Assembly (NCBI GenBank): GCA_002071685.1
Contig: MWBO01000006.1
Location: 1 to 52,528, forward strand
Origin: a candidate division WS2 bacterium ADurb.Bin280
Lineage (GTDB): Bacteria > Patescibacteriota > UBA1384 > DTJR01
Length of the DNA: 52,528 bases
Direction of reading: 5' to 3'
Part shown: positions 1 through 52,528 of the stretch, in pieces
How the letters are laid out: each line of letters opens with the position of its first letter
How positions within the stretch are numbered: the stretch's first letter is position 1
Notes under the pieces: model-generated
Seen by the model: the letters and a program-made list of their open reading frames with translations, nothing else
Told to the model about the DNA's origin: nothing
Databases searched by the model: none
Translations under genes and position numbers: made by a program

Positions 1-1
1 T

Positions 2-322
2 TTCAACATTCCCAAGCCGGACATGGTTGTTTATCTTTATGCTCCATATCAAATTTCTCAAAATCTGGTGGATAAAAAATCCAAGAGGTCGTACACGGAT
101 AAAAAGCGAGACATTCATGAGAGAAATGCAAAGTTTTTATCTGAAGTTGAACGCGAATATTTGAATTTGGCAAAAAACAATCCCGAGTGGCGAACGATCG
201 TTTGCACGGAGGGGGATAAGCTTCTGTCTGTGCAGGAGATTAGCGAAAAAATCTTTTCAGTGATTGAGGGTAATCAAAAAAGCTCGCCAAAAAAAGTAGT
301 CTCAAGCGCTAGACTGTTTTAA
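2..322 (+). CDS. tmk: thymidylate kinase, C-terminal part (5' end lies outside the window)
   Basis: The frame is open from base 2 (FNIPKPDMVVYLYAP...). The C-terminal half looks like dTMP kinases. Recognised by eye only. Confidence 0.5.
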   Translation, partial: FNIPKPDMVVYLYAPYQISQNLVDKKSKRSYTDKKRDIHERNAKFLSEVEREYLNLAKNNPEWRTIVCTEGDKLLSVQEISEKIFSVIEGNQKSSPKKVVSSARLF

Positions 323-354
323 AATGCTCGCTTGCTTGTGGCAAAGTATCAAAA

Positions 355-3300
355 TCACATCAACATCTCCAACCATCCAAAAGTTCTCTTGAACGTTCCA
401 ACTATTATAGTAAAGAGAGATTTCTTTGATTCCCCCGGGACAATGGTATTATCCGATGAGCAGGTCTCGTTGGCTCCCTTGTCTTTTGAGCAGACGCGCA
501 GATGGTAGGGGCTTGAATCACTAAGCCCTGACACTACTACGAGGTGGGAGTTGGTCATAGCCGCATCTTCGGTAGTTTTGCTTTCATACTGATCACCTGT
601 TATTCCTTCTCCGTATTCCACTCTTGAGGTGGCTGGTTCGTCGGTTCTCCAGCTGACAAGAACCTGTGACTCGTCTTGTCTGCCACTGGCAACATTTGAG
701 GTTTCTACTACTATGTCATAAATGCTTGGCGCTCTGGTATCAATTGGTGTGGTAAAGCTATTGGTATCGGACTGAGCTTGATTACCAAATTGATCTCTTC
801 CCTTTGCTACTATGCTATAGACAGATGAGTCAGCCAGATTATCAACTAGCAATTCATGATCGGTTGATAAAGCGGCATCGCTTCTTGAGAGAGTACCTGA
901 TGGAGCTGTGAAGACTACTTCACTGCTTGTTGGAACATTTGTCTTCCAGACTACTTTGACCGTTGTGGTAGCGGCTTGAACACTCTCAAAGCGTAGGTTC
1001 TCTACTTTTGGCATGGGGAGGGTGTCGAAGGTAAAATCAGCTCCAATGTCTAGGGTATTTCCGTCGACGTCTTCTCCGATAATGGTGTAGTGGTAAGTTG
1101 AAGAATGATCGAGATCATTAAGGGCAATGATGTGATTAGTGGTTTGCGACCCGGAAGTTTCGCTTACTATATTTCCGTATGCACTGGTTTTGCCGTAGTG
1201 GACTTCGCTGTAGGTCGAAGAATTTGTAGTATAGCTGACGATCGCAGAGTTCAAGGTAATGTTGGTTGCCTTAACGTCCATTACCTTTGGTCTTTCACCT
1301 GTTGTAAATGAAAGAGTTTCGCTTTCCCCTCTGTTGCCATCCTCATCAACCCAAACTGCTTGGTAATAGTAAGTAGTCTCCGGATTGAGCCCCTCGAGTT
1401 GCACGCTGTGATTCAGGGTGGAATCGAGCTTTCCCACAGTTTTGCCGTTATTTTCTTCGCCCAGTGAATTTGCATTTAATCCATATTCTACAAAACTGGA
1501 AGATTCCCTGTCTGTTCTCCAGCTTATTGTCGAGGTAAAGACTTTTGTTTGTGTTACCGGCTCCTCTGTCAGGACAGGGGCTGAGGTGTATCGGCCGGTT
1601 GGGGTGATGGAGACGGTTGTCGAAGCTGAGCTGTACTGCCCGGCATTGTCCTTGGCCTTGACTTGATAGTAGTAGAGTCTTGATTGTAGATCGGTATCGG
1701 CATAGGTGGTCCCCGAGGTTGTGCCTGCTAGAGTGAAGCTAGTATCATCGGTTGATCTGTAGATCTCATATCCGGCAAAACCGGTACCTTGATCTTGGGG
1801 GGCGGTCCATTTGAGAGTGGTGGCATATTCTTGAGTATCTCTGTTTGATATATCAAAAGCGGATAAGCCACTTGGAATCCCCGGAGCGCTGGTATTGGCT
1901 GTAAATACCACCTTGGCACAACCATCGACATCGGTATTGCCGGAGATGTTGTTGCAGGAAGCAAAGTCGTAGTTGCCGGCTTCGTCTTTGGCCACGATGT
2001 AGAAAGTGTTCTCTCCCTGCTGTGTAGCAAAAGGTCCTGAATCAAGGGAGTTATCTTGAGTGTAGGAAGTGTTAGAGAGAGTGGGGAAAGCGTTTATAGA
2101 ATAATAGTAGCCATCTATTGATCCATTGTAGCTGGAGGGCTCTTGCCATGAAAAAGAGAAAGAGTTGTTTTCCGATGAGATCGGATCAACGCTGAGGTTT
2201 CGCGGTGCTGTGGGAGCTGAGGCATTGTAGTAGAAGTTTGTCTGTACCGGTGTTTGATCGAAGTTACCGGCATTATCTATCGCTCGAAGATAGAAGATGT
2301 TGACTCCGGTCTCTCCTTGATCATCGATAGTGACAGAGCCTGTGGAGATGGTATCAGACCACGCTGTGCCGTTGATCTTGTATTGATATCCTGCAAGCAG
2401 TGAACCACCGCTGTCTTGAGCCATACTGGCTCCGGTGGTTGGCCAAGAGAAGGTGAAGGAATTGGTTCTTGAATATCCCGAAGGAGAGGATGAGACGTAA
2501 AGAGGAGAGGTGGGATCGGTGCCTTCATACTTGTAGATAAATAGCGGCTCATCGGGATTTTGCGGATCCAGATTGACGTGCTTGATATTGCCGGCTACAT
2601 CCTTGGTTTCGATAAATAGATAATAAGTACCGACAGAGGAAAATGAAGGGCTATAGGTCCTAGTGCTTTGGTAAGTGCCGGCGGTTGTCGGATCGGCGCT
2701 TAACGATTGTCCAAAGTAAACATAGTAACCATCTATTCCCGAAACATTCTCTCCCTCTCCGGCATTGTCATTTGGCTCATCCCAAGTGAAGTAGGGAGTG
2801 GTGCTGTTGTACCAATTATTGCTGGTGATGTCTTCTCCGCCTTGTTCGTACTTGGCTTGAGAAATAGATGAGACATTATCGGGTGCTACCGTATCCCAGA
2901 CGTGGGTGATTTCAATCAAGTCTAGTTTTGGTACTTGCGAGCCATCTGAGACAAGATAAGCTCTCCAGAGAAAATACCTCGGAGATGATCCTGCTTCAAA
3001 AGATGAGATTGCCGAGTTTATCTCACTGGCAGTACTGCTTTCTGCGACACCGGAAGAAGTCAGTGTCCATGTTCCACCGGTGTACCAATACCACGAAACA
3101 CCATCATCTGGGGATATTTGATACTTGATACTTCCGCTTGATCCCTCTCCCAGCGTTTCAGCGAAAGCCGACAAAGTAGTATAACCCTGCGAGTTCACTG
3201 GTGTGATGGTGGGGGAGGAGGTGGAGATGAATGCACTTTCGCTTCCGAAAGTACAGAACTCATTTTTTTCGGATTTATAAGAAGCGGCGACCCATGCAGC

Positions 3301-4575
3301 CGATCTGGCCGACTGTGAAATTCGTGCTTCATCGACTGATCCATTGAATGCGTAGTTCGGGAAATAATCCATTCCCGTATTGTTTTGATATGAACCAATG
3401 AAGAAATAATCGCTAGTATTAAAATTTGATGATACTCCTGCAGAGATTGCTACTTGACTATTGAATGCTCCGTCGATGTATAGCTTTAGATATGCATCTC
3501 GGTCGATTACCATCGTCGCCTTGTGCCACTGGCTATCGCGCATTGAATTTGAGGCGTAGGTAATTTTGTTTCCGTCGGGGCCTTGATGAAAAGCATAGAG
3601 ATTATTATTTTCGTAGAGCAAGGACCATCTTCCTATCAAATCTCTCGCGCTGGATTTTCCGATGATGCCCCCGTGAGTAATCAGGCCGTTTGTCTTGAAC
3701 CAAACGTCCGCTGTAAGATCTCCTGTCCCGAGGTCATAATTGTCTCCATAGCTAATGTAGTCGTTTGCTCCGTCAAATTCCAATGCGTTTGAGCTAACTC
3801 CGGCAACTGAGTCATCTACGGTCATGCCGCCAGCTGAGGTTCCGTTTACATTTTGCGATGTACTATCGGAAATTTGAGGTGCCGCAGAAGCAGGATTTTC
3901 CTGTAGGTGCCAGACGCCTTTGTAATTTGCATTCCACGTCCCTTCTACATCTTGACCGTCCTCGGCAATGGAGTTGCCGTAATAAAGGTAAATATAATCT
4001 TGATTTGAATTTTGGTCTATCTGCGAGACCTTGACCCAAACAAAAGAATCACCCGACTCATTCCACTGTTCTATTTCAAAACTCAGGCTTGTCGTTCCGT
4101 TGGAGTCCGTGAATCTGATATCCTGACCCGAATCCTTTGTTTTTGAATAATCGATATTTTCCGAATTGAGTTTGACCAAAACGGGAAAGTCTAATAAATT
4201 CTCGGTGGTTATTCCGAGGGTAGCGTCTCTGTTGTCAAAGGAAACCTGCCTCCTAAATCCCCAGCTTCCACCTCCATCGTCATTTGCTATCCAGTCCACA
4301 CCCGGGGTGTAATCGGACTTAAGTTGTGCTATGCCGTCTGACATGGTGATCGAATCGCTATCGTATGAATATTCTGATGGCGTTGAGAAATTCCACGAGG
4401 CGGTTTGGGCTCTTGCTTGGGGTAGAGCTTGTCTGATACTAATAATTGTTACAGACAACACCAAAAACAAAGCTATACAGCCCCTTGTAAAAATCGAAAA
4501 ATCCGATTTTGGCTTTTTTCTACCCGTCCCCCTTATCATCTCTTTAATTTTATAGTAAAAAATACTCTCTCGCAA
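355..4575 (-). CDS. giant secreted/cell-surface protein (DUF2341-like + LamG/concanavalin-like + many Fn3-like repeats)
   Basis: 1406-aa intact ORF with an N-terminal basic stretch plus TM/signal (FTRGCIALFLVLSVTIISI). WGFRRQVSFDN...FVWVKV...IYLYYGN matches the DUF2341 pattern. This is followed by a LamG-like block (ALEFDGANDYISYG...DEARIS), then repeated ~90-aa Fn3/PAP-N-like modules (W..P......GY.Y). An alternative start exists at M13 (4539). Confidence 0.85.
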   Translation of the reverse strand: MRESIFYYKIKEMIRGTGRKKPKSDFSIFTRGCIALFLVLSVTIISIRQALPQARAQTASWNFSTPSEYSYDSDSITMSDGIAQLKSDYTPGVDWIANDDGGGSWGFRRQVSFDNRDATLGITTENLLDFPVLVKLNSENIDYSKTKDSGQDIRFTDSNGTTSLSFEIEQWNESGDSFVWVKVSQIDQNSNQDYIYLYYGNSIAEDGQDVEGTWNANYKGVWHLQENPASAAPQISDSTSQNVNGTSAGGMTVDDSVAGVSSNALEFDGANDYISYGDNYDLGTGDLTADVWFKTNGLITHGGIIGKSSARDLIGRWSLLYENNNLYAFHQGPDGNKITYASNSMRDSQWHKATMVIDRDAYLKLYIDGAFNSQVAISAGVSSNFNTSDYFFIGSYQNNTGMDYFPNYAFNGSVDEARISQSARSAAWVAASYKSEKNEFCTFGSESAFISTSSPTITPVNSQGYTTLSAFAETLGEGSSGSIKYQISPDDGVSWYWYTGGTWTLTSSGVAESSTASEINSAISSFEAGSSPRYFLWRAYLVSDGSQVPKLDLIEITHVWDTVAPDNVSSISQAKYEQGGEDITSNNWYNSTTPYFTWDEPNDNAGEGENVSGIDGYYVYFGQSLSADPTTAGTYQSTRTYSPSFSSVGTYYLFIETKDVAGNIKHVNLDPQNPDEPLFIYKYEGTDPTSPLYVSSSPSGYSRTNSFTFSWPTTGASMAQDSGGSLLAGYQYKINGTAWSDTISTGSVTIDDQGETGVNIFYLRAIDNAGNFDQTPVQTNFYYNASAPTAPRNLSVDPISSENNSFSFSWQEPSSYNGSIDGYYYSINAFPTLSNTSYTQDNSLDSGPFATQQGENTFYIVAKDEAGNYDFASCNNISGNTDVDGCAKVVFTANTSAPGIPSGLSAFDISNRDTQEYATTLKWTAPQDQGTGFAGYEIYRSTDDTSFTLAGTTSGTTYADTDLQSRLYYYQVKAKDNAGQYSSASTTVSITPTGRYTSAPVLTEEPVTQTKVFTSTISWRTDRESSSFVEYGLNANSLGEENNGKTVGKLDSTLNHSVQLEGLNPETTYYYQAVWVDEDGNRGESETLSFTTGERPKVMDVKATNITLNSAIVSYTTNSSTYSEVHYGKTSAYGNIVSETSGSQTTNHIIALNDLDHSSTYHYTIIGEDVDGNTLDIGADFTFDTLPMPKVENLRFESVQAATTTVKVVWKTNVPTSSEVVFTAPSGTLSRSDAALSTDHELLVDNLADSSVYSIVAKGRDQFGNQAQSDTNSFTTPIDTRAPSIYDIVVETSNVASGRQDESQVLVSWRTDEPATSRVEYGEGITGDQYESKTTEDAAMTNSHLVVVSGLSDSSPYHLRVCSKDKGANETCSSDNTIVPGESKKSLFTIIVGTFKRTFGWLEMLM

Positions 4576-4581
4576 TGCACC

Positions 4582-4610
4582 TTGCTTTAGGGATCGTAAA
4601 ATGACATAAT
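4582..4610 (+). promoter_or_regulatory. sigma70-like promoter for the leader/GIY-YIG/thrS transcript
   Basis: TTGCTT (4582-4587), 17-nt spacer, CATAAT (4605-4610). It sits in the divergent intergenic region. Confidence 0.4.
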
Positions 4611-4617
4611 AATTTAA

Positions 4618-4801
4618 AGCGATGATGCGGATACCACCGCGGAGCTGGCGAAAGAACCCCTGAATTATTTGAAGGGAAGTAAAGTCGCCCGAGAGCGCAA
4701 CGCGAAAGTTTGCGAGAAATGAGATCCCGCAAAGCGGGAAGCGAGGTGGAACCGTCGACCCTAGGCCGACCCTTGCAACAGCTTGAGCTGTTATTTTTTT
4801 T
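4618..4801 (+). promoter_or_regulatory. structured GC-rich 5' leader, T-box-like (candidate Thr-specific)
   Basis: GC-rich patch in AT-rich DNA. GCGAG|GUGGAAC|CGUCG..CGAC.CUUGC (4741-4776) folds as helix, 7-nt UGGN-containing bulge, helix, like a T-box antiterminator. The hairpin GCGG-AUACCA-CCGC (4627-4640) presents ACC followed by A. It ends in a terminator hairpin plus a T-run, and lies upstream of thrS. Confidence 0.4.
4777..4801 (+). terminator. intrinsic terminator/attenuator at the end of the leader
   Basis: AACAGC-ttga-GCTGTT followed by A plus eight T. Confidence 0.55.
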
Positions 4802-4821
4802 ACCCCGCTAGAGACAATTTT

Positions 4822-5082
4822 ATGTATTATACCTATATATTACAGAGTAAAAAAGATAGGCGGTGGTATACTGGTTGTACCAAAGATCTACGGAAGCGCT
4901 TTGATGAACACCAAAAGGGATTGAGTTATTCTACAAAAGGAAGGGGGCCATTTGAATGTATATATTACGAAGCATGCTTGGATCGAGGCGATGCTTCTGC
5001 AAGAGAAAAATATTTAAAATCGGGATATGGCAAGCGCTACTTGCGCAATCGTTTAAAGCGCTTCCTGTCTCTAACGGGGTGA
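4822..5082 (+). CDS. GIY-YIG nuclease superfamily small protein
   Basis: MYYTYILQS...RWYTGCT.DL..R...H motif (GIY...YIG-type N-terminus), 86 aa. I use the ATG at 4822 rather than the track start at 4783, which overlaps the terminator. Its stop lies 3 nt before thrS. Confidence 0.85.
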   Translation: MYYTYILQSKKDRRWYTGCTKDLRKRFDEHQKGLSYSTKGRGPFECIYYEACLDRGDASAREKYLKSGYGKRYLRNRLKRFLSLTG

Positions 5083-5085
5083 ATT

Positions 5086-6816
5086 ATGAGTAGTGATATT
5101 GAAACAATCAGGCACTCTCTGTCGCATATTATGGCGGCGGCGGTTTTGAAAATGTTTCCAGAGGCAAAGCTGGGGATTGGGCCGGCGATTGAAAACGGTT
5201 TCTATTATGACTTTGATCTCCCGAGGACCCTAATTCCCGAAGACTTGCCATTGATAGAACAGAAAATGCACGAAATTATAAATTCCGATGTGCCGTTTGA
5301 GAGAAGTGATTTGTCTGTCGATGAGGCGCTCGAAAGATTGAGCAATTCGGACGAGCCGTATAAATGCGAACTTGTCGAGGAATTGAAAAAAGAAGGGGAG
5401 AGCGAGGTCAGTTTGTACAAGACGGGTGATTTCGTGGATCTTTGCCGCGGTCCCCATGTAACATCAACGGCAGATTTGAAAAATGTGGCGTTTAAGCTCG
5501 ATAAAATTGCCGGTGCTTACTGGCGGGGGAATGAAAAAAATGCAATGCTCCAAAGAATTTACGCTCTTGCTTTTGAATCAAGTGAAGATCTTGACGCTTT
5601 TTTGAAACAGAGAGAGGAGGCGTTAAAAAGGGATCATAGAAAAATTGCCCAAGAGATGGATCTTTTTTCTTTTCACGAGGAGGGTTCGAACTTTGTTTTT
5701 TGGCATGACAAGGGCTGGAGTATTTTCCAGAAATTACTTGAATACTGGCGATCGATTCATAGAAGGGAGGGCTATAGTGAAATAAACACTCCGATTCTTA
5801 TGAACAAAGAAGTCTGGGAGAGGAGCGGTCATTTGAAAAATTATGGTGACAAGATTTATCTTGCCAAAACTCCGGAAAACGACGATTTCGATTATGCACT
5901 CAAGCCGATGAATTGTATCGGTGGAATAATAATATACAAAACGAAAATGCACTCATACAGGGACCTGCCCTTGAGAGTGGGCGAGATTGGTCTTGTTCAC
6001 CGTTATGAAAGTTCGGGAGAAGTACACGGGCTGATGCGTTTGAGGCAATTCAATCAAGATGACGCACATATTTATTGCACAAACGATCAAGTCAAAGATG
6101 AAATAATGGGAGTTTTCAAGCTCGCATTTGAAGTTTACAAAAAATTTGGTCTTGAGATAGATCATATCGAGCTTTCTACAAGGCCGGAAAAGTCGATCGG
6201 GAGCGACGAAGTCTGGGAGCGTGCTGAAGCGACGATGCGCGAGATACTTTTGGAAAACAATATCGATCACCAGATCAATGAGGGCGATGGTGCTTTTTAT
6301 GGGCCAAAATTTGATTTTCATTTACGCGATGCAATCGGTAGAACGTGGCAGTGTGGGACTATTCAGCTCGACTTTGCCCAACCGGAAAATTTTGATTTGA
6401 CGTATATAGACGAAAATGGCGAAAAGCAAAAACCGGTGATGATCCATAGGGTAATTTTTGGCGCTATAGAAAGATTCTTGGGCGTTTATATTGAAAATGT
6501 TGCCGGAGAGTTTCCGGCGTGGATTGCTCCGGTGCAAATCGAGATCATTCCGGTTTCCGATAAATTCAACGAAATTGCCAAAAAGGCAAAAGACAAGATT
6601 TGTGATTTGATCACAGATGCGCGAATAGAGATCGATCACAGGAACGAGTCGGTTTCAAGAAAAATCAGGGATGCCGAAATTGCTAAAGTTCCCTACAGCA
6701 TCGTCGTTGGGGAAAGAGAGAAGGGTCTCGAGCATTTTTCGGTCAGATTCAACAGAGAAAAAAACAAAACTCAAGTTGTGAGCCCAGACGAGCTCAAAGA
6801 CCTGTTGGAAAACTAA
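5086..6816 (+). CDS. thrS: threonyl-tRNA synthetase lacking the N-terminal TGS domain
   Basis: It starts directly in the editing domain (HSLSHIMAAAV..., GPAIENGFYYDFD). Class II core and anticodon-binding domain are present. 576 aa. Confidence 0.95.
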   Translation: MSSDIETIRHSLSHIMAAAVLKMFPEAKLGIGPAIENGFYYDFDLPRTLIPEDLPLIEQKMHEIINSDVPFERSDLSVDEALERLSNSDEPYKCELVEELKKEGESEVSLYKTGDFVDLCRGPHVTSTADLKNVAFKLDKIAGAYWRGNEKNAMLQRIYALAFESSEDLDAFLKQREEALKRDHRKIAQEMDLFSFHEEGSNFVFWHDKGWSIFQKLLEYWRSIHRREGYSEINTPILMNKEVWERSGHLKNYGDKIYLAKTPENDDFDYALKPMNCIGGIIIYKTKMHSYRDLPLRVGEIGLVHRYESSGEVHGLMRLRQFNQDDAHIYCTNDQVKDEIMGVFKLAFEVYKKFGLEIDHIELSTRPEKSIGSDEVWERAEATMREILLENNIDHQINEGDGAFYGPKFDFHLRDAIGRTWQCGTIQLDFAQPENFDLTYIDENGEKQKPVMIHRVIFGAIERFLGVYIENVAGEFPAWIAPVQIEIIPVSDKFNEIAKKAKDKICDLITDARIEIDHRNESVSRKIRDAEIAKVPYSIVVGEREKGLEHFSVRFNREKNKTQVVSPDELKDLLEN

Positions 6817-6820
6817 AAAA

Positions 6821-6856
6821 AATAAACGGCTCAGTCGAATGAGCCGTTTATTTTCC
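6821..6856. terminator. bidirectional hairpin terminator (copy 1 of a reused element)
   Basis: AATAAACGGCTCA-gtcgaa-TGAGCCGTTTATT with flanking A-run and T-run. It lies between convergent thrS and the miaB-like gene and overlaps the latter's last codons. Confidence 0.7.
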
Positions 6857-7894
6857 GGTGATTATATCGTTCAGTATTCTCCAGCGTCGTTGTTTTTCGC
6901 TCCATGGAATGGGGTCGCCGAGGCGATAGGCGGCGGTGCCATAGCGGGGAGAGTACTTGTTTATATATGCAGTTTTGTAACCGACGGATTTGAAAATTTC
7001 GACAGTTTTTTGAAAGTCGTCCTCATCCTCACCCGGGAATCCGACGATTACGTCTGTGGTGATGTCGATCGGCACTTTGCTAGTTCGTATTTTTTCAACG
7101 ATTTTTAAATAGGTTTTTGCATCGTATGGTCTGTTCATTGCTTTGAGTATTTTGTCACTTCCCGATTGGATAGGCAGGTGGATTTCTTTTTTGATCTTCG
7201 GTAATGTGGCAACGGCCTTGATTATTTCATCGGTCATGTCTTTTGGGTGATTTGAGGTAAAAGAAATAATAAAATCGCCATCAAGCGCGTTTAACTTTTC
7301 AAAAAGAATGTCGAGAGTTTCGCCGGTTTCGGGGTCTTTGTAGGAGTCTATCGTTTCGCCAAGAAGCAGTATTTCGCTATTGCCACGCTCAATTAATTTT
7401 TTGATATCCGATATCACGTCTTTGATATTTCGCGATCTCTCTCTTCCGCGCGTGAAAGCGGTGGCGCAGTATGTGCAAAAATTATTACAGCCAAACATTA
7501 TTGGTACAGATGAAGAAAATAATGCTCCTTCGCGAAGCAATTTCGATAAACTTTTCTGGTCTTTGAAGTCTATTAGTTTTGCCAGTTGTTCTGGCTTTTC
7601 AATATCCCAAAAATCAACTTGACGCGCCTTGAATTTCTTCTTATCATTGTCGATCACGCAACCCGTGACAATAATTTTGGGATTTTTATTTTTTTGCGCT
7701 TTGCGGATATTATTGACGAGTCCAAAAACACGATCGACAGCTGTCTGCCTGACCGCGCATGCGACTATGATAATCAGATCGGCTTTTTCTTTAGTCGTTT
7801 CTTGAAAACCTATTTTGTCGAGAAGATGATGAATGCGAACTCCGTCATGCTCGTTTTGCTGACAACCGATTACGTGAAGGTAGTATGTTTTCAT
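6848..7894 (-). CDS. radical-SAM methylthiotransferase, MiaB/RimO family, no TRAM domain
   Basis: N-terminal UPF0004 domain (YLHVIGCQQNEHD) and radical-SAM CNNFCTYC motif. It ends right after the radical-SAM core (348 aa). Confidence 0.8.
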   Translation of the reverse strand: MKTYYLHVIGCQQNEHDGVRIHHLLDKIGFQETTKEKADLIIIVACAVRQTAVDRVFGLVNNIRKAQKNKNPKIIVTGCVIDNDKKKFKARQVDFWDIEKPEQLAKLIDFKDQKSLSKLLREGALFSSSVPIMFGCNNFCTYCATAFTRGRERSRNIKDVISDIKKLIERGNSEILLLGETIDSYKDPETGETLDILFEKLNALDGDFIISFTSNHPKDMTDEIIKAVATLPKIKKEIHLPIQSGSDKILKAMNRPYDAKTYLKIVEKIRTSKVPIDITTDVIVGFPGEDEDDFQKTVEIFKSVGYKTAYINKYSPRYGTAAYRLGDPIPWSEKQRRWRILNDIITGK

Positions 7895-8709
7895 AGTGGG
7901 CTTTTGATATTTTTTATATTTGGATTTGTTACATGGGTATAGATTTGGGTGGTACGAATATTGGCGTGACCGAGAAGTTCCTGCACATAGCGAACATCAA
8001 CTCCGTTTTCTAGAAGGTGCGTGGCAAAGCTGTGTCGCAAACTATGGAATGTAGCACTCTTGGCAATTCCCGAATTGCTAAGTGCGCTTTCAAATATTTT
8101 TTCAAGCGAGCGGGTCGAAAGTTTCCCGCCTCTTTCGCTTTCAAATAATAGGTCACCTTTTTGTTTGTAGGCAATTGCCTTTTTTAATTCAACGATAATT
8201 TTTTCCGGTAGTAGCGAGATTCTATCTTTTTTACCCTTGGCATTTTTGATGTGTATTATTTTTTGATCAATGTCGATATCGCAAACTTTTAGATTTTGCG
8301 CTTCGCTAACTCGCAAACCAGCTCCATATGAAAGAGCAATGATGAGTCTGTGTTTTTGATTTTGTATCGAATCAATAATTCTTTTGATCTCTTGCCTTGA
8401 TAGTACAACAGGAAGTTTTTGAGATCTTTTGGCGAACTTGATATTGATTTTTTTATGATTTTTGAAAATTTCACGATACAGATACTTGATTGAGTTAATG
8501 TGCAGGTTGACTGTTTGTGAAGATTTACCGGAATCTTGCAGTTTGAGCAAATAATCTTTGATATTCTCTTCATCGATCCTATCTAAGTTTGATTTTTTGA
8601 AATCGAGGTATTTGCGAATGCAAAAAATATACGCTTCGATAGTCTTGGGGCTGTATGCACGAAGCCTCAATTCTCTTTTCGTTCTTTCTAAAATTTCTTG
8701 AATATTCAT
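7891..8709 (-). CDS. tyrosine recombinase, Xer/IntI-like
   Basis: KLPVVLSRQE, GAGLRVSE, AKGKKDR, HSLRHSFATHLL, LLGHANIRTTQIYTHV and a C-terminal KSPL. Start taken at MNIQEIL (8709). ATGA overlap with the miaB-like gene. Confidence 0.9.
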   Translation of the reverse strand: MNIQEILERTKRELRLRAYSPKTIEAYIFCIRKYLDFKKSNLDRIDEENIKDYLLKLQDSGKSSQTVNLHINSIKYLYREIFKNHKKINIKFAKRSQKLPVVLSRQEIKRIIDSIQNQKHRLIIALSYGAGLRVSEAQNLKVCDIDIDQKIIHIKNAKGKKDRISLLPEKIIVELKKAIAYKQKGDLLFESERGGKLSTRSLEKIFESALSNSGIAKSATFHSLRHSFATHLLENGVDVRYVQELLGHANIRTTQIYTHVTNPNIKNIKSPL

Positions 8710-8794
8710 ACTATTAAGAGTAGTGTATAAACAAGGAAATGATAGCACTTATTCTGCTAACAATCAAAATAATGCTATTAATATTCATCTTAAC

Positions 8795-8971
8795 CACATA
8801 AAAACGAGTTATCCAAAATCGCTTCGCGATTTTGGATAATGGGCGGCGGCTGACGCCTCGTTCTCCTCGTCGCAAAGCGACATCGGATAACTCGGTATAT
8901 CCTAAATTACTCAAAAATTATGATATAATTTTCTCGTAACTTCGGATATACCGCCGCCCATTATGTGAAAT
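8795..8971 (+). repeat. structured repeat, copy 1 (E1)
   Basis: 14-bp perfect hairpin at 8809-8822/8826-8839 with a TTC loop. 14-bp long-range stem ATAATGGGCGGCGG (8836-8849) / CCGCCGCCCATTAT (8951-8964). Hairpin GTCGC-aaa-GCGAC. CATCGGATAAC motif. Stem CGGTATATCC/GGATATACCG. Ends in ATTATGTGAAAT. Confidence 0.65.
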
Positions 8972-9107
8972 AAATTTTTTTATCATAGTGGTATTTTCGA
9001 ATTTTGTGCATTAAATCACGACGAAAATTTGATTTTTATTTTTTAAAGAGGGGGGTATAAGTTATTTTCTCCGCTTCGCTACGAAAATGGATTATTATAA
9101 AAAATTT

Positions 9108-9116
9108 TGCTATAAT
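9108..9116 (+). promoter_or_regulatory. extended -10 promoter element (TGcTATAAT) upstream of the R-M pair
   Basis: TGCTATAAT lies about 40 nt upstream of the ATG at 9155. There is no clear -35. Confidence 0.3.
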
Positions 9117-9154
9117 AGAATCATAACAAATCGCTAATTTTACTAAACTTTATT

Positions 9155-9754
9155 ATGAAAAACGAAATAAAAGAAATAGAAAAAGATTTAGAATTTGTAA
9201 AAAATATTTACATAAAACTTCTAACGATTCTACCTAGTTTTGATATTACTGATAGCAAAATTTTACCTTATGGGCTTAAAGCACATACCAGATCGGTAAG
9301 TTGGCTAGTTGAGCAGGTTATTACACAGCAAACCAAGTTTAATGCTAAAAAACTTGGCTTAGATGAAGTTAATTTTGATTTTCCAGATACCTCGCTACAT
9401 GATTGCGAAATTATTTATAAAGGCAAAAGCTATTTTATAAATGTAAAAATTCACAATATCGAAGGCAAAGAAAATAAAAATGATATTTCTGCGGTAGAAA
9501 AACTTTATTTTCAATACAGCGTTAATAAAAATTACACTTTAATATATGCTTGTTTTGGTATTAAATTTGAAAATATAAAAATAAGTTTTGTTAAAGATTA
9601 TTTAGAAGTTTTCTCACCACAATTTTTACCAATATATGTAAACCCAAGAAACGATAAAATACAAGCCACATATAGACACGATAAAGTATACAGAACACGA
9701 GATGAATTTTTAAAAATGTTAAAAGAAAAATCAAAAAGTATAATTTTAAAGTAG
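9155..9754 (+). CDS. putative type II restriction endonuclease (assigned by context)
   Basis: 199-aa ORF ending 2 nt before the methyltransferase start. Possible PD...(N/E)xK-like segment (FPD...INVK). Very AT-rich. No family recognised. Confidence 0.45.
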   Translation: MKNEIKEIEKDLEFVKNIYIKLLTILPSFDITDSKILPYGLKAHTRSVSWLVEQVITQQTKFNAKKLGLDEVNFDFPDTSLHDCEIIYKGKSYFINVKIHNIEGKENKNDISAVEKLYFQYSVNKNYTLIYACFGIKFENIKISFVKDYLEVFSPQFLPIYVNPRNDKIQATYRHDKVYRTRDEFLKMLKEKSKSIILK

Positions 9755-9756
9755 CT

Positions 9757-10590
9757 ATGAATAAAATTTTTAATGAAGATATTTTATTGGGAATTGATAA
9801 AATAGAAGATAATTCTATTGATTTGATATTGACCGATCCTCCTTATTGTTTAGGTAAGGATTATGGTAATGATTCAGATCAAAAATCAGCTGAAGATTAT
9901 CTAAATTGGACTTATCAATGGATTGATGCAGTTTTACCTAAACTAAAAAAGACCGGCAGTTTTTACATTTTTTTAAGTTGGCAATATTCTCCAGAAATTT
10001 TTGTATATTTAAAAAAGAAACTACGAATGGTTAATGAAATAATTTGGGACAGACGCGTGCCAAGCATGGGTGGCTCAACGAGAAAATTTTCTTCCGTTCA
10101 TGATAATATAGGTTTTTTTGTTAAAGATAATGATTACTATTTTGATCTAGACAGTATAAGAATTCCTTATGACGAGGAAACGAAAAAAGCAAGAACTAGA
10201 TCTATATTTGTTGGAAAAAAATGGTTAGAAATGGGCTACAATCCAAAAGATTTATGGAGCACGTCAAGAATACATGCTCAAGATCCTGAAAGAGAAAACC
10301 ACCCAACACAAAAACCATTAGAAATAATAGAAAGAATGGTAAAAGCAAGTTGTCCAAAAAATGGAATTGTTTTTGATCCATTTATGGGAACGGGAACAAC
10401 AGCTATTGCATGCTTGGCAAATGATAGACAGTATGTCGGTTTTGAAATAAACAAAGATTACCACAAGCTAATAACAAATCGAATCAAAAAATATAATAGT
10501 TGCCCTACTTTATTTCAACAGCAAGAACAAAAACAAGGTAATTTGGCTCGGGGCATTCACCCCCAACCCCTCTGCCCTTCGCCAAATTAA
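9757..10590 (+). CDS. DNA amino-methyltransferase, beta class (N6-A or N4-C)
   Basis: DPPY (motif IV) near the N-terminus and FDPFMGTGTT (motif I) near the C-terminus give the beta-class order. The last ~16 codons run into a GC-rich hairpin element. Confidence 0.9.
   Translation: MNKIFNEDILLGIDKIEDNSIDLILTDPPYCLGKDYGNDSDQKSAEDYLNWTYQWIDAVLPKLKKTGSFYIFLSWQYSPEIFVYLKKKLRMVNEIIWDRRVPSMGGSTRKFSSVHDNIGFFVKDNDYYFDLDSIRIPYDEETKKARTRSIFVGKKWLEMGYNPKDLWSTSRIHAQDPERENHPTQKPLEIIERMVKASCPKNGIVFDPFMGTGTTAIACLANDRQYVGFEINKDYHKLITNRIKKYNSCPTLFQQQEQKQGNLARGIHPQPLCPSPN
10539..10589 (+). repeat. GC-rich hairpin covering the methyltransferase stop codon
   Basis: TAATTTGGC (10539-10547) pairs with GCCAAATTA (10581-10589). 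The interior is G4/C4-rich. Confidence 0.5.
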
Positions 10591-10650
10591 AAATCAAATT
10601 TTCTTTAATAAAGACATAGTTAATTTATAAAAACCGAGATAAAAAAATTT

Positions 10651-10786
10651 ACATCACATAACAAGGCATATCTGGTTCAAGAATTTTTCATCAATAATAT
10701 TAATAAGGAGTAAAAAATTCTTTCACCCAAATTTGCCTTCATTTCATTTCGGCAAACTTCAGATATGCCTAAACGTTATATGAAAT
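10651..10786 (+). repeat. structured repeat, copy 2 (attC-like long imperfect palindrome)
   Basis: ACATCACATAAC, then AAGGCATATCTG (10663-10674), about 85 nt, then CAGATATGCCT (10760-10770), aaac, GTTATATGAAAT (10775-10786). It shares the CATC..ATAAC start and the TTATRTGAAAT end with copy 1. Confidence 0.6.
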
Positions 10787-10800
10787 TTTGAGTTCTTAAC

Positions 10801-10813
10801 GGGGTTCGCCTTT
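10801..10813 (+). repeat. left arm of a 13-bp perfect inverted repeat bracketing the ASCH gene
   Basis: GGGGTTCGCCTTT. The right arm AAAGGCGAACCCC is at 11272-11284. Confidence 0.7.
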
Positions 10814-10850
10814 CGATTATTTTATAAAGTTCAAAAAAATTAACTATCTT

Positions 10851-11287
10851 ATGGAACATCTTGCAATAATGAGAAAATCTTGGGGATTGACTCAAAAAAT
10901 TCTGTCTGGTCAAAAGAAAATTGAATCAAGATGGTATAAAGTCAAATATGTTCCTTGGGACAGAATCAAAACTGGCGAGATTGTTTACTTCAAAGATTCT
11001 GGCGAGCCAATTACCATCAAAACAGAAGTAGATAAAGTGATTCAATTTTCTGATTTAACTCCTGAAAAAGTTAAAGAAATTTTATTTCAATATGGTCAAT
11101 CCGATGGACTTGGTATTAATAAAATCCCAGAATTTTTTGAGATGTTCAAAGAAAAAAATATTGCATGTTAATTTTTTTGAAAAATCCACAGAAAATCCAA
11201 CCCTTTGAAATTGATAAATCAGGATTTGGTGCAATGTCTGCATGGATTTCTGTTGATAATATTAATAGGATAAAGGCGAACCCCTAA
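10851..11287 (+). pseudogene. ASCH (PUA-like) domain gene interrupted by a -1 frameshift in an A-run
   Basis: The 10851-11171 frame ends ...FKEKNIAC*. The -1 frame continues ...KKYCMLIFLKNPQKIQPFEIDKSGFGAMSAWISVDNI... to 11287, which reads like the normal family C-terminus. The junction is the A7 run at 11152-11158. Confidence 0.7.
11272..11284 (+). repeat. right arm of the 13-bp inverted repeat bracketing ASCH
   Basis: AAAGGCGAACCCC, the exact reverse complement of 10801-10813. Confidence 0.7.
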
Positions 11288-11620
11288 ACTCAAAACTCTG
11301 CGCTCCTTTCAGTCGCGCCCCGCTGCGCTCTCCTCCCTTCGGTCGTCGGGGCGTATAACACAGCGTATGCGGTTCGGGGCTCGGCTCGCCCCTCACCCAT
11401 ATTTTTGCTCCCGTTGGTCGCAAAAACATCGCATACGCTGGAACGTTATGCAAAATCGCTTCGCGATTTTTCATAATGAGGCGGCGGTTCCCGCCAGTTC
11501 TACTCGTCGCTCCGCGACATCGCATAACTGTCAGCTATATGCCATTCTCATAAATTATGGAATAATTTATTCGAACTGACACATAGTTGCCGCAGGTTAG
11601 TTTTTGTAAATATCGCATAA
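11288..11620. other. GC-rich, highly foldable non-coding block (contains repeat copy 3)
   Basis: Stems CGCCCC/GGGGCG and GCGTATGCG (11363-11371) / CGCATACGC (11430-11438). ATCGCATA motifs recur at about 90-nt spacing (11429, 11519, 11613). The ORFs here are Arg/Pro-rich and overlap on both strands, so they are judged spurious. Confidence 0.5.
11445..11545 (+). repeat. structured repeat, copy 3 (E2), direct repeat of 8808-8905
   Basis: Aligns with copy 1 over about 95 nt: same AAAATCGCTTCGCGATTTT hairpin, ATAATG.GGCGGCGG, GTCGC-nnn-GCGACATCG.ATAAC. The 3' pairing partner seen in copy 1 is missing. Confidence 0.65.
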
Positions 11621-11650
11621 AACAAAAACGCCCCGAGAGGGGCGCTTTTG
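11620..11650 (-). terminator. rplY terminator (bidirectional hairpin)
   Basis: CGCCCC-gaga-GGGGCG (11629-11644) with T-runs on both strands. Confidence 0.7.
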
Positions 11651-11666
11651 TATATTTTTGTTTTTT

Positions 11667-12362
11667 TTATTTGTCCTCTTTGTCATCGCCGCCTTCTGAT
11701 TCTGATTCTTCGCCTTCTTTTGGCTCTTCACCAGCTGCTTGTTCGACGGCTTCCTTTTCTTGTTCGGCGGTGGACTCTTCAAGCTCTGCAAGCTCTTCTT
11801 CGCTTCTTGGCTCTTCAACGAGGGCTATCACTTCTTCGGGCTCTGTCAGAACCTTGATTCCTTCGGGAATGTTTAAATCGGCAACGGTAATTTGATCTTC
11901 GAAGCTTGCGAGCTTGGAGATATCTACTTGAATTTCACTGACAAGAGCGGAAGGAAGACATTCGACTTCGATATTATCTCTATTTGTCACCAAGCTTCCG
12001 TCAAGATCTTTGACAGCTGAAGATTCACCGGTAAACTCGAGAGGGATCTCTGTTCTTATCTCTTCATCCATTTTCACTTTATAAAAATCAATGTGAACTA
12101 CATTTCCGGTAACAGGATGCTCTTGAATGTCGTTGATAATAACTTTAAATGACTTGTCATCGCCGATTTTCAAATCTATCAGTGAAGATGTGCCGGCTTC
12201 GCTAAATACTTTTCGAAATTCTTTGGCATCAGCACTGATATTGATGGGTTTTTCGCCCTTGCCATAGACAACAGAAGGTACCAAGCCCGAATTTCTTAGA
12301 TTCTTGACTTGTTTTTTGATAATTTCTCTACTTTGAGCTTTTAGCGAAAATGATTGAACCAT
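11667..12362 (-). CDS. rplY: 50S ribosomal protein L25/Ctc with acidic C-terminal tail
   Basis: Typical L25/Ctc N-terminus (..R...GK...K.LR..G..P.V.YG) and a two-domain length. The tail is rich in E/D/K. Confidence 0.9.
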   Translation of the reverse strand: MVQSFSLKAQSREIIKKQVKNLRNSGLVPSVVYGKGEKPINISADAKEFRKVFSEAGTSSLIDLKIGDDKSFKVIINDIQEHPVTGNVVHIDFYKVKMDEEIRTEIPLEFTGESSAVKDLDGSLVTNRDNIEVECLPSALVSEIQVDISKLASFEDQITVADLNIPEGIKVLTEPEEVIALVEEPRSEEELAELEESTAEQEKEAVEQAAGEEPKEGEESESEGGDDKEDK

Positions 12363-12424
12363 ATTTTTCCTTTTTTAAACATAAAGATTATACCCCAGTT
12401 TAGCTTTTTTTTCAAGAGGTAGTT

Positions 12425-12742
12425 TTATTTGTCTTGGAAAAGCTCGGAAATTTTGCCCTTGTGGCTGTTTATAATTTTCTCTGCGTCCAAGAATTGCTCA
12501 TTGCTGACTATGTCTCCGCTGATATTGTGAAAATAGGTTCCTATTGGCTTCTCAAGTCTATGTAGAGAGGCGAGATAGGTGACGGCCGTCGGTTCGTGTC
12601 CACTAGCGCAAAAGCCCTGAAAGATGTAAGTATTGTCGATGAAGCCACGAAATCTCAATCGCTCGTCCTCGTATCGGTTTTTACAAACAGGACACACGAG
12701 AGTGTTTCTGGCTTGATTTAGGATCTGGTCTATAAAGTCCAT
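12425..12742 (-). CDS. small zinc-ribbon-like hypothetical protein
   Basis: Start moved to MDFIDQ (12742), because the track's N-terminus overlaps the upstream gene. CPVC...C...H pattern. 105 aa. Confidence 0.6.
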   Translation of the reverse strand: MDFIDQILNQARNTLVCPVCKNRYEDERLRFRGFIDNTYIFQGFCASGHEPTAVTYLASLHRLEKPIGTYFHNISGDIVSNEQFLDAEKIINSHKGKISELFQDK

Positions 12743-12791
12743 AGTGAATACATTATTGCCCCACTTGACGGTATTGTCAATAGTTGAAGTG

Positions 12792-13952
12792 TCAGTTTCG
12801 GAATTGTTCGACGACGTTCTTGCTGTTAGCACTAGCGAACTGGTCGGGCGTGATAATTGTTCTTGTAAAAACAGAAGGATTGATAGTAATTTGACCGTTT
12901 TGTGATCTGCTATAGAGCGAAATAAACCAATTCCCATAAGCACTGGAGACATTCGATGAGTAATCCCTTATAAATGCGACTCCGCCCCTTCCATCCCCGC
13001 GATCGACGAAGTACAGTTGGCGATTGTCGAGACGATTAAGCCCGTTTACCAGATAAACCTGACCACTTGCATTCACTTGAACGCTGTACGACGAGCTATC
13101 GAAGTAATTAGTGTTTTGGATTGAACTACCGGAAAGCCCAGGGCCTGGTTGGCCGTATTGATTTATTGGTTGATTGATGAGTCCCTGATTTTGCGGTGAA
13201 TATGGATCAATATATTGATTTTGATAGGAGTTTGGATAATTCGATGCTAACCCAAATTGCGGATATTGGGAGTATGGATTGTAGATATTTGAATTGTTTT
13301 GCGAGGAGAACATATTTGTGGCATATGGGTTGTTGTAGTAACTATTGCTACTGAAGTTTCCCGAATACATATCTCTGTAGTAATCTTCGAGTGTATCGCG
13401 ATAATCATCGATGTCTCCTTCTTCGACAACGGGCGTGCCTGGTAGCGGCTCGAGCTCGACCTCTATCTCGGCGGTGGTTAATTCGCCGCTTATTTCGACA
13501 ATTTCATCGTATATTTTGTAACCTTTTCTCTGAGCTATCAGCTCGTATTTTCCAGACAAAAATTTTTCGATTTTAAATCCACCCGGAGGTGGTGGGTCGG
13601 TGGTTGTAAGGTCATTGCTTTTGTAAAGAGGGGAGAATTTGCTCGTCGATTTCTCGGATTTGAAAGTCAATTTGACTCCGCCGAGGTATCGCTGATTTTG
13701 CGAGCTGGTGACTGTAACGAGCAATGTGACATCTTTTGATTTGGCGGTGTCTTGTTTTTCTTCGTCAGAAGAATCATCGGAACCGGAATCGGTAACGGCA
13801 GCGTCAAGAGAGGGGTCTCCACCGCTCTGGGCGGCCGTGTCAGCTTTTGTTGTCGGGACGACAATGAGTAAATTGGCAAGTATAGCGAAAGTAGAAACGA
13901 TCACTGTCGTCAAGATCTGAAAATTTTTGATAATATTTTTTTTATTTTTCAT
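12792..13952 (-). CDS. secreted protein: signal/TM anchor, PEGA/CarboxypepD_reg-like domain, Q/N/Y/P-rich low-complexity region
   Basis: Hydrophobic N-terminus (ILTTVIVSTFAILANLLIVV). GKYELIAQRKGYK beta-sandwich pattern. About 95 aa of NPY/QNQ repeats. Confidence 0.8.
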   Translation of the reverse strand: MKNKKNIIKNFQILTTVIVSTFAILANLLIVVPTTKADTAAQSGGDPSLDAAVTDSGSDDSSDEEKQDTAKSKDVTLLVTVTSSQNQRYLGGVKLTFKSEKSTSKFSPLYKSNDLTTTDPPPPGGFKIEKFLSGKYELIAQRKGYKIYDEIVEISGELTTAEIEVELEPLPGTPVVEEGDIDDYRDTLEDYYRDMYSGNFSSNSYYNNPYATNMFSSQNNSNIYNPYSQYPQFGLASNYPNSYQNQYIDPYSPQNQGLINQPINQYGQPGPGLSGSSIQNTNYFDSSSYSVQVNASGQVYLVNGLNRLDNRQLYFVDRGDGRGGVAFIRDYSSNVSSAYGNWFISLYSRSQNGQITINPSVFTRTIITPDQFASANSKNVVEQFRN

Positions 13953-16295
13953 CTAGTTTCTCCACATTGCTCCTATTGGAATGCCTCCAAGGGTATTGAG
14001 GACAGATGGGAATTGCAAGATGCACAGAGGATTGCAGACTCCTGATCCGCCGGTGATTGCCCTGAGGCACCCCTCGCATCCTGTTCTGACTCCGCCGTTT
14101 TGACCATAGACCATCTCGGCGCAATTTATCTCATTGTAATTTACATCATACCTAGCGTCTGATTCTTTGGACAGTTTTATCAAAGCGGCGACACCACCGG
14201 CGACCATTGCTCCTTTTGCCCAGTCTTGATTTTGTTTTTCAGACTGTCTGAAAAGATATGCCGCACCTCCGCCAAGAAGAAAGTCCTTGGTGGAAAGATT
14301 TCGCGCGTTGACGCTTACTGACTTGAGTTTCTCGCTGATGCATTGTTGTAATTCGGGGCTGGTAGAAGCTCCTCCGATCAGTTGTCCTGAAGTATCAATC
14401 AATCCTGGGACCCCTTGGAGCATTTGCGGTTCCTGTGTTATATAGCCACCGCTTGATTTCTGCCAACCAAACCAAGGGTATCTGGGGTAATAGACATACT
14501 CTCCAGCGACATATTTGTCTATATTGGCGATTTTGTTTACCGTAGCGTTGTTGATACTGGGTGGCTCGGATCCTGCACTTGCTCCGATTGTCAGGTTTGC
14601 CTGAAGCGGATTATTTTTATTGGCACCTTGGTTGATAATGAAGCGTGAATTCTTGAAGCCATCTTTAGATAACTTGACGTCATAATAGCCGTCGGGCATA
14701 TTTTGAATAATTATCAAGCTATTAATGCCGTTGTCGGGAATTGTGCCAGAAACTTTGTATTGATTTAGATTGCCTCTAAACGCCGAGATAATGTTGGAGC
14801 TATCACTTGTGTACGGAATAATTATTTCGGTATCAAAGGGAAAGCTGACGCCTACTTGTTGCGAAGGTGAAAGGGTGGGTTTTGTCGTTTTTTCGGGACG
14901 TGAATCTCTTATCTGCGCCTTGGCGATATCCGTAAAGAGCAAATTTGACCTAGAAGTTTTTTTCGAAGGTGTGTAAACGGTAATATCAAAAGTGACGCCT
15001 CCTACAGGAGTAAATCCACCGCTTGCCTGCATAGACCTTCTATTGGCAGAAAGTTTCAGCGTATTATTACCACCGGGCCAATTATTATCGAAGTTTATAC
15101 CGACGGGAGCCACTAACTCGGGATTTGTGCCGTCAGCGGTAGCGGCAGTATTGGCGTGCATTTCGCTAGCGGATGCGTCCTCGTCAGTGATGTTGAGAGT
15201 AATAACTGTATCGTATGAGCTAAGCCCCGGCAGAGGTAGGTCAGAAATTTGAAATCTTTCTATTTTTTCCACTTTACCTTTCTTTTCTGCAATTATTTCT
15301 AGATAAGGGTATGTCTTTTTGTCTATCTCTATTTGTTCGTATCCATCTTCATCAGTGGTTCGTTGTTCTTTTGATACAATCTCTTTACTATCGCTAGAAT
15401 TGAATGAGTGAAACAAAAGCAAAGCGTCATTAATAGGCGTGTTATTTGCGTTTTTTACTGTAACGGCGACCTTGAGGGCATTTTGTGTCTGGCCGGTCGT
15501 GGGTGCTTCTGTGGTGGGTTTGTTGCCACATTTTGATTCGTCAGATTCTTGCGTGTATTGACCACTTGCCCCTACAAGTAAAGATTTCTCAATCCACTGG
15601 TAGGTCCTGGTGTTTGTTTTTTTGTCCAATTCATAAGCGCAAACCTTTTCTCCGGCAAGCCCAATGTCGACACCCTGTTGGTTCGAGGATTCGATGATTT
15701 CTGAAGCACTTTGCTGGGTTCCTTGTGCCGTTGCGGTACCTTCTAGGTACTCTGGTGGGATTACGAACTCCTTGTCGTAAGAAATCGATCCGACTCCTTG
15801 GCATTGATATCCGGTTGAGGATTGAACAACCACTCTTTTTAGCTTCTCCCCAACTTTTTGATCGGGAATGTCTTGCCAACCCTCTGAATTCTTAATAATA
15901 TCGGTAAGGGATTGGGCTACTAGGAACCTATCTTCGCCGTCGCCCAGCCCATATTTCTCGTTTGTTGCCTGTAAAATTTTAGGAATCGCAATTATGATAG
16001 CTGCCTTGTTGTTTGCGACTAATTCTTGAGGTCCTTTCCCTTCTCGCGCATTCTCAAGATATATATCGATTGTACTGCATCTATATTGTTTGTCGTCTAC
16101 ATACTTAAAATATGTCGATTGCTCTTTCTCGCTCCAGTTCGTCAATGAAATCGTTACTTTTGTTTTTTTTGCTGTCGCGGTATCAGCGAAAATATTTCCA
16201 TAATACCTAAAAGCGAGGATTGCAAGTATCCCCAATACTAATACGCCCAAGGCGAGCGAAACAACCTTTTGGCGAGGGCTGAACTTTAAACTCAC
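13953..16295 (-). CDS. large secreted/membrane-anchored hypothetical protein with a Cys-rich C-terminus
   Basis: 780 aa with an N-terminal TM (VVSLALGVLVLGILAILAF). CarboxypepD_reg-like internal segments. Abuts the next gene with no gap. Confidence 0.8.
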   Translation of the reverse strand: MSLKFSPRQKVVSLALGVLVLGILAILAFRYYGNIFADTATAKKTKVTISLTNWSEKEQSTYFKYVDDKQYRCSTIDIYLENAREGKGPQELVANNKAAIIIAIPKILQATNEKYGLGDGEDRFLVAQSLTDIIKNSEGWQDIPDQKVGEKLKRVVVQSSTGYQCQGVGSISYDKEFVIPPEYLEGTATAQGTQQSASEIIESSNQQGVDIGLAGEKVCAYELDKKTNTRTYQWIEKSLLVGASGQYTQESDESKCGNKPTTEAPTTGQTQNALKVAVTVKNANNTPINDALLLFHSFNSSDSKEIVSKEQRTTDEDGYEQIEIDKKTYPYLEIIAEKKGKVEKIERFQISDLPLPGLSSYDTVITLNITDEDASASEMHANTAATADGTNPELVAPVGINFDNNWPGGNNTLKLSANRRSMQASGGFTPVGGVTFDITVYTPSKKTSRSNLLFTDIAKAQIRDSRPEKTTKPTLSPSQQVGVSFPFDTEIIIPYTSDSSNIISAFRGNLNQYKVSGTIPDNGINSLIIIQNMPDGYYDVKLSKDGFKNSRFIINQGANKNNPLQANLTIGASAGSEPPSINNATVNKIANIDKYVAGEYVYYPRYPWFGWQKSSGGYITQEPQMLQGVPGLIDTSGQLIGGASTSPELQQCISEKLKSVSVNARNLSTKDFLLGGGAAYLFRQSEKQNQDWAKGAMVAGGVAALIKLSKESDARYDVNYNEINCAEMVYGQNGGVRTGCEGCLRAITGGSGVCNPLCILQFPSVLNTLGGIPIGAMWRN

Positions 16296-16361
16296 CTATT
16301 TCCTCCTTAAGGTTTTCTTATCTATTTAATTTTACATTTTTGGAAAATGTAAAGCAATACT

Positions 16362-17021
16362 TTAGCGCTCCTGTGTCTCTTGCCATTTTCTGATTTTTTT
16401 GGGGTCTCCTGAAAGAAGAACTTCCGGTACTTTCTTGCCCTCGAACTCTTCGGGTCTGGTATATTGCGGATATTCAGTGGCGACATCTTTCTCGCTTGAT
16501 CCGCTGTTTTTGAAACTTTCTTCTTCAAGAGAATCGGGATTACCCAATACTCCATCGATTTGTCTTGAGACTGCATCGATTATTGTCATTGCAGCCAGTT
16601 CGCCGCCAGATATGACAAAATCGCCGATTGAGATTTTCTCATCGACATAGTCATGTATTCTCTGATCAAATCCCTCGTAGTGACCGCAGACAAAGATAAT
16701 CTCGTCGTATTTGCTTAAGGAAACCGCTTTTTGATGTGAGAACCTTTCTCCAGAAGGGCAGAGAAGAACGACGCGGTTTTTTTTGAGGGCTTTTTGACGA
16801 GCTTCTTTGATTACGCTTGAAACTACGTCAACTCTAAAAAGCATTCCGGCGCCGCCACCGTAAGGTTTGTCATCGACTTGCTTGTAGTTGCCAAGGCCAA
16901 AGTCTCTCAAATTTATCGTCTTGAGAGAAATTTTTTTGTTCTTGATGGCCCGGCCGATTATCGAATAATCGCACAAAGACTGCAGGAAGTCGGGAAATAA
17001 AGTAATGATCGTAAATTTCAT
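16362..17021 (-). CDS. trmD: tRNA (guanine37-N1)-methyltransferase
   Basis: MKFTIITLFPDF..., GRAIK, YGGGAGM motifs. Confidence 0.95.
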   Translation of the reverse strand: MKFTIITLFPDFLQSLCDYSIIGRAIKNKKISLKTINLRDFGLGNYKQVDDKPYGGGAGMLFRVDVVSSVIKEARQKALKKNRVVLLCPSGERFSHQKAVSLSKYDEIIFVCGHYEGFDQRIHDYVDEKISIGDFVISGGELAAMTIIDAVSRQIDGVLGNPDSLEEESFKNSGSSEKDVATEYPQYTRPEEFEGKKVPEVLLSGDPKKIRKWQETQER

Positions 17022-17028
17022 AAGATTT

Positions 17029-17062
17029 ACAAACGGCCGCTTTCGCGGCCGTTTGTTTTTTT
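17029..17062 (+). terminator. strong hairpin with a T-run on the plus strand, inside a minus-strand operon
   Basis: ACAAACGGCCGC-tttc-GCGGCCGTTTGT followed by T6, between the KH gene and trmD. Confidence 0.4.
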
Positions 17063-17071
17063 AAGTCTTTT

Positions 17072-17395
17072 TTAGATGACTCCGGTAGATTTTTCTTCAA
17101 GCGGTTTTACTTCACCTTCGTCGTCATTGTCGTATCTGACCGTTCTTCCACCCTCGGGCTCGACAATCTTGAGATTTACTCTTGCTCTTTCTCTTGCGCC
17201 AAGTACTCTTAGGAGGGTTCGGATGGATTTGGCTGTCTTTCCTTCCTTTCCGATGATCTTGCCCATGTCTTCGCCATCAACTGTCAGTTCGATCAAAACG
17301 CCCATCTCGTCAACTTTTCTTTCTGTCTTTACCTTGTCTGGATTGTCAACTATTGCTTTGACAATCATTTCGACGAACTCCTGATCTCTTTCCAT
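17072..17395 (-). CDS. KH-domain RNA-binding protein (YlqC/UPF0109 type)
   Basis: IVKAIVDNPDKV...GKIIGKEGKTAKSIRTLL. Positioned between rpsP and trmD. Confidence 0.9.
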   Translation of the reverse strand: MERDQEFVEMIVKAIVDNPDKVKTERKVDEMGVLIELTVDGEDMGKIIGKEGKTAKSIRTLLRVLGARERARVNLKIVEPEGGRTVRYDNDDEGEVKPLEEKSTGVI

Positions 17396-17423
17396 ACTTT
17401 CCTTTCTGGCAATAAGCCAAAAA

Positions 17424-17912
17424 TTAGCTTTCTTTTTGATCTTCGTTTTCAGCTGTCTTGTCTTCTTCTTTCGTTTCTACTTTTGCCTCTTGAGCTTTTT
17501 CTTCATTTTCTTGAGGTGTTTCTTCTTCTGTCTGCGCTACTTCCTCTTCTTTGGCGCTTTCATGCGTATTGTCTTCTGTCGGTTCTGTTTCTGCAGTTGG
17601 CTCTTGGGTCTTAGTTTTTTCCTGATCGCCCTTGCCTCTCTTCTGCTTCGGTGCGTCAGGTTTGTAAACTATTTGCTTGTGCTTCATTTTGTTCTCAAGC
17701 AAGAGTTTGGCTACGGAATTTGATGGTTTGGCGCCGGTATTTAGGTACTTCAAAATCTCCTCTTCATGCAAAGAGGTTTGCTTGGTGTGAGGATCGAACC
17801 ATCCAAGCTCTTTGATACAGTTTGATTTTGGTGGTCTTGAACTCTCGGTTAAAACGATGCGGAAAAAGGCTCTGTTTCTTCGGCCAGTTCGCATAAATCT
17901 GATTGCTAGCAT
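17424..17912 (-). CDS. rpsP: 30S ribosomal protein S16 with a long charged C-terminal extension
   Basis: MLAIRFMRTGRRNRAFFRIV... S16 core, then about 80 aa of K/E/T-rich tail. Confidence 0.95.
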   Translation of the reverse strand: MLAIRFMRTGRRNRAFFRIVLTESSRPPKSNCIKELGWFDPHTKQTSLHEEEILKYLNTGAKPSNSVAKLLLENKMKHKQIVYKPDAPKQKRGKGDQEKTKTQEPTAETEPTEDNTHESAKEEEVAQTEEETPQENEEKAQEAKVETKEEDKTAENEDQKES

Positions 17913-17947
17913 TTTTGGGTATCTCTTATTTAAATCTTCGTTAACAG

Positions 17948-18823
17948 CTATATTTTAACAAAATCGGGCAAAAAAGTCAATAATCTGGCGTTGCCTCTTT
18001 TGAAATCAGCAAAGGGCATTGTTTTTTGCCCCTCTCTTTGGACTTTTTCAAGAACAAGTTTGTCATTTTCGATGCTCGCTTGATGGATTATCAATCTTGT
18101 TCCGTCTAGGATGAAAAAGGCCTTGGGCCATCTGGAAAAGGCATTTATTTTTGCAAGTGCGCTTTCTGGAGAATCAATATTTTGTAAAATTTGCCCGTCC
18201 GCCTTTTTAATTTTTTTTGTATAAGTTGCTTTGTCTTCATCTTGTGTCATTGCTGTTGCTTCATCCGTGCTAATGTCGTGCAATACTTCAATGCCATTTT
18301 TTTCAAAATCATCGATTATCTTTTCAAAAACAGTCTGATAGTTGTCATTCGGGGTTATTTCAAATGATTTTTGGTAAAAAATGTCACCGGCGTCCATGCG
18401 CTGAGATAATTTTATCAATGAATATCCCGTTCTTGGGTCGCGATTTAAAATTGCGCTTTGGATCGGAGTCGCGCCGCGATAAGCGGGCAGGAGAGAGGGG
18501 TGTAGATTTACTAATTTCCCTTCGAAAAGATCTATTATGTCCTTGGTGATTATTTTTCCGTAAGAAAATACAAACCCCATTTTGTCGCTTGAGCTATCCA
18601 GGGCTCTTTTTATTTTTTCCCGTGATAGTTGATCAAGCTCTTGCGGAGTGAGGGTTATTATTTTTGATTGTTCGGCGGTGAGATGTGCGATATTTTTTTT
18701 AAGTTTTTGTCCTCTTCCGCTTGGTTTGGGCGGTTCGCTGACAAGTAAATCTATCTTGAAGGAATTTTTTTCAAGTATGTTCTTTATGGTTAGAAAGTCG
18801 CTATCCGAGGAAAAAACAATCAT
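17948..18823 (-). CDS. fmt: methionyl-tRNA formyltransferase
   Basis: NLHPSLLPAYRGATPIQSAILN motif. Overlaps def by 4 nt. Confidence 0.9.
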   Translation of the reverse strand: MIVFSSDSDFLTIKNILEKNSFKIDLLVSEPPKPSGRGQKLKKNIAHLTAEQSKIITLTPQELDQLSREKIKRALDSSSDKMGFVFSYGKIITKDIIDLFEGKLVNLHPSLLPAYRGATPIQSAILNRDPRTGYSLIKLSQRMDAGDIFYQKSFEITPNDNYQTVFEKIIDDFEKNGIEVLHDISTDEATAMTQDEDKATYTKKIKKADGQILQNIDSPESALAKINAFSRWPKAFFILDGTRLIIHQASIENDKLVLEKVQREGQKTMPFADFKRGNARLLTFLPDFVKI

Positions 18824-19293
18824 TTTTCAAACCTTGCAATGGTTTTTCCGTTCAAGTGGTCAACTTCGTGCTGGATGATACGCGCTAAATAACCTCGTGC
18901 CTTAAGTTTTTTCTTATTACCGAATTCGTCCTGATAATCAAGATGAATTTTTTTGTATCTAGGAACGACCGGCATACTTTCGGGTATCGACAAGCAACCC
19001 TCCTTCTCTACGTCGGCATCATCGCTGTGCCAAGTTATGACGGGGTTTACAATGACGAACTGATCTATCTGAATAGTATCGGGTTTCTTTTTCAAGTCTT
19101 CTTCAGTTGGCTCAAAACCAATGACAGCAAAGCTCTTATCGATTCCGATTTGAGGAGCGGCAAGGCCGACGCCATGTAGAGAAATGTGTTCAGCAATGAC
19201 TTTATCAAGATCGTTGCGAAATTTTTCGTCAAAATTATCAACTGTCTGGCATTTCTTACTTAAAATTGGATTTTCTTTTTTTATGAGGGGCAT
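18820..19293 (-). CDS. def: peptide deformylase
   Basis: GVGLAAPQIG, EGCLSIP and QHEVDHLNG motifs. Confidence 0.95.
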   Translation of the reverse strand: MPLIKKENPILSKKCQTVDNFDEKFRNDLDKVIAEHISLHGVGLAAPQIGIDKSFAVIGFEPTEEDLKKKPDTIQIDQFVIVNPVITWHSDDADVEKEGCLSIPESMPVVPRYKKIHLDYQDEFGNKKKLKARGYLARIIQHEVDHLNGKTIARFEK

Positions 19294-20459
19294 TATATTA
19301 TCTTGTCCTTGAATTTTTCTATGGCTTTTTCGTATGAATGTAGCAAATCAGACGTCAAAATGGAAGATCTAAACTCCCTGGCTTCCATACGAGCTTTTTG
19401 TGAAAATTGCATCCTTAGATTGTCGCGGCGAAGCAGCTCGATCATTTTGTCGGAAAAATCTTCTACTGTGGGTTTGGACACAAATCCGTCAACATTGTCT
19501 TTGATGAAGTCTTGCGACCCCATGCCCTCTACAGCCACCACCGGTGTTCCGGAGGCAAGGGATTCTATTATGACGAGTGGTTGTGGGTCGAGTCGTCCCG
19601 GATAGGCGAGTATATCGCAGGCGCCAAAAATTTTGTTCAGTTGTTTTTTGGGTAAATATCCGGTGAATGTGACAAATTTGGCGAATTGCTCTCTAGCTAA
19701 TGCGTGTTTCATATCATGGAAAAGTTTTCCAGTGCCGACAACTAGCAGGTGAACGTCTTCGATTGCGTGCCAAACTTTTTTAAAAGATCGGAAAAGTAGC
19801 CGGACGTTGTTTTCGTCGCTGACATCACCGACAAACAACACCAGTTTTCTCTTCAGGGGAATTTTTAGCTTTTCTTTGACGGTTTCCGGGGGAAAGCTGG
19901 CAAAATCTCCGCTGAATATGCCGATTGGCACCACGTCAATTTCTGGTGTCACATTGTATTTCAGAAGGTATTTTTTTGACATTTTGCTCAAGGCGATGAT
20001 TCTGTCGCAATTGTTCTGATAGGCAATCATTTTTTTGAGCGATTTTTCAAATGAGGCATTTTTGCTAGAGAGGGGAGGTGGAGAAATCCTGGAGTGTTCA
20101 GGGAAAATTCTATAAACAGTGTTAATTAGGGGGGTGTTGGCGGCTCTAGCTATTCTGTATGGAAGGTCGAAATTATTGAAATGAAAATGGCTGTGAACAA
20201 TGTCGATTTTTAACGATTGAATCTTTTTGCGACTGACGCTGGAAGTCGGCCAGATATAGGGGCGATAGGCCTCGGTCGGATGAAAAATTGCATTTAAACG
20301 AGCCACTCTTGGAGAGGAGTCTTTCCAGTTTCTGTAGCTGGGGGCGATTATAAAAACCTTGTGGCCACGCTTTTCAAGTGAAACCCGAAGAGACTCTACT
20401 GAAACTGCTACTCCGCATGGTACGGGGATGTATGCATCTGAAATAAAGAGAATTCTCAT
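19293..20459 (-). CDS. glycosyltransferase, GT4 family
   Basis: GT-B fold pattern and a C-terminal E..P.V..ES.A.G.PVVA-type motif. Confidence 0.85.
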   Translation of the reverse strand: MRILFISDAYIPVPCGVAVSVESLRVSLEKRGHKVFIIAPSYRNWKDSSPRVARLNAIFHPTEAYRPYIWPTSSVSRKKIQSLKIDIVHSHFHFNNFDLPYRIARAANTPLINTVYRIFPEHSRISPPPLSSKNASFEKSLKKMIAYQNNCDRIIALSKMSKKYLLKYNVTPEIDVVPIGIFSGDFASFPPETVKEKLKIPLKRKLVLFVGDVSDENNVRLLFRSFKKVWHAIEDVHLLVVGTGKLFHDMKHALAREQFAKFVTFTGYLPKKQLNKIFGACDILAYPGRLDPQPLVIIESLASGTPVVAVEGMGSQDFIKDNVDGFVSKPTVEDFSDKMIELLRRDNLRMQFSQKARMEAREFRSSILTSDLLHSYEKAIEKFKDKII

Positions 20460-20504
20460 ATGAATTGATTATAACATTTTTCTAAAGAGAGGGGGGAGTT
20501 AAAC

Positions 20505-20570
20505 TAAAAATTAAATATTAAAAATTAAAAATTAAAATGATAATTAAAAATTTCAAAAGGTTACAAAAAC
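20505..20570 (+). repeat. AT-rich block, copy a
   Basis: TAAAAATTAAATATTAAAAATTAAAA..ATGATAA...AAAAGGTTACAAAAA. A near-duplicate lies at 20617-20677. Confidence 0.7.
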
Positions 20571-20604
20571 CAGATACCAGAGGCCAGAGACCAGACTCCA
20601 GATA
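20570..20604 (+). repeat. five tandem heptads CCAGANN
   Basis: CCAGATA CCAGAGG CCAGAGA CCAGACT CCAGATA, read directly. Confidence 0.85.
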
Positions 20605-20616
20605 ACTACATTAAAT

Positions 20617-20677
20617 TAAAAATTAAATATCAAAAATTAAAATGATAAAGAAAAAATTAAAAAAGTTTACAGAAATT
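20617..20677 (+). repeat. AT-rich block, copy b
   Basis: TAAAAATTAAATATCAAAAATTAAAATGATAA...AAAAAGTTTACAGAAA. Confidence 0.7.
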
Positions 20678-20706
20678 GTTTTCTTGCAGCTAAAGCTACA
20701 GACAAT

Positions 20707-20793
20707 GATAGAACCAAAGGGGCCTATTTGCCTGCCCGCAATGCTTTCAGCATAGCTGTGGCAGGCGGGCGAGGTAGCCCCTATGGTTCTATC
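20707..20793. other. long imperfect GC-rich hairpin H1
   Basis: GATAGAACCA/TGGTTCTATC, GGGGC/GCCCC, GCCTGCC/GGCGGGC and an apical ATGCT-ttc-AGCAT. Confidence 0.6.
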
Positions 20794-20825
20794 GACTCCT
20801 TACCCTGCACGCTTGTTTCAAGAGC

Positions 20826-20903
20826 AAAAAATAAGCTTTTCTTTCTGGCAAACCCTCTCGACAAGTTTGCGAGCTTCCGCCAGAAGCAAAAAGCTTATTT
20901 TTC
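20826..20903. other. long hairpin H2 (possible bidirectional terminator)
   Basis: AAAAATAAGCTTTT/AAAAGCTTATTTTT (14 bp) plus TTCTGGC/GCCAGAA. T-runs on both strands. Confidence 0.6.
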
Positions 20904-20990
20904 TTCCTGAAACTTTAATGCAATACGAACACCTGGATTCATAATTCTACATTCATCATTCTTAATTCTACATTCTTAATTTAAAGTTTA

Positions 20991-21018
20991 CAGATAACAG
21001 ACACCAGAATCCAGAATA
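20991..21018 (+). repeat. four tandem heptads CAGANNN (second array)
   Basis: CAGATAA CAGACAC CAGAATC CAGAATA, preceded by AAAGTTTA, as in the first array. Confidence 0.75.
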
Positions 21019-21132
21019 ATTCATAGTTTTTCATTGATAATTTCTTAATTGTTTAATTGACTAATTGACTAATTAATTCTTTATTCTTAACTTGGCGAAG
21101 TCATTATTCTTACATTAATCTTTTTCAAGATT

Positions 21133-22905
21133 CTAGAGATAATCGCTTCGATCTATTCTCAAGTGAGTTTTGTTATCGAGAGCTTTTTTTAGATCTTTTT
21201 TGAAACTTTCCCACTTGTTGGTGGCGACAAAAAACAGCCCTTTTGCTGTTTTTGTTTTTTTTGTACCGTCTGACCTTAACGTCATAATATCCAGATTTAA
21301 ATTTTTAGATAGCTTCATTAATTTATCTTTTACTAAATCTTCGCTTCCTGCTTTAGAAATAATTTCTATCGCCTTGCCAAACGGGGGCATTTGAAATTTT
21401 TTTCTATCAAGAGTTTCGTCTCTCAAAAAACTTTCAAAATCAAAGTTTTTCACTTGTGATGTGAATTTATCGTCGTTTAAATTTTCTCCCATCAAGATAA
21501 TTTTCGCATCGCTTAAAATTGGTAAGTTATAAATCAGGCGAAATATCTTGTGTCTGTACCCCAAAGAGGCAAAGTTTTTCATCAAATCAAAATATGGAAA
21601 AATTATTGCGTCAAACTGGATACTTGACTTGGCTGCTTCGGATGGATTTAAGATAAAAATATTTTTGCTTTGATCGATTTTTTCAGATGGAGAGATCGAG
21701 TTTTTTATCTGTGGAAGCGATCGCTCAAGCGATTGTTCTATTGCTTTATAAGAAAAGCCAAAGTTTTTTAAGTTTGGGCTTTGACAGTTTGGACAAAGGT
21801 CCGTTTGATTGGTGCATTTTGCGCAAACGCCGTTTGATTGATTGAAATAAGAATTTTGGCAATTTTTGCAAATCACTTCGTTGTTACAGTCAACGCACCT
21901 TAATTTAGTTTGGTTCTTCCAAGGTCCTACAAAACAAATTTTTGAACGCGATTGAACTTTTTGCAAAATAAATTTTTGAAAAGATAATTGTTTTGAAAAA
22001 TTATTGAAAGAATCAAGAATTGAAACTTTTCTTTTTTCTTTTTTTATTGTAAGAGTTAGTTTTTTCTGAAGATAACCGACGAAAGAGGTGACTGAAGGAA
22101 TGCTCTCCCCAATAATAAGTGAAGTGGAAAAAATTTCTCGCAATCTACGGGCGACAAAAAAAGCTTGGTAGTATGGAGACTGATCCTCGTCGTAGGCAAA
22201 GTCAAGCGGGTCGTCAATGCAGATTAGTTCAAGTGATGAAAATGGTAGTAGGAGTGATTGCCTGGTTCCGATGATAATGGCTTCTTTGCCGGATATTAAG
22301 TGATTCCATATTTTTGCTTTTTGCTGAGATTTCAAAAAACTGTGATACTGAAAAACTTTTTTTTGCGGGGCAATTTTTTTCAATGAAAAACTTAATTTTT
22401 TAATTCTATCGATTTCGGGCAGAACTATTAGAACCTGATTATTTGATAGCAGGGATTGTTGTAAATAATAACTTTCTCTATTTTCCTGAGAAGAAACATA
22501 GATGCCTGCCTTATTTTTGAATTTTGAAAAGCTGTTGTCTCTCCCCGACAGTTTTTTGATATCGCCGATGTTCATGGTCGGTAGAAATGAGAAAAGGGTT
22601 TCTCCCAATGGACGAAGATATTGTGAGCTTAATTGTTGCGCTAACAATAGTTGTTTTTGAGTAAAAACTCTCCCCGAAGAGACGATTCTGATAACTTTTT
22701 TTGTCGCAAATTTTGATTTTTTGGTTTGTCCGACAATAGCGCCGAAGGTCTTGCTTTTACCGAAACTTATCTCTACTATTTGCCCAAACTCAAGGGGGCT
22801 ATCACTGAGATAGTCAAAAGAATCTTGACTTGATGATCTAAGTTTGGGAATAACTTTATAAACATACATCAAATCAAATGTAAGAGAATAAGAGTTTAAA
22901 TGCAA
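21133..22905 (-). CDS. priA: primosomal protein N' (PriA)-like, helicase motifs degenerate
   Basis: PriA layout with a Cys-rich zinc region (CVDCNNEVICKNC...CAKC...CPNC). The Walker A position reads VSSQENRE and the DEEH position reads DDPLD. An alternative start exists at M13. Confidence 0.75.
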   Translation of the reverse strand: MHLNSYSLTFDLMYVYKVIPKLRSSSQDSFDYLSDSPLEFGQIVEISFGKSKTFGAIVGQTKKSKFATKKVIRIVSSGRVFTQKQLLLAQQLSSQYLRPLGETLFSFLPTMNIGDIKKLSGRDNSFSKFKNKAGIYVSSQENRESYYLQQSLLSNNQVLIVLPEIDRIKKLSFSLKKIAPQKKVFQYHSFLKSQQKAKIWNHLISGKEAIIIGTRQSLLLPFSSLELICIDDPLDFAYDEDQSPYYQAFFVARRLREIFSTSLIIGESIPSVTSFVGYLQKKLTLTIKKEKRKVSILDSFNNFSKQLSFQKFILQKVQSRSKICFVGPWKNQTKLRCVDCNNEVICKNCQNSYFNQSNGVCAKCTNQTDLCPNCQSPNLKNFGFSYKAIEQSLERSLPQIKNSISPSEKIDQSKNIFILNPSEAAKSSIQFDAIIFPYFDLMKNFASLGYRHKIFRLIYNLPILSDAKIILMGENLNDDKFTSQVKNFDFESFLRDETLDRKKFQMPPFGKAIEIISKAGSEDLVKDKLMKLSKNLNLDIMTLRSDGTKKTKTAKGLFFVATNKWESFKKDLKKALDNKTHLRIDRSDYL

Positions 22906-22908
22906 ATG

Positions 22909-23856
22909 CTAGATGTTTTCTAGTATTTTGCAGATGAGTTGTTTGATATTTTTTCCACTTACAGCACTTATTGCCAGATCGTACTTGAAGTCCTTGGGTA
23001 ATTTGGATACAAGGTCGGCCTTTGTCAAAACAACCAGCTCTTTTTTTTGCGTTAATTTATTGCTGAAATTTTCAAGCTCTTTTCTTATTTTTTGGTAATC
23101 GGATTTTGTGTCGGCGCTTGTTGCATCTATCAAATGAACCAGAACATTTGTTCTCTCGACGTGTTTGAGAAATTTGTGACCGAGGCCCTTTCCTTCGGAC
23201 GCACCCTCTATAAGGCCCGGAATGTCGCAGACTATGAATGATTTATCGTCATAGCTAACTACTCCCAAATTTGGTTCGAGGGTTGTAAATGGGTAATCTG
23301 CGACTTTTGGCCTAGCGCTTGAGATTGCCGATATCAGGGTTGATTTACCGGCGTTTGGCAGGCCTATCAGCCCTACATCAGCTATTAATTTCATCTCTAG
23401 TCTCAGTTTTTTCTCTTCGCCGCGCTCGCCGGCTTTGAATTCTCTTGGTGTTTGGTGCGTGGCACTGGCAAAGTGTACGTTACCCAGTCCACCCTTTCCG
23501 CCTTTGGCGACTACAAAAGTGTCGTCGCACTTTTTTAAATCAGCAATTTGCTTATTTGTTTCTAAATCAATAACCTGGGTGCCCGGAGGAACCGTCAGTA
23601 TTAGATTTTCGCCATTTTTTCCATGTCGCTTATTCTTTGCCCCGTTTCCACCACCTTGGGCTGAGAATTCTTTTTGATGACTAAAAAATCTCAAAGAATC
23701 AACATTTTGAGCACATTTTAAGATGACATCACCGCCGTCTCCACCGTCACCGCCGTCGGGGCCACCTTTTTCGACGTATTTCTCATGCCTAAAAGAAACG
23801 GCTCCATCGCCGCCTTTTCCCGCTCTCACTTCTATATCAACTTGATCTATAAGCAT
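22909..23856 (-). CDS. obg: GTPase Obg/CgtA
   Basis: Glycine-rich Obg fold (GGDGGDGGDV) plus G1-G4 (GLPNAGKST, DIPG, TKAD). Confidence 0.95.
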   Translation of the reverse strand: MLIDQVDIEVRAGKGGDGAVSFRHEKYVEKGGPDGGDGGDGGDVILKCAQNVDSLRFFSHQKEFSAQGGGNGAKNKRHGKNGENLILTVPPGTQVIDLETNKQIADLKKCDDTFVVAKGGKGGLGNVHFASATHQTPREFKAGERGEEKKLRLEMKLIADVGLIGLPNAGKSTLISAISSARPKVADYPFTTLEPNLGVVSYDDKSFIVCDIPGLIEGASEGKGLGHKFLKHVERTNVLVHLIDATSADTKSDYQKIRKELENFSNKLTQKKELVVLTKADLVSKLPKDFKYDLAISAVSGKNIKQLICKILENI

Positions 23857-24968
23857 TATTTCAATGGGTTAACCGGTCTGCCGTTTATAATTAATTCAAA
23901 ATGAAGATGTATTCCTGTTCTGCCGTAGACTCTTCCTGTATTGCCCATACCGCCGACTTGTTGACCTTGGCTTACTGTTTGACCCGCGGAGACGTTGAAA
24001 GACGATAGGTGAGCATATCTGGTCGTTCTGCCACCCCCGTGATCAATAATAACTTGGTTACCATAACCTCCGTTCCAGCCGGTTGCTACAAGTATTACTC
24101 TGCCCGAAAGAGCTGCCAGTATTGGCGTTCCCATATTTCCCATATAATCTACTCCGGTGTGTCTTCCGGTGAAATATTGAGATATACCCTTCCCACCACC
24201 TGAAACAGGCGTGATGAGACCGCTTCGGTCAACTCCGTCGTAACCCGAAGAAGTTTGCTTGCTTGAGGCGGCTAGCGCCTTAGATGAAAGAGCTAGCTTT
24301 CTCTTGAGATCTTCTGCCTTGTTAATAGCTACCAGCCAATCGTTTGAAGTCGATGTGTCGGAGGAGGGGATTGAAAGAATGGTTCCGGGTTTAATTTTTT
24401 TCGATTCTTCTGGTTTGATTGAGTTTGCGTCCAAAATTGTAGCTACATGAAGATTGAACTTGTTTGCGATTTGGATGATGGTTTCACCCTGTTCGACTTG
24501 GTATGTTGCTGCTTGTCTTTGTGGCTCTTCAACATTTCTTCCAGTGTTGATTGCGAGCTGTTGCGACATCGTATACGAATCGTTTTCGGTCATAATTGAG
24601 AGAGCCACCTCGTCTTTTTTTTCTTCTATTCCGGGCGTGTATTGATTTATTTTTTCCGAAAGCTCACCGGCCTTTATCGGGTCAAGGGGCGATGAATAGC
24701 GTTGAATATCAAGATATAATTGTTTATTGGCGCTAACTTCCGATATCCAAGGTGTGAGGACCAAAACCAGAAGAATAGTTAAGTTAAAAAGAAGCTTTTT
24801 CTCTCTAGAAGCAAATGATTTTAGAAAATTTGAGCAAATCGAAACAAAAGAAGCCTGCTTTTTGAAAGAGGCGACTGCTCCCTTCTTGAGTTTGTTGATG
24901 ACGGAGCTGTGATCGGAATGTTTCGATGGTCCGTCGAGATTGTTTGTTGACATAATCGAGTTTTCCAA
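23856..24968 (-). CDS. LysM + M23 family metallopeptidase, membrane anchored
   Basis: TM near the N-terminus. LysM (YQVEQGETIIQIANKF...). M23 (HTGVDY...GNTGRV...HLHFE). Confidence 0.9.
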   Translation of the reverse strand: MENSIMSTNNLDGPSKHSDHSSVINKLKKGAVASFKKQASFVSICSNFLKSFASREKKLLFNLTILLVLVLTPWISEVSANKQLYLDIQRYSSPLDPIKAGELSEKINQYTPGIEEKKDEVALSIMTENDSYTMSQQLAINTGRNVEEPQRQAATYQVEQGETIIQIANKFNLHVATILDANSIKPEESKKIKPGTILSIPSSDTSTSNDWLVAINKAEDLKRKLALSSKALAASSKQTSSGYDGVDRSGLITPVSGGGKGISQYFTGRHTGVDYMGNMGTPILAALSGRVILVATGWNGGYGNQVIIDHGGGRTTRYAHLSSFNVSAGQTVSQGQQVGGMGNTGRVYGRTGIHLHFELIINGRPVNPLK

Positions 24969-25029
24969 CTCGGCAGTTATTTTACTCTAATGAGCGCCCT
25001 TGTCAAGGGGGTGGGCTCGGATATCTCTT

Positions 25030-26835
25030 TTATTGAGTAATTTTTTTTATCGAACGAATCTTTTCTTCTACAAGGACAAATTCAAGAATGTCCTTTGCTT
25101 TCAATTTTAATTCGCCAAGACAACTAACGCCACATTCATTTCCTTTCTCAACAACATTTACTCGCTCTCCGCCAATTTGGACAAGTTCTGTCTTGAGCTC
25201 GCCGATTTTTTCCTCTCCTCTGTAAACTAAGACCTTTGTTCCCGGAGTGATTTTTCCTTCGATAACCTTGCCTCCAACGATTGTTTTGCCTTTTGACTTG
25301 AAAAATACTTTGATTACTTCAAGTTTGCCGATAGTCGTTTCTATAATTTCGGGCTCAAGCAAGCCCTCCAAAGCGGCGCTGATGTCATCAATCAGTTCAT
25401 AGATAATTTCGTATCTTGAAATCTTGATATCATTTGCTTCAGAGAGTTTTAGTACATTGGCGGGGATTGGAACGCGAAAGGCTACGACTATTGCTCCTGA
25501 AGCAATGGCAAGATTGATGTCAGACTCTGTGATCGCTCCCAGAGCGCTTGAAACAGCTGTTACTTTGATATCCGATTGTGAAAACTTCTCCAGTGCGTCG
25601 GTGATTGCGTCTAGAGAGCCCTTAACGTCAGCTCTAAGAATTATTTTAAGCTCGGTGATTTTTTCGCCTTCTTTCGTTGATTTTGAGACGTCGGCCAGTG
25701 ATCGAACTGCGCCGATTCCTTTAACAGTGTCTTTTTTGCGCCTCTCTTCAAGTCTTGCTTTGGCGGTTTTTTCATCCTTAAGAGCGAAGATAATTCCTCC
25801 AGTTTTGGGGATTTTCTTGAATCCGGCAATCATTACCGGATCGGAGGGTAATGCCTGCTTGATTCTTTGTCCTTTCCAATCTTCTAAAAATCTGACTTTT
25901 GCGAAATCGTCATCGTAGATAATCACATCACCAGGTTTCAAGATGCCCTCTTGGATTATAGAAGTAGCAACAGCACCCTTGCCGCTTTGTATTTTCGATT
26001 CTACGACAACCGCTTTGGCATTTCCATCGCTTCGCGCTTCGAGCTCTTCAACGTCGGCAGTTAAGACGATTAGCTCGAGTAATTTATCTATACCCTCTTT
26101 GGTTTTTGCGCTGACTCCAATCATTGGCGTTTTACCACCCCACTCCTCGGGAACAAGCATGTGTTCGGTCAGCTGTCGTTTGACCCTGTCTATGTCAGAA
26201 TCTGGTTTGTCTATTTTGTTAATGGCAACGATAATCGGAACTTTAGCGGCCTTCGCATGACTTATCGCTTCCAGCGTTTGTGGCTTGACACCCTCATCCG
26301 CCGCAACAACAATTATGACTATGTCTGTAATATTAGCACCTTGAGCTCTCATTTGAGAAAAGGCCTCGTGACCAGGGGTGTCTAAAAACGTAATAGCCCT
26401 TTGGCTTTTCTTGCCATTTTCTTCTTCAAATTTAACTTTCGTTTGATAGGCGCCAATGTGTTGAGTAATGCCTCCGGATTCAGTACCGATAATGTTAGTT
26501 TCTCTGATCGCATCAAGTAGTTTAGTTTTGCCGTGGTCAACGTGACCCATAATGGTGACAACGGGCGGTCTAACTTTTTTCTTAATTTTGCTTTTATCGT
26601 CTTTTTCTTCCGTCCTACTTTCTTCTTCGTCACTTTTTATAGCATCAAATTGAAATTCACTAGCAATAATTGCGGCTGTGTCAAAGTCGACGCTTTCGTT
26701 GATGTTGACCAAAATACCGCTCTCCATCAATTTCTTGATGATTTCAACGGGCGCAACGCCCAACTGGGTGGCAAGCATCTTGATCGAAACTACTTCGGGT
26801 AGGAGGACGGTTTGATTTTTTTCTTCCTGAGGCAT
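25030..26835 (-). CDS. infB: translation initiation factor IF-2 (short form)
   Basis: GHVDHGKTKLLD, DTPGHEAF and NKID motifs, with the C-terminal IF-2 domains. Confidence 0.95.
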   Translation of the reverse strand: MPQEEKNQTVLLPEVVSIKMLATQLGVAPVEIIKKLMESGILVNINESVDFDTAAIIASEFQFDAIKSDEEESRTEEKDDKSKIKKKVRPPVVTIMGHVDHGKTKLLDAIRETNIIGTESGGITQHIGAYQTKVKFEEENGKKSQRAITFLDTPGHEAFSQMRAQGANITDIVIIVVAADEGVKPQTLEAISHAKAAKVPIIVAINKIDKPDSDIDRVKRQLTEHMLVPEEWGGKTPMIGVSAKTKEGIDKLLELIVLTADVEELEARSDGNAKAVVVESKIQSGKGAVATSIIQEGILKPGDVIIYDDDFAKVRFLEDWKGQRIKQALPSDPVMIAGFKKIPKTGGIIFALKDEKTAKARLEERRKKDTVKGIGAVRSLADVSKSTKEGEKITELKIILRADVKGSLDAITDALEKFSQSDIKVTAVSSALGAITESDINLAIASGAIVVAFRVPIPANVLKLSEANDIKISRYEIIYELIDDISAALEGLLEPEIIETTIGKLEVIKVFFKSKGKTIVGGKVIEGKITPGTKVLVYRGEEKIGELKTELVQIGGERVNVVEKGNECGVSCLGELKLKAKDILEFVLVEEKIRSIKKITQ

Positions 26836-26872
26836 AATAATTTTTTATAATTGGTTAAAGACTCTATTGTTT

Positions 26873-29473
26873 TTAGTTTTTTGGGGCTTCTTCGACTGTC
26901 TCCGGTTGGGTTTCCTCCTGTTCTTTTTTTGCCGGACTGACGGACGCCACCTTGTCATTTTTGGCTAAACGCATCAATCTAACTCCCTGTGTGTCCCTTC
27001 CCAGCTGTTTTGCCGACTTCATCGGGATTCTGATAATTTGCCCCATTTTGGAGACGATTATGAGGTCTTGGTTTGGGTCGTTTGTAATAATTGCTTCCAC
27101 AACCTGACCTGTTTTGTCGCTTACTTTAGACGCTCTGACTCCGTATCCACCTCGCTTTTGCACTGGATAATTTTTTACAACCTGAGTCCTCTTGCCGTAA
27201 CCATTCTCCAGAATTGTTACAATGTCATTCTTTTTGCCCTCTTCGCTATTGGGATCAAAACATCCCATCGAAATTACTTCGTCTTCCGATTTGAGCCTAA
27301 TGCCAATAACGCCAGCGGCACTTCTGCCCATGGGTCTGACATCTTCCTCTTTGAAGACAATTCCTTGACCCTTTCTGGTTGCCATCACGACTGCGTCTTT
27401 GGGTGAGGTTATTTCTATAAACTTCAACTGGTCATTTTGGTTTAGCTTAATAGCTATTAGACCGGTTTTTCTGATGTTTTGATATGCATCTATCTTGGTT
27501 TTTTTCACTACGCCTTTTGCAGTCCCCATCAAGAAGTATTTATCTGTCATCAGGGTGTCTTTTCTTATTATTAACATGGCGGTGACGATCTCGTTTGGAG
27601 ACATTTGAATGATGTTTACAATCGCTTGGCCCTTTGCTTGTCGCGACGCCGAGGGGATTTCAAAAACCTTTGTAGAAAAAACTCTTCCTATATTAGTGAA
27701 GAAATAAATTGTGTCATGGGTTTGGGCTGTTTCCATGATTATCACCTGATCTTCGTCTTTTGGTGTGATCCCAACGATGCCTTTTCCACCTCGATTTTGT
27801 TTTTTGTAAGCCTCCACGGGAACTCTTTTGATGTAATTGCTCTTGGTCAAAGTTATTACAACGGATTCGTTTGGTATCAGATCTTCGGCTTTGAAGTTTG
27901 TGAGCTCCTGTTTAAATATTTTCGTTCTTCTGGGCTCGCCATACTTTTCTTTTATTTCAATAATTTCTTTTTTTACAATTTCAAGAATTTTCTTGGGGTC
28001 TGCAAGAATTGCTTCGAGTTCGCCAATTAGTTTTCTAATACTGATAAGCTCGTCTTCAACTTTTTTTCTCTCAAGTGCGGCGAGAGCGGACAGTCTCATA
28101 TCCAATATTGCATTTACCTGTATTTTGCTGAATTCAAATTTTGCAATCAAATTTTTTGCTGCATCTTCTCTGTTTGCGCTTTTTTTGATAATTTCGATAA
28201 TTTCGTCGATGTGATCCAGGGCTTTTTTCAATCCCTCCAAAATATGCTCTCTCTCTTTGGCCCTGGCGAGATCGTATTCGCATCTTCTTCTGACCACTTC
28301 CTGCCTGTGCTTTATAAATTCGTTCAAAGCGCTCTTAAGATTTAAGATTCTAGGCTGAATTCTGTCTACAAGGGCCAAAATATTGATATGGTAGGCGCTC
28401 TGGAGCTGAGTAAGCTCATAAATTCTGTTTAGAACTTTTTTGGGATACGAATTATTTTTCAGCTCGATAACTATTTGCACTTCTTTATTTCTATCTGATT
28501 CATCACGAATATCGGTAATACCGTCAATTCTTTTTTCTTTCACTAACTCGGCTATTTTAGAAATGAGATCCGCTTTATTTACCTGAAATGGGATCGAAGA
28601 AATCATGATTTTGAAACCGCGCTTATCTTCCATGATCTCTGCTTCGCCTCTAATTATAATTTTGCCCTTACCTGTAGCGTAAGCATTTTTTATTCCCTCG
28701 GCGCCGTATATGGACGCACCGGTGGGAAAATCGGGCCCTTTAACAAAATTCATCAGATCTTCAAGCTCTGCATTGGGATTTTCTATAAGATGAATGATAC
28801 CGTCGCATAGCTCAATCAAATTGTGAGGAGGGATGTTTGTGGCCATTCCAACAGCGATTCCGACTGTTCCGTTAAGCAGAAGGTTGGGGACCCTTGTTGG
28901 TAGAACGGTTGGCTCGTTTAGGGTGTTGTCGTAGTTTGGTGTAAGATCGACCGTTTCCTTATCAATATCTGAAAGCATGTCTGACGAAATTGCTGCCAAA
29001 CGAGCTTCGGTATATCTGGGAGCGGCCGCTCTGTCACCGTCCATCGATCCGAAGTTACCCTGCCCCTGCACCAGAGGATGGCGCATTTTGAAACTTTGGG
29101 CCATACCGACCATTGTGTCGTAAACGGCCATGTCTCCGTGCGGATGATATTTACCCAAAACCTCTCCGACGATTTTGGCCGACTTTACAAATTTAGCCGA
29201 AGATGTCAGGTTCATTTCGCCCATTGCGTAGATGATTCTGCGGTGCACGGGCTTAAGACCGTCTCTGGCATCGGGAAGGGCTCTGGCGACTATTACGCTC
29301 ATAGCATAATCAAGATACGACTGTTGCATTTCGTTGACTATCGAACGGCCGGCAATGGTTCCGTATTGGGTTTGTTTGACCATTTCAAGACGCTCTTGGA
29401 GCGCCTCGTTATTTTCTTCGACTAGCTCTTGACTGTTTTGTTCTAAATTTTCTGTTTGATCTTTTTCTTCCAT
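26873..29473 (-). CDS. gyrA: DNA gyrase subunit A
   Basis: [22 protein letters not shown] and a beta-pinwheel C-terminal domain. Confidence 0.97.
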
Positions 29474-29474
29474 T

Positions 29475-31439
<1,965 letters not shown>

Positions 31440-31467
31440 TTATACCATATATTGTGTGATTTTCCAA

Positions 31468-32859
31468 TTAAAAGACCTTGCTTGATCTATCGAAATTGCC
31501 TTCAAATACTTTTCTGGAAAACCTGACAATATTAAGGTGCTCGCTGATTGTACCAGCTTGTTTTTGATATATCAAAAAATAATTACTTTTTGCCTTTAAA
31601 GGGAGTTCGTAGACTAGTTCGACAGTTTTTTCTTCTCCCGGATCAACAGAGAACCAATAGCCGAAAACCGTTTTTGAATTTTCGGTTTTGATGTCTATCG
31701 TAGAAGTTATGTCTTCTTCGGAAAGTTTTGCGCTGATCAATTTGCTTCCAAGGGGCACGACAACTCTTTGATAGTTTCGGTTGAGTATTTGTGGCCAAAG
31801 ATTGCTGCGATGAAACCTTTTGACTTGCAGGCGGGCCTGTAAACTTTCTGATTCGTTTTTTGAAACGAGGTAGTCGATGCTTTGCTCGATATTTAGCGAA
31901 GACTTGCCCCCGTTTAGATTGGCGTTTATTACAGAAAGATAATCGCTTTGGGACTCAAGTGTTTTACCGGAAATTTTGATTTTTTCGCAAATTTCTTGCT
32001 TTCTTTGGTCGTTGAAAAAGGCAATAATTCTGCCTTTATGGATTTGCGATAGGCAATAGGGGATGAGTTTCCATTTGGGAATGTCTTTTAATTTTGTAGC
32101 AACTTTGGGAAAGAGTTCTTTGATAAGGGTCTTGGGTTCGTTTATCTCTTTATTTTTCGGATCTAGCCAGTATTGCTCGTCTATCTTCTCCGACATTATT
32201 TGTGTAAAATTTTCGCTGTTTATCGATGTTTCTTCGTCAATTTGTATTTCTCCCGTTAATTTAAGCAGGTCGATGAAAGCGAGCGAAGATATTGCAATTA
32301 CGCCATCGCTTTTTCTGTCCCAACCTTGGGAAAAATACCACTCAATTGTTCTGGCCGCTTGAGGAAAGTCAAAAGACCAGTTTGCGTTAACAAAACTTTG
32401 TGGCCTGTCTTGCCAAGTCTGCGCCATCGGTTCGGGCAGGGGAACGTTGGTTTCATTTAGTATCTTATTATCCATTTTGTATGGATTGGTTTCAAAAGCG
32501 AGCTCGCTATTTAAAATGCTCCCCTTGACCTCCCAGATAGCAAAGCTACCCCAAAAGCCACCGGTGGGTCTAAGTTCGGCCGAATTCTGAAAGCCAACTA
32601 TTATATCCTCGTTTCTCACCATCGCGGAAAGAGCGACTAGGTTGTATAGCTGAGTCCGAGAAAAAATTGCCATTACGGCAAAAACAAAGCCAATAATACA
32701 AGCAAGGGCAATCAAAAAATGTTTGCGCCGTCTCACGCTTTTAGTTGCCGACTTGTCTATTTTGACTTTTTGAGTGGCACAATTGAGACTTTTTGGACTA
32801 ATCGAGTATTTTTTCCGCGCTTTTAGATCACTAAACCTGTTACCCCTCTTTGGTTGCAT
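31468..32859 (-). CDS. DUF4012-like membrane-anchored protein
   Basis: N-terminal TM, then the NSAELRPTGGFWGSFA motif typical of DUF4012. Located next to polysaccharide genes. Confidence 0.6.
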   Translation of the reverse strand: MQPKRGNRFSDLKARKKYSISPKSLNCATQKVKIDKSATKSVRRRKHFLIALACIIGFVFAVMAIFSRTQLYNLVALSAMVRNEDIIVGFQNSAELRPTGGFWGSFAIWEVKGSILNSELAFETNPYKMDNKILNETNVPLPEPMAQTWQDRPQSFVNANWSFDFPQAARTIEWYFSQGWDRKSDGVIAISSLAFIDLLKLTGEIQIDEETSINSENFTQIMSEKIDEQYWLDPKNKEINEPKTLIKELFPKVATKLKDIPKWKLIPYCLSQIHKGRIIAFFNDQRKQEICEKIKISGKTLESQSDYLSVINANLNGGKSSLNIEQSIDYLVSKNESESLQARLQVKRFHRSNLWPQILNRNYQRVVVPLGSKLISAKLSEEDITSTIDIKTENSKTVFGYWFSVDPGEEKTVELVYELPLKAKSNYFLIYQKQAGTISEHLNIVRFSRKVFEGNFDRSSKVF

Positions 32860-32864
32860 TTAGA

Positions 32865-33491
32865 TTATTTTGATTTCTTGATGCTATTTAAGATTAGTGC
32901 ATACCCAATGGATATGAATAAGCCAAATATTCCTGCAACAATGGCGTTTAGTGTGTACATCTTGGGGTTCGAGATAATTATCGGATCGGTGACGCTCACT
33001 GTAAATTTGGCCGAAGTGTCTTTGGCATTGTTGCTTTCAATTTTTTCTTTGATAATCGAAGAGAGCGTTTTTATCATTGCTTCCGCCTTGGCCTTGTCTT
33101 TTGAGCTGTAGCTCACATCAACGACGCTGGAAAGATCGGTTTTTTTCTTGGCAGTAAAAGTTTTTCCCAAATCTCTCAAGTTTGACGGTGGAATTTCGTA
33201 GCCGGCCCCCTGGTATGTTTCTGCAACTATTGAAGGGGCACCAATTAAGCCGATAACATTGTTGGCAAAGGTTGTCGCGACCTGTGTATTATAGAAATTA
33301 TCATATTGGAAGTATTCGACATTTGATTGCGTTTGCAAGGGGCTACGAGTGATTTCTATGGCTGAAGATGATTGGTAAGTGGGGGGTGTTCCCCAAGTTA
33401 ATATAAGCGTAATACCGGTAACGATTATAATGACCGACACTATCAAGATGATATTCTTCTTGATTATGTTTAAATAATCGATGATGTCCAT
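32865..33491 (-). CDS. Wzz/chain-length-determinant-like protein
   Basis: TM segments at both N- and C-termini flanking a periplasmic-type domain. Assigned partly by locus context. Confidence 0.5.
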   Translation of the reverse strand: MDIIDYLNIIKKNIILIVSVIIIVTGITLILTWGTPPTYQSSSAIEITRSPLQTQSNVEYFQYDNFYNTQVATTFANNVIGLIGAPSIVAETYQGAGYEIPPSNLRDLGKTFTAKKKTDLSSVVDVSYSSKDKAKAEAMIKTLSSIIKEKIESNNAKDTSAKFTVSVTDPIIISNPKMYTLNAIVAGIFGLFISIGYALILNSIKKSK

Positions 33492-33502
33492 TCTTCCTCC
33501 AT

Positions 33503-34567
33503 CTAAATATTTTTTATAAATTTTTTTATCTTGATTTGAAAAATGTCACTGGAAAATTTCTTTGCTTCCTCGACCAGTAACTCTGATTTAAACTTGGTTC
33601 GCTCGAATCTTTTGAGCGCCTCTGCTATAGACTCTTTGTCTTGGCTTTCAAACAAAATGCCGGTTATCCCGTCTTTCAATATTTCCTTCGCCCCTCCGCG
33701 AGCATAAGCAATGACTGGCGTCGCTTGGGAAATTGCCTCTACCGGAACAATACCAAAATCTTCTTCGCCCGGAAAGATCAGGGCTTTTGTCTCTCTTATG
33801 AGTTGGTATTTTTGTTTGTTTGAAACTCTGCCCAAAAATTTAATATTTTTTTTGGCAATTTTTTTTAGATTTCTAAGCTCTGGCCCATCTCCGGCAATAA
33901 GCAGTTCTTCGCCGTTTTCATTGAAAGCTTGCACTGCCAGATCTATTCTTTTGTAGGGGATCAGGCGGCCCAGGCAAAGATAGAAATTTTTCTTTTTGCA
34001 ATTAGCGGTTTTTATTATTTTTACCGGAGGATTGATAACAGTGGACTCCCTTTTATAAAATTTTTTTATTCTTTGCGATGTATTTGCTGAGTTGGCGATA
34101 AAAAAATCCACTCCCAGGTTTGTTTTGAGATCCCATTGCTTTAAATAATTTATAAAATATTTTCCAAAGGGAATTTTTGTCAAACGATTATCAATTTCGC
34201 TTTGCCAGACATATCTCATCGGGGTGTGACAATAACAAACATGGACTGATCCCACGGGCTTTTTGATGCCTTTGCCAATTGCTGAAGAGAGAGAAATTAT
34301 CAAATCAAAGCCATTTAAATCCAGACTTTCTATAGCCTTCAATAGGAGCGGGGGAACGAGTTGGTGTTTTTTGTTGACGAAAGGGATTTTTTGCAAAAAG
34401 GAGGTTTTGACGTCATATTTTTTATATTCAGGCAATTTCTCTGCGTTATAGACGGTCGTAAAAAGCTTCGCCTCTGGATAAATTTCAAGTAATTCGTCTA
34501 GTACGCTTTCGCCTCCGCCACGCCAGGTTAACCATTCGGCTACTATTGCAACTCTTTTCGGGTACAT
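33503..34567 (-). CDS. glycosyltransferase, GT4 family
   Basis: Start moved to MYPKRVAIV (34567), which abuts the upstream stop. GT-B C-terminal EDFGIVPVEA motif. Confidence 0.85.
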   Translation of the reverse strand: MYPKRVAIVAEWLTWRGGGESVLDELLEIYPEAKLFTTVYNAEKLPEYKKYDVKTSFLQKIPFVNKKHQLVPPLLLKAIESLDLNGFDLIISLSSAIGKGIKKPVGSVHVCYCHTPMRYVWQSEIDNRLTKIPFGKYFINYLKQWDLKTNLGVDFFIANSANTSQRIKKFYKRESTVINPPVKIIKTANCKKKNFYLCLGRLIPYKRIDLAVQAFNENGEELLIAGDGPELRNLKKIAKKNIKFLGRVSNKQKYQLIRETKALIFPGEEDFGIVPVEAISQATPVIAYARGGAKEILKDGITGILFESQDKESIAEALKRFERTKFKSELLVEEAKKFSSDIFQIKIKKFIKNI

Positions 34568-34568
34568 T

Positions 34569-35999
34569 TTAGTAAGATCCCTTGCCTTTAATGATGGTGC
34601 TAAATGTCTTGAGCATGATGTAAAAATCAAACCATATCGACCAGTTTTCAAGGTAAAAAATATCGAGCCGTGCCTCTTCGTCAAAAGTCAGATCGGACCT
34701 ACCGGATATTTGAGCTAGTCCGGTAATTCCAGGTTTTATTAGAAGCAATTTTCTCTGTTCTTTAGAATAATTCTTAACTTCTTTGGGCTGGTGTGGTCTT
34801 GGTCCCACCAAACTCATATTTCCGATTAGCACATTGACGAATTGCGGCAGTTCGTCGAGACTGGTTTTTCTCAAAAAAGCACCTACCTTTGTTACCCTTG
34901 GATCTTCAGCTATTTTGTAGACGGCGCTACCCGTTTTGATGTTTTTTTCTTCAATCAGCTTATCTTCAATCTCTTCGGCCCGCGAGCCACCATATTCACT
35001 GCCGGTGCATAGATCAATGAACATAGTGCGAAACTTTAGAGTTTTAAATTCGCCTTTATTTCCAGTTCTTATATTTTTGTAAATAACAGGACCCTTGGAA
35101 TCTATCTTTATTAAGATGGCAATTATTGCAATCAATGGAGATAGGATTATCAGGGCGATTGACGAACCAATGATGTCAATCAATCTTTTGAGCGCAAATC
35201 CCCAGCTGTCGAGGGGAGTTCCCATAAACTCAATTATCGGAATGCCGGCGAATGCGTCAAACTGGAGTGTTCTTGCGCCGACCTGTGCGTGAGCGGGCAC
35301 TGCTTTGAAGACAACTCCGGCCTCTTGGCAGGTTTGCATTATTTCAAATAGCTTCTGGTTGGATAAGGCGGTATCAACAACAATGACCTCATCTAGTTTT
35401 TTATTTGAGATTATTTCCGGCAAGTCAGCAATTTTTCCAAGTTTTTTTTCATCGCTTGCATCGTCGTCAGTTATTAATCCGACCAGATCATAACCGAGGT
35501 TTTTGCGGTTTCTTACTTGGGCAATTATGTGCTTAATTGTTTGGCTGGATGGCCCGACTAAGGCCAATTTTTTTTTCTTGACGCCAAAAATATAAAGATT
35601 AGATTTGATGAAGTTTATGATTGTTCGCCCCAATCCCACTCCCACTATGGAGAGAATCCAAATGTAAAAGACTATTATTCTTGAGAAGAAGTCACTTCTA
35701 TTTATAAAAACCCAAAGAACCACGGCCATTGCGCCAAGACTGGCGCCTGCGATGATTTGTCCAATCTCTTTCATTCTGTTTCGCTGACTACCGTATAAAC
35801 CGGCAAAAGCGAACGCTATGGCATAAACAGGGAGGAGCATCAAGGCCAGAGTAAAATATTGCTGGAACGGCCAAATATAAACAACTGGAAGGGGAATGGA
35901 GTTTGCTCTCGCATAGTATGCAATCACAAAAGAAGCAAGTACCATCAGTAGATCGATGGGCAAAGTTATTATTGTCAGAATTTGTTCGGCCTTTTTCAT
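34569..35999 (-). CDS. polyprenyl-phosphate sugar phosphotransferase (WbaP/bacterial sugar transferase family)
   Basis: Multi-TM N-terminus and a C-terminal [21 protein letters not shown] motif. Confidence 0.9.
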
Positions 36000-36091
36000 G
36001 ATCCTATATATATTATATGTTTTATATTTTGCAATTTATAGCACCTTACGCGAAATAAATCAATGTTCTTATCCGTTTTTTTAAAAAACCG

Positions 36092-36123
36092 GCACCAAAA
36101 ACCCCGCAAATTGCGGGGTTTTT
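36092..36123 (-). terminator. intrinsic terminator
   Basis: CCCCGC-aaatt-GCGGGG flanked by A5/T5. Confidence 0.7.
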
Positions 36124-36139
36124 GGATCTTTTTGGTTAA

Positions 36140-36349
36140 CTATTTTGATTTTTTGAGCATTGGTAAACCAGTTCGAGAGTTTTCCATTACTTCGTAACCG
36201 CTTGGAAGATCGCAGGCATTGCTCTTCTCTTCCTTGGCAAAGTAGTAAATGGTTTGCTGTCTGCCACCTCTTAGAGTGACGTCCTTGCAGTGTAGGTAGT
36301 ACTCCTCGCCGGTTTTGTTAGATTTTTGACTATAAGCCACTTTTTCCAC
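36140..36349 (-). CDS. small conserved-looking hypothetical protein
   Basis: 69-aa ORF (..EEYYLH...L.GGR...IYYF......LP.GYEV.E..RTGLP.LKK) with its own terminator. Confidence 0.6.
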   Translation of the reverse strand: MEKVAYSQKSNKTGEEYYLHCKDVTLRGGRQQTIYYFAKEEKSNACDLPSGYEVMENSRTGLPMLKKSK

Positions 36350-36383
36350 CCCCTCTCTTATTTTTCTTTAGATTATAATCTGA

Positions 36384-36827
36384 TTATAGGGTTGGCTTAT
36401 GGTTTGTCAATAGCTCGTCAACCTGATATTTTTTATCGGCCTTTCTGTTTTTGAAGTAAAGTGCCGTCGGTAGAAGTAGGATTATAAGGTATGTGGCGAT
36501 ACTTTCCCATCGTGAAAAAACGCCCAAATAATTTTTTAACATCAAGACATTGACTATCAAAAAATCAAGGACAACAACGACGGCAAATAGATAAATGCCT
36601 TGAAACAGAGCCGTTTTAAATTTCTTGATCGCTTTTTTGTCAATGATTAAATATTCGGTGATGATGACAAAAATTAAAGTAAGGGCAAAAAGGTAGGGGT
36701 CTCTCTCGTATCTTCCTCCCGATACAACAATTTCAAGTAGCAGGAAATATACCAAGTATATTAGAGCGCCCTTTAATATATAATTTAATGCCGGTCGCGC
36801 CTTTGACAAATTTATTTTTATTTTCAT
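36384..36827 (-). CDS. integral membrane protein (about 4 TM)
   Basis: Hydrophobic periodicity only. Confidence 0.6.
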   Translation of the reverse strand: MKIKINLSKARPALNYILKGALIYLVYFLLLEIVVSGGRYERDPYLFALTLIFVIITEYLIIDKKAIKKFKTALFQGIYLFAVVVVLDFLIVNVLMLKNYLGVFSRWESIATYLIILLLPTALYFKNRKADKKYQVDELLTNHKPTL

Positions 36828-36875
36828 ATGCCTCCCTTTTAATTTATTTGAAATTACTCCTGTTTTGATAGCTCG

Positions 36876-37508
36876 TCAAATAACTGACTCTTTCAGGCAA
36901 TTTCTTATGAATAATTTTCTGTGTTCGCAGGTCGGTCCGTGCGTTTTAATTGCCTGTCTGTGATCGGCCGTGCCATAGCCGAAATTTTTTTCAAATTTAA
37001 AAAATGAATATTTTTTTGCCAGTCGTTTCATAATCTCATCTCTGGTGGTTTTGGCAATAATGGAAGCTGCCGCTATCGTCGCAGATACTTGATCGCCCTT
37101 TGTGATTCCTGTTTGAGGTGTAGTGGAGGATGGTAGGGTGAAGTAGTCGATTATCAGATAGTCGGGTTTGATTTTTAGATCACAAATTGATCGTTCGTAG
37201 CATAGGTACATTGCTTGCTTGATGCCTAGGGAATTTATTTCCTCGGTCTGACAAACGCCAACTGACCATGCAATCGCTTTTTCTTTGATCTTCAGTGATA
37301 TTTCTTGGCGTCTTTTTGCAGAAAGTTTCTTGGAGTCATTGACCTCAAAATCAAAACCTTCTATCGGCGCTATTACGGCTGCGCTAACCAAAGGACCGGC
37401 AAGGGCGCCTTTGCCGGCCTCGTCTATTCCACAAATTTTCTCAAACCCTCTCCTCTGAAGATTTCGCTCGAAGTCCATATTCGGCTTGGAGGGGATTTTA
37501 ATCTTCAT
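36876..37508 (-). CDS. rnhB: ribonuclease HII
   Basis: GIDEAGKGALAGPLV and DSK motifs. Confidence 0.93.
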   Translation of the reverse strand: MKIKIPSKPNMDFERNLQRRGFEKICGIDEAGKGALAGPLVSAAVIAPIEGFDFEVNDSKKLSAKRRQEISLKIKEKAIAWSVGVCQTEEINSLGIKQAMYLCYERSICDLKIKPDYLIIDYFTLPSSTTPQTGITKGDQVSATIAAASIIAKTTRDEIMKRLAKKYSFFKFEKNFGYGTADHRQAIKTHGPTCEHRKLFIRNCLKESVI

Positions 37509-37509
37509 T

Positions 37510-37683
37510 TTAGTTTGCCGGTCTGGTCGGTTCCGGTGGAACGGGTGGTGTGTTGACCGCCTCTTGCGAGAGATCGTCAGAGATCAAGGCACTTTCAGCA
37601 TCGTCGGTGCTATTGCTATTTTGGCAACCACCAACTACTAGCGCGAAACAAAGTATCAATAAAAACGATCCGATTTTTTTCAT
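37510..37683 (-). CDS. small lipoprotein (not in the ORF track, 57 aa)
   Basis: MKKIGSFLLILCFALVVGGC: signal peptide plus lipobox. Its stop lies 1 nt before the rnhB start. Confidence 0.6.
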   Translation of the reverse strand: MKKIGSFLLILCFALVVGGCQNSNSTDDAESALISDDLSQEAVNTPPVPPEPTRPAN

Positions 37684-37730
37684 TTTCCTCCTTTATTTTG
37701 TTTAATTATAATTAAAAATCGCTTTTTTTG

Positions 37731-38264
37731 CTAGAGATTAGATCTTGATTTAACTATGGAGCTAATTATAAAAACCACCAAAAGAGCCACACCGGATACG
37801 GCAAGAGCTTTTATTATATTGATACGCTCCTTGTCGGCTGAAGAGATATCTTGATCTTCTGTTGTTTGGATAATCTGCTCTGGCGATGCTTCGCTACCTG
37901 GTGTTTCTGTCGGATTTATTATTTCTGTCTGCTCGTCCTGTTCTCTTTCCATATCAACGCGGGGGGCTTGGCTTTGATCGATTTGTACATCGCTCGTCTG
38001 CGGTGCTTGGATTACTACAGTTTTAATAACTTCATCTTCTTGGATTGGTATCTGATCTTCGACGATGACGGCTTCGCTTTGAGCGTAGGCACTCCAATCA
38101 TCACTTGAGGCATAGGCATCTGATTGCGAGAACTCGCACGAAGCGCTTGCACTGGCGGACCCATCCTGCGCATTTGCACTTGCTTGACAAGAGTCTTCTC
38201 CTAGAGAAGTTTTTGGGGCAAAAAATAGAGTAAATGCAAATATCAATACGATCAATATATTCAT
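37731..38264 (-). CDS. acidic secreted protein with a C-terminal TM anchor
   Basis: Signal peptide, a D/E/Q/S-rich body, and a C-terminal hydrophobic helix followed by KSRSNL. Confidence 0.65.
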   Translation of the reverse strand: MNILIVLIFAFTLFFAPKTSLGEDSCQASANAQDGSASASASCEFSQSDAYASSDDWSAYAQSEAVIVEDQIPIQEDEVIKTVVIQAPQTSDVQIDQSQAPRVDMEREQDEQTEIINPTETPGSEASPEQIIQTTEDQDISSADKERINIIKALAVSGVALLVVFIISSIVKSRSNL

Positions 38265-38311
38265 CTTGCCTGAAAACTATCTTAAAAAAAGAGTTAAGTC
38301 AACCTTGGGTT

Positions 38312-38629
38312 TTAAAAAACAATTGTTGAAATCAAAATAGAGTTTATTATGGCGAATCCATAAAAAAGATTTCTTGTAGTTCTGGGAGTTGGTTGTAGGT
38401 AAAACATTGCCGTTATTAAGAGGTTGATCGCTGCTGCGTAAGCAAAAAAGCGTTGTGAAGTTATTAGCGCAATAATCGCCATCGAGACAAAAACAATCGC
38501 CATCGTCTTCTGATAAAAGAGTGTCGACTCATTTTTAAACAATTTTCTTTTTTTTGCTGCTTGGGTGAGTTGTGCCCCTCTGATAAAAATAACTACCCCC
38601 AAAACCCAGATAACAATTAGAATCCACAT
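38312..38629 (-). CDS. small membrane protein (3 TM)
   Basis: Hydrophobic profile only. Confidence 0.55.
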   Translation of the reverse strand: MWILIVIWVLGVVIFIRGAQLTQAAKKRKLFKNESTLFYQKTMAIVFVSMAIIALITSQRFFAYAAAINLLITAMFYLQPTPRTTRNLFYGFAIINSILISTIVF

Positions 38630-38659
38630 TGTAATTAAATGATAGTAGATTTAATTGTA

Positions 38660-38698
38660 AAAAGCAAAAAGGGTCCGGGGGACCCTTTTTGCTTTTAA
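38660..38698 (-). terminator. intrinsic terminator (bidirectional)
   Basis: GCAAAAAGGGTCC-ggg-GGACCCTTTTTGC. Confidence 0.75.
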
Positions 38699-38713
38699 AG
38701 GCATTTATTTCAA

Positions 38714-38872
38714 TTACTGCTCGTCTCCATCTTCCTCTTCATCTTCATCTTCTTCATCATCATCATCGCCCCAGTCTTCTGCCTCTTCGTCATCGTCTTC
38801 TTCTGTTTCTTCTGTCTCTTCTTCAGTTTCTTCTGTTTCTTCTTCTTCCATTACTTGATCCTCATCTGACAT
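38714..38872 (-). CDS. 52-aa hyper-acidic peptide (not in the ORF track)
   Basis: MSDEDQVMEEEETEETEEETEETEEDDDEEAEDWGDDDDEEDEDEEEDGDEQ. GGAGGTG lies 8 nt upstream of the ATG, and a terminator follows. Confidence 0.6.
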   Translation of the reverse strand: MSDEDQVMEEEETEETEEETEETEEDDDEEAEDWGDDDDEEDEDEEEDGDEQ

Positions 38873-38954
38873 GTCAAACACCTCCTTCTCGTAATTTTAT
38901 TTTTGTTAGTTAAAGTATAACAATCAAAACCAAAAAGCAAAATCATGTCAAGAC

Positions 38955-38986
38955 TAAAATGCACAGGCCCGCCGTTGCGGCGGGCC
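38955..38986 (-). terminator. GC hairpin terminator of the GC-rich small ORF
   Basis: GGCCCGCC-gttgc-GGCGGGCC, then a T-run on the minus strand. Confidence 0.6.
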
Positions 38987-39009
38987 TAAAGTGCTGGGGC
39001 TGTTAGTCT

Positions 39010-39183
39010 TCAGCCCTTTATCATCGCAGCTCCTCGCCCGATGATTTCCAGAACTTCGAGGGGATCAAGCGGTCTACCCTCGACCAGAGAGAAAAACCCC
39101 CAAAGGAAGAGGGCCACCAAGGCCACGATCGCCCAGAGGGGGATTTCCCGGGTCTTTGCCTTAACTTGCTCATCTTTGCTCAT
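39010..39183 (-). CDS. 57-aa small membrane protein in GC-rich micro-island A (not in the ORF track)
   Basis: MSKDEQVKAKTREIPLWAIVALVALFLWGFFSLV... AGGAGG RBS. Candidate promoter TTGAAA-17-CATAAT at 39225-39253. Confidence 0.5.
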   Translation of the reverse strand: MSKDEQVKAKTREIPLWAIVALVALFLWGFFSLVEGRPLDPLEVLEIIGRGAAMIKG

Positions 39184-39249
39184 TGCCGTCCTCCTGTTTG
39201 TGCCTTATTGGTGAGCATGCGCAGATTATGCCTCTTTTTATATATTTTT

Positions 39250-40464
39250 TCAAGAGAGGAGGTCTTTTTTGAAGCCGTAGCTGGGAGAAGGCGAAAAGTT
39301 TAAACCGACAGTCGAGGCAAAGCAGGTCGTTTTTTTGCCATATTTTGAATTTATTTGTTCGCTGATTATCTCAATCTTACGTTTTGTTTCAAATTTAGGA
39401 CATAGCGAGAGTTGCCCATTGTTCTCTTTTAAAGATGAGCACCAGACACCTATTTTTCTAACCGAATTTTTAAGAACCAGATTTCCCAAAGTTTTTTTTG
39501 CAAAAAAATGTAAATTTGTAGCGAGATCTGTTGGAGCTTTGATTCTTTGGGTCTTGGCGAAGCCGCTGAAGTCTTGAAATCTAAGATATATTCCTATCTG
39601 GCCACAAACAAGACCCTTGTTTTTTAGTTCGCAGGCTATGTCTTGGCAAAAAAATAATGCTACTTTGTCGATTAGATTCTTGTCAAAAGTATTGAAGCTT
39701 AAGGTTTTTGACCTCGATATTGATTTGGGTTTTGTCACTAAGTAGTATGGTTTGACAGGTTCTCTATCGATGCCGCGCGCTATATTAAAAAGTTTCAAGC
39801 CATAGGAATTGAAGATCAACGTGAGAGTTGTCTGGTTGACTCTACGCAAGTCCTTGAAAGACTCAACTCCCATGCGATTTAACCGCTCCTTGATTCTATT
39901 GCCGATCCCGCAGGCTTCGTCGAGTTCAAATTGATCTAAAAATTGTATTTCTTCTCCGGTCTCAACGATAGTCAAACCATCTGGTTTTTTGGCTTCACTC
40001 GCCAGTTTGGCGATGAATTTGTTTGTAGCGATGCCGCAAGAGCACTTGATGTACTTTCCCAATCGCTGGGAAATCTCTTGTTTTATTTCGCCAACCAGAA
40101 TTTTTGCCTCTTCGGAGTTTGACACGCAATCGCTTAAATCAAGAAACGCTTCGTCGATTGAAAATATCTCAACCTGAGGGGTTTTGGAAATAAAAATTTC
40201 TATAAATTCCCTCGAGAGCGCTTCATATTTTTGGCAATCTGCTTTAATCAGGGGTAGCCGAGGACAAATTGCTAGGGCGTCTTTTATTTGTGTGCCTGTT
40301 TTGATTCCGAGTTTTTTCGCCTCAATGGATGCGGCTATGATAATTGATCTTTTTGAGGGACCGACAACGGCCATGGGGCGACCTCTAAGGGCGGGCCGAG
40401 CTTGTTGTTCGACCGATGCGAAATAAGAATTCATGTCGATGTGAGCAATAATGCGATCGTTCAT
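39250..40464 (-). CDS. dinB: DNA polymerase IV (Y-family)
   Basis: IAHIDMNSYFASVEQ, SIDEAFLD and other Y-family motifs. Start taken at MNDRII (40464). Confidence 0.92.
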   Translation of the reverse strand: MNDRIIAHIDMNSYFASVEQQARPALRGRPMAVVGPSKRSIIIAASIEAKKLGIKTGTQIKDALAICPRLPLIKADCQKYEALSREFIEIFISKTPQVEIFSIDEAFLDLSDCVSNSEEAKILVGEIKQEISQRLGKYIKCSCGIATNKFIAKLASEAKKPDGLTIVETGEEIQFLDQFELDEACGIGNRIKERLNRMGVESFKDLRRVNQTTLTLIFNSYGLKLFNIARGIDREPVKPYYLVTKPKSISRSKTLSFNTFDKNLIDKVALFFCQDIACELKNKGLVCGQIGIYLRFQDFSGFAKTQRIKAPTDLATNLHFFAKKTLGNLVLKNSVRKIGVWCSSLKENNGQLSLCPKFETKRKIEIISEQINSKYGKKTTCFASTVGLNFSPSPSYGFKKDLLS

Positions 40465-40469
40465 TTGAA

Positions 40470-40718
40470 TTAAAAAAAAGATTCTTCTAGCACCCATGAT
40501 AATCGTGTGCCGTCGTAGGTAATTTTATAGCTATTTGCGTTTGATGAGACGTGAAAGCTCAATAGTAAAACAGATCCGCTCCTCGTCTTATAAGATAAAT
40601 CTATCGATTCAATCTTGATTAGTCGTCCCTCGTATTTAAAGGCAATGGGGGACAGAGTGCCGGCGCTAAATCTCGCCAAAACTTCAATGTTTTGATTGAT
40701 GGTTTTTTGTTCTGACAT
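40470..40718 (-). CDS. 82-aa hypothetical protein co-transcribed with dinB
   Basis: ATG at 40718 (the track's TTG start is rejected). Its stop lies 5 nt before the dinB start. Confidence 0.55.
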   Translation of the reverse strand: MSEQKTINQNIEVLARFSAGTLSPIAFKYEGRLIKIESIDLSYKTRSGSVLLLSFHVSSNANSYKITYDGTRLSWVLEESFF

Positions 40719-40724
40719 ATTTTT

Positions 40725-40754
40725 ACAATATCGAACAAAAACCGAACATGTCAA
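40725..40754 (-). promoter_or_regulatory. promoter of the small-ORF/dinB operon with a GTTC-N7-GTTC repeat in the spacer
   Basis: Minus strand: TTGACA (40754-40749), 18 nt containing GTTCGgtttttGTTCGa (40747-40733), TATTGT (40730-40725), 6 nt, then ATG. This predicts a leaderless mRNA. Confidence 0.45.
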
Positions 40755-40928
40755 TATGTTGAAAAATGACTAGCGTCCCCGCGGTGGTGATCCGTGGGGG
40801 CGCGATGAAGCGGAGAATTAGAACTCGAGCTGGAGGTTTTGTGGAAAGACGGGGTGTCCGTCGAGGATTTCTAGGGGAAGATGGAGTGTAGTGTTGACAA
40901 GCAGTGTGATCATTTAATGTTTTTGCTC

Positions 40929-41411
40929 TCAATCTCTCTCCTGCGACCCTGCTTTTATGTATGCGGGTGCTCCTCCGTATCTGCGTTTTGCGAGTGGTTC
41001 CAGGAAGCGGTCCGAGAGGTTGTCGTCAATCTTCCGGCAGTAGCTAAGGGTGTATTCATCCGTGAACACGTTGCTGGGGTTTTTGAACCACCGAGGTGAG
41101 AGCTCGAGGGCGATGTCTAGGATGAACACTAGGGCGAGATTGGGAAACTCTTTACACTGGGCGATAGTTCCCCATGCTTGGCAGTTGAGGGGGCGGTCGC
41201 TTGCTAGCGTTTTCGGGGTCATTACATCAGGTAGGCGTGCCACTTCATAGGCCGCAATCGTGGCCTTGGTACCGAACTGCTCATGATACTCGATCACCTT
41301 GAGACGAAGCTCGGCTTCTTTATCTTTTTCAAAACGAAACAATCTATTTATTTTTTGCATAGCATTATTACTATGCAATTTGGTTTGATACCACAAGTGT
41401 TTTATCTGCAC
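40929..41411 (-). CDS. 160-aa hypothetical protein in GC-rich micro-island B
   Basis: GTG start with AGGAGG 5 nt upstream. The N-terminus (LKVIEYHEQFGTKATIAAYEVAR) could be a helix-turn-helix. No family recognised. Confidence 0.5.
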   Translation of the reverse strand: MQIKHLWYQTKLHSNNAMQKINRLFRFEKDKEAELRLKVIEYHEQFGTKATIAAYEVARLPDVMTPKTLASDRPLNCQAWGTIAQCKEFPNLALVFILDIALELSPRWFKNPSNVFTDEYTLSYCRKIDDNLSDRFLEPLAKRRYGGAPAYIKAGSQERD

Positions 41412-41524
41412 AATTTCCTCCTGGCACTCTACCGCGGGAGTCTCATATGCTTCGGAACTTATTCAATTATTTATGAAAATTAACGACTGCGGGGTGTGTT
41501 GCAAAAAAACCAGGCTTAGTAAGT

Positions 41525-41553
41525 TTGACAGATAGGCCAATTTATGCTTTAAT
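41525..41553 (+). promoter_or_regulatory. promoter of the Flp-like gene
   Basis: TTGACA-17 nt-TTTAAT. Confidence 0.45.
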
Positions 41554-41599
41554 CATTTGCTTGCAGTTGTTCACATAAAACTGGAGGGGAGGTGAAACT

Positions 41600-41722
41600 G
41601 TGAAGCTTTTAGCGTCGTTTTGGAGTGACCAGGACGGGCTGACCGCTGTCGAGTACGCCCTGATGGCCGTCCTGGTCGTTGTTGTTGCCATCACGTTTTA
41701 CGGCTCGAGAGAGCCGAAGTGA
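41600..41722 (+). CDS. flp: Flp/Fap-family type IVb prepilin (short, 40 aa; not in the ORF track)
   Basis: GTG start after GGAGGGGAGGTG. VKLLASFWSDQDG|LTAVEYALMAVLVVVVAI matches the G/xTA(I/V)EY(A/G)L processing motif. Confidence 0.6.
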   Translation: MKLLASFWSDQDGLTAVEYALMAVLVVVVAITFYGSREPK

Positions 41723-41748
41723 TGGCGGCAGTCGTATTGGTGGCCTGG

Positions 41749-41796
41749 GGGTCGGGGTTCGTGGTTCAAGCCCACGTGCTCTGACCCTTTTTTTTT
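41749..41796 (+). terminator. compound hairpin plus T9
   Basis: GGGTC...GACCC enclosing CGTGG-ttcaagc-CCACG, then nine T. Confidence 0.6.
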
Positions 41797-42652
41797 AAAA
41801 AAGTTTACCCGAGGAGAACTTATCGCTTTTGGTGGGGGTTTGAGAAGTGTTGTCGCTTGAGGTAATTTGATCTGCAATCATCACGCTTTGCTCTTGTCTT
41901 TTTCCTTCAAAATTTTCTGCTACTTTTCTGTATTTGCAATAATCGCAATCTTCGCTTGCCTCTGGAATTGTGTCGCTGTCGAGGCATTGTTTGGCTTTGT
42001 TGATTGTGGGCTCTATCCAATCGCATTTTCCTTTGTGCTCGATCAGCTTAATCTTGAAATCAAGCTTACCATCAAATGCCTCCTTGTCTTTGTCGCCGTT
42101 ACAATAAACAAAGTACCCGCTTTCTAAAACATCAAATCCATTCTTGCGAAAAAGCCACTGATAAATCTCCATCTGGCGCTTATAGCCGTCTTGCCAAGGA
42201 GCGTCAAGAGTGACTTCGCCTTCTTTTGCAGTGGATTTGTAATCGACTACTATTAATTGATTTTTGTCATTGATCCAAATGTCGTCTATTGCGCCACTAA
42301 TGATTAAATTAGCTTTTTCGTAAAAATACTTGATCCCTTCAAAATTTTCGCGCCATGTATTGAGATCTTTGTGAGCGAACGGGATGGCATTTATTTTATA
42401 GGACTCCATCAGAGGGTGGGACTCGCCATTTGCTCTGTGAATATCGAACTCTTTTTTCAAAAGGTGATCTACTGCCGAATTAAGTGAAAAGGGGAAACCG
42501 GGCGGCCTGCCGATTCCAAGCCGCTTGTCCAGATAAAAGCATCGCGGGCATTCCACGAAGAGGTCTATTCCGGATCTCGAGAGCCTAAAAGGCTCTTTGG
42601 ATTTTGGGTCATAGAGATACTTCTTCAACCTTGGAGGGTTGTAAAATGCCAT
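41795..42652 (-). CDS. PD-(D/E)XK nuclease with a Cas4/AddB-like four-Cys arrangement
   Basis: CPRCFY near the N-terminus, GAIDDIW...VVDYKS core, and CDYCKY near the C-terminus. Confidence 0.7.
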   Translation of the reverse strand: MAFYNPPRLKKYLYDPKSKEPFRLSRSGIDLFVECPRCFYLDKRLGIGRPPGFPFSLNSAVDHLLKKEFDIHRANGESHPLMESYKINAIPFAHKDLNTWRENFEGIKYFYEKANLIISGAIDDIWINDKNQLIVVDYKSTAKEGEVTLDAPWQDGYKRQMEIYQWLFRKNGFDVLESGYFVYCNGDKDKEAFDGKLDFKIKLIEHKGKCDWIEPTINKAKQCLDSDTIPEASEDCDYCKYRKVAENFEGKRQEQSVMIADQITSSDNTSQTPTKSDKFSSGKLF

Positions 42653-42678
42653 AAATCGGACGAGTTTTTATCTTTATC

Positions 42679-42948
42679 TTATTCTTCTCTTGGTTGCTTG
42701 GGTCTTGCAATAGACACAACAATCTTTCTGCCTTCGACCTCTTGGTCGTTGTACATTTCGATCGCTGCTTTTGCCTCTTCAGGAGTTGCCATTTCGACAA
42801 ACCCGAAGCCCTTGCTTCTACCGGTTTCTTTTTGCGTGATAACTACAGCTGATTCGACTTTTCCAGCTTTGGAGAAAATCTCTTCGAGTGCGCGGTCATC
42901 AACACTATAGGGAAGATTGCCAATAAACAATCTTTTTTCGTTTTCCAT
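42679..42948 (-). CDS. RRM-type RNA-binding protein
   Basis: RNP2 LFIGNL and RNP1 KGFGFVEM. Confidence 0.9.
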   Translation of the reverse strand: MENEKRLFIGNLPYSVDDRALEEIFSKAGKVESAVVITQKETGRSKGFGFVEMATPEEAKAAIEMYNDQEVEGRKIVVSIARPKQPREE

Positions 42949-43114
42949 TTTTCTTGCTAACCTTACTTACTTTAAGTTATAGTGCTCGACCACTCACTCT
43001 AACGGGTTAAATTATAGCACAAAATGAGAAATTTTGCAATAGTCTGAAGGGAAAATCACTTTTTGTGTTTCTGGGTTTGATTTTTTGACGAAAAAACAAT
43101 ATGATTGATCGTGC

Positions 43115-44032
43115 ATGAAAAGAGTTATTGAAGTAAAAAATCTGGTAAAAAAATACTCCAAAACAACCGCCGTTGACAGTATTTCTTTTGAAGTTTTTCA
43201 GGGTGAAGTTTTTGGATTGTTAGGAGAAAACGGAGCAGGAAAATCGACAACTCTTGAAATAATCGAAGGGTTGAGACGACCGACCTCGGGAGAGGTGAAA
43301 GTCTTGGGGTTTGATGCCCAATCGCAGAAAAAACAGATAAAAAAGAAAATTGGCGTTCAACTGCAATCCTCGGCTTACTATAACTTTCTAACTCTTAAAG
43401 AAATTTTAAATTTGTTCTGTACTTTTTATGAAAGCAAAACCGAGCCCATGGATCTTTTGCGGATGGTCAATCTAGAGGAAAAGGCAAACGCTTATGTAAA
43501 TTCTCTCAGCGGTGGTCAAAAACAAAGGTTTTCCATAGTCGCTAGCTTGGTAAATAATCCGGAAATTGTTTTTCTCGACGAGCCGACGACCGGACTTGAT
43601 CCTCTTGCCAGGCGAAATCTCTGGAATTTAATATCTCAAATTAAAGCCGAAGGCAAGACGGTTGTTCTAACAACGCACTACATGGAGGAGGCCGAGGCGC
43701 TTTGCGACAGGATTGCCATTATGGAAAAGGGAAAGATTCTAGCCATGGATGAAACTCACAAGTTGATAGAAATGTCGGAAAATCCTTTTTCAATCAGCTT
43801 TGTGCTTGGTTCAAAAATAGACAAAGACGCTTTTTCCAAAGTAGTATCTTGCGGGGAAATTGAAAATATTTTCGGAAAAAAGAATCATTTTATTTTAAGG
43901 ATCAAGGACAGAGCTTGCCTGAACAAAGCCCTTCCGCTTGTCATGAAACTTAATCCCGACAGTATTCAGGTCGGCCAAGCAACTCTGGAGGATTTGTTTA
44001 TAGATTTAACAGGAAAAGTAATAGGAGAATAA
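43115..44032 (+). CDS. ABC transporter ATP-binding protein (ABC-2/DrrA-like)
   Basis: GENGAGKST, LSGGQKQR and FLDEPT motifs. Confidence 0.93.
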   Translation: MKRVIEVKNLVKKYSKTTAVDSISFEVFQGEVFGLLGENGAGKSTTLEIIEGLRRPTSGEVKVLGFDAQSQKKQIKKKIGVQLQSSAYYNFLTLKEILNLFCTFYESKTEPMDLLRMVNLEEKANAYVNSLSGGQKQRFSIVASLVNNPEIVFLDEPTTGLDPLARRNLWNLISQIKAEGKTVVLTTHYMEEAEALCDRIAIMEKGKILAMDETHKLIEMSENPFSISFVLGSKIDKDAFSKVVSCGEIENIFGKKNHFILRIKDRACLNKALPLVMKLNPDSIQVGQATLEDLFIDLTGKVIGE

Positions 44033-44033
44033 G

Positions 44034-45173
44034 GTGTTTTTAAAACTCTTTGTAGCCGATATCAAGATGATGTTTCGAAACAAGCAAGCGCTTTTTTGGG
44101 CTTTTATGTTTCCGGTTCTCTTCTCTTTTATTTTTGGATTTTTCTTCGGCAAAGAGGCAAAGAGCGGAACCATTGCGATAGTAAATAATTCTAAGACGCA
44201 AATTAGTGAAAGCTATGTCACAGCTCTGGAGGATGCAAACATATACACGGTCAAGAAAGACATTTCTCTCGAAGAAGCGAGCGAACAGATCGAGAGCGGA
44301 AAGATTGTGGCGGCAGTTGAAATTCCCGAATCATTCGGAGAATTGCCGAATTTGTCTGAACGGATGGTGATGATGCAGGGCGCTCCTTCCGATAGTAACA
44401 ACATCGAAATTCCCAAACAAACGCTAAAAATTTTCCTGGATCCGGCCAATGCTCAGGCTAATGCTCCGTTGATCGGCTTTACGGATAAATTTTTAAGTCA
44501 AGTAAATTTAACTGCGCAGAACGCTAGCGAGATTTTCACATACGAACAAGAAAAGACTAATAATAAAGACTTAACTTACTACGATTTTGTTCTGTCGGGT
44601 ATCTTGGGCCTTTCGGTAATGAACTCTTCAATAACTGGCATTGCAATTGCTATGAGCAAGTATCGCGAAGATAAAATTTTAAAAAGAATCACTACAACTC
44701 CTGTTCCTACTTGGGCTTTTATTTTGGCGGAAGTTTTGTCGCGTTTAATTTTAAATGTATTACAAATATCTGTGGTTCTCTCTATCGGCATTTATTTTTT
44801 TGATGCCAATATTTATGGCAGTATTTTTGCTTTAGTGATGGCGACGATGCTTGGAGCTTTACTTTTTCAACTAATAGGATTTGCGATTGCAGCTCTTTCA
44901 AAAACTACTGACGCCGCTCAAGGTATGGGCACGGCGATTACTATTCCAATGATGTTTTTGGGGGGTGTGTTTTTCCCAATAGACTCTTTGCCCAAATGGC
45001 TTTATGCGGTTGTTCAATATTTTCCGTTATCACCATTGCTTAAAATTTTAAGAAATATTTCTTCAGAAGGCGCTTCGCTTTTTGCTGATAGCAAGAGTCT
45101 TTATATAGTATGTGCTTGGGCAATTGGTGTGCTTATTTTTTCGATATGGCGCTTTAGACTCTCCGACGAGTAA
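44034..45173 (+). CDS. ABC-2 type transporter permease
   Basis: GTG start 1 nt after the ATPase stop. N-terminal TM, large loop, then 5 C-terminal TM segments. Confidence 0.85.
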   Translation: MFLKLFVADIKMMFRNKQALFWAFMFPVLFSFIFGFFFGKEAKSGTIAIVNNSKTQISESYVTALEDANIYTVKKDISLEEASEQIESGKIVAAVEIPESFGELPNLSERMVMMQGAPSDSNNIEIPKQTLKIFLDPANAQANAPLIGFTDKFLSQVNLTAQNASEIFTYEQEKTNNKDLTYYDFVLSGILGLSVMNSSITGIAIAMSKYREDKILKRITTTPVPTWAFILAEVLSRLILNVLQISVVLSIGIYFFDANIYGSIFALVMATMLGALLFQLIGFAIAALSKTTDAAQGMGTAITIPMMFLGGVFFPIDSLPKWLYAVVQYFPLSPLLKILRNISSEGASLFADSKSLYIVCAWAIGVLIFSIWRFRLSDE

Positions 45174-45248
45174 TTGCGCTTGAATAAAAGATTAAAAAGT
45201 AATAAAATCTTCCCAAGACGGCGATCTCAAATCTTGGAGGTGTTTTCC

Positions 45249-45788
45249 TTGACAGATACGCTGGTGATTGGCGTCTGTGAGCCCAAGTCTTCAATTCCGA
45301 CTCTTCTTGAAGAGGTGGGGGAAGGGGCTTACATTCGTCCGGTGGAGTTTAGGGTCGTACGGCCCAACGAAGGTCCGAAGGCCGCCGAGTTGATTGGCTC
45401 GTTGCGCCCAAGGAAGACGGTGGTCGTTGTGGGGGCTACGGCGAGAGCGACGTTTATTGTGCCAAGTGCCGCCGTAATGGGCGAAGATCGTCAGCAGTGG
45501 CTTGACGGTGGCATATACAAGTTTGAGAGCCACCGATCTATCGAGCTTCCTGGGTGTGGCAAAACGGCCGATCTTCTTGCGCGACTAGCCGATGGCCAAT
45601 GGGAGTATTGCCGGTATACCCAGTGCGGCACCATAATTCTCGAGGGGAACGCCGTCATCGGCGCATGTCTAGAGACGCGTACAAGGGTGATTGCCTTGCT
45701 GGTTCCCGAGCAAGAAATCGACGGTTGCTTCGATGAGGGCTTCTCGAAGGTGGCTGTCGATGTCGTCTGCGGGCTGATTCTCCAGTAG
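45249..45788 (+). CDS. 179-aa hypothetical protein in GC-rich micro-island C
   Basis: TTG start 6 nt after GGAGGTG. The track's ATG at 45174 adds an AT-rich basic leader. Composition looks coding. No family recognised. Confidence 0.5.
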   Translation: MTDTLVIGVCEPKSSIPTLLEEVGEGAYIRPVEFRVVRPNEGPKAAELIGSLRPRKTVVVVGATARATFIVPSAAVMGEDRQQWLDGGIYKFESHRSIELPGCGKTADLLARLADGQWEYCRYTQCGTIILEGNAVIGACLETRTRVIALLVPEQEIDGCFDEGFSKVAVDVVCGLILQ

Positions 45789-45801
45789 CTGGCAAAGCGT
45801 A

Positions 45802-47240
45802 TCAAGGGGCCCGCCCAAGGCGGGCCCTTTGCCCTTTTAAGATTACTTTTATCAATTTCGTGACAGTTTGTGTATTTTCAGATCTTTTTAAAGTGAATGG
45901 GTCGGTTTTGGTGTCTGCTTGTCTATACTTCGTACTTGAACCGGATTTATAAGGTGAGTGTATTCTCGCATTTATTTGCGCTTCGCTTGGAAGATTGTAA
46001 TGGGAGATTTCATATTGATCGGTGGTGAGACAAAGCTTCTTGTTTAAATACTCAAAAAGTATTTTCGCCTGCGCTATCGGTTGATTTTTCCCATCAATAA
46101 TTTTTGTTTTGAGATCGATTTCGTCTATTTGAAGTTGAATAAACTTCTTGATTTCTCTTGATGATTTCAGCTTGACGGATTCGCCTCCATAAACATATGG
46201 ATCTTGAAATTTCTTTAGCTTATTTTTGCCATCATAGACGGCGGAAATTTTATAAAGACCGGGTGGAATGGAATTTGATTTTGCATGCCCCTATGAATCG
46301 GTTGTGAGGGCTTTGTTTCCCAGCATGATGACGGCATCTGATACAGCAAGATTATTTTGGTCAATTACTTTGATGTCAACGGAGGCGGTATCTTTGAATT
46401 TTCCCAGCTTTTTCAAAATCGAATCGTACCATTTATTATAAGCATCAAGGGTTTTTTGGTAATTTTTGGATACAGCGTTTTCGATGGTGCTGGCGCCAAT
46501 TTTGAGTCTGATCGCCGCTTTTTCATTTAGTGGGGCGTTTTCATAGTTACTCTTAATAAAGAGACCCTTTTCAATTTCCTCTTTGGTAAATAGAAGCAAA
46601 CCAAAATTTTCTACCACGTCAATTTATTCTAGTCGATCGCGATAAATACCAAAATCCGCAATGTTTTTGAGATTGCTTTCAGAGGAAGAGGCGAATTTTG
46701 CTTTTGTAAGGTATGTATTTAGCCCGACTTCTTGTTCTTGGCTTTGTTTGATGGGAGCAATGTCAGGAAAGTTCGTCTGAAGCATCGCTTGCATAAATTT
46801 AAGCAAAGTAATGCAAGCAGGATGGTCTTTGGGCGGACCTTCATCGCTTATTGCCGACTTGAAATCATCATTTTCAGGATAACACCAGCTGGCAAATACC
46901 GCCCACATTTCCATTCGGTTGGTCTTTTCATTTGTTGTCGCGGGATAGCAAAAGCTAAAATATCTTGAATCGCCGAATCCTTTTTTTCATGGCATTTAGA
47001 CGACTTCATTAGTTCGATGGCTGTATCAAGATTTGTATTGAAATAATTCGTATTAATTTTATCTGTAGAAATATTGGTACAAAAATCAATGATGTGAAAG
47101 GCTTCGTGGGCGACTGTTCTCGTCGGCGCATTTGCGATTGCCATTCTCAATATAATCCCCGTCCTCGGGCCGCTTGTTGTATTTGTTTTCATGCTTTCAG
47201 CGCTTGGTACTCTGGTAATATCAGTGGATAAATTTCTCAA
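45802..47240 (-). pseudogene. decayed gene: HExxH metalloprotease-like N-part and CarboxypepD_reg-like C-part
   Basis: HEAFH motif. Frameshift at the T7 run 46981-46987. In-frame TAA at 46624-46626. In-frame TAG at 46291-46293 inside ...ALTTDS*GHAKSNSIPPGLYKISAVYDG..., followed by 163 open codons with no start codon. Confidence 0.65.
45807..45838 (+). terminator. GC hairpin terminator
   Basis: GGGCCCGCC-caa-GGCGGGCCC, then TTTGCCCTTTT. The stem is nearly the same as at 38966-38986. Confidence 0.65.
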
Positions 47241-47279
47241 AGCTCAAAGATAGAGAGCGTAAAAGCTTTTGAACTTTTT

Positions 47280-47459
47280 CTAAGAGAGTTTTTCTAGTGC
47301 CTGATAGACAATCATAGCCGGCCAAACAATCGCCTTTAGAATGCCCAAAACTCCAATCCAGAAGCTTTCGGCATTGGCGATGTAATAAACAAGCGCTCCC
47401 ACGAAGCCGAGACCGTAAACTGCACTCGACGATTGTTCTCCACGAATATTGCACTTCAT
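47280..47459 (-). CDS. 59-aa small membrane protein (not in the ORF track)
   Basis: MKCNIRGEQSSSAVYGLGFVGALVYYIANAESFWIGVLGILKAIVWPAMIVYQALEKLS. ATGA overlap with the upstream gene. Confidence 0.55.
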   Translation of the reverse strand: MKCNIRGEQSSSAVYGLGFVGALVYYIANAESFWIGVLGILKAIVWPAMIVYQALEKLS

Positions 47460-47878
47460 ACTTCACTCCCTCTTTTATTTTTTGAAAATATTGTTGCGAT
47501 TAATTCCACGACTGTTGCAATTGAGGTACCGAAAACAGCAAGCAAGATGATAATTCTGGCTATGATTTCCCAGTTCCCGCTGTAAGCCGTGAAATCGAAA
47601 GGAAAGATATAATACAGGGAGATGAGGACTATCAAGGAAACCACACTAGTGAGCGTCTTTAGAATGTGACGGATTCTTATTTCGGGAATAATAATCAAGA
47701 TAATATTTACCATTATCGTGATGGAAAATGAAATGTAGAAGAGAGGCAAAACAGCAAAAAACGAATCACTGATGAAACTAAACCACTGCACCAATCTACT
47801 GAAAATTGATATCAAGATAATATTTACAAGTATTTCGATAATGTAGTCACCCGTTCTGTTTCTATTTTTTAGGCTCAT
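47456..47878 (-). CDS. integral membrane protein (4 TM) downstream of the SPFH gene
   Basis: Hydrophobic profile. 4-nt overlap with the SPFH gene. Confidence 0.65.
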   Translation of the reverse strand: MSLKNRNRTGDYIIEILVNIILISIFSRLVQWFSFISDSFFAVLPLFYISFSITIMVNIILIIIPEIRIRHILKTLTSVVSLIVLISLYYIFPFDFTAYSGNWEIIARIIILLAVFGTSIATVVELIATIFSKNKRGSEV

Positions 47879-48615
47879 TTGGTTTTTTTGATATCCTCGA
47901 ACGCTCTTAAAACTTCAAGGGGTATGGCGAAGATAACGGTGTTTGATTGATCCGAAGAAAGATCGTTCAATGTGTTGAGGGTTCTTAGGTGAAGTGCTCC
48001 CGATGATTCGGAAAGGGTCTTGGCAGCTTTTGCCAAGTTGCTTGAAGCGATCACCTCTCCCTCAGCTTTGGTAATGACTGCTCTTTTTTCTCTTTCTGCT
48101 TCGGCTTGTCTGGCAATTACTCTTTTCATGTCCTCGGGTAAAGAAACGTCTTTGAGATCGACATTTTGAACCTTTATCCCCCAAGGATCGGTCAATTGAT
48201 CGACAATTTTTCTGATTTGCTCCGATACTTTGTCTCGCTCGGAAAGTAAAGTGTCGAGATCTACCGAACCGACTATGTTTCTCATTGTTGTTTGAGCGAG
48301 TTGGGAAATGGCGTAAAAAAAGTTCTCCACTTCAAGAACCGCCTTGCTGACATCATCCACTTTGTAGTAAATAACTGCGTTTATTCCGACGGAAATGTTG
48401 TCTTTTGTGATCGCTTCTTGATTTGGCACGTCAACAGCTTTGACTCTGATATCGACTTTTGTCATCGATTCAAAAATGGGCAACACCAAACACCATCCCG
48501 GGGATTTTATGGACTCAAACTTGCCGATTCTGAACTTTACACCTCTTTCGTACTGATTGACCTGTCTAATGCTGGCAATTATTATTACGACGATCGCTAT
48601 CAGAAGATAGTACAT
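47875..48615 (-). CDS. SPFH/band-7 (stomatin/prohibitin-like) protein
   Basis: N-terminal TM, YERGVKFRIGKF, and a coiled A/E-rich segment (RQAEAEREKRA). Confidence 0.9.
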   Translation of the reverse strand: MYYLLIAIVVIIIASIRQVNQYERGVKFRIGKFESIKSPGWCLVLPIFESMTKVDIRVKAVDVPNQEAITKDNISVGINAVIYYKVDDVSKAVLEVENFFYAISQLAQTTMRNIVGSVDLDTLLSERDKVSEQIRKIVDQLTDPWGIKVQNVDLKDVSLPEDMKRVIARQAEAEREKRAVITKAEGEVIASSNLAKAAKTLSESSGALHLRTLNTLNDLSSDQSNTVIFAIPLEVLRAFEDIKKTK

Positions 48616-48703
48616 ATGAACCTTTCGTATTTTGCTTACATTCTATCATTTATTTAGCGAAAAATCAAAGGTAAATTTGATAATAGTGCAGATTTTTTAA
48701 GGT

Positions 48704-48741
48704 AATAAACGGCTCATTTGGGTGAGCCGTTTATTTTTTTC
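48704..48741. terminator. bidirectional hairpin terminator (copy 2 of the reused element)
   Basis: AATAAACGGCTCA-tttggg-TGAGCCGTTTATT plus T-run. The arms are the same as at 6821-6852. Confidence 0.7.
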
Positions 48742-49462
48742 CGGTTTTTAGCTTCCTTGTTGTTTCGCGATAGGCGATCGATGGAATTTTCTCTTTGTTT
48801 GCCAAAAGATAGCTTTCAACTTCAAAGCGATAATGGGTTGTTAAACTTCTTAAAAGCCACGAGACTGCCTTTGTAATTAGAATGTGATTCTCTTTTTTAA
48901 GTCGATCGATAGTTTCAAAAGAGAGGTTTTCTAATCGTCGATTTTTGATTTGTCGAGTGGGTTTGACTTGTAATACAAGGCTGGCTCTTCTTAACTGAAT
49001 ATTTTTTGAAATAGAGAAATCCTCGACAGTCTTTTTAAATTCTTCAAATCTTTCGATCGCTTCATTTCCTTCAAAGAGTGATTGGCACAAACTATCGCAT
49101 TCCGCCCATCCCGTCGTCTTCTCAAGCCACTCTTCAAGCTTGTGCATGTCGATGTTTTGTCTGGCACTTTTTGAAAAGGAAATAAATTTTCCAGCGAAGT
49201 TTAGAAAGTCGAAGGTGTCTGATTTGATTAAAATATCCAAAACATCGAGTAGCTCCTTGCCCTCTAAGGAATTAAGCTGTTTCTTGTATTTTCTTAAAAC
49301 TTTATCGCGTGAAGGAGATTTTATGTTTAGAAAATTTCTTTTTGTGCCGAGATATTTTTTTACAAATTCTTGGCGATCCTCGCTAATTTTTTGGGAAAAA
49401 TTTTGCAAGTCAGACTTGATGGAGTGGGCGATCGCGCTTGGTTTGTTTGACTGTTTTGTCAT
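48731..49462 (-). CDS. DNA alkylation repair (AlkD-like HEAT repeat) family protein, tentative
   Basis: Helical-repeat pattern and ...KAVSWLLRSL... resemble the DNA_alkylation family. Recognised by eye only. Confidence 0.45.
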   Translation of the reverse strand: MTKQSNKPSAIAHSIKSDLQNFSQKISEDRQEFVKKYLGTKRNFLNIKSPSRDKVLRKYKKQLNSLEGKELLDVLDILIKSDTFDFLNFAGKFISFSKSARQNIDMHKLEEWLEKTTGWAECDSLCQSLFEGNEAIERFEEFKKTVEDFSISKNIQLRRASLVLQVKPTRQIKNRRLENLSFETIDRLKKENHILITKAVSWLLRSLTTHYRFEVESYLLANKEKIPSIAYRETTRKLKTGKK

Positions 49463-49830
49463 TCTCCTTGATATGAAGTCAGGCGAGCAATTATTTTGAA
49501 TTTTCTTTGCTTTCCATCGTGACCGATAATTTCGTCGGTTTTGTTTTTCTGATAGTAATCGGAGAGCTCAACGGATAAAATCTCTTTGAGAGTACTGATC
49601 TCTTCGTTGTTTGCCTTGATATCCATCACAATCTTTTCGCACTCGCTTTTCGACATGACCAGCTCTTTTTCTCTTCGTTTTTTTGTTTGCGCCTCTTTGG
49701 CTTCCTGAGCCGCTTTTTGATATTGCTCGCTATTTTCTAGTTCGCTTTTTAGCAGATCCTTTGATACCTTATTCTCGCTTTCAAGATCTTCTATCATTTT
49801 GATTCTGTTTTGGATGGTTGATAATTCCAT
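49459..49830 (-). CDS. coiled-coil hypothetical protein
   Basis: K/E-rich heptad-like sequence. 4-nt overlap with the next gene. Confidence 0.55.
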   Translation of the reverse strand: MELSTIQNRIKMIEDLESENKVSKDLLKSELENSEQYQKAAQEAKEAQTKKRREKELVMSKSECEKIVMDIKANNEEISTLKEILSVELSDYYQKNKTDEIIGHDGKQRKFKIIARLTSYQGE

Positions 49831-49852
49831 TTTTTAACCCCGCCTTTATTTT

Positions 49853-49926
49853 TGGCTCGAGGACTAGGATTCGAACCTAGATTCACGGCTTCAAAGGCCG
49901 CTGTCCTGCCATTAGACGATCCTCGA
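49853..49926 (-). tRNA. tRNA-Gln (anticodon UUG), CCA encoded
   Basis: Hand-folded cloverleaf. Acceptor TCGAGGA/TCCTCGA (U1-A72), G73, D arm GTCT/GGAC, anticodon loop CTTTGAA, T arm CTAGG-TTCGAAT-CCTAG. 74 nt. Confidence 0.9.
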
Positions 49927-49996
49927 ATAACAAAATTTAAAAACTAACATTTAGTCACGTACCCCACTTTACCCTATCTGTGTTTTTTTCTCAATA

Positions 49997-51181
49997 TTAC
50001 GACGAGCAAGAAGGTCTAGTCACGCCATCTTTGATAGCTGCTTTTGCGACTGCTTTGGAGATTTTTTTGACTACACTTTTGTCGAGTGGGCTCGGTAATA
50101 TATTTTCTGCAGATGGGTTTTTTATTGTCAAAGAAAGTTCGTTGGCTGCGGCGATTTTCATATTTTTGGTAATTTTTGTGGCAGCTGCATCAAGAGCGCC
50201 TCTGAAAATTGCCGGAAAGGCCAAAACGTTATTCACTTGATTTGGAAAGTCTGATCTTCCGGTTGCCACTATTGCGGCTCCGGCTTTTTTCGCTACAAGG
50301 GGATCTATTTCGGGCGTTGGATTTGCCATAGCAAAAACAATCGGGTTTTTTGCCATCTTTTTAATCATTTGGCTGCTCAAAATATTGGGGGCGCTCAATC
50401 CGATAAAGACATCTGCGCCGATAATTGCTTTTTGCAGATTCCCCGTCGTTTTGACAGCATTTACGTCTTGGCAGATTTGTTTTTGGTATTTGTTTAAATT
50501 TGTTCTTGAACAAACTAGTCCGTCTATATCAATCAGTCGCATTTGGCATTTTCCGTTTGCGTAATCGCTGATCATTCTCGCTGTTGCAGTTCCTGCCGCC
50601 CCTAGGCCGTTGACGACAATTGTTGTATTTTCAATTTTTTTTCCGACAACTTTGAGAGCGTTTATTAGTCCGGCCAAGACCACTACGGCAGTCCCGTGTT
50701 GGTCGTCGTGCATTACCGGAATTCCGACGTCCTGCAACTTCTCTTCTATTTCAAAGCATCTCGGAGCCGATATGTCTTCAAGATTAATTGCACCAAAAGA
50801 GGGCGCAAGAGCTTTGATTATTAATATAAGCTCGTCTGTGTTTTGGCTGTCAAGGCAAATGGGAAACGCATCAATATCAGCGAATTGTTTGAAAAGAAGA
50901 GCTTTTCCCGCCATTACTGGATGGGCTGCCAAAGGGCCGATGTTTCCCAGCCCCAAAACAGCCGATCCATCGCTAATAACGGCGACAGAATTTTTTCTGA
51001 TGGTGTATTCGAAGGATAGACAGTTTTTTTTGTGAATTGCCTGAGAAACCGCTGCAATTCCCGGTGTATAAAAAACGGACAAATCCTTGGCGGTTTTAAT
51101 ATTAACCTTGGAAAAGACGCCGATTTTTCCCTTCAAATTTTTGTGAAATTCAATTGATAGTTTGCCGAAGTCCTCGCTCAT
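49997..51181 (-). CDS. NAD(P)-dependent malic enzyme (short form)
   Basis: DDQHGTAVV and GLGAAG motifs. About 390 aa. Confidence 0.9.
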   Translation of the reverse strand: MSEDFGKLSIEFHKNLKGKIGVFSKVNIKTAKDLSVFYTPGIAAVSQAIHKKNCLSFEYTIRKNSVAVISDGSAVLGLGNIGPLAAHPVMAGKALLFKQFADIDAFPICLDSQNTDELILIIKALAPSFGAINLEDISAPRCFEIEEKLQDVGIPVMHDDQHGTAVVVLAGLINALKVVGKKIENTTIVVNGLGAAGTATARMISDYANGKCQMRLIDIDGLVCSRTNLNKYQKQICQDVNAVKTTGNLQKAIIGADVFIGLSAPNILSSQMIKKMAKNPIVFAMANPTPEIDPLVAKKAGAAIVATGRSDFPNQVNNVLAFPAIFRGALDAAATKITKNMKIAAANELSLTIKNPSAENILPSPLDKSVVKKISKAVAKAAIKDGVTRPSCSS

Positions 51182-52528
51182 TTGGAGCTCCCCGCTGCTT
51201 TGGCAAAAGACGAAAAAAGAGGATGGGGGCGCAAAAACCTAGTTTTAAATTCGGGGTGAAATTGGACACCGACGAAGAAAGGGTGATTTTTGATTTCGAT
51301 TATTTCAACTAAATTCTGCTGGGGATTTAAACCGGCGACAACCAAGCCGAGTTTTTCCAGATCTTTACGATATTTATTATTGAATTCGTAACGGTGGCGA
51401 TGTCTTTCGCTGATATTTTGCTTGCCATAGGCCTTGCGGCTAATTGTGCCCTCTTTGAGCTGGCAATCATAAGAGCCAAGACGCATAGTGTTGCCGTAAT
51501 TTTTATCTTTCAATTTGTCTTTTTGATCTTCCATCAAGTGTATGACGGGATGAGGAGTCTTGGGATCAATTTCTTGCGTGTTGGCTTTTTCCAAACCGGC
51601 GACATTTCTGGCAAATTCAATGGTTGCTATCTGCATTCCGTAGCAGAGCCCCAAATACGGAATGTTATTTTCTCGAGCAAATTTGGCCGCGAGAATAATT
51701 CCCTCGATTCCTCTTGAACCAAAGCCGCCCGGTACAATTATACCGCCAAACTCGCTTAAACAGTTGATCGATTTTGGATCTTTCTCAAAGTTTTCAGCAT
51801 TAACCCAACTGAATTTAACCTTTAAACCTTGATGAAAGAAAGCGATTTTGACAGATTCGATAACGCTAATATAGGAATCCGAGAGAGTGAAGTTTCCGGT
51901 GCCAAAATATTTTCCCACAACGGCAATTTTTATTTCTTTTGTGGCAGATTTGACATTTTTTACTATTTTTTTCCAGTCGTCGAGCTTAGAGGGTCGGGAT
52001 TTAAGTTTCAGTTTTTTTAATATTTTGTTGCCAAAGTTTTGTTTTTCAAAAAGAAGCGGAACTTCATATATCGAGTCAACATCGGGAGAAGAGATGGCGT
52101 TTTCTTTTTCTATCATACAGAAGGTCGCTAATTTTTCTTTTCTGGGTTCGTCGATTTCTTTTTCGCCACGACAGACTATGAAATCAGCTTGGATGCCTGC
52201 GTTATTTAGCGTTCTTGCAGCGTATTGGGTCGGCTTTGTTTTCATTTCGCCGACTTTTCCGGGAATGGGGAGGTACGAAACTAGAACAAAAGCCACGTCA
52301 TCGTTCTTTTGCATTTTCATCATCCTTGCGGCTTCAAGAAATAGAATATTTTGATATTCACCGACTGTGCCTCCTATTTCCACCAATGTTATATCGGCTT
52401 TGGCTTTTTCGCTCGCATTTTCGATTCGAGAAATGATCTCTTGGGGAATGTGGGGGACGACTTCGACGCACTTGCCCTTATATTCTAAATTTCTCTCTCT
52501 GCTTATGACGCTTTGATAAACTCTTCCC
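51178..52528 (-). CDS. pyrG: CTP synthase (5' end lies outside the window)
   Basis: The frame stays open upstream of the track's Met to the window edge. GATase GLCYGMQ motif and C-terminal HPEF. Confidence 0.93.
   Translation of the reverse strand, partial: GRVYQSVISRERNLEYKGKCVEVVPHIPQEIISRIENASEKAKADITLVEIGGTVGEYQNILFLEAARMMKMQKNDDVAFVLVSYLPIPGKVGEMKTKPTQYAARTLNNAGIQADFIVCRGEKEIDEPRKEKLATFCMIEKENAISSPDVDSIYEVPLLFEKQNFGNKILKKLKLKSRPSKLDDWKKIVKNVKSATKEIKIAVVGKYFGTGNFTLSDSYISVIESVKIAFFHQGLKVKFSWVNAENFEKDPKSINCLSEFGGIIVPGGFGSRGIEGIILAAKFARENNIPYLGLCYGMQIATIEFARNVAGLEKANTQEIDPKTPHPVIHLMEDQKDKLKDKNYGNTMRLGSYDCQLKEGTISRKAYGKQNISERHRHRYEFNNKYRKDLEKLGLVVAGLNPQQNLVEIIEIKNHPFFVGVQFHPEFKTRFLRPHPLFSSFAKAAGSSK

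Follow-up and report, generated by a model that had tools for sequence, protein, structure and literature searches.

What kind of element is formed when a tyrosine recombinase gene stands divergent from a row of gene modules separated by foldable repeats? Such a locus lies in a 52.5-kb stretch of DNA (hereafter the window) from a CPR (Saccharibacteria-like) bacterium. An earlier note on this DNA had proposed that the repeats are folded-DNA recombination sites bounding mobile cassettes, in the manner of an integron or an IMEX. That proposal is supported here with corrections, the folding of single-stranded DNA being its conjectural part. Judging from comparative sequence analysis, we consider it likely that the locus is an integron-like gene-cassette platform run by an Xer-grade tyrosine recombinase. 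The support comes from a family of cassette sites, their structure and covariation, their placement and orientation, a permutation signature, and variable content beside a conserved flank.

The recombinase gene and the primary site

Two features make up the conserved side of the locus:

7891..8709, minus strand: Xer/IntI-like tyrosine recombinase gene (272 aa; Pfam PF00589)
8792..8819, plus strand: primary recombination site, dif/attI-like, 28 bp (AACCACATAA-AAACGAG-TTATCCAAAAT), conserved near the orthologous gene

What is the enzyme? The tyrosine recombinase recognized in the earlier note is borne out by a profile match to Pfam Phage_integrase (PF00589, 4.5e-44), together with an N-terminal SAM-like domain. 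Its catalytic residues (R133, K155/K158, H222, R225, H248 and Y257) are present and are unchanged across 8 orthologues, and the end of the gene overlaps the start of a downstream miaB-like gene. The protein passes the NCBIfam XerA model (NF040815; 225.5 bits, above the cutoff of 220), as an Xer-family recombinase should, and falls under the respective cutoffs of the XerD (189) and XerC (185) models. It also falls under the cutoff of the integron integrase model TIGR02249 (228.7 bits against 265), with a match split into two stretches. The best PDB match is V. cholerae IntI4 (2a3v, 175 bits), and the alignment again consists of two blocks (11-184 and 199-272) that skip IntI residues 187-243. 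Only 14 recombinase residues stand opposite that region, such that ~43 residues of the IntI insert are missing. The earlier description of the enzyme as IntI-like but lacking the insert, with a C-terminus of ...SPL, was thus correct. Since the IntI-specific additional domain (the I2 helix insert) is absent, the locus is strictly not an integron. In integrons this insert contacts extrahelical attC bases, and its absence counts against reading the locus as an integron-like platform. There is a precedent for an insert-less enzyme acting on a hairpin: the folded single-stranded attP of CTX phage is a substrate of XerCD, in which the IntI insert is likewise missing. Candidate-phyla enzymes of this sort have been placed in an Xer-related "Cand" subgroup (Smyshlyaev et al. 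2021, PMC8138268).

The plain 28-bp primary site, which is key to the locus, had not been picked out in the earlier note. It lies upstream of the recombinase gene, 83-110 nt from the start codon, and the gene reads away from it, as expected of an attI-type site next to a divergent integrase gene. Sites of the same architecture (28 bp, two ~11-bp inverted arms around a 6-8-bp centre; consensus ttc..ATAaaaAc.AGTTAt..gaAAT) are found at 29 CPR loci spanning Saccharibacteria, Berkelbacteria, Veblenbacteria and other Patescibacteria, 70-140 nt upstream of the orthologous recombinase gene (259 nt at one locus, L039). The earlier note had held that a recombinase grouping with the chromosomal Xer proteins, together with a dif site elsewhere, would speak against cassettes. 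The recombinase indeed belongs with Xer-type enzymes, and there is a canonical dif-like site, but this site heads the array rather than lying elsewhere; this position fits the IMEX half of the proposal rather than refuting cassettes.

Crossover probably occurs at G8808|T8809, which would be the head of the cassette array. When the window is compared with its closest relative, similarity breaks exactly after the GAGTTA of the primary site. More generally, relatives keep the gene order of the xer-miaB-thrS side, whereas their opposite side carries wholly different and unrelated cassette sets. A lack of variation in module content between relatives was one of the refuting outcomes named in the earlier note; on each of these tests the result favoured mobile cassettes.

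Cassettes and cassette sites

Counted from the G|TT of the primary site, the window holds four cassettes, each with a foldable site at its end:

8809..8960, plus strand: cassette 1, ORF-less, 152 nt, highly structured (DNA fold, covariance-model match)
8961..10775, plus strand: cassette 2, putative restriction gene and type II DNA methyltransferase (profiles, covariance model)
9155-9754, plus strand: 199-aa ORF, putative restriction gene (weak, sub-cutoff match to a UpaP162-type restriction enzyme, 8.4e-5)
9757-10590, plus strand: type II N6/N4 DNA methyltransferase (Pfam 2.3e-57; PADLOC MTase_II, 455 bits)
10648-10788, plus strand: three-way-junction end site of cassette 2 (covariance-model match, 103.4 bits)
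10776..11445, plus strand: cassette 3, ASCH-domain gene (Pfam ASCH 2e-4, covariance-model match)
10851-11171, plus strand: ASCH ORF (Pfam ASCH 2e-4, barely over the cutoff)
11345-11458, plus strand: three-way-junction end site of cassette 3 (covariance-model match, 95.6 bits)
11446..11596, plus strand: cassette 4, ORF-less, a second, diverged copy of cassette 1 (direct repeat, alignment)
11518-11608, plus strand: degenerate end site of cassette 4, tail TTAGTTTTTGT (judged by eye, R'' GCATAAC is complementary to the GTTATGC tail before it)

The cassette island has 21-37% GC (29% in cassette 2) against a background of ~42%. Cassette 1 comprises a hairpin (8809-8839), a stem (GGGCGGCGG/CCGCCGCCC) and a simple cassette-end site (covariance-model match at 8877-8973, 40.9 bits, E = 1e-7), and its DNA fold reaches -44.5 kcal/mol (z = -9.3). 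Cassette 2 begins its coding part 446 nt from the recombinase gene. It had been described as a restriction-modification pair; the methyltransferase is confirmed by its profile matches, whereas the restriction gene is putative, with its sub-cutoff match and no match in searches of PDB and PADLOC. The ASCH gene that had been noted after this pair is likewise present as an ORF, but its reading frame is frameshifted in an A-run (11151-11157), running on in another frame to ~11286. The end site of cassette 3 has a conserved 5' extension from ~11303 and is 74-81% identical to sites at three other loci (L023, L003 and L040). Cassette 4 is the final unit ahead of the terminator of the L25 (rplY) gene; the covariance model finds no match to its end site at E<=1, making its 3' boundary the least certain.

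The earlier note had described three related, GC-rich structured elements before, between and after the modules. Part of this is confirmed. Copies 1 and 2 end in ATTATGTGAAAT (8960-8971) and GTTATATGAAAT (10775-10786), and CATC-NN-ATAAC, present in all three copies, occurs exactly three times in the 52.5 kb, always in this region (0.38 expected; three was reached by no shuffle). Copy 2 is indeed an imperfect palindrome in the order ATAAC...GTTAT, with a fold of -19 kcal/mol (z = -4.2) in the array. However, it is not GC-rich (28% GC), and copies 1 and 3 differ from it in kind: they are two copies of one ORF-less cassette, direct repeats with 76% identity (8808-8971 versus 11445-11600). What corresponds to copy 2 downstream of the ASCH gene is instead the end site of cassette 3, which had been missed.

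What defines a cassette site? A covariance model (a three-way junction with 25 pairs) was built on 26 aligned sites, in which 96.5% of cells are paired, 16 of the 25 pairs have compensatory changes, and G-T/G-U pairs are nearly absent (2-3 of 632 cells). The 10-bp main helix is 100% paired with zero G-T pairs, part of this pairing being by construction because the 26 training sites were chosen partly for stem complementarity; the other helices, and a set of sites from viral contigs, are free of this selection. The covariation score of the 26 sites is 0.600, whereas shuffles score 0.132 and slid controls 0.06-0.11. In the independent viral-contig set (21 sites, with the alignment fitted to the model), 93.1% of cells are paired and covariation is 0.475 versus 0.127. 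The R box has an invariant AAC and a nearly invariant GTT. After it come a 4-bp spacer, which contains an asymmetric 1x4 internal loop, and an L box (ATATnn/nnATAT); the top is formed by a three-way junction with a conserved, unpaired CCCA(A/T)AT. An unpaired C(T/A)TC is also conserved, as are two mismatches that set ACATC opposite GAAAT. In the spacer and the L box, the two halves covary perfectly without sequence conservation. The result is the R''-L''...L'-R' palindrome of integrons, with AAC/GTT retained and structure conserved over sequence. In addition, the 3' half of the site is by itself a full dif-like duplex, with L arm AACTTCnnATAT and R arm GTTAKnnGAAAT. This counts against the platform reading, as recombination may instead take a double-stranded route.

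Where do these sites occur? The model has three matches in the window, all at this locus, and finds 49 further sites in 91 related loci at E<1e-4. Of these, 46 are located on the upstream side of the recombinase gene and in divergent orientation to it, in a compartment covering 20.8% of the search space (P = 3.7e-28). Dispersed intergenic copies, as would be expected of REP or MITE elements and as the earlier note had proposed to look for, are therefore not what is seen. One exception is the L046 locus, where sites in the other orientation than usual flank the recombinase gene on both sides. Phage-like contigs carry similar arrays, some with no xer-like gene in the stretch examined. These contigs, the orientation at L046 and the degenerate last site in the window count against the platform reading.

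Could the locus simply reflect IMEX-like elements stacking at the chromosomal dif? The recombinase would then be the cell's sole Xer and the 28-bp site its dimer-resolution site. Small double-stranded circles would enter when Xer exchanges both strands between dif and the dif-like 3' half of a cassette site, and the hairpin or three-way junction would serve termination, circle replication or an accessory protein. Much is consistent with this. The enzyme passes the XerA equivalog model, its housekeeping synteny with the miaB-like and thrS genes is conserved, the window encodes no second tyrosine recombinase, the primary site has dif architecture, every cassette-site 3' half carries the two arms given above, and each insertion regenerates the full primary site. 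We nonetheless consider this explanation unlikely. The spacers are 8 nt in the 3' half and 5 nt in the 5' half, rather than the 6 nt of the primary site; the dif-like box register is reached only in the folded form; and perfect covariation of spacer and L box would be needless for a purely double-stranded site. GC skew also lends no support to a terminus here, with no clear switch in the window and core-side skew of either sign in 12 loci, although the windows are short and the test is weak.

Cassette permutation and a proposed mechanism

Array cassettes range from 152 to 3190 nt, most have a single ORF, and 56 of 67 cassette ORFs are co-oriented with the array. Their cargo includes glyoxalase, NUDIX, Fic, cytidine deaminases, MazG, isochorismatase, HNH, DNA methylase, radical SAM and other proteins. 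If such cassettes once were circles, the two ends of each should pair. Indeed, across 46 cassettes the 20-nt stretch that ends with AAC (the 5' box) matches the tail past the preceding G|TT at 13.0/20, compared to 8.85/20 for its own adjacent tail and 8.62/20 for random tails. The match is better in 37 cassettes and worse in 6 (Wilcoxon P = 5e-7), and the signature also holds in phage-like arrays. In the window, the R'' box of cassette 1 pairs at 16/20 with the primary-site tail versus 10/20 with its own adjacent tail. For the restriction-modification cassette the end pairing reaches ~80 nt: its ends are inverted repeats (8961-9042 versus 10584-10661; identities of 22/24 and 19/20), and the junction formed by circularising it is predicted to fold at -46.3 (top strand) or -51.8 (bottom strand) kcal/mol, versus -19 in the array. 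Read from the sequence, a 5' box complementary to the front of its own cassette is the trace expected of circles opened at G|TT, and the arrays have the form expected of an integron, a co-oriented series of such permuted circles. No identical cassette was found in two of the genomes compared, which counts against the platform reading.

How might the integron-like platform work? Cassettes would be inserted serially at the two-armed primary site, each being a former circle that usually has one ORF and one recombination site. One strand would fold on itself, such that the two palindrome halves rebuild a dif-like duplex; folded single-stranded DNA would thus be the substrate, by analogy with integron attC and CTX-phage attP. 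The adjacent recombinase would probably catalyse strand exchange within RAWC|GTTA, joining the cassette to the primary site and leaving the outer half of the cassette R box at the cassette start and the remainder at the cassette end. This one-strand exchange would presumably be resolved by replication. The stack in the window would have arisen from an ORF-less structured element, the restriction-modification pair, the now-frameshifted ASCH gene and a second ORF-less element.

It has to be asked whether the hairpins are instead RNA elements, such as 3' UTR structures, terminators or small RNAs after accessory genes, with no role in DNA recombination. The sites do come after co-oriented ORFs, a three-way junction with conserved unpaired nucleotides is common to many structured RNAs, and on the minus strand the hairpin that opens cassette 1 has a terminator-like score. 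Yet Rfam has no match for the elements, G-U pairs are nearly absent from the alignment and wholly so from the main helix, the sites are restricted to the recombinase-proximal side, and their arms copy those of the local primary site. Moreover, the partner of the 5' box lies at the cassette start, 0.2-3 kb upstream; an RNA role offers no explanation for this pairing, and we regard the RNA reading as very improbable. Equally hard to sustain are autonomous palindromic repeats (MITE/REP-like) or transposon-like TIR ends that merely accumulate near the recombinase with their enzyme elsewhere: inverted repeats of 12-80 nt do form the ends of cassettes, some phage-like arrays have no nearby xer-like gene, and site families span distant genomes whose ORFs differ, but the window has zero copies elsewhere, orientation is uniform, the sites abut a two-armed recombinase-type site whose arms they share, and no transposase was found in or beside the arrays examined.

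Dozens of related genomes, and phage-like contigs too, show this layout, and a literature search found no paper on this CPR cassette system. A broader proposal is more tentative, with the balance slightly against it: an insert-less, Xer-grade recombinase may run a full integron-type cassette economy across much of the CPR by means of folded, dif-arm, three-way-junction sites, with the same cassette currency in CPR phages and a primary site that may double as the cell's dif. If so, one enzyme would both resolve chromosome dimers and capture genes. The system would then be a living example of the transition from Xer to integron, or an independent invention of it.

Relation to known systems

How does the platform compare with systems already described? 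First, it resembles sedentary chromosomal integrons in its divergent recombinase gene, its simple two-armed primary site and its co-oriented, mostly single-ORF cassettes with miscellaneous accessory cargo. The cassette-end imperfect palindromes share the R''-L''...L'-R' order and invariant AAC/GTT, the putative G|TT crossover whereby the R' tail belongs to the next unit, the retention of pairing while sequence varies, and asymmetric unpaired stem features; IntI4 is the most similar solved structure. In contrast to integrons, the enzyme lacks the I2 helix region that defines IntI and reads extrahelical bases, and a three-way junction with unpaired CCCA(A/T)AT and C(T/A)TC replaces the free, variable terminal structure of attC. 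The arms of dif-type sites (TTCGnATAA / TTATnCGAAAT) are copied in the boxes, the host belongs to the CPR, and phage-like contigs carry arrays as well. A scan for a cassette-driving promoter did not rise above chance (8 found versus 13.3 expected) and identified no Pc.

Second, like IMEX elements such as CTX, which use XerCD/dif in Vibrio cholerae, the cassettes are recombinase-less, have dif-like flanks and stack in tandem at an Xer-served, dif-like site, which may or may not be the host dif. In CTX attP(+), two inverted dif-like sequences can come together as a single folded dif-like duplex whose centre is mismatched, a further likeness to the cassette sites, which in double-stranded form are also two inverted dif-like sequences. 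The differences are that single-gene cassettes of 0.15-3 kb take the place of phage or island genomes, that the sites belong to one conserved, structured family and are used in series, that there is one recombinase rather than XerC plus XerD, and that the primary site is only a candidate dimer-resolution site. Third, archaeal XerA/dif, XerS/difSL and XerH/difH also pair a short tyrosine recombinase with an adjacent 28-bp, two-armed site conserved across a large clade, but they are described as dimer-resolution modules without folded-site cassette arrays. Fourth, the pdif modules of Acinetobacter are likewise small, recombinase-less gene modules (toxin-antitoxin, resistance) between Xer-type sites. 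Theirs, in contrast, are plain 28-bp sites in alternating orientation on plasmids, whereas hairpin or three-way-junction sites, array polarity and an adjacent recombinase gene are features of the CPR locus.

A conserved primary site beside the recombinase gene

A conserved primary site beside a Xer/IntI-like gene opens polar cassette arrays in the window and in many loci of recombinase relatives. The host of the window is a Saccharibacteria-like CPR bacterium, named from the closest loci, which bear those names. The window itself is a chromosome fragment of ~42% GC, in which GC drops to 21–37% between 8.9 and 11.3 kb. The features of the locus are as follows.

Features of the locus, in window coordinates
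7891–8709, minus strand: tyrosine recombinase gene, 272 aa, with an N-terminal SAM-like domain (Pfam)
8792–8819: primary site, AACCACATAA-AAACGAG-TTATCCAAAAT, predicted crossover G8808|T8809
8809–8960: cassette 1, ORF-less and highly structured
8961–10775: cassette 2, putative R plus M
10776–11445: cassette 3, frameshifted ASCH
11446–11596: cassette 4, a diverged second copy of the ORF-less cassette, with a degenerate end site

Is the recombinase a Xer protein or an integron integrase? It lies above the NCBI XerA equivalog cutoff (225.5 bits against 220). The integron-integrase model gives it as high a score, 228.7 bits, which falls short of the cutoff of that model and is split over two segments. 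Among solved structures the top match is V. cholerae IntI4 (175 bits), with XerA at 148 and 146 bits and XerD at 93 bits. The IntI4 alignment falls into two blocks (query 11–184 with IntI 10–186, and query 199–272 with IntI 244–317), and the recombinase therefore misses ~43 residues of IntI-specific insert. Eight orthologues all keep the catalytic R, K, H-x-x-R, H and Y. Smyshlyaev et al. (PMC8138268) placed such proteins in the Xer-related “Cand” subgroup and assigned no cassettes to them. No second tyrosine recombinase was found within the 52.5 kb, and an exact-protein look-up returned one further contig, with an identical arrangement.

Loci of recombinase relatives were fetched (11 genomic and 80 metagenomic), and the DNA upstream of each gene was read. 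A 28-bp two-armed site recurs there, usually 70–140 nt from the start codon, with the consensus ttc..ATAaaaAc.AGTTAt..gaAAT (29 loci). In L002, the closest relative (recombinase 84% identical), the intergenic sequence matches that of the window up to GAGTTA and is unrelated beyond. The other flank is conserved: the window's recombinase gene overlaps the start of a miaB-like radical-SAM gene, with thrS next, and these two genes also follow it in L002, L003 and L013 and are close by in L025 and L064. In L009 the miaB-like gene alone follows, on a contig that stops short of thrS. The arrays of these six loci were found to contain none of the cassette genes of the window. Variable content stands beside a conserved flank. 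If the primary site is dif, the arrangement falls under the definition of IMEX stacking; GC skew was uninformative as a test of terminus location.

Two further elements were seen. Between the primary site and the start codon of the recombinase gene is a second conserved, L-arm-like motif, A[CT]TTCG[TC]ATAA.AT.CAA.AT, which resembles a loxP arm. The window has a degenerate version of it (8745–8775); the motif also occupies the equivalent position in L007, L009, L014, L017, L018, L020, L022, L023, L025 and L026, and may serve as an operator or as a binding site for an accessory factor. Directly upstream of thrS, a 99-aa ORF with a GIY-YIG domain (4783–5082) possibly encodes a homing-endonuclease-like or URI-domain protein.

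Cassettes of the window

On the plus strand, a 199-aa ORF is followed 2 nt later by a type II DNA methyltransferase gene and then by the ASCH ORF. The earlier note had called the first two an R-M pair. The methyltransferase agrees with the M part; the 199-aa protein has no match in Pfam, PDB or PADLOC and a weak, sub-cutoff NCBIfam match to a restriction enzyme family, so an R-M pair is plausible with its R member putative. The ASCH gene (10851–11286) has a frameshift in an A-run at 11151–11157, and the other frame runs on to ~11286; this could reflect a pseudogene, a slippage site or an assembly error. Beyond cassette 4 come a terminator and then the L25 gene.

The earlier note had also described three related foldable elements before, between and after these genes. 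The quoted motifs do occur, and not at random; shuffled sequences fold far less well than the elements. Their relationship is a different one: copies 1 and 3 (8795–8971 and 11445–11545) are direct repeats, 76% identical, and copy 2 (10651–10786) is of another kind, with its true counterpart after the ASCH gene at 11345–11458 rather than in copy 3. The two ORF-less 152-nt cassettes, which have diverged from each other, open and close the array (8809–8960 and 11446–11596). They combine a GC stem and a simple site with a perfect hairpin, formed by the R' tail and its complement, and with a conserved, extended -10-like loop motif. Conserved TTATGATATAAT / TTATGGAATAAT in the loops had suggested promoter cassettes; this reading is unsupported, as a promoter/terminator scan of the region gave a result not above chance. 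A search of all loci for the ORF-less cassette motif CTCGTCGCNNNGCGACA matched only the window's own duplicate contig. A similar ORF-less element lies upstream of the recombinase gene in L030, with a 4-nt loop (by eye) and covarying arms GTTGT/ACAAC.

A leader, TTGATTTTTATTTT..AAAGGGG.ATAAG followed by the hairpin GTTTTC-TCCGCTTCGCT-GAAAAC, stands upstream of the R gene (9023–9100), and an inverted copy of part of it lies at 10584–10603. The same leader occurs shortly after the primary site in L005, L023, L029, L033, L036 and L064. It has no Rfam match; promoter, leader and tiny ORF are candidates for its role. Far from the locus, a 285-aa ORF encodes a Cas4/PD-(D/E)XK-like nuclease (41795–42652).

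Foldable sites and the permutation signature

The cassette ends form a structured, covarying family of sites with dif-arm boxes. Many loci have the motif CATCnnAYAAC, spacer, ATATnnGG upstream of the recombinase gene, often in several copies, and each copy is partnered 70–200 nt downstream by AAC(T/A)TCnnATAT-spacer-RAWC-GTTAKnnGAAAT. Alignment of 26 sites gave a consensus structure of AAC/GTT, a 1x4 asymmetric loop and a 10-bp helix made of the 4-bp spacer and the L box, topped by a three-way junction that is closed by GGY/RCC and carries two variable hairpins. CCCA(A/T)AT and C(T/A)TC are conserved and unpaired. Across the 26 sites, 96.5% of cells are paired on this structure, and both sides have changed in 16 of 25 pairs. 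Covariation scores 0.600, against 0.132 for shuffles and 0.06–0.11 with the partner slid. Pairing in the main helix is 100%, no G-T occurs there, and a position has up to four types of pair, in a set chosen partly by stem complementarity, such that this helix is partly selected for and the other helices are not. Wobble pairs are almost absent, which points to DNA and not RNA. Rfam, at gathering and permissive thresholds, gave nothing credible in 8650–11700, and a tRNA-Gln elsewhere only.

A covariance model built from the 26-site alignment was searched against the window and the 91 loci (645 kb, both strands). Its only matches in the window are 10648–10788 (103 bits), 11345–11458 (96 bits) and 8877–8973 (41 bits). 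In the loci there are 49 matches at E < 1e-4, and 46 of them show the arrangement of the window, on the strand opposite to the recombinase gene and upstream of it. This compartment makes up 20.8% of the search space (binomial P = 3.7e-28). All three exceptions are in L046. Only in this locus do the sites share the strand of the recombinase gene and flank that gene on either side (sites 1513–1616, 5491–5593 and 9511–9605; recombinase 6001–6804), and its recombinase gene is longer, with an N-terminal extension, and apparently sits within a cassette-like interval. No site-model matches were found in loci whose recombinase is less than ~43% identical to the query.

Where are the cassettes cut? A cut at G|TT, the one used by integrons, predicts that the box 5' of AAC pairs with the tail behind the preceding G|TT, where its own cassette starts, rather than with the adjacent tail. 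Over 46 cassettes, 20-mer pairing is 13.0/20 with the preceding tail, against 8.85/20 with the cassette's own tail and 8.62/20 with random tails. The preceding tail is the better partner in 37 cassettes, equal in 3 and worse in 6 (Wilcoxon P = 5e-7), and many cassettes reach 17–18 matches of 20. The window cassettes give 16 vs 10, 17 vs 11 and 9 vs 8 for preceding and own tail, with 7/8 vs 4 by eye for the fourth. The start of the R-M cassette (8961–9042) is complementary to its pre-site region (10584–10661) over ~80 nt, and joining the end of this cassette to its start takes the predicted site stability from -19 to -46 (top strand) or -52 kcal/mol (bottom strand). Taken with the spacer covariation, this permutation signature places the crossover within RAWC|GTTA, and it argues that the cassettes are permuted circles. 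The inverted repeats around the R-M pair could also suggest inversion, as in a shufflon or inverton; this reading is rejected because the sites are in direct orientation in all arrays and the ORFs are co-oriented.

The adjacent enzyme would catalyze the insertion and excision of cassettes. Its substrate is probably a folded single strand, since the spacers of the two halves are 5 and 8 nt long in double-stranded form, where the primary site has 6, and a dif-like register is reached only by folding. Exchange of one strand would then be resolved by replication. In the case of the CTX phage, insert-less XerCD can use a folded site. The system would work as integrons do, yet its enzyme lacks the IntI insert by which that family is defined.

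Cargo, phages and implications

Cassettes are 152–3190 nt long and most have one ORF; 56 of the 67 ORFs of at least 50 aa are co-oriented with their array. The cargo recognized by Pfam includes a 2-hydroxyacid dehydrogenase, glyoxalase, NUDIX (two), a HEPN protein, a DNA methylase, isochorismatase, an Ltp-type lipoprotein, radical-SAM enzymes, methyltransferases, an HNH nuclease, VanW, Fic (two), an aminotransferase, HAD, DUF711, a trypsin-like protease, SET, cytidine deaminases (four) and MazG, and many cassette ORFs have no Pfam family. Chromosomal integrons are likewise known for such mixed accessory cargo. In an all-against-all blastn of the arrays, no identical cassette was found in two genomes, and the arrays have only the sites and one ~140-nt cassette leader in common. 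This leader accompanies radical-SAM enzymes in the first cassettes of L004 and L026 and the second of L018; two radical-SAM ORFs behind it are only 23% identical. In the L004 cassette, which may be RiPP-like, a small cysteine-rich peptide ORF precedes the radical-SAM enzyme.

What would such a system mean? First, integrons are thought to rely on an innovation of IntI, the I2 insert, which lets a Xer-like enzyme read folded attC hairpins. Work on the transition from Xer to integron has until now relied on the engineering of IntI (PMC4792948, PMC7790495). With a natural system that is widespread and combines attC-like folded sites, dif-arm boxes and an insert-less enzyme, the origin of integrons would become testable with real partners. 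Second, CPR bacteria have tiny genomes and few known mobile-element systems. They would gain a defined route for accessory genes, here an R-M pair and elsewhere Fic, deaminase, NUDIX, radical-SAM/RiPP-like and other genes. Third, standard integron detection requires the IntI insert, and hence current surveys are likely blind to such arrays. The IntegronFinder 2.0 paper does not mention CPR, and in the part of the integron, attC, Xer and IMEX literature on CPR, Patescibacteria and Saccharibacteria that was covered, no description of such a system was found.

Fourth, the cassette route would connect CPR bacteria to their phages. A degenerate site pattern identified 13 phage-like IMG/VR contigs, and the site model confirms arrays of 2–6 sites in several of them.

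Arrays in IMG/VR contigs
L100: 116–2310
L102: 1271–2947
L103: 3492–5619
L104: 223–1426
L093: 112–603

Some of these arrays adjoin RecT, PD-(D/E)XK nucleases, an HTH protein or a phage-type integrase, and no xer-like gene lies within the fetched stretches. These contigs have short cassettes (290–1036 nt) and also a 68-nt form of the site that lacks the junction. The permutation signature is found here too, and the phage-like sites covary, with 93.1% paired and a score of 0.475 vs 0.127.

What the first reader, a model, noticed from the sequence alone, without database searches (positions are those of the whole stretch)
38940..45840. Three GC-rich micro-islands, each a self-contained expression unit
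By eye, 38950-39240, about 40765-41795 and about 45230-45840 are far more G+C-rich than the flanking native-looking genes (dinB, the ABC transporter and others).
- Each has GGAGG-type RBSs, which most native genes here lack.
- Each has its own promoter-like hexamers.
- Each has GC-hairpin terminators.
- Two of the terminators are nearly the same stem: GGCCCGCC...GGCGGGCC at 38966-38986 and GGGCCCGCC...GGCGGGCCC at 45807-45827.
- Two islands flank the dinB operon.

This suggests repeated acquisition from one high-GC donor. If this is an episymbiotic CPR cell, the host is a tempting but speculative candidate donor.
Basis: partly seen in the sequence, partly recalled or inferred. Interest (0 to 1): 0.65.

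Follow-up and report, generated by a model that had tools for sequence, protein, structure and literature searches.

The report
GC-rich single-gene islets, long resident
The GC-rich patches are real, transcribed single-gene units in an ultra-small (CPR-type) bacterium, but they sit in the same chromosomal slots in a sister species and belong to a genome-wide class of about 13% of genes, so they are old resident accessory genes and not fresh imports from one donor.

Summary
Observation confirmed. The patches are 54-57% GC against about 40% for the flanks. They carry promoter-like sites, GGAGG ribosome-binding sites and hairpins. Contigs from several independent metagenomes reproduce the junctions tested, and metatranscriptome contigs cover the island-3 unit end to end.

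"Island 2" is a composite:
- the decayed tail of a resident 266-aa GC-rich gene;
- an AT-rich insertion-sequence remnant fused to that tail;
- a separate Flp-pilin unit.

Interpretation only partly supported. A sister-species contig carries GC-rich genes in the same three slots. DNA similarity stops at the borders of the island genes. The island proteins are 38-53% identical, against 57-99% for most flanking proteins. Island 3 has one homolog among 1.84 billion protein clusters, and it lies in that syntenic slot. Islands 1 and 3 evolve as coding genes.

GC-rich single genes are common. They make up 12.5% of this genome's ORFs and about 10% in loci from family relatives. They share a dinucleotide signature distinct from the backbone.

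Best reading: old horizontally derived accessory genes in hot-spot slots, fast evolving, partly ameliorated and swapped between strains. Only Flp looks like a lineage-specific gain. No donor can be named.

The parts
38964..38988 (-). Terminator hairpin of the island-1 unit (stem GGCCCGCC / GGCGGGCC). It also insulates the promoter of the acidic-protein gene downstream.
   Evidence: Terminator scan: 11 pairs, 9 of them G-C. The same stem stands at the same place in sister contig L024, 1847-1869. It lies inside the 77%-identical block that ends at 38989.
39010..39183 (-). Island-1 gene: a 57-aa single-pass membrane protein with no known family. GGAGG at 39190-39194.
   Evidence: ORF listed. Homolog in the same slot of L024: 41% identity over 46 aa, E = 3e-10. 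Codon-position identity .54/.60/.42. No match in 161 other genomes of the class or in Pfam, PHROGs, PADLOC or NCBIfam.
39225..39253 (-). Promoter-like site for island 1 (TTGAAA-17-CATAAT). Its -35 hexamer overlaps the dinB stop codon.
   Evidence: 10 of 12 matches.
39250..40754 (-). Backbone context: the dinB operon (94-aa ORF 40470-40754, dinB 39250-40497). Its promoter (40725-40754) contains GTTC-N7-GTTC.
   Evidence: Pfam IMS domains. Promoter. The box recurs upstream of the LexA-like gene. Conserved in L024.
40790..41250 (-). Decayed C-terminal part (residues about 128 to the end) of a resident GC-rich 266-aa gene. It carries in-frame stops in this genome.
   Evidence: Frame translations of the window and L024. 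Alignment with the intact 266-aa P0008: 53% identity over 77 aa.
40929..41411 (-). Chimeric ORF: the transposase N-terminus fused to the tail of the resident gene. The gene caller's start is ATG 41360, giving 143 aa.
   Evidence: P0002, P0003, P0004. An RNA contig covers 40891-41142.
41251..41465 (-). Remnant of an insertion-sequence-like element: left end TGAATAAGTTCCGAA..., leader, and the first 42-52 codons of a helix-turn-helix transposase-like gene. AT-rich (37% GC).
   Evidence: The same end sequence stands at the ends of contigs C4 and C37 and in metagenome contig L065. Helix-turn-helix hits are below Pfam cut-offs. No right end was found.
41526..41795 (+). Flp-pilin unit: TTGACA-17-TTTAAT promoter (41526-41554), GGAGGGGAGG (41583-41592), 40-aa prepilin gene (41600-41722) with a G/LTAVEY processing motif, two tandem hairpins and a T-run (to 41795).
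   Evidence: Pfam Flp_Fap, 36.4 bits against a cut-off of 32.2. Fold z = -5.0. RNA contigs 41581-41830 and 41538-41840. Absent from L024 and L053. The only above-cut-off hit in 41 class genomes.
45180..45240 (+). Island-3 promoter-like site (TTGAAT-17-TAAAAT, 45180-45208), leader and GGAGG (45236-45240). Conserved in the sister species.
   Evidence: Nucleotide similarity to L024 runs through this stretch and stops at 45254.
45249..45788 (+). Island-3 gene: 179-aa soluble protein with a TTG start, an orphan, with a conserved C-terminal motif LLVP-x3-IDGCFDEGFS.
   Evidence: The single homolog P0005 (40% identity) lies in the same slot. Codon-position identity .49/.65/.35. Identical RNA contigs in three metatranscriptomes.
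45791..45833 (+). Island-3 terminator: a long hairpin with inner stem GGGCCCGCC-CAA-GGCGGGCCC (45807-45827).
   Evidence: Sequence. RNA contigs end at 45784-45793.

Best explanation
The patches are four separate small accessory-gene units, built like phage 'morons' (promoter, ribosome-binding site, ORF, terminator). They sit in intergenic slots of a conserved backbone.

Shown for three of them (the 57-aa membrane protein, the 266-aa gene now reduced to a pseudogene, and the 179-aa protein): they occupied these slots before this organism and a sister species diverged.

Inferred:
- They entered the lineage horizontally from GC-richer DNA. The codon-position GC of I3 and its homolog (GC1 .63-.64, GC2 .44-.45, GC3 .63-.65) fits a source of roughly 57-68% GC, partly ameliorated.
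- They then evolved so fast that any donor homology was lost, which makes them orphans.
- Divergent alleles are exchanged between strains and species by homologous recombination in the conserved flanks.

Island 2 additionally records an insertion-sequence hit that destroyed the resident gene, and a later, lineage-specific gain of an orphan Flp pilin gene.

Functions are unknown. My guesses are a small membrane peptide for I1, possibly co-regulated with the adjacent SOS-type dinB operon, and an abundantly expressed cytoplasmic protein for I3.
For: Junctions are real.
- Logan contigs from different studies span 40394-41339, 41387-45560 and 44558-45973 with 0-5 differences.

Same slots in a sister species.
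- Sister contig L024 has most backbone proteins 57-99% identical and GC-rich genes in all three slots.
- Nucleotide similarity stops at 38989|39245, 40912|41792 and 45254.
- Protein identities are 41% for I1, 38-40% for I3 and 53% for the island-2a tail.
- An intact 266-aa version of the island-2a gene exists as P0008.

The genes evolve as coding sequence.
- Identity follows position 2 > position 1 > position 3.

Orphan status.
-.

Histories are decoupled from the backbone.
- A strain with 96-97% backbone identity carries unalignable sequence exactly between 38987 and 39248.
- Between L053 and L024 the slot-B gene has synonymous difference 0.14, against 0.22-0.33 in its flanks.

The class is genome- and family-wide.
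- 221 GC-rich patches and a bimodal ORF GC distribution.
- GC-outlier ORFs make up 12.5% of G000, 9.5% of family loci and 2.7% of more distant loci.
- GC-rich genes also flank dinB in other genera.
- The class has a coherent dinucleotide signature, shared by the island coding sequences.
- It contains clear xenologs: AsnRS and OMP decarboxylase.

Codon-position GC.

Expression.
- I3 is covered end to end by identical contigs in three metatranscriptomes.
- Over 18 kb of backbone the same kind of run gives only four fragments of 151-190 nt.
Against: - No donor homolog exists for any island protein, so foreign origin is inferred from composition only.
- I3 and its homolog differ in 60% of codons for identical residues, so synonymous sites look close to saturated. 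Both still hold GC3 of .63-.65. That needs an ancestor with GC3 near .85 (my own two-state estimate, not a fitted model), or a force that keeps GC high.
- The I3 promoter, leader and TTG start are conserved while the coding sequence is not. This fits in-place divergence better than whole-cassette replacement.
- No direct repeats, integrase or tRNA mark the borders.
- Only one sister-species contig and one intact slot-B copy were available.
- Logan contigs are low depth (2-8x). The left junction of island 1 is supported only by the sister contig and by one RNA contig.
Confidence: 0.55

Rival explanations
1. The genes are vertically inherited and kept GC-rich in place by a gene-specific force, either selection on the mRNA or DNA, or a GC-biased repair or recombination process. 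No foreign origin is needed.
For: - Orthologous pairs whose synonymous sites look close to saturated hold the same GC1/GC2/GC3 in both lineages (.63/.45/.63 against .64/.44/.65).
- This profile is close to the equilibrium expected for a genome of about 57% GC.
- The I3 promoter, RBS and start codon are conserved while the coding sequence diverged.
- GC-rich HD_4 genes persist near dinB in three genera at 25-32% identity.
- The slot-B gene has a lower synonymous difference than its flanks, as expected if synonymous sites are constrained.
- Earlier notes on other islands of this genome reached a similar view.
Against: - No known mechanism acts gene by gene.
- The highly expressed RRM gene next door has GC3 of .40, so expression level alone does not explain it.
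- Biased gene conversion should also raise GC in the recombining flanks, which stay at 39-42% GC.
- The class contains evident xenologs.
- The strain-level swap of island 1 is not explained.
Confidence: 0.22
2. One reading: recent, repeated imports from one high-GC donor, possibly the host of an episymbiotic cell.
For: - Coherent GC-normalised signature of the GC-rich class.
- The Flp gene is unique in the class.
- The AsnRS has no orthologs in relatives.
- Single-gene mosaic structure throughout the genome.
Against: - Three of the four units have diverged homologs in the same slots of a sister species.
- No homologs turn up in 1.84 billion protein representatives, 185,579 species genomes or IMG/VR. 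These collections sample digester and sludge organisms heavily.
- Islands are identical between strains whose backbone differs by 2%.
- No mobility signatures at the borders.
Confidence: 0.08
3. Young genes born de novo from GC-rich non-coding DNA, where long ORFs arise easily because stop codons are rare.
For: - Orphan status and small size.
- Low-confidence structure model (pLDDT 42).
- 11 of 16 sampled GC-rich ORFs of at least 110 aa, and 5 of the 10 largest, have no Pfam domain.
Against: - It does not explain where the GC-rich DNA came from.
- I3 shows purifying selection and a strongly conserved C-terminal motif across species.
- The class includes old enzyme families.
Confidence: 0.08
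4. Artefact (assembly or binning chimera), or structured RNA genes and not protein genes.
For: - The genome is a metagenome bin of 65 contigs.
- The GC-rich units fold better than shuffled controls (z from -2 to -5.5).
Against: - Independent assemblies from several studies reproduce the junctions tested.
- The sister contig has the same layout.
- No Rfam hits.
- Codon-position pattern.
- A control gene (RRM) also folds at z = -2.5.
Confidence: 0.03

Closest known systems
Phage 'morons' and similar autonomous promoter-ORF-terminator units of atypical composition
   Same: Single ORF with its own promoter-like site, strong ribosome-binding site and terminator. It is inserted between unrelated genes and its composition differs from the surroundings.
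   Different: No prophage context. No PHROG hits. The units sit in chromosomal slots kept across species, and the deviation is towards higher GC in an AT-rich genome.
Replacement-type flexible genomic islands or islets (hypervariable loci between conserved flanks, exchanged by homologous recombination)
   Same: Fixed borders, conserved flanks, and highly divergent or unalignable content between close strains. Divergence is decoupled from the backbone.
   Different: Single small orphan genes, not multi-gene surface-polysaccharide clusters. All are GC-rich. In slot C the promoter and start codon stay conserved.
Classical horizontally acquired genomic islands undergoing amelioration (Lawrence and Ochman model)
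   Same: Atypical GC at all three codon positions, a distinct dinucleotide signature, and GC2 high relative to GC3.
   Different: No tRNA, integrase or direct repeats. Single genes. No donor homologs. No visible amelioration difference between two diverged lineages.
Flp/Fap pilins of Tad pili (Pfam PF04964)
   Same: Passes the Pfam gathering score. Has the G/xTAVEY processing motif followed by a hydrophobic helix.
   Different: Only 40 aa. The 88%-complete genome shows one PilC-type platform and one A24 peptidase but no TadB/TadC-type genes. No other Flp above cut-off in 40 relatives.
Integron gene cassettes
   Same: Small promoter-proximal single-gene units that end in a hairpin.
   Different: The hairpins are plain terminators. 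They are unrelated to the roughly 100-nt repeats of that array. The units are not in an array and have no recombinase beside them.

Membership tests
Recently acquired genomic island (horizontal transfer from an outside donor) | Composition deviates from the host genome | tested here: met
   54-57% GC against about 40%. Distinct dinucleotide signature of the coding parts.
Recently acquired genomic island (horizontal transfer from an outside donor) | Absent from the same site in close relatives | tested here: not met
   I1, the island-2a gene and I3 have homologs in the same slots of L024. The feature is met only for the Flp unit.
Recently acquired genomic island (horizontal transfer from an outside donor) | Mobility marks at the borders (direct repeats, tRNA, integrase) | tested here: not met
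   No flanking direct repeats. No tRNA nearby. The only mobile remnant is an insertion-sequence fragment that disrupts island 2a.
Recently acquired genomic island (horizontal transfer from an outside donor) | Closest homologs lie in the donor taxon | tested here: not met
   I3 has one homolog, in the syntenic slot of a relative. None in GTDB species genomes or IMG/VR.
Flp/Fap pilin (PF04964) | Profile match above the curated cut-off | tested here: met
   36.4 bits against 32.2; 34.4 bits in the six-frame search.
Flp/Fap pilin (PF04964) | Glycine-preceded processing site with the xTAxEY motif, then a hydrophobic helix | tested here: met
   Read from the sequence...DQDG/LTAVEYALMAVLVVVVAITF.
Flp/Fap pilin (PF04964) | Cognate Tad machinery (TadB/TadC platform, TadV peptidase) in the genome | tested here: inconclusive
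   Only one two-domain T2SSF (PilC-type) gene and one A24 peptidase were found. The genome is 88% complete.
Integron cassette | A shared attC-type recombination site at the cassette end and an adjacent integrase | tested here: not met
   The stem occurs only three times in the genome. It is unlike the repeats of the array at 8800-11540. No recombinase is adjacent.
Insertion sequence (for 41251-41465) | Multi-copy terminal sequence and a transposase gene | tested here: inconclusive
   The end sequence recurs at two contig ends and in another metagenome. The transposase is truncated here and its helix-turn-helix hits fall below Pfam cut-offs. The IS family was not determined.
Structured non-coding RNA gene | Match to a curated RNA family, or conservation of structure and not of codons | tested here: not met
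   No Rfam match. Codon-position identity pattern is pos2 > pos1 > pos3.

The most novel reading that the evidence does not exclude
In this family of ultra-small bacteria about one gene in eight is held, gene by gene, at a separate compositional equilibrium of about 57% GC inside a 41% GC chromosome. The genes sit in fixed slots, across species-level divergence, and include some of the most transcribed genes. This would imply one of two things. Either an unknown GC-favouring mechanism acts on a defined gene class, or a hidden GC-rich replicon or gene-transfer vehicle keeps reseeding the same loci.
Probability: 0.25. Interest if true: 0.75.

Novelty: new variant of a known kind. Interest (0 to 1): 0.45.

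Why it matters
Atypical composition is routinely read as recent horizontal transfer. For symbiotic ultra-small bacteria it is often read as gene flow from the host.

Here the composition signal is strong, yet synteny shows three of the four units to be older than a species split, and no donor is detectable. Composition alone would therefore mislead.

If the GC-rich class is truly kept away from the genome's equilibrium, it offers a tractable case for asking how base composition is set locally in bacteria.

The highly transcribed orphan I3 and the small membrane peptide next to an SOS-type dinB operon are concrete candidates for lineage-specific biology in organisms where most accessory functions are unknown.

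Tried and rejected
- Non-coding RNA reading: Rfam at gathering thresholds and ARAGORN found nothing in the islands.
- Repeats or attachment sites at the borders: none.
- Shared terminator as a mobile or attC-like site: three copies in the genome, unlike the integron-like repeats.
- The T-arm-like hairpin after Flp (GGTTCAAGCCC) as a tRNA fragment or attachment site: it matches none of the tRNA/tmRNA genes ARAGORN found in the genome.
- Function of I3: Pfam, PHROGs, PADLOC, NCBIfam and PDB profile searches were all empty. The AlphaFold model had pLDDT 42, so no fold search was run.
- The 266-aa slot-B protein as a degenerate HD_4 (small alarmone hydrolase-like) protein: hhalign aligns the expected motifs, but with probability 2%. 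Left open.
- Donor search with the GC-rich OMP decarboxylase in GTDB species genomes: no close relatives.
- More alleles through exact look-ups of the RRM protein: only the same two lineages.
- More strains from low-share runs: too little coverage.
- One read-laying run failed on a low-complexity filter at 38817-38852.
- My first hairpin-scanning script was faulty and was replaced by a regular-expression count.
- A literature search found no paper describing this pattern.


Full report
**Observation**

The window (G000 contig C6) has 41.1% GC. Four stretches stand out:
- 38950-39240: 54.3%
- 40765-41270: 53.8%
- 41560-41795: 55.5%
- 45230-45840: 56.8%

The dinB operon between them is 40.3% GC and the stretch 41795-45173 is 40.0%.

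Rfam and ARAGORN find no RNA gene in the region.

Each stretch holds a small ORF with GGAGG upstream:
- I1: a 57-aa membrane peptide, 39010-39183 (-)
- I2a: a 143/160-aa ORF, 40929-41411 (-)
- Flp: a 40-aa pilin, 41600-41722 (+), Pfam PF04964 above cut-off
- I3: a 179-aa protein, 45249-45788 (+), TTG start

GGAGG is indeed rare in this genome, at 7-11% of low-GC ORFs. The shared stem GGCCCGCC/GGCGGGCC occurs only three times in the genome. Native genes also end in GC hairpins.

**Not an artefact, and expressed**

Logan contigs from runs of different studies reproduce the junctions:
- 40394-41339: 0 differences
- 41387-45560: 4 differences
- 40376-41698: 5 differences
- 44558-45973: 0 differences
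- 39008-39252: 1 difference

In three activated-sludge metatranscriptomes, identical contigs cover the I3 unit (45182-45793, 45226-45727, 45228-45784). One run also covers the Flp unit (41581-41830) and part of I2a. Over 18 kb of backbone, runs from the same metatranscriptome series yield only four fragments of 151-190 nt. I3 is therefore probably among this organism's most abundant transcripts. Two caveats apply: contig depth is a poor measure of expression, and GC bias is possible.

**Comparison with a sister species**

The only homolog of I3 in 1.84 billion protein representatives is P0005, at 40% identity. It lies on JGI contig L024, which is syntenic with the window. Backbone protein identities are:
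- RRM protein: 99%
- ABC ATPase: 87%
- PD-(D/E)XK nuclease: 84%
- permease: 80%
- dinB: 73%
- the 94-aa ORF upstream of dinB: 57%

One low-GC neighbour, the 177-aa secreted-looking protein at 37731-38264, is only 37% identical. It evolves as fast as the island genes, so fast evolution here is not confined to GC-rich genes.

L024 has GC-rich genes in the same three slots:
- a 65-aa membrane peptide homologous to I1 (41% identity, E = 3e-10), followed by the same terminator stem;
- a gene of about 265 codons, upstream of the dinB operon;
- P0005, after the permease gene.

Nucleotide similarity between the two contigs stops at the island borders, at 38989|39245, 40912|41792 and 45254. For I3 the promoter, leader, GGAGG and TTG start are conserved, and only the coding sequence has diverged. 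Codon-position identities are .49/.65/.35 for I3 and .54/.60/.42 for I1. This is the pattern of protein-coding evolution under purifying selection.

**Island 2 dissected**

The L024 slot-B gene carries one in-frame TGA. An intact 266-aa version (P0008, 91% identical, with W at that codon) exists in another sample, placed between the PD-(D/E)XK gene and the dinB operon.

The window's I2a ORF aligns to residues of about 128-220 of this protein. Homology continues past its stop codon, through further stops, to about 40790.

Its first 42-52 codons instead match the N-terminus of a helix-turn-helix transposase-like protein. The element's end, TGAATAAGTTCCGAA at 41451-41465, recurs at the ends of contigs C4 and C37 and in an unrelated metagenome.

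I2a is therefore a pseudogene: an insertion-sequence remnant fused to the tail of a resident GC-rich gene.

The Flp unit lies beyond the element's end. It is absent from L024 and L053. It is present at 92% identity in a strain whose backbone is 96-97% identical. It is the only Flp match above cut-off in 41 genomes of the class. The genome shows one PilC-type platform and one A24 peptidase but no TadB/TadC genes, so Flp is an orphan pilin of uncertain use.

**Histories decoupled from the backbone**

- In the 96-97% strain, contigs match up to 38987 and again from 39248, but carry unalignable sequence in between. Island 1 is replaced at the same borders as in L024.
- Between L053 and L024 the slot-B gene has a lower synonymous difference (0.14) than its flanks (0.22-0.33), although its protein is no better conserved.
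- In two bioreactor strains the islands are identical to the window, while parts of dinB and the ABC ATPase differ by about 2%.
- These patterns fit recombination through conserved flanks.

**Genome-wide and family-wide class**

- The 787-kb genome has 221 patches of at least 52% GC.
- ORF GC is bimodal, with a main mode near 41% and a minor one at 55-58%. By my ORF calling, 12.5-15% of ORFs are GC-rich.
- GC-rich genes alternate singly with AT-rich genes, as on contigs C17, C2 and C55.
- Only one paralog pair exists among them.
- Their GC-normalised dinucleotide signature is coherent and far from the backbone. The distance is 20 within the class and 115 to the backbone. The coding parts of I1, Flp, I3 and the slot-B remnant fall inside it; only 0.5-1% of backbone samples are as extreme.
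- Of 26 sampled members, ten have Pfam domains. These are AsnRS, OMP decarboxylase, radical SAM, collagen repeats, peptidase C15, CxxCxxCC, and weak hits to amidohydrolase, DHDPS and a response-regulator receiver. Sixteen have none.
- The AsnRS has no ortholog in 40 relatives; the best hits there are paralogs at 25-30% identity. Part of the class is therefore plainly foreign.
- In loci from family relatives about 10% of ORFs are GC outliers, against 2.7% in more distant loci.
- GC-rich genes flank dinB in other genera too, among them HD_4 (SpoT-type hydrolase) genes at 25-32% mutual identity.

**Origin**

Codon-position GC of the island genes is very similar in both lineages:
- I3: .63/.45/.63
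- P0005: .64/.44/.65
- slot B: .60/.45/.59

The following rests on my recollection of the Muto-Osawa and Lawrence-Ochman regressions, not on a tool result.
- GC1 and GC3 fit a genome of about 57% GC.
- GC2 fits one of about 65-68%.
- That is what a gene from a GC-rich source looks like after partial amelioration.
- A two-state estimate from the backbone's synonymous divergence suggests the GC3 excess should have about halved since the split.
- This implies an ancestor with GC3 near .85. That is possible, but it is not demonstrated.
- The alternative is that GC is actively held. I cannot separate the two with the data at hand.

**Verdict**

The description is right. Island 2 needs to be split into three parts.

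The inference of recent, repeated import from one high-GC donor or host is not supported for three of the four units. It cannot be tested for Flp. A foreign but old origin, followed by fast evolution and allele exchange at hot-spot slots, is the best-supported account (about 55%). An in-place GC-maintaining process is the main rival (about 22%).

Noticed in passing
window 40725-40754 (box at 40733-40747, minus strand): The dinB-operon promoter carries GTTCGGTTTTTGTTC (GTTC-N7-GTTC) between its -35 and -10 hexamers. It is identical in sister contig L024. Nearly the same box (GTTCGGTTTTTGTTT) sits between the -35 and -10 of the promoter of a LexA-like Peptidase_S24 gene (G000 C8, about 25540). 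A third copy (GTTCGGCTTTTGTTC) lies upstream of mraZ (G000 C12:8215). From memory, this looks like an SOS box of the direct-repeat type known from Alphaproteobacteria.
   Followed up: partly
L066 (G000 C17:70-1368): A GC-rich (53%) asparaginyl-tRNA synthetase whose best PDB matches are asparagine-tRNA ligases. None of 40 relatives has an ortholog; their best hits are paralogous class II synthetases at 25-30% identity. A likely xenolog within the same GC-rich gene class.
   Followed up: partly
window 41385-41465; ends of G000 contigs C4 and C37; L065 520-620: An insertion-sequence-like element with left end TGAATAAGTTCCGAA, a leader of about 100 nt and a helix-turn-helix transposase-like gene (MQ[KR]INRLFRFEKDKEAE...). 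It breaks the assembly at two contig ends and recurs in other metagenomes. A 1.4-kb contig in run X4 extends beyond the N-terminal part, so longer copies probably exist.
   Followed up: partly
window 41760-41776: The inner hairpin of the Flp terminator, CGTGG-TTCAAGC-CCACG, has the shape and loop of a tRNA T-arm. It matches no tRNA of this genome, and ARAGORN calls nothing there.
   Followed up: yes
L024 4062-4064 (minus strand codon): The slot-B gene of the sister contig has a single in-frame TGA where the intact homolog P0008 has tryptophan (TGG). This could be a nonsense mutation or a sequencing error. There is no sign of TGA recoding elsewhere.
   Followed up: partly
window 38714-38881 (-): A 55-aa protein that is almost entirely Asp/Glu, with a GGAGG ribosome-binding site. 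It is conserved in L024. The stretch tripped the read-laying filter.
   Followed up: no
window 39803-40456 and 42587-43657: Strains in two bioreactor samples differ from the window by about 2% in these backbone stretches but are identical over the islands and other backbone parts. This is a recombination mosaic among co-existing strains.
   Followed up: no
window 39302-39429: One metatranscriptome contig of the 96-97% strain skips 126 nt inside the 3' part of dinB. This could be a deletion variant or a mis-join.
   Followed up: no
G000 C12:8270-8640 (outside the window): A GC-rich stretch of about 330 nt with no convincing ORF lies behind a near-consensus promoter (TTGACT-17-TATAGT). It is probably a structured RNA gene, so not all GC-rich patches of this genome are protein genes.
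   Followed up: no
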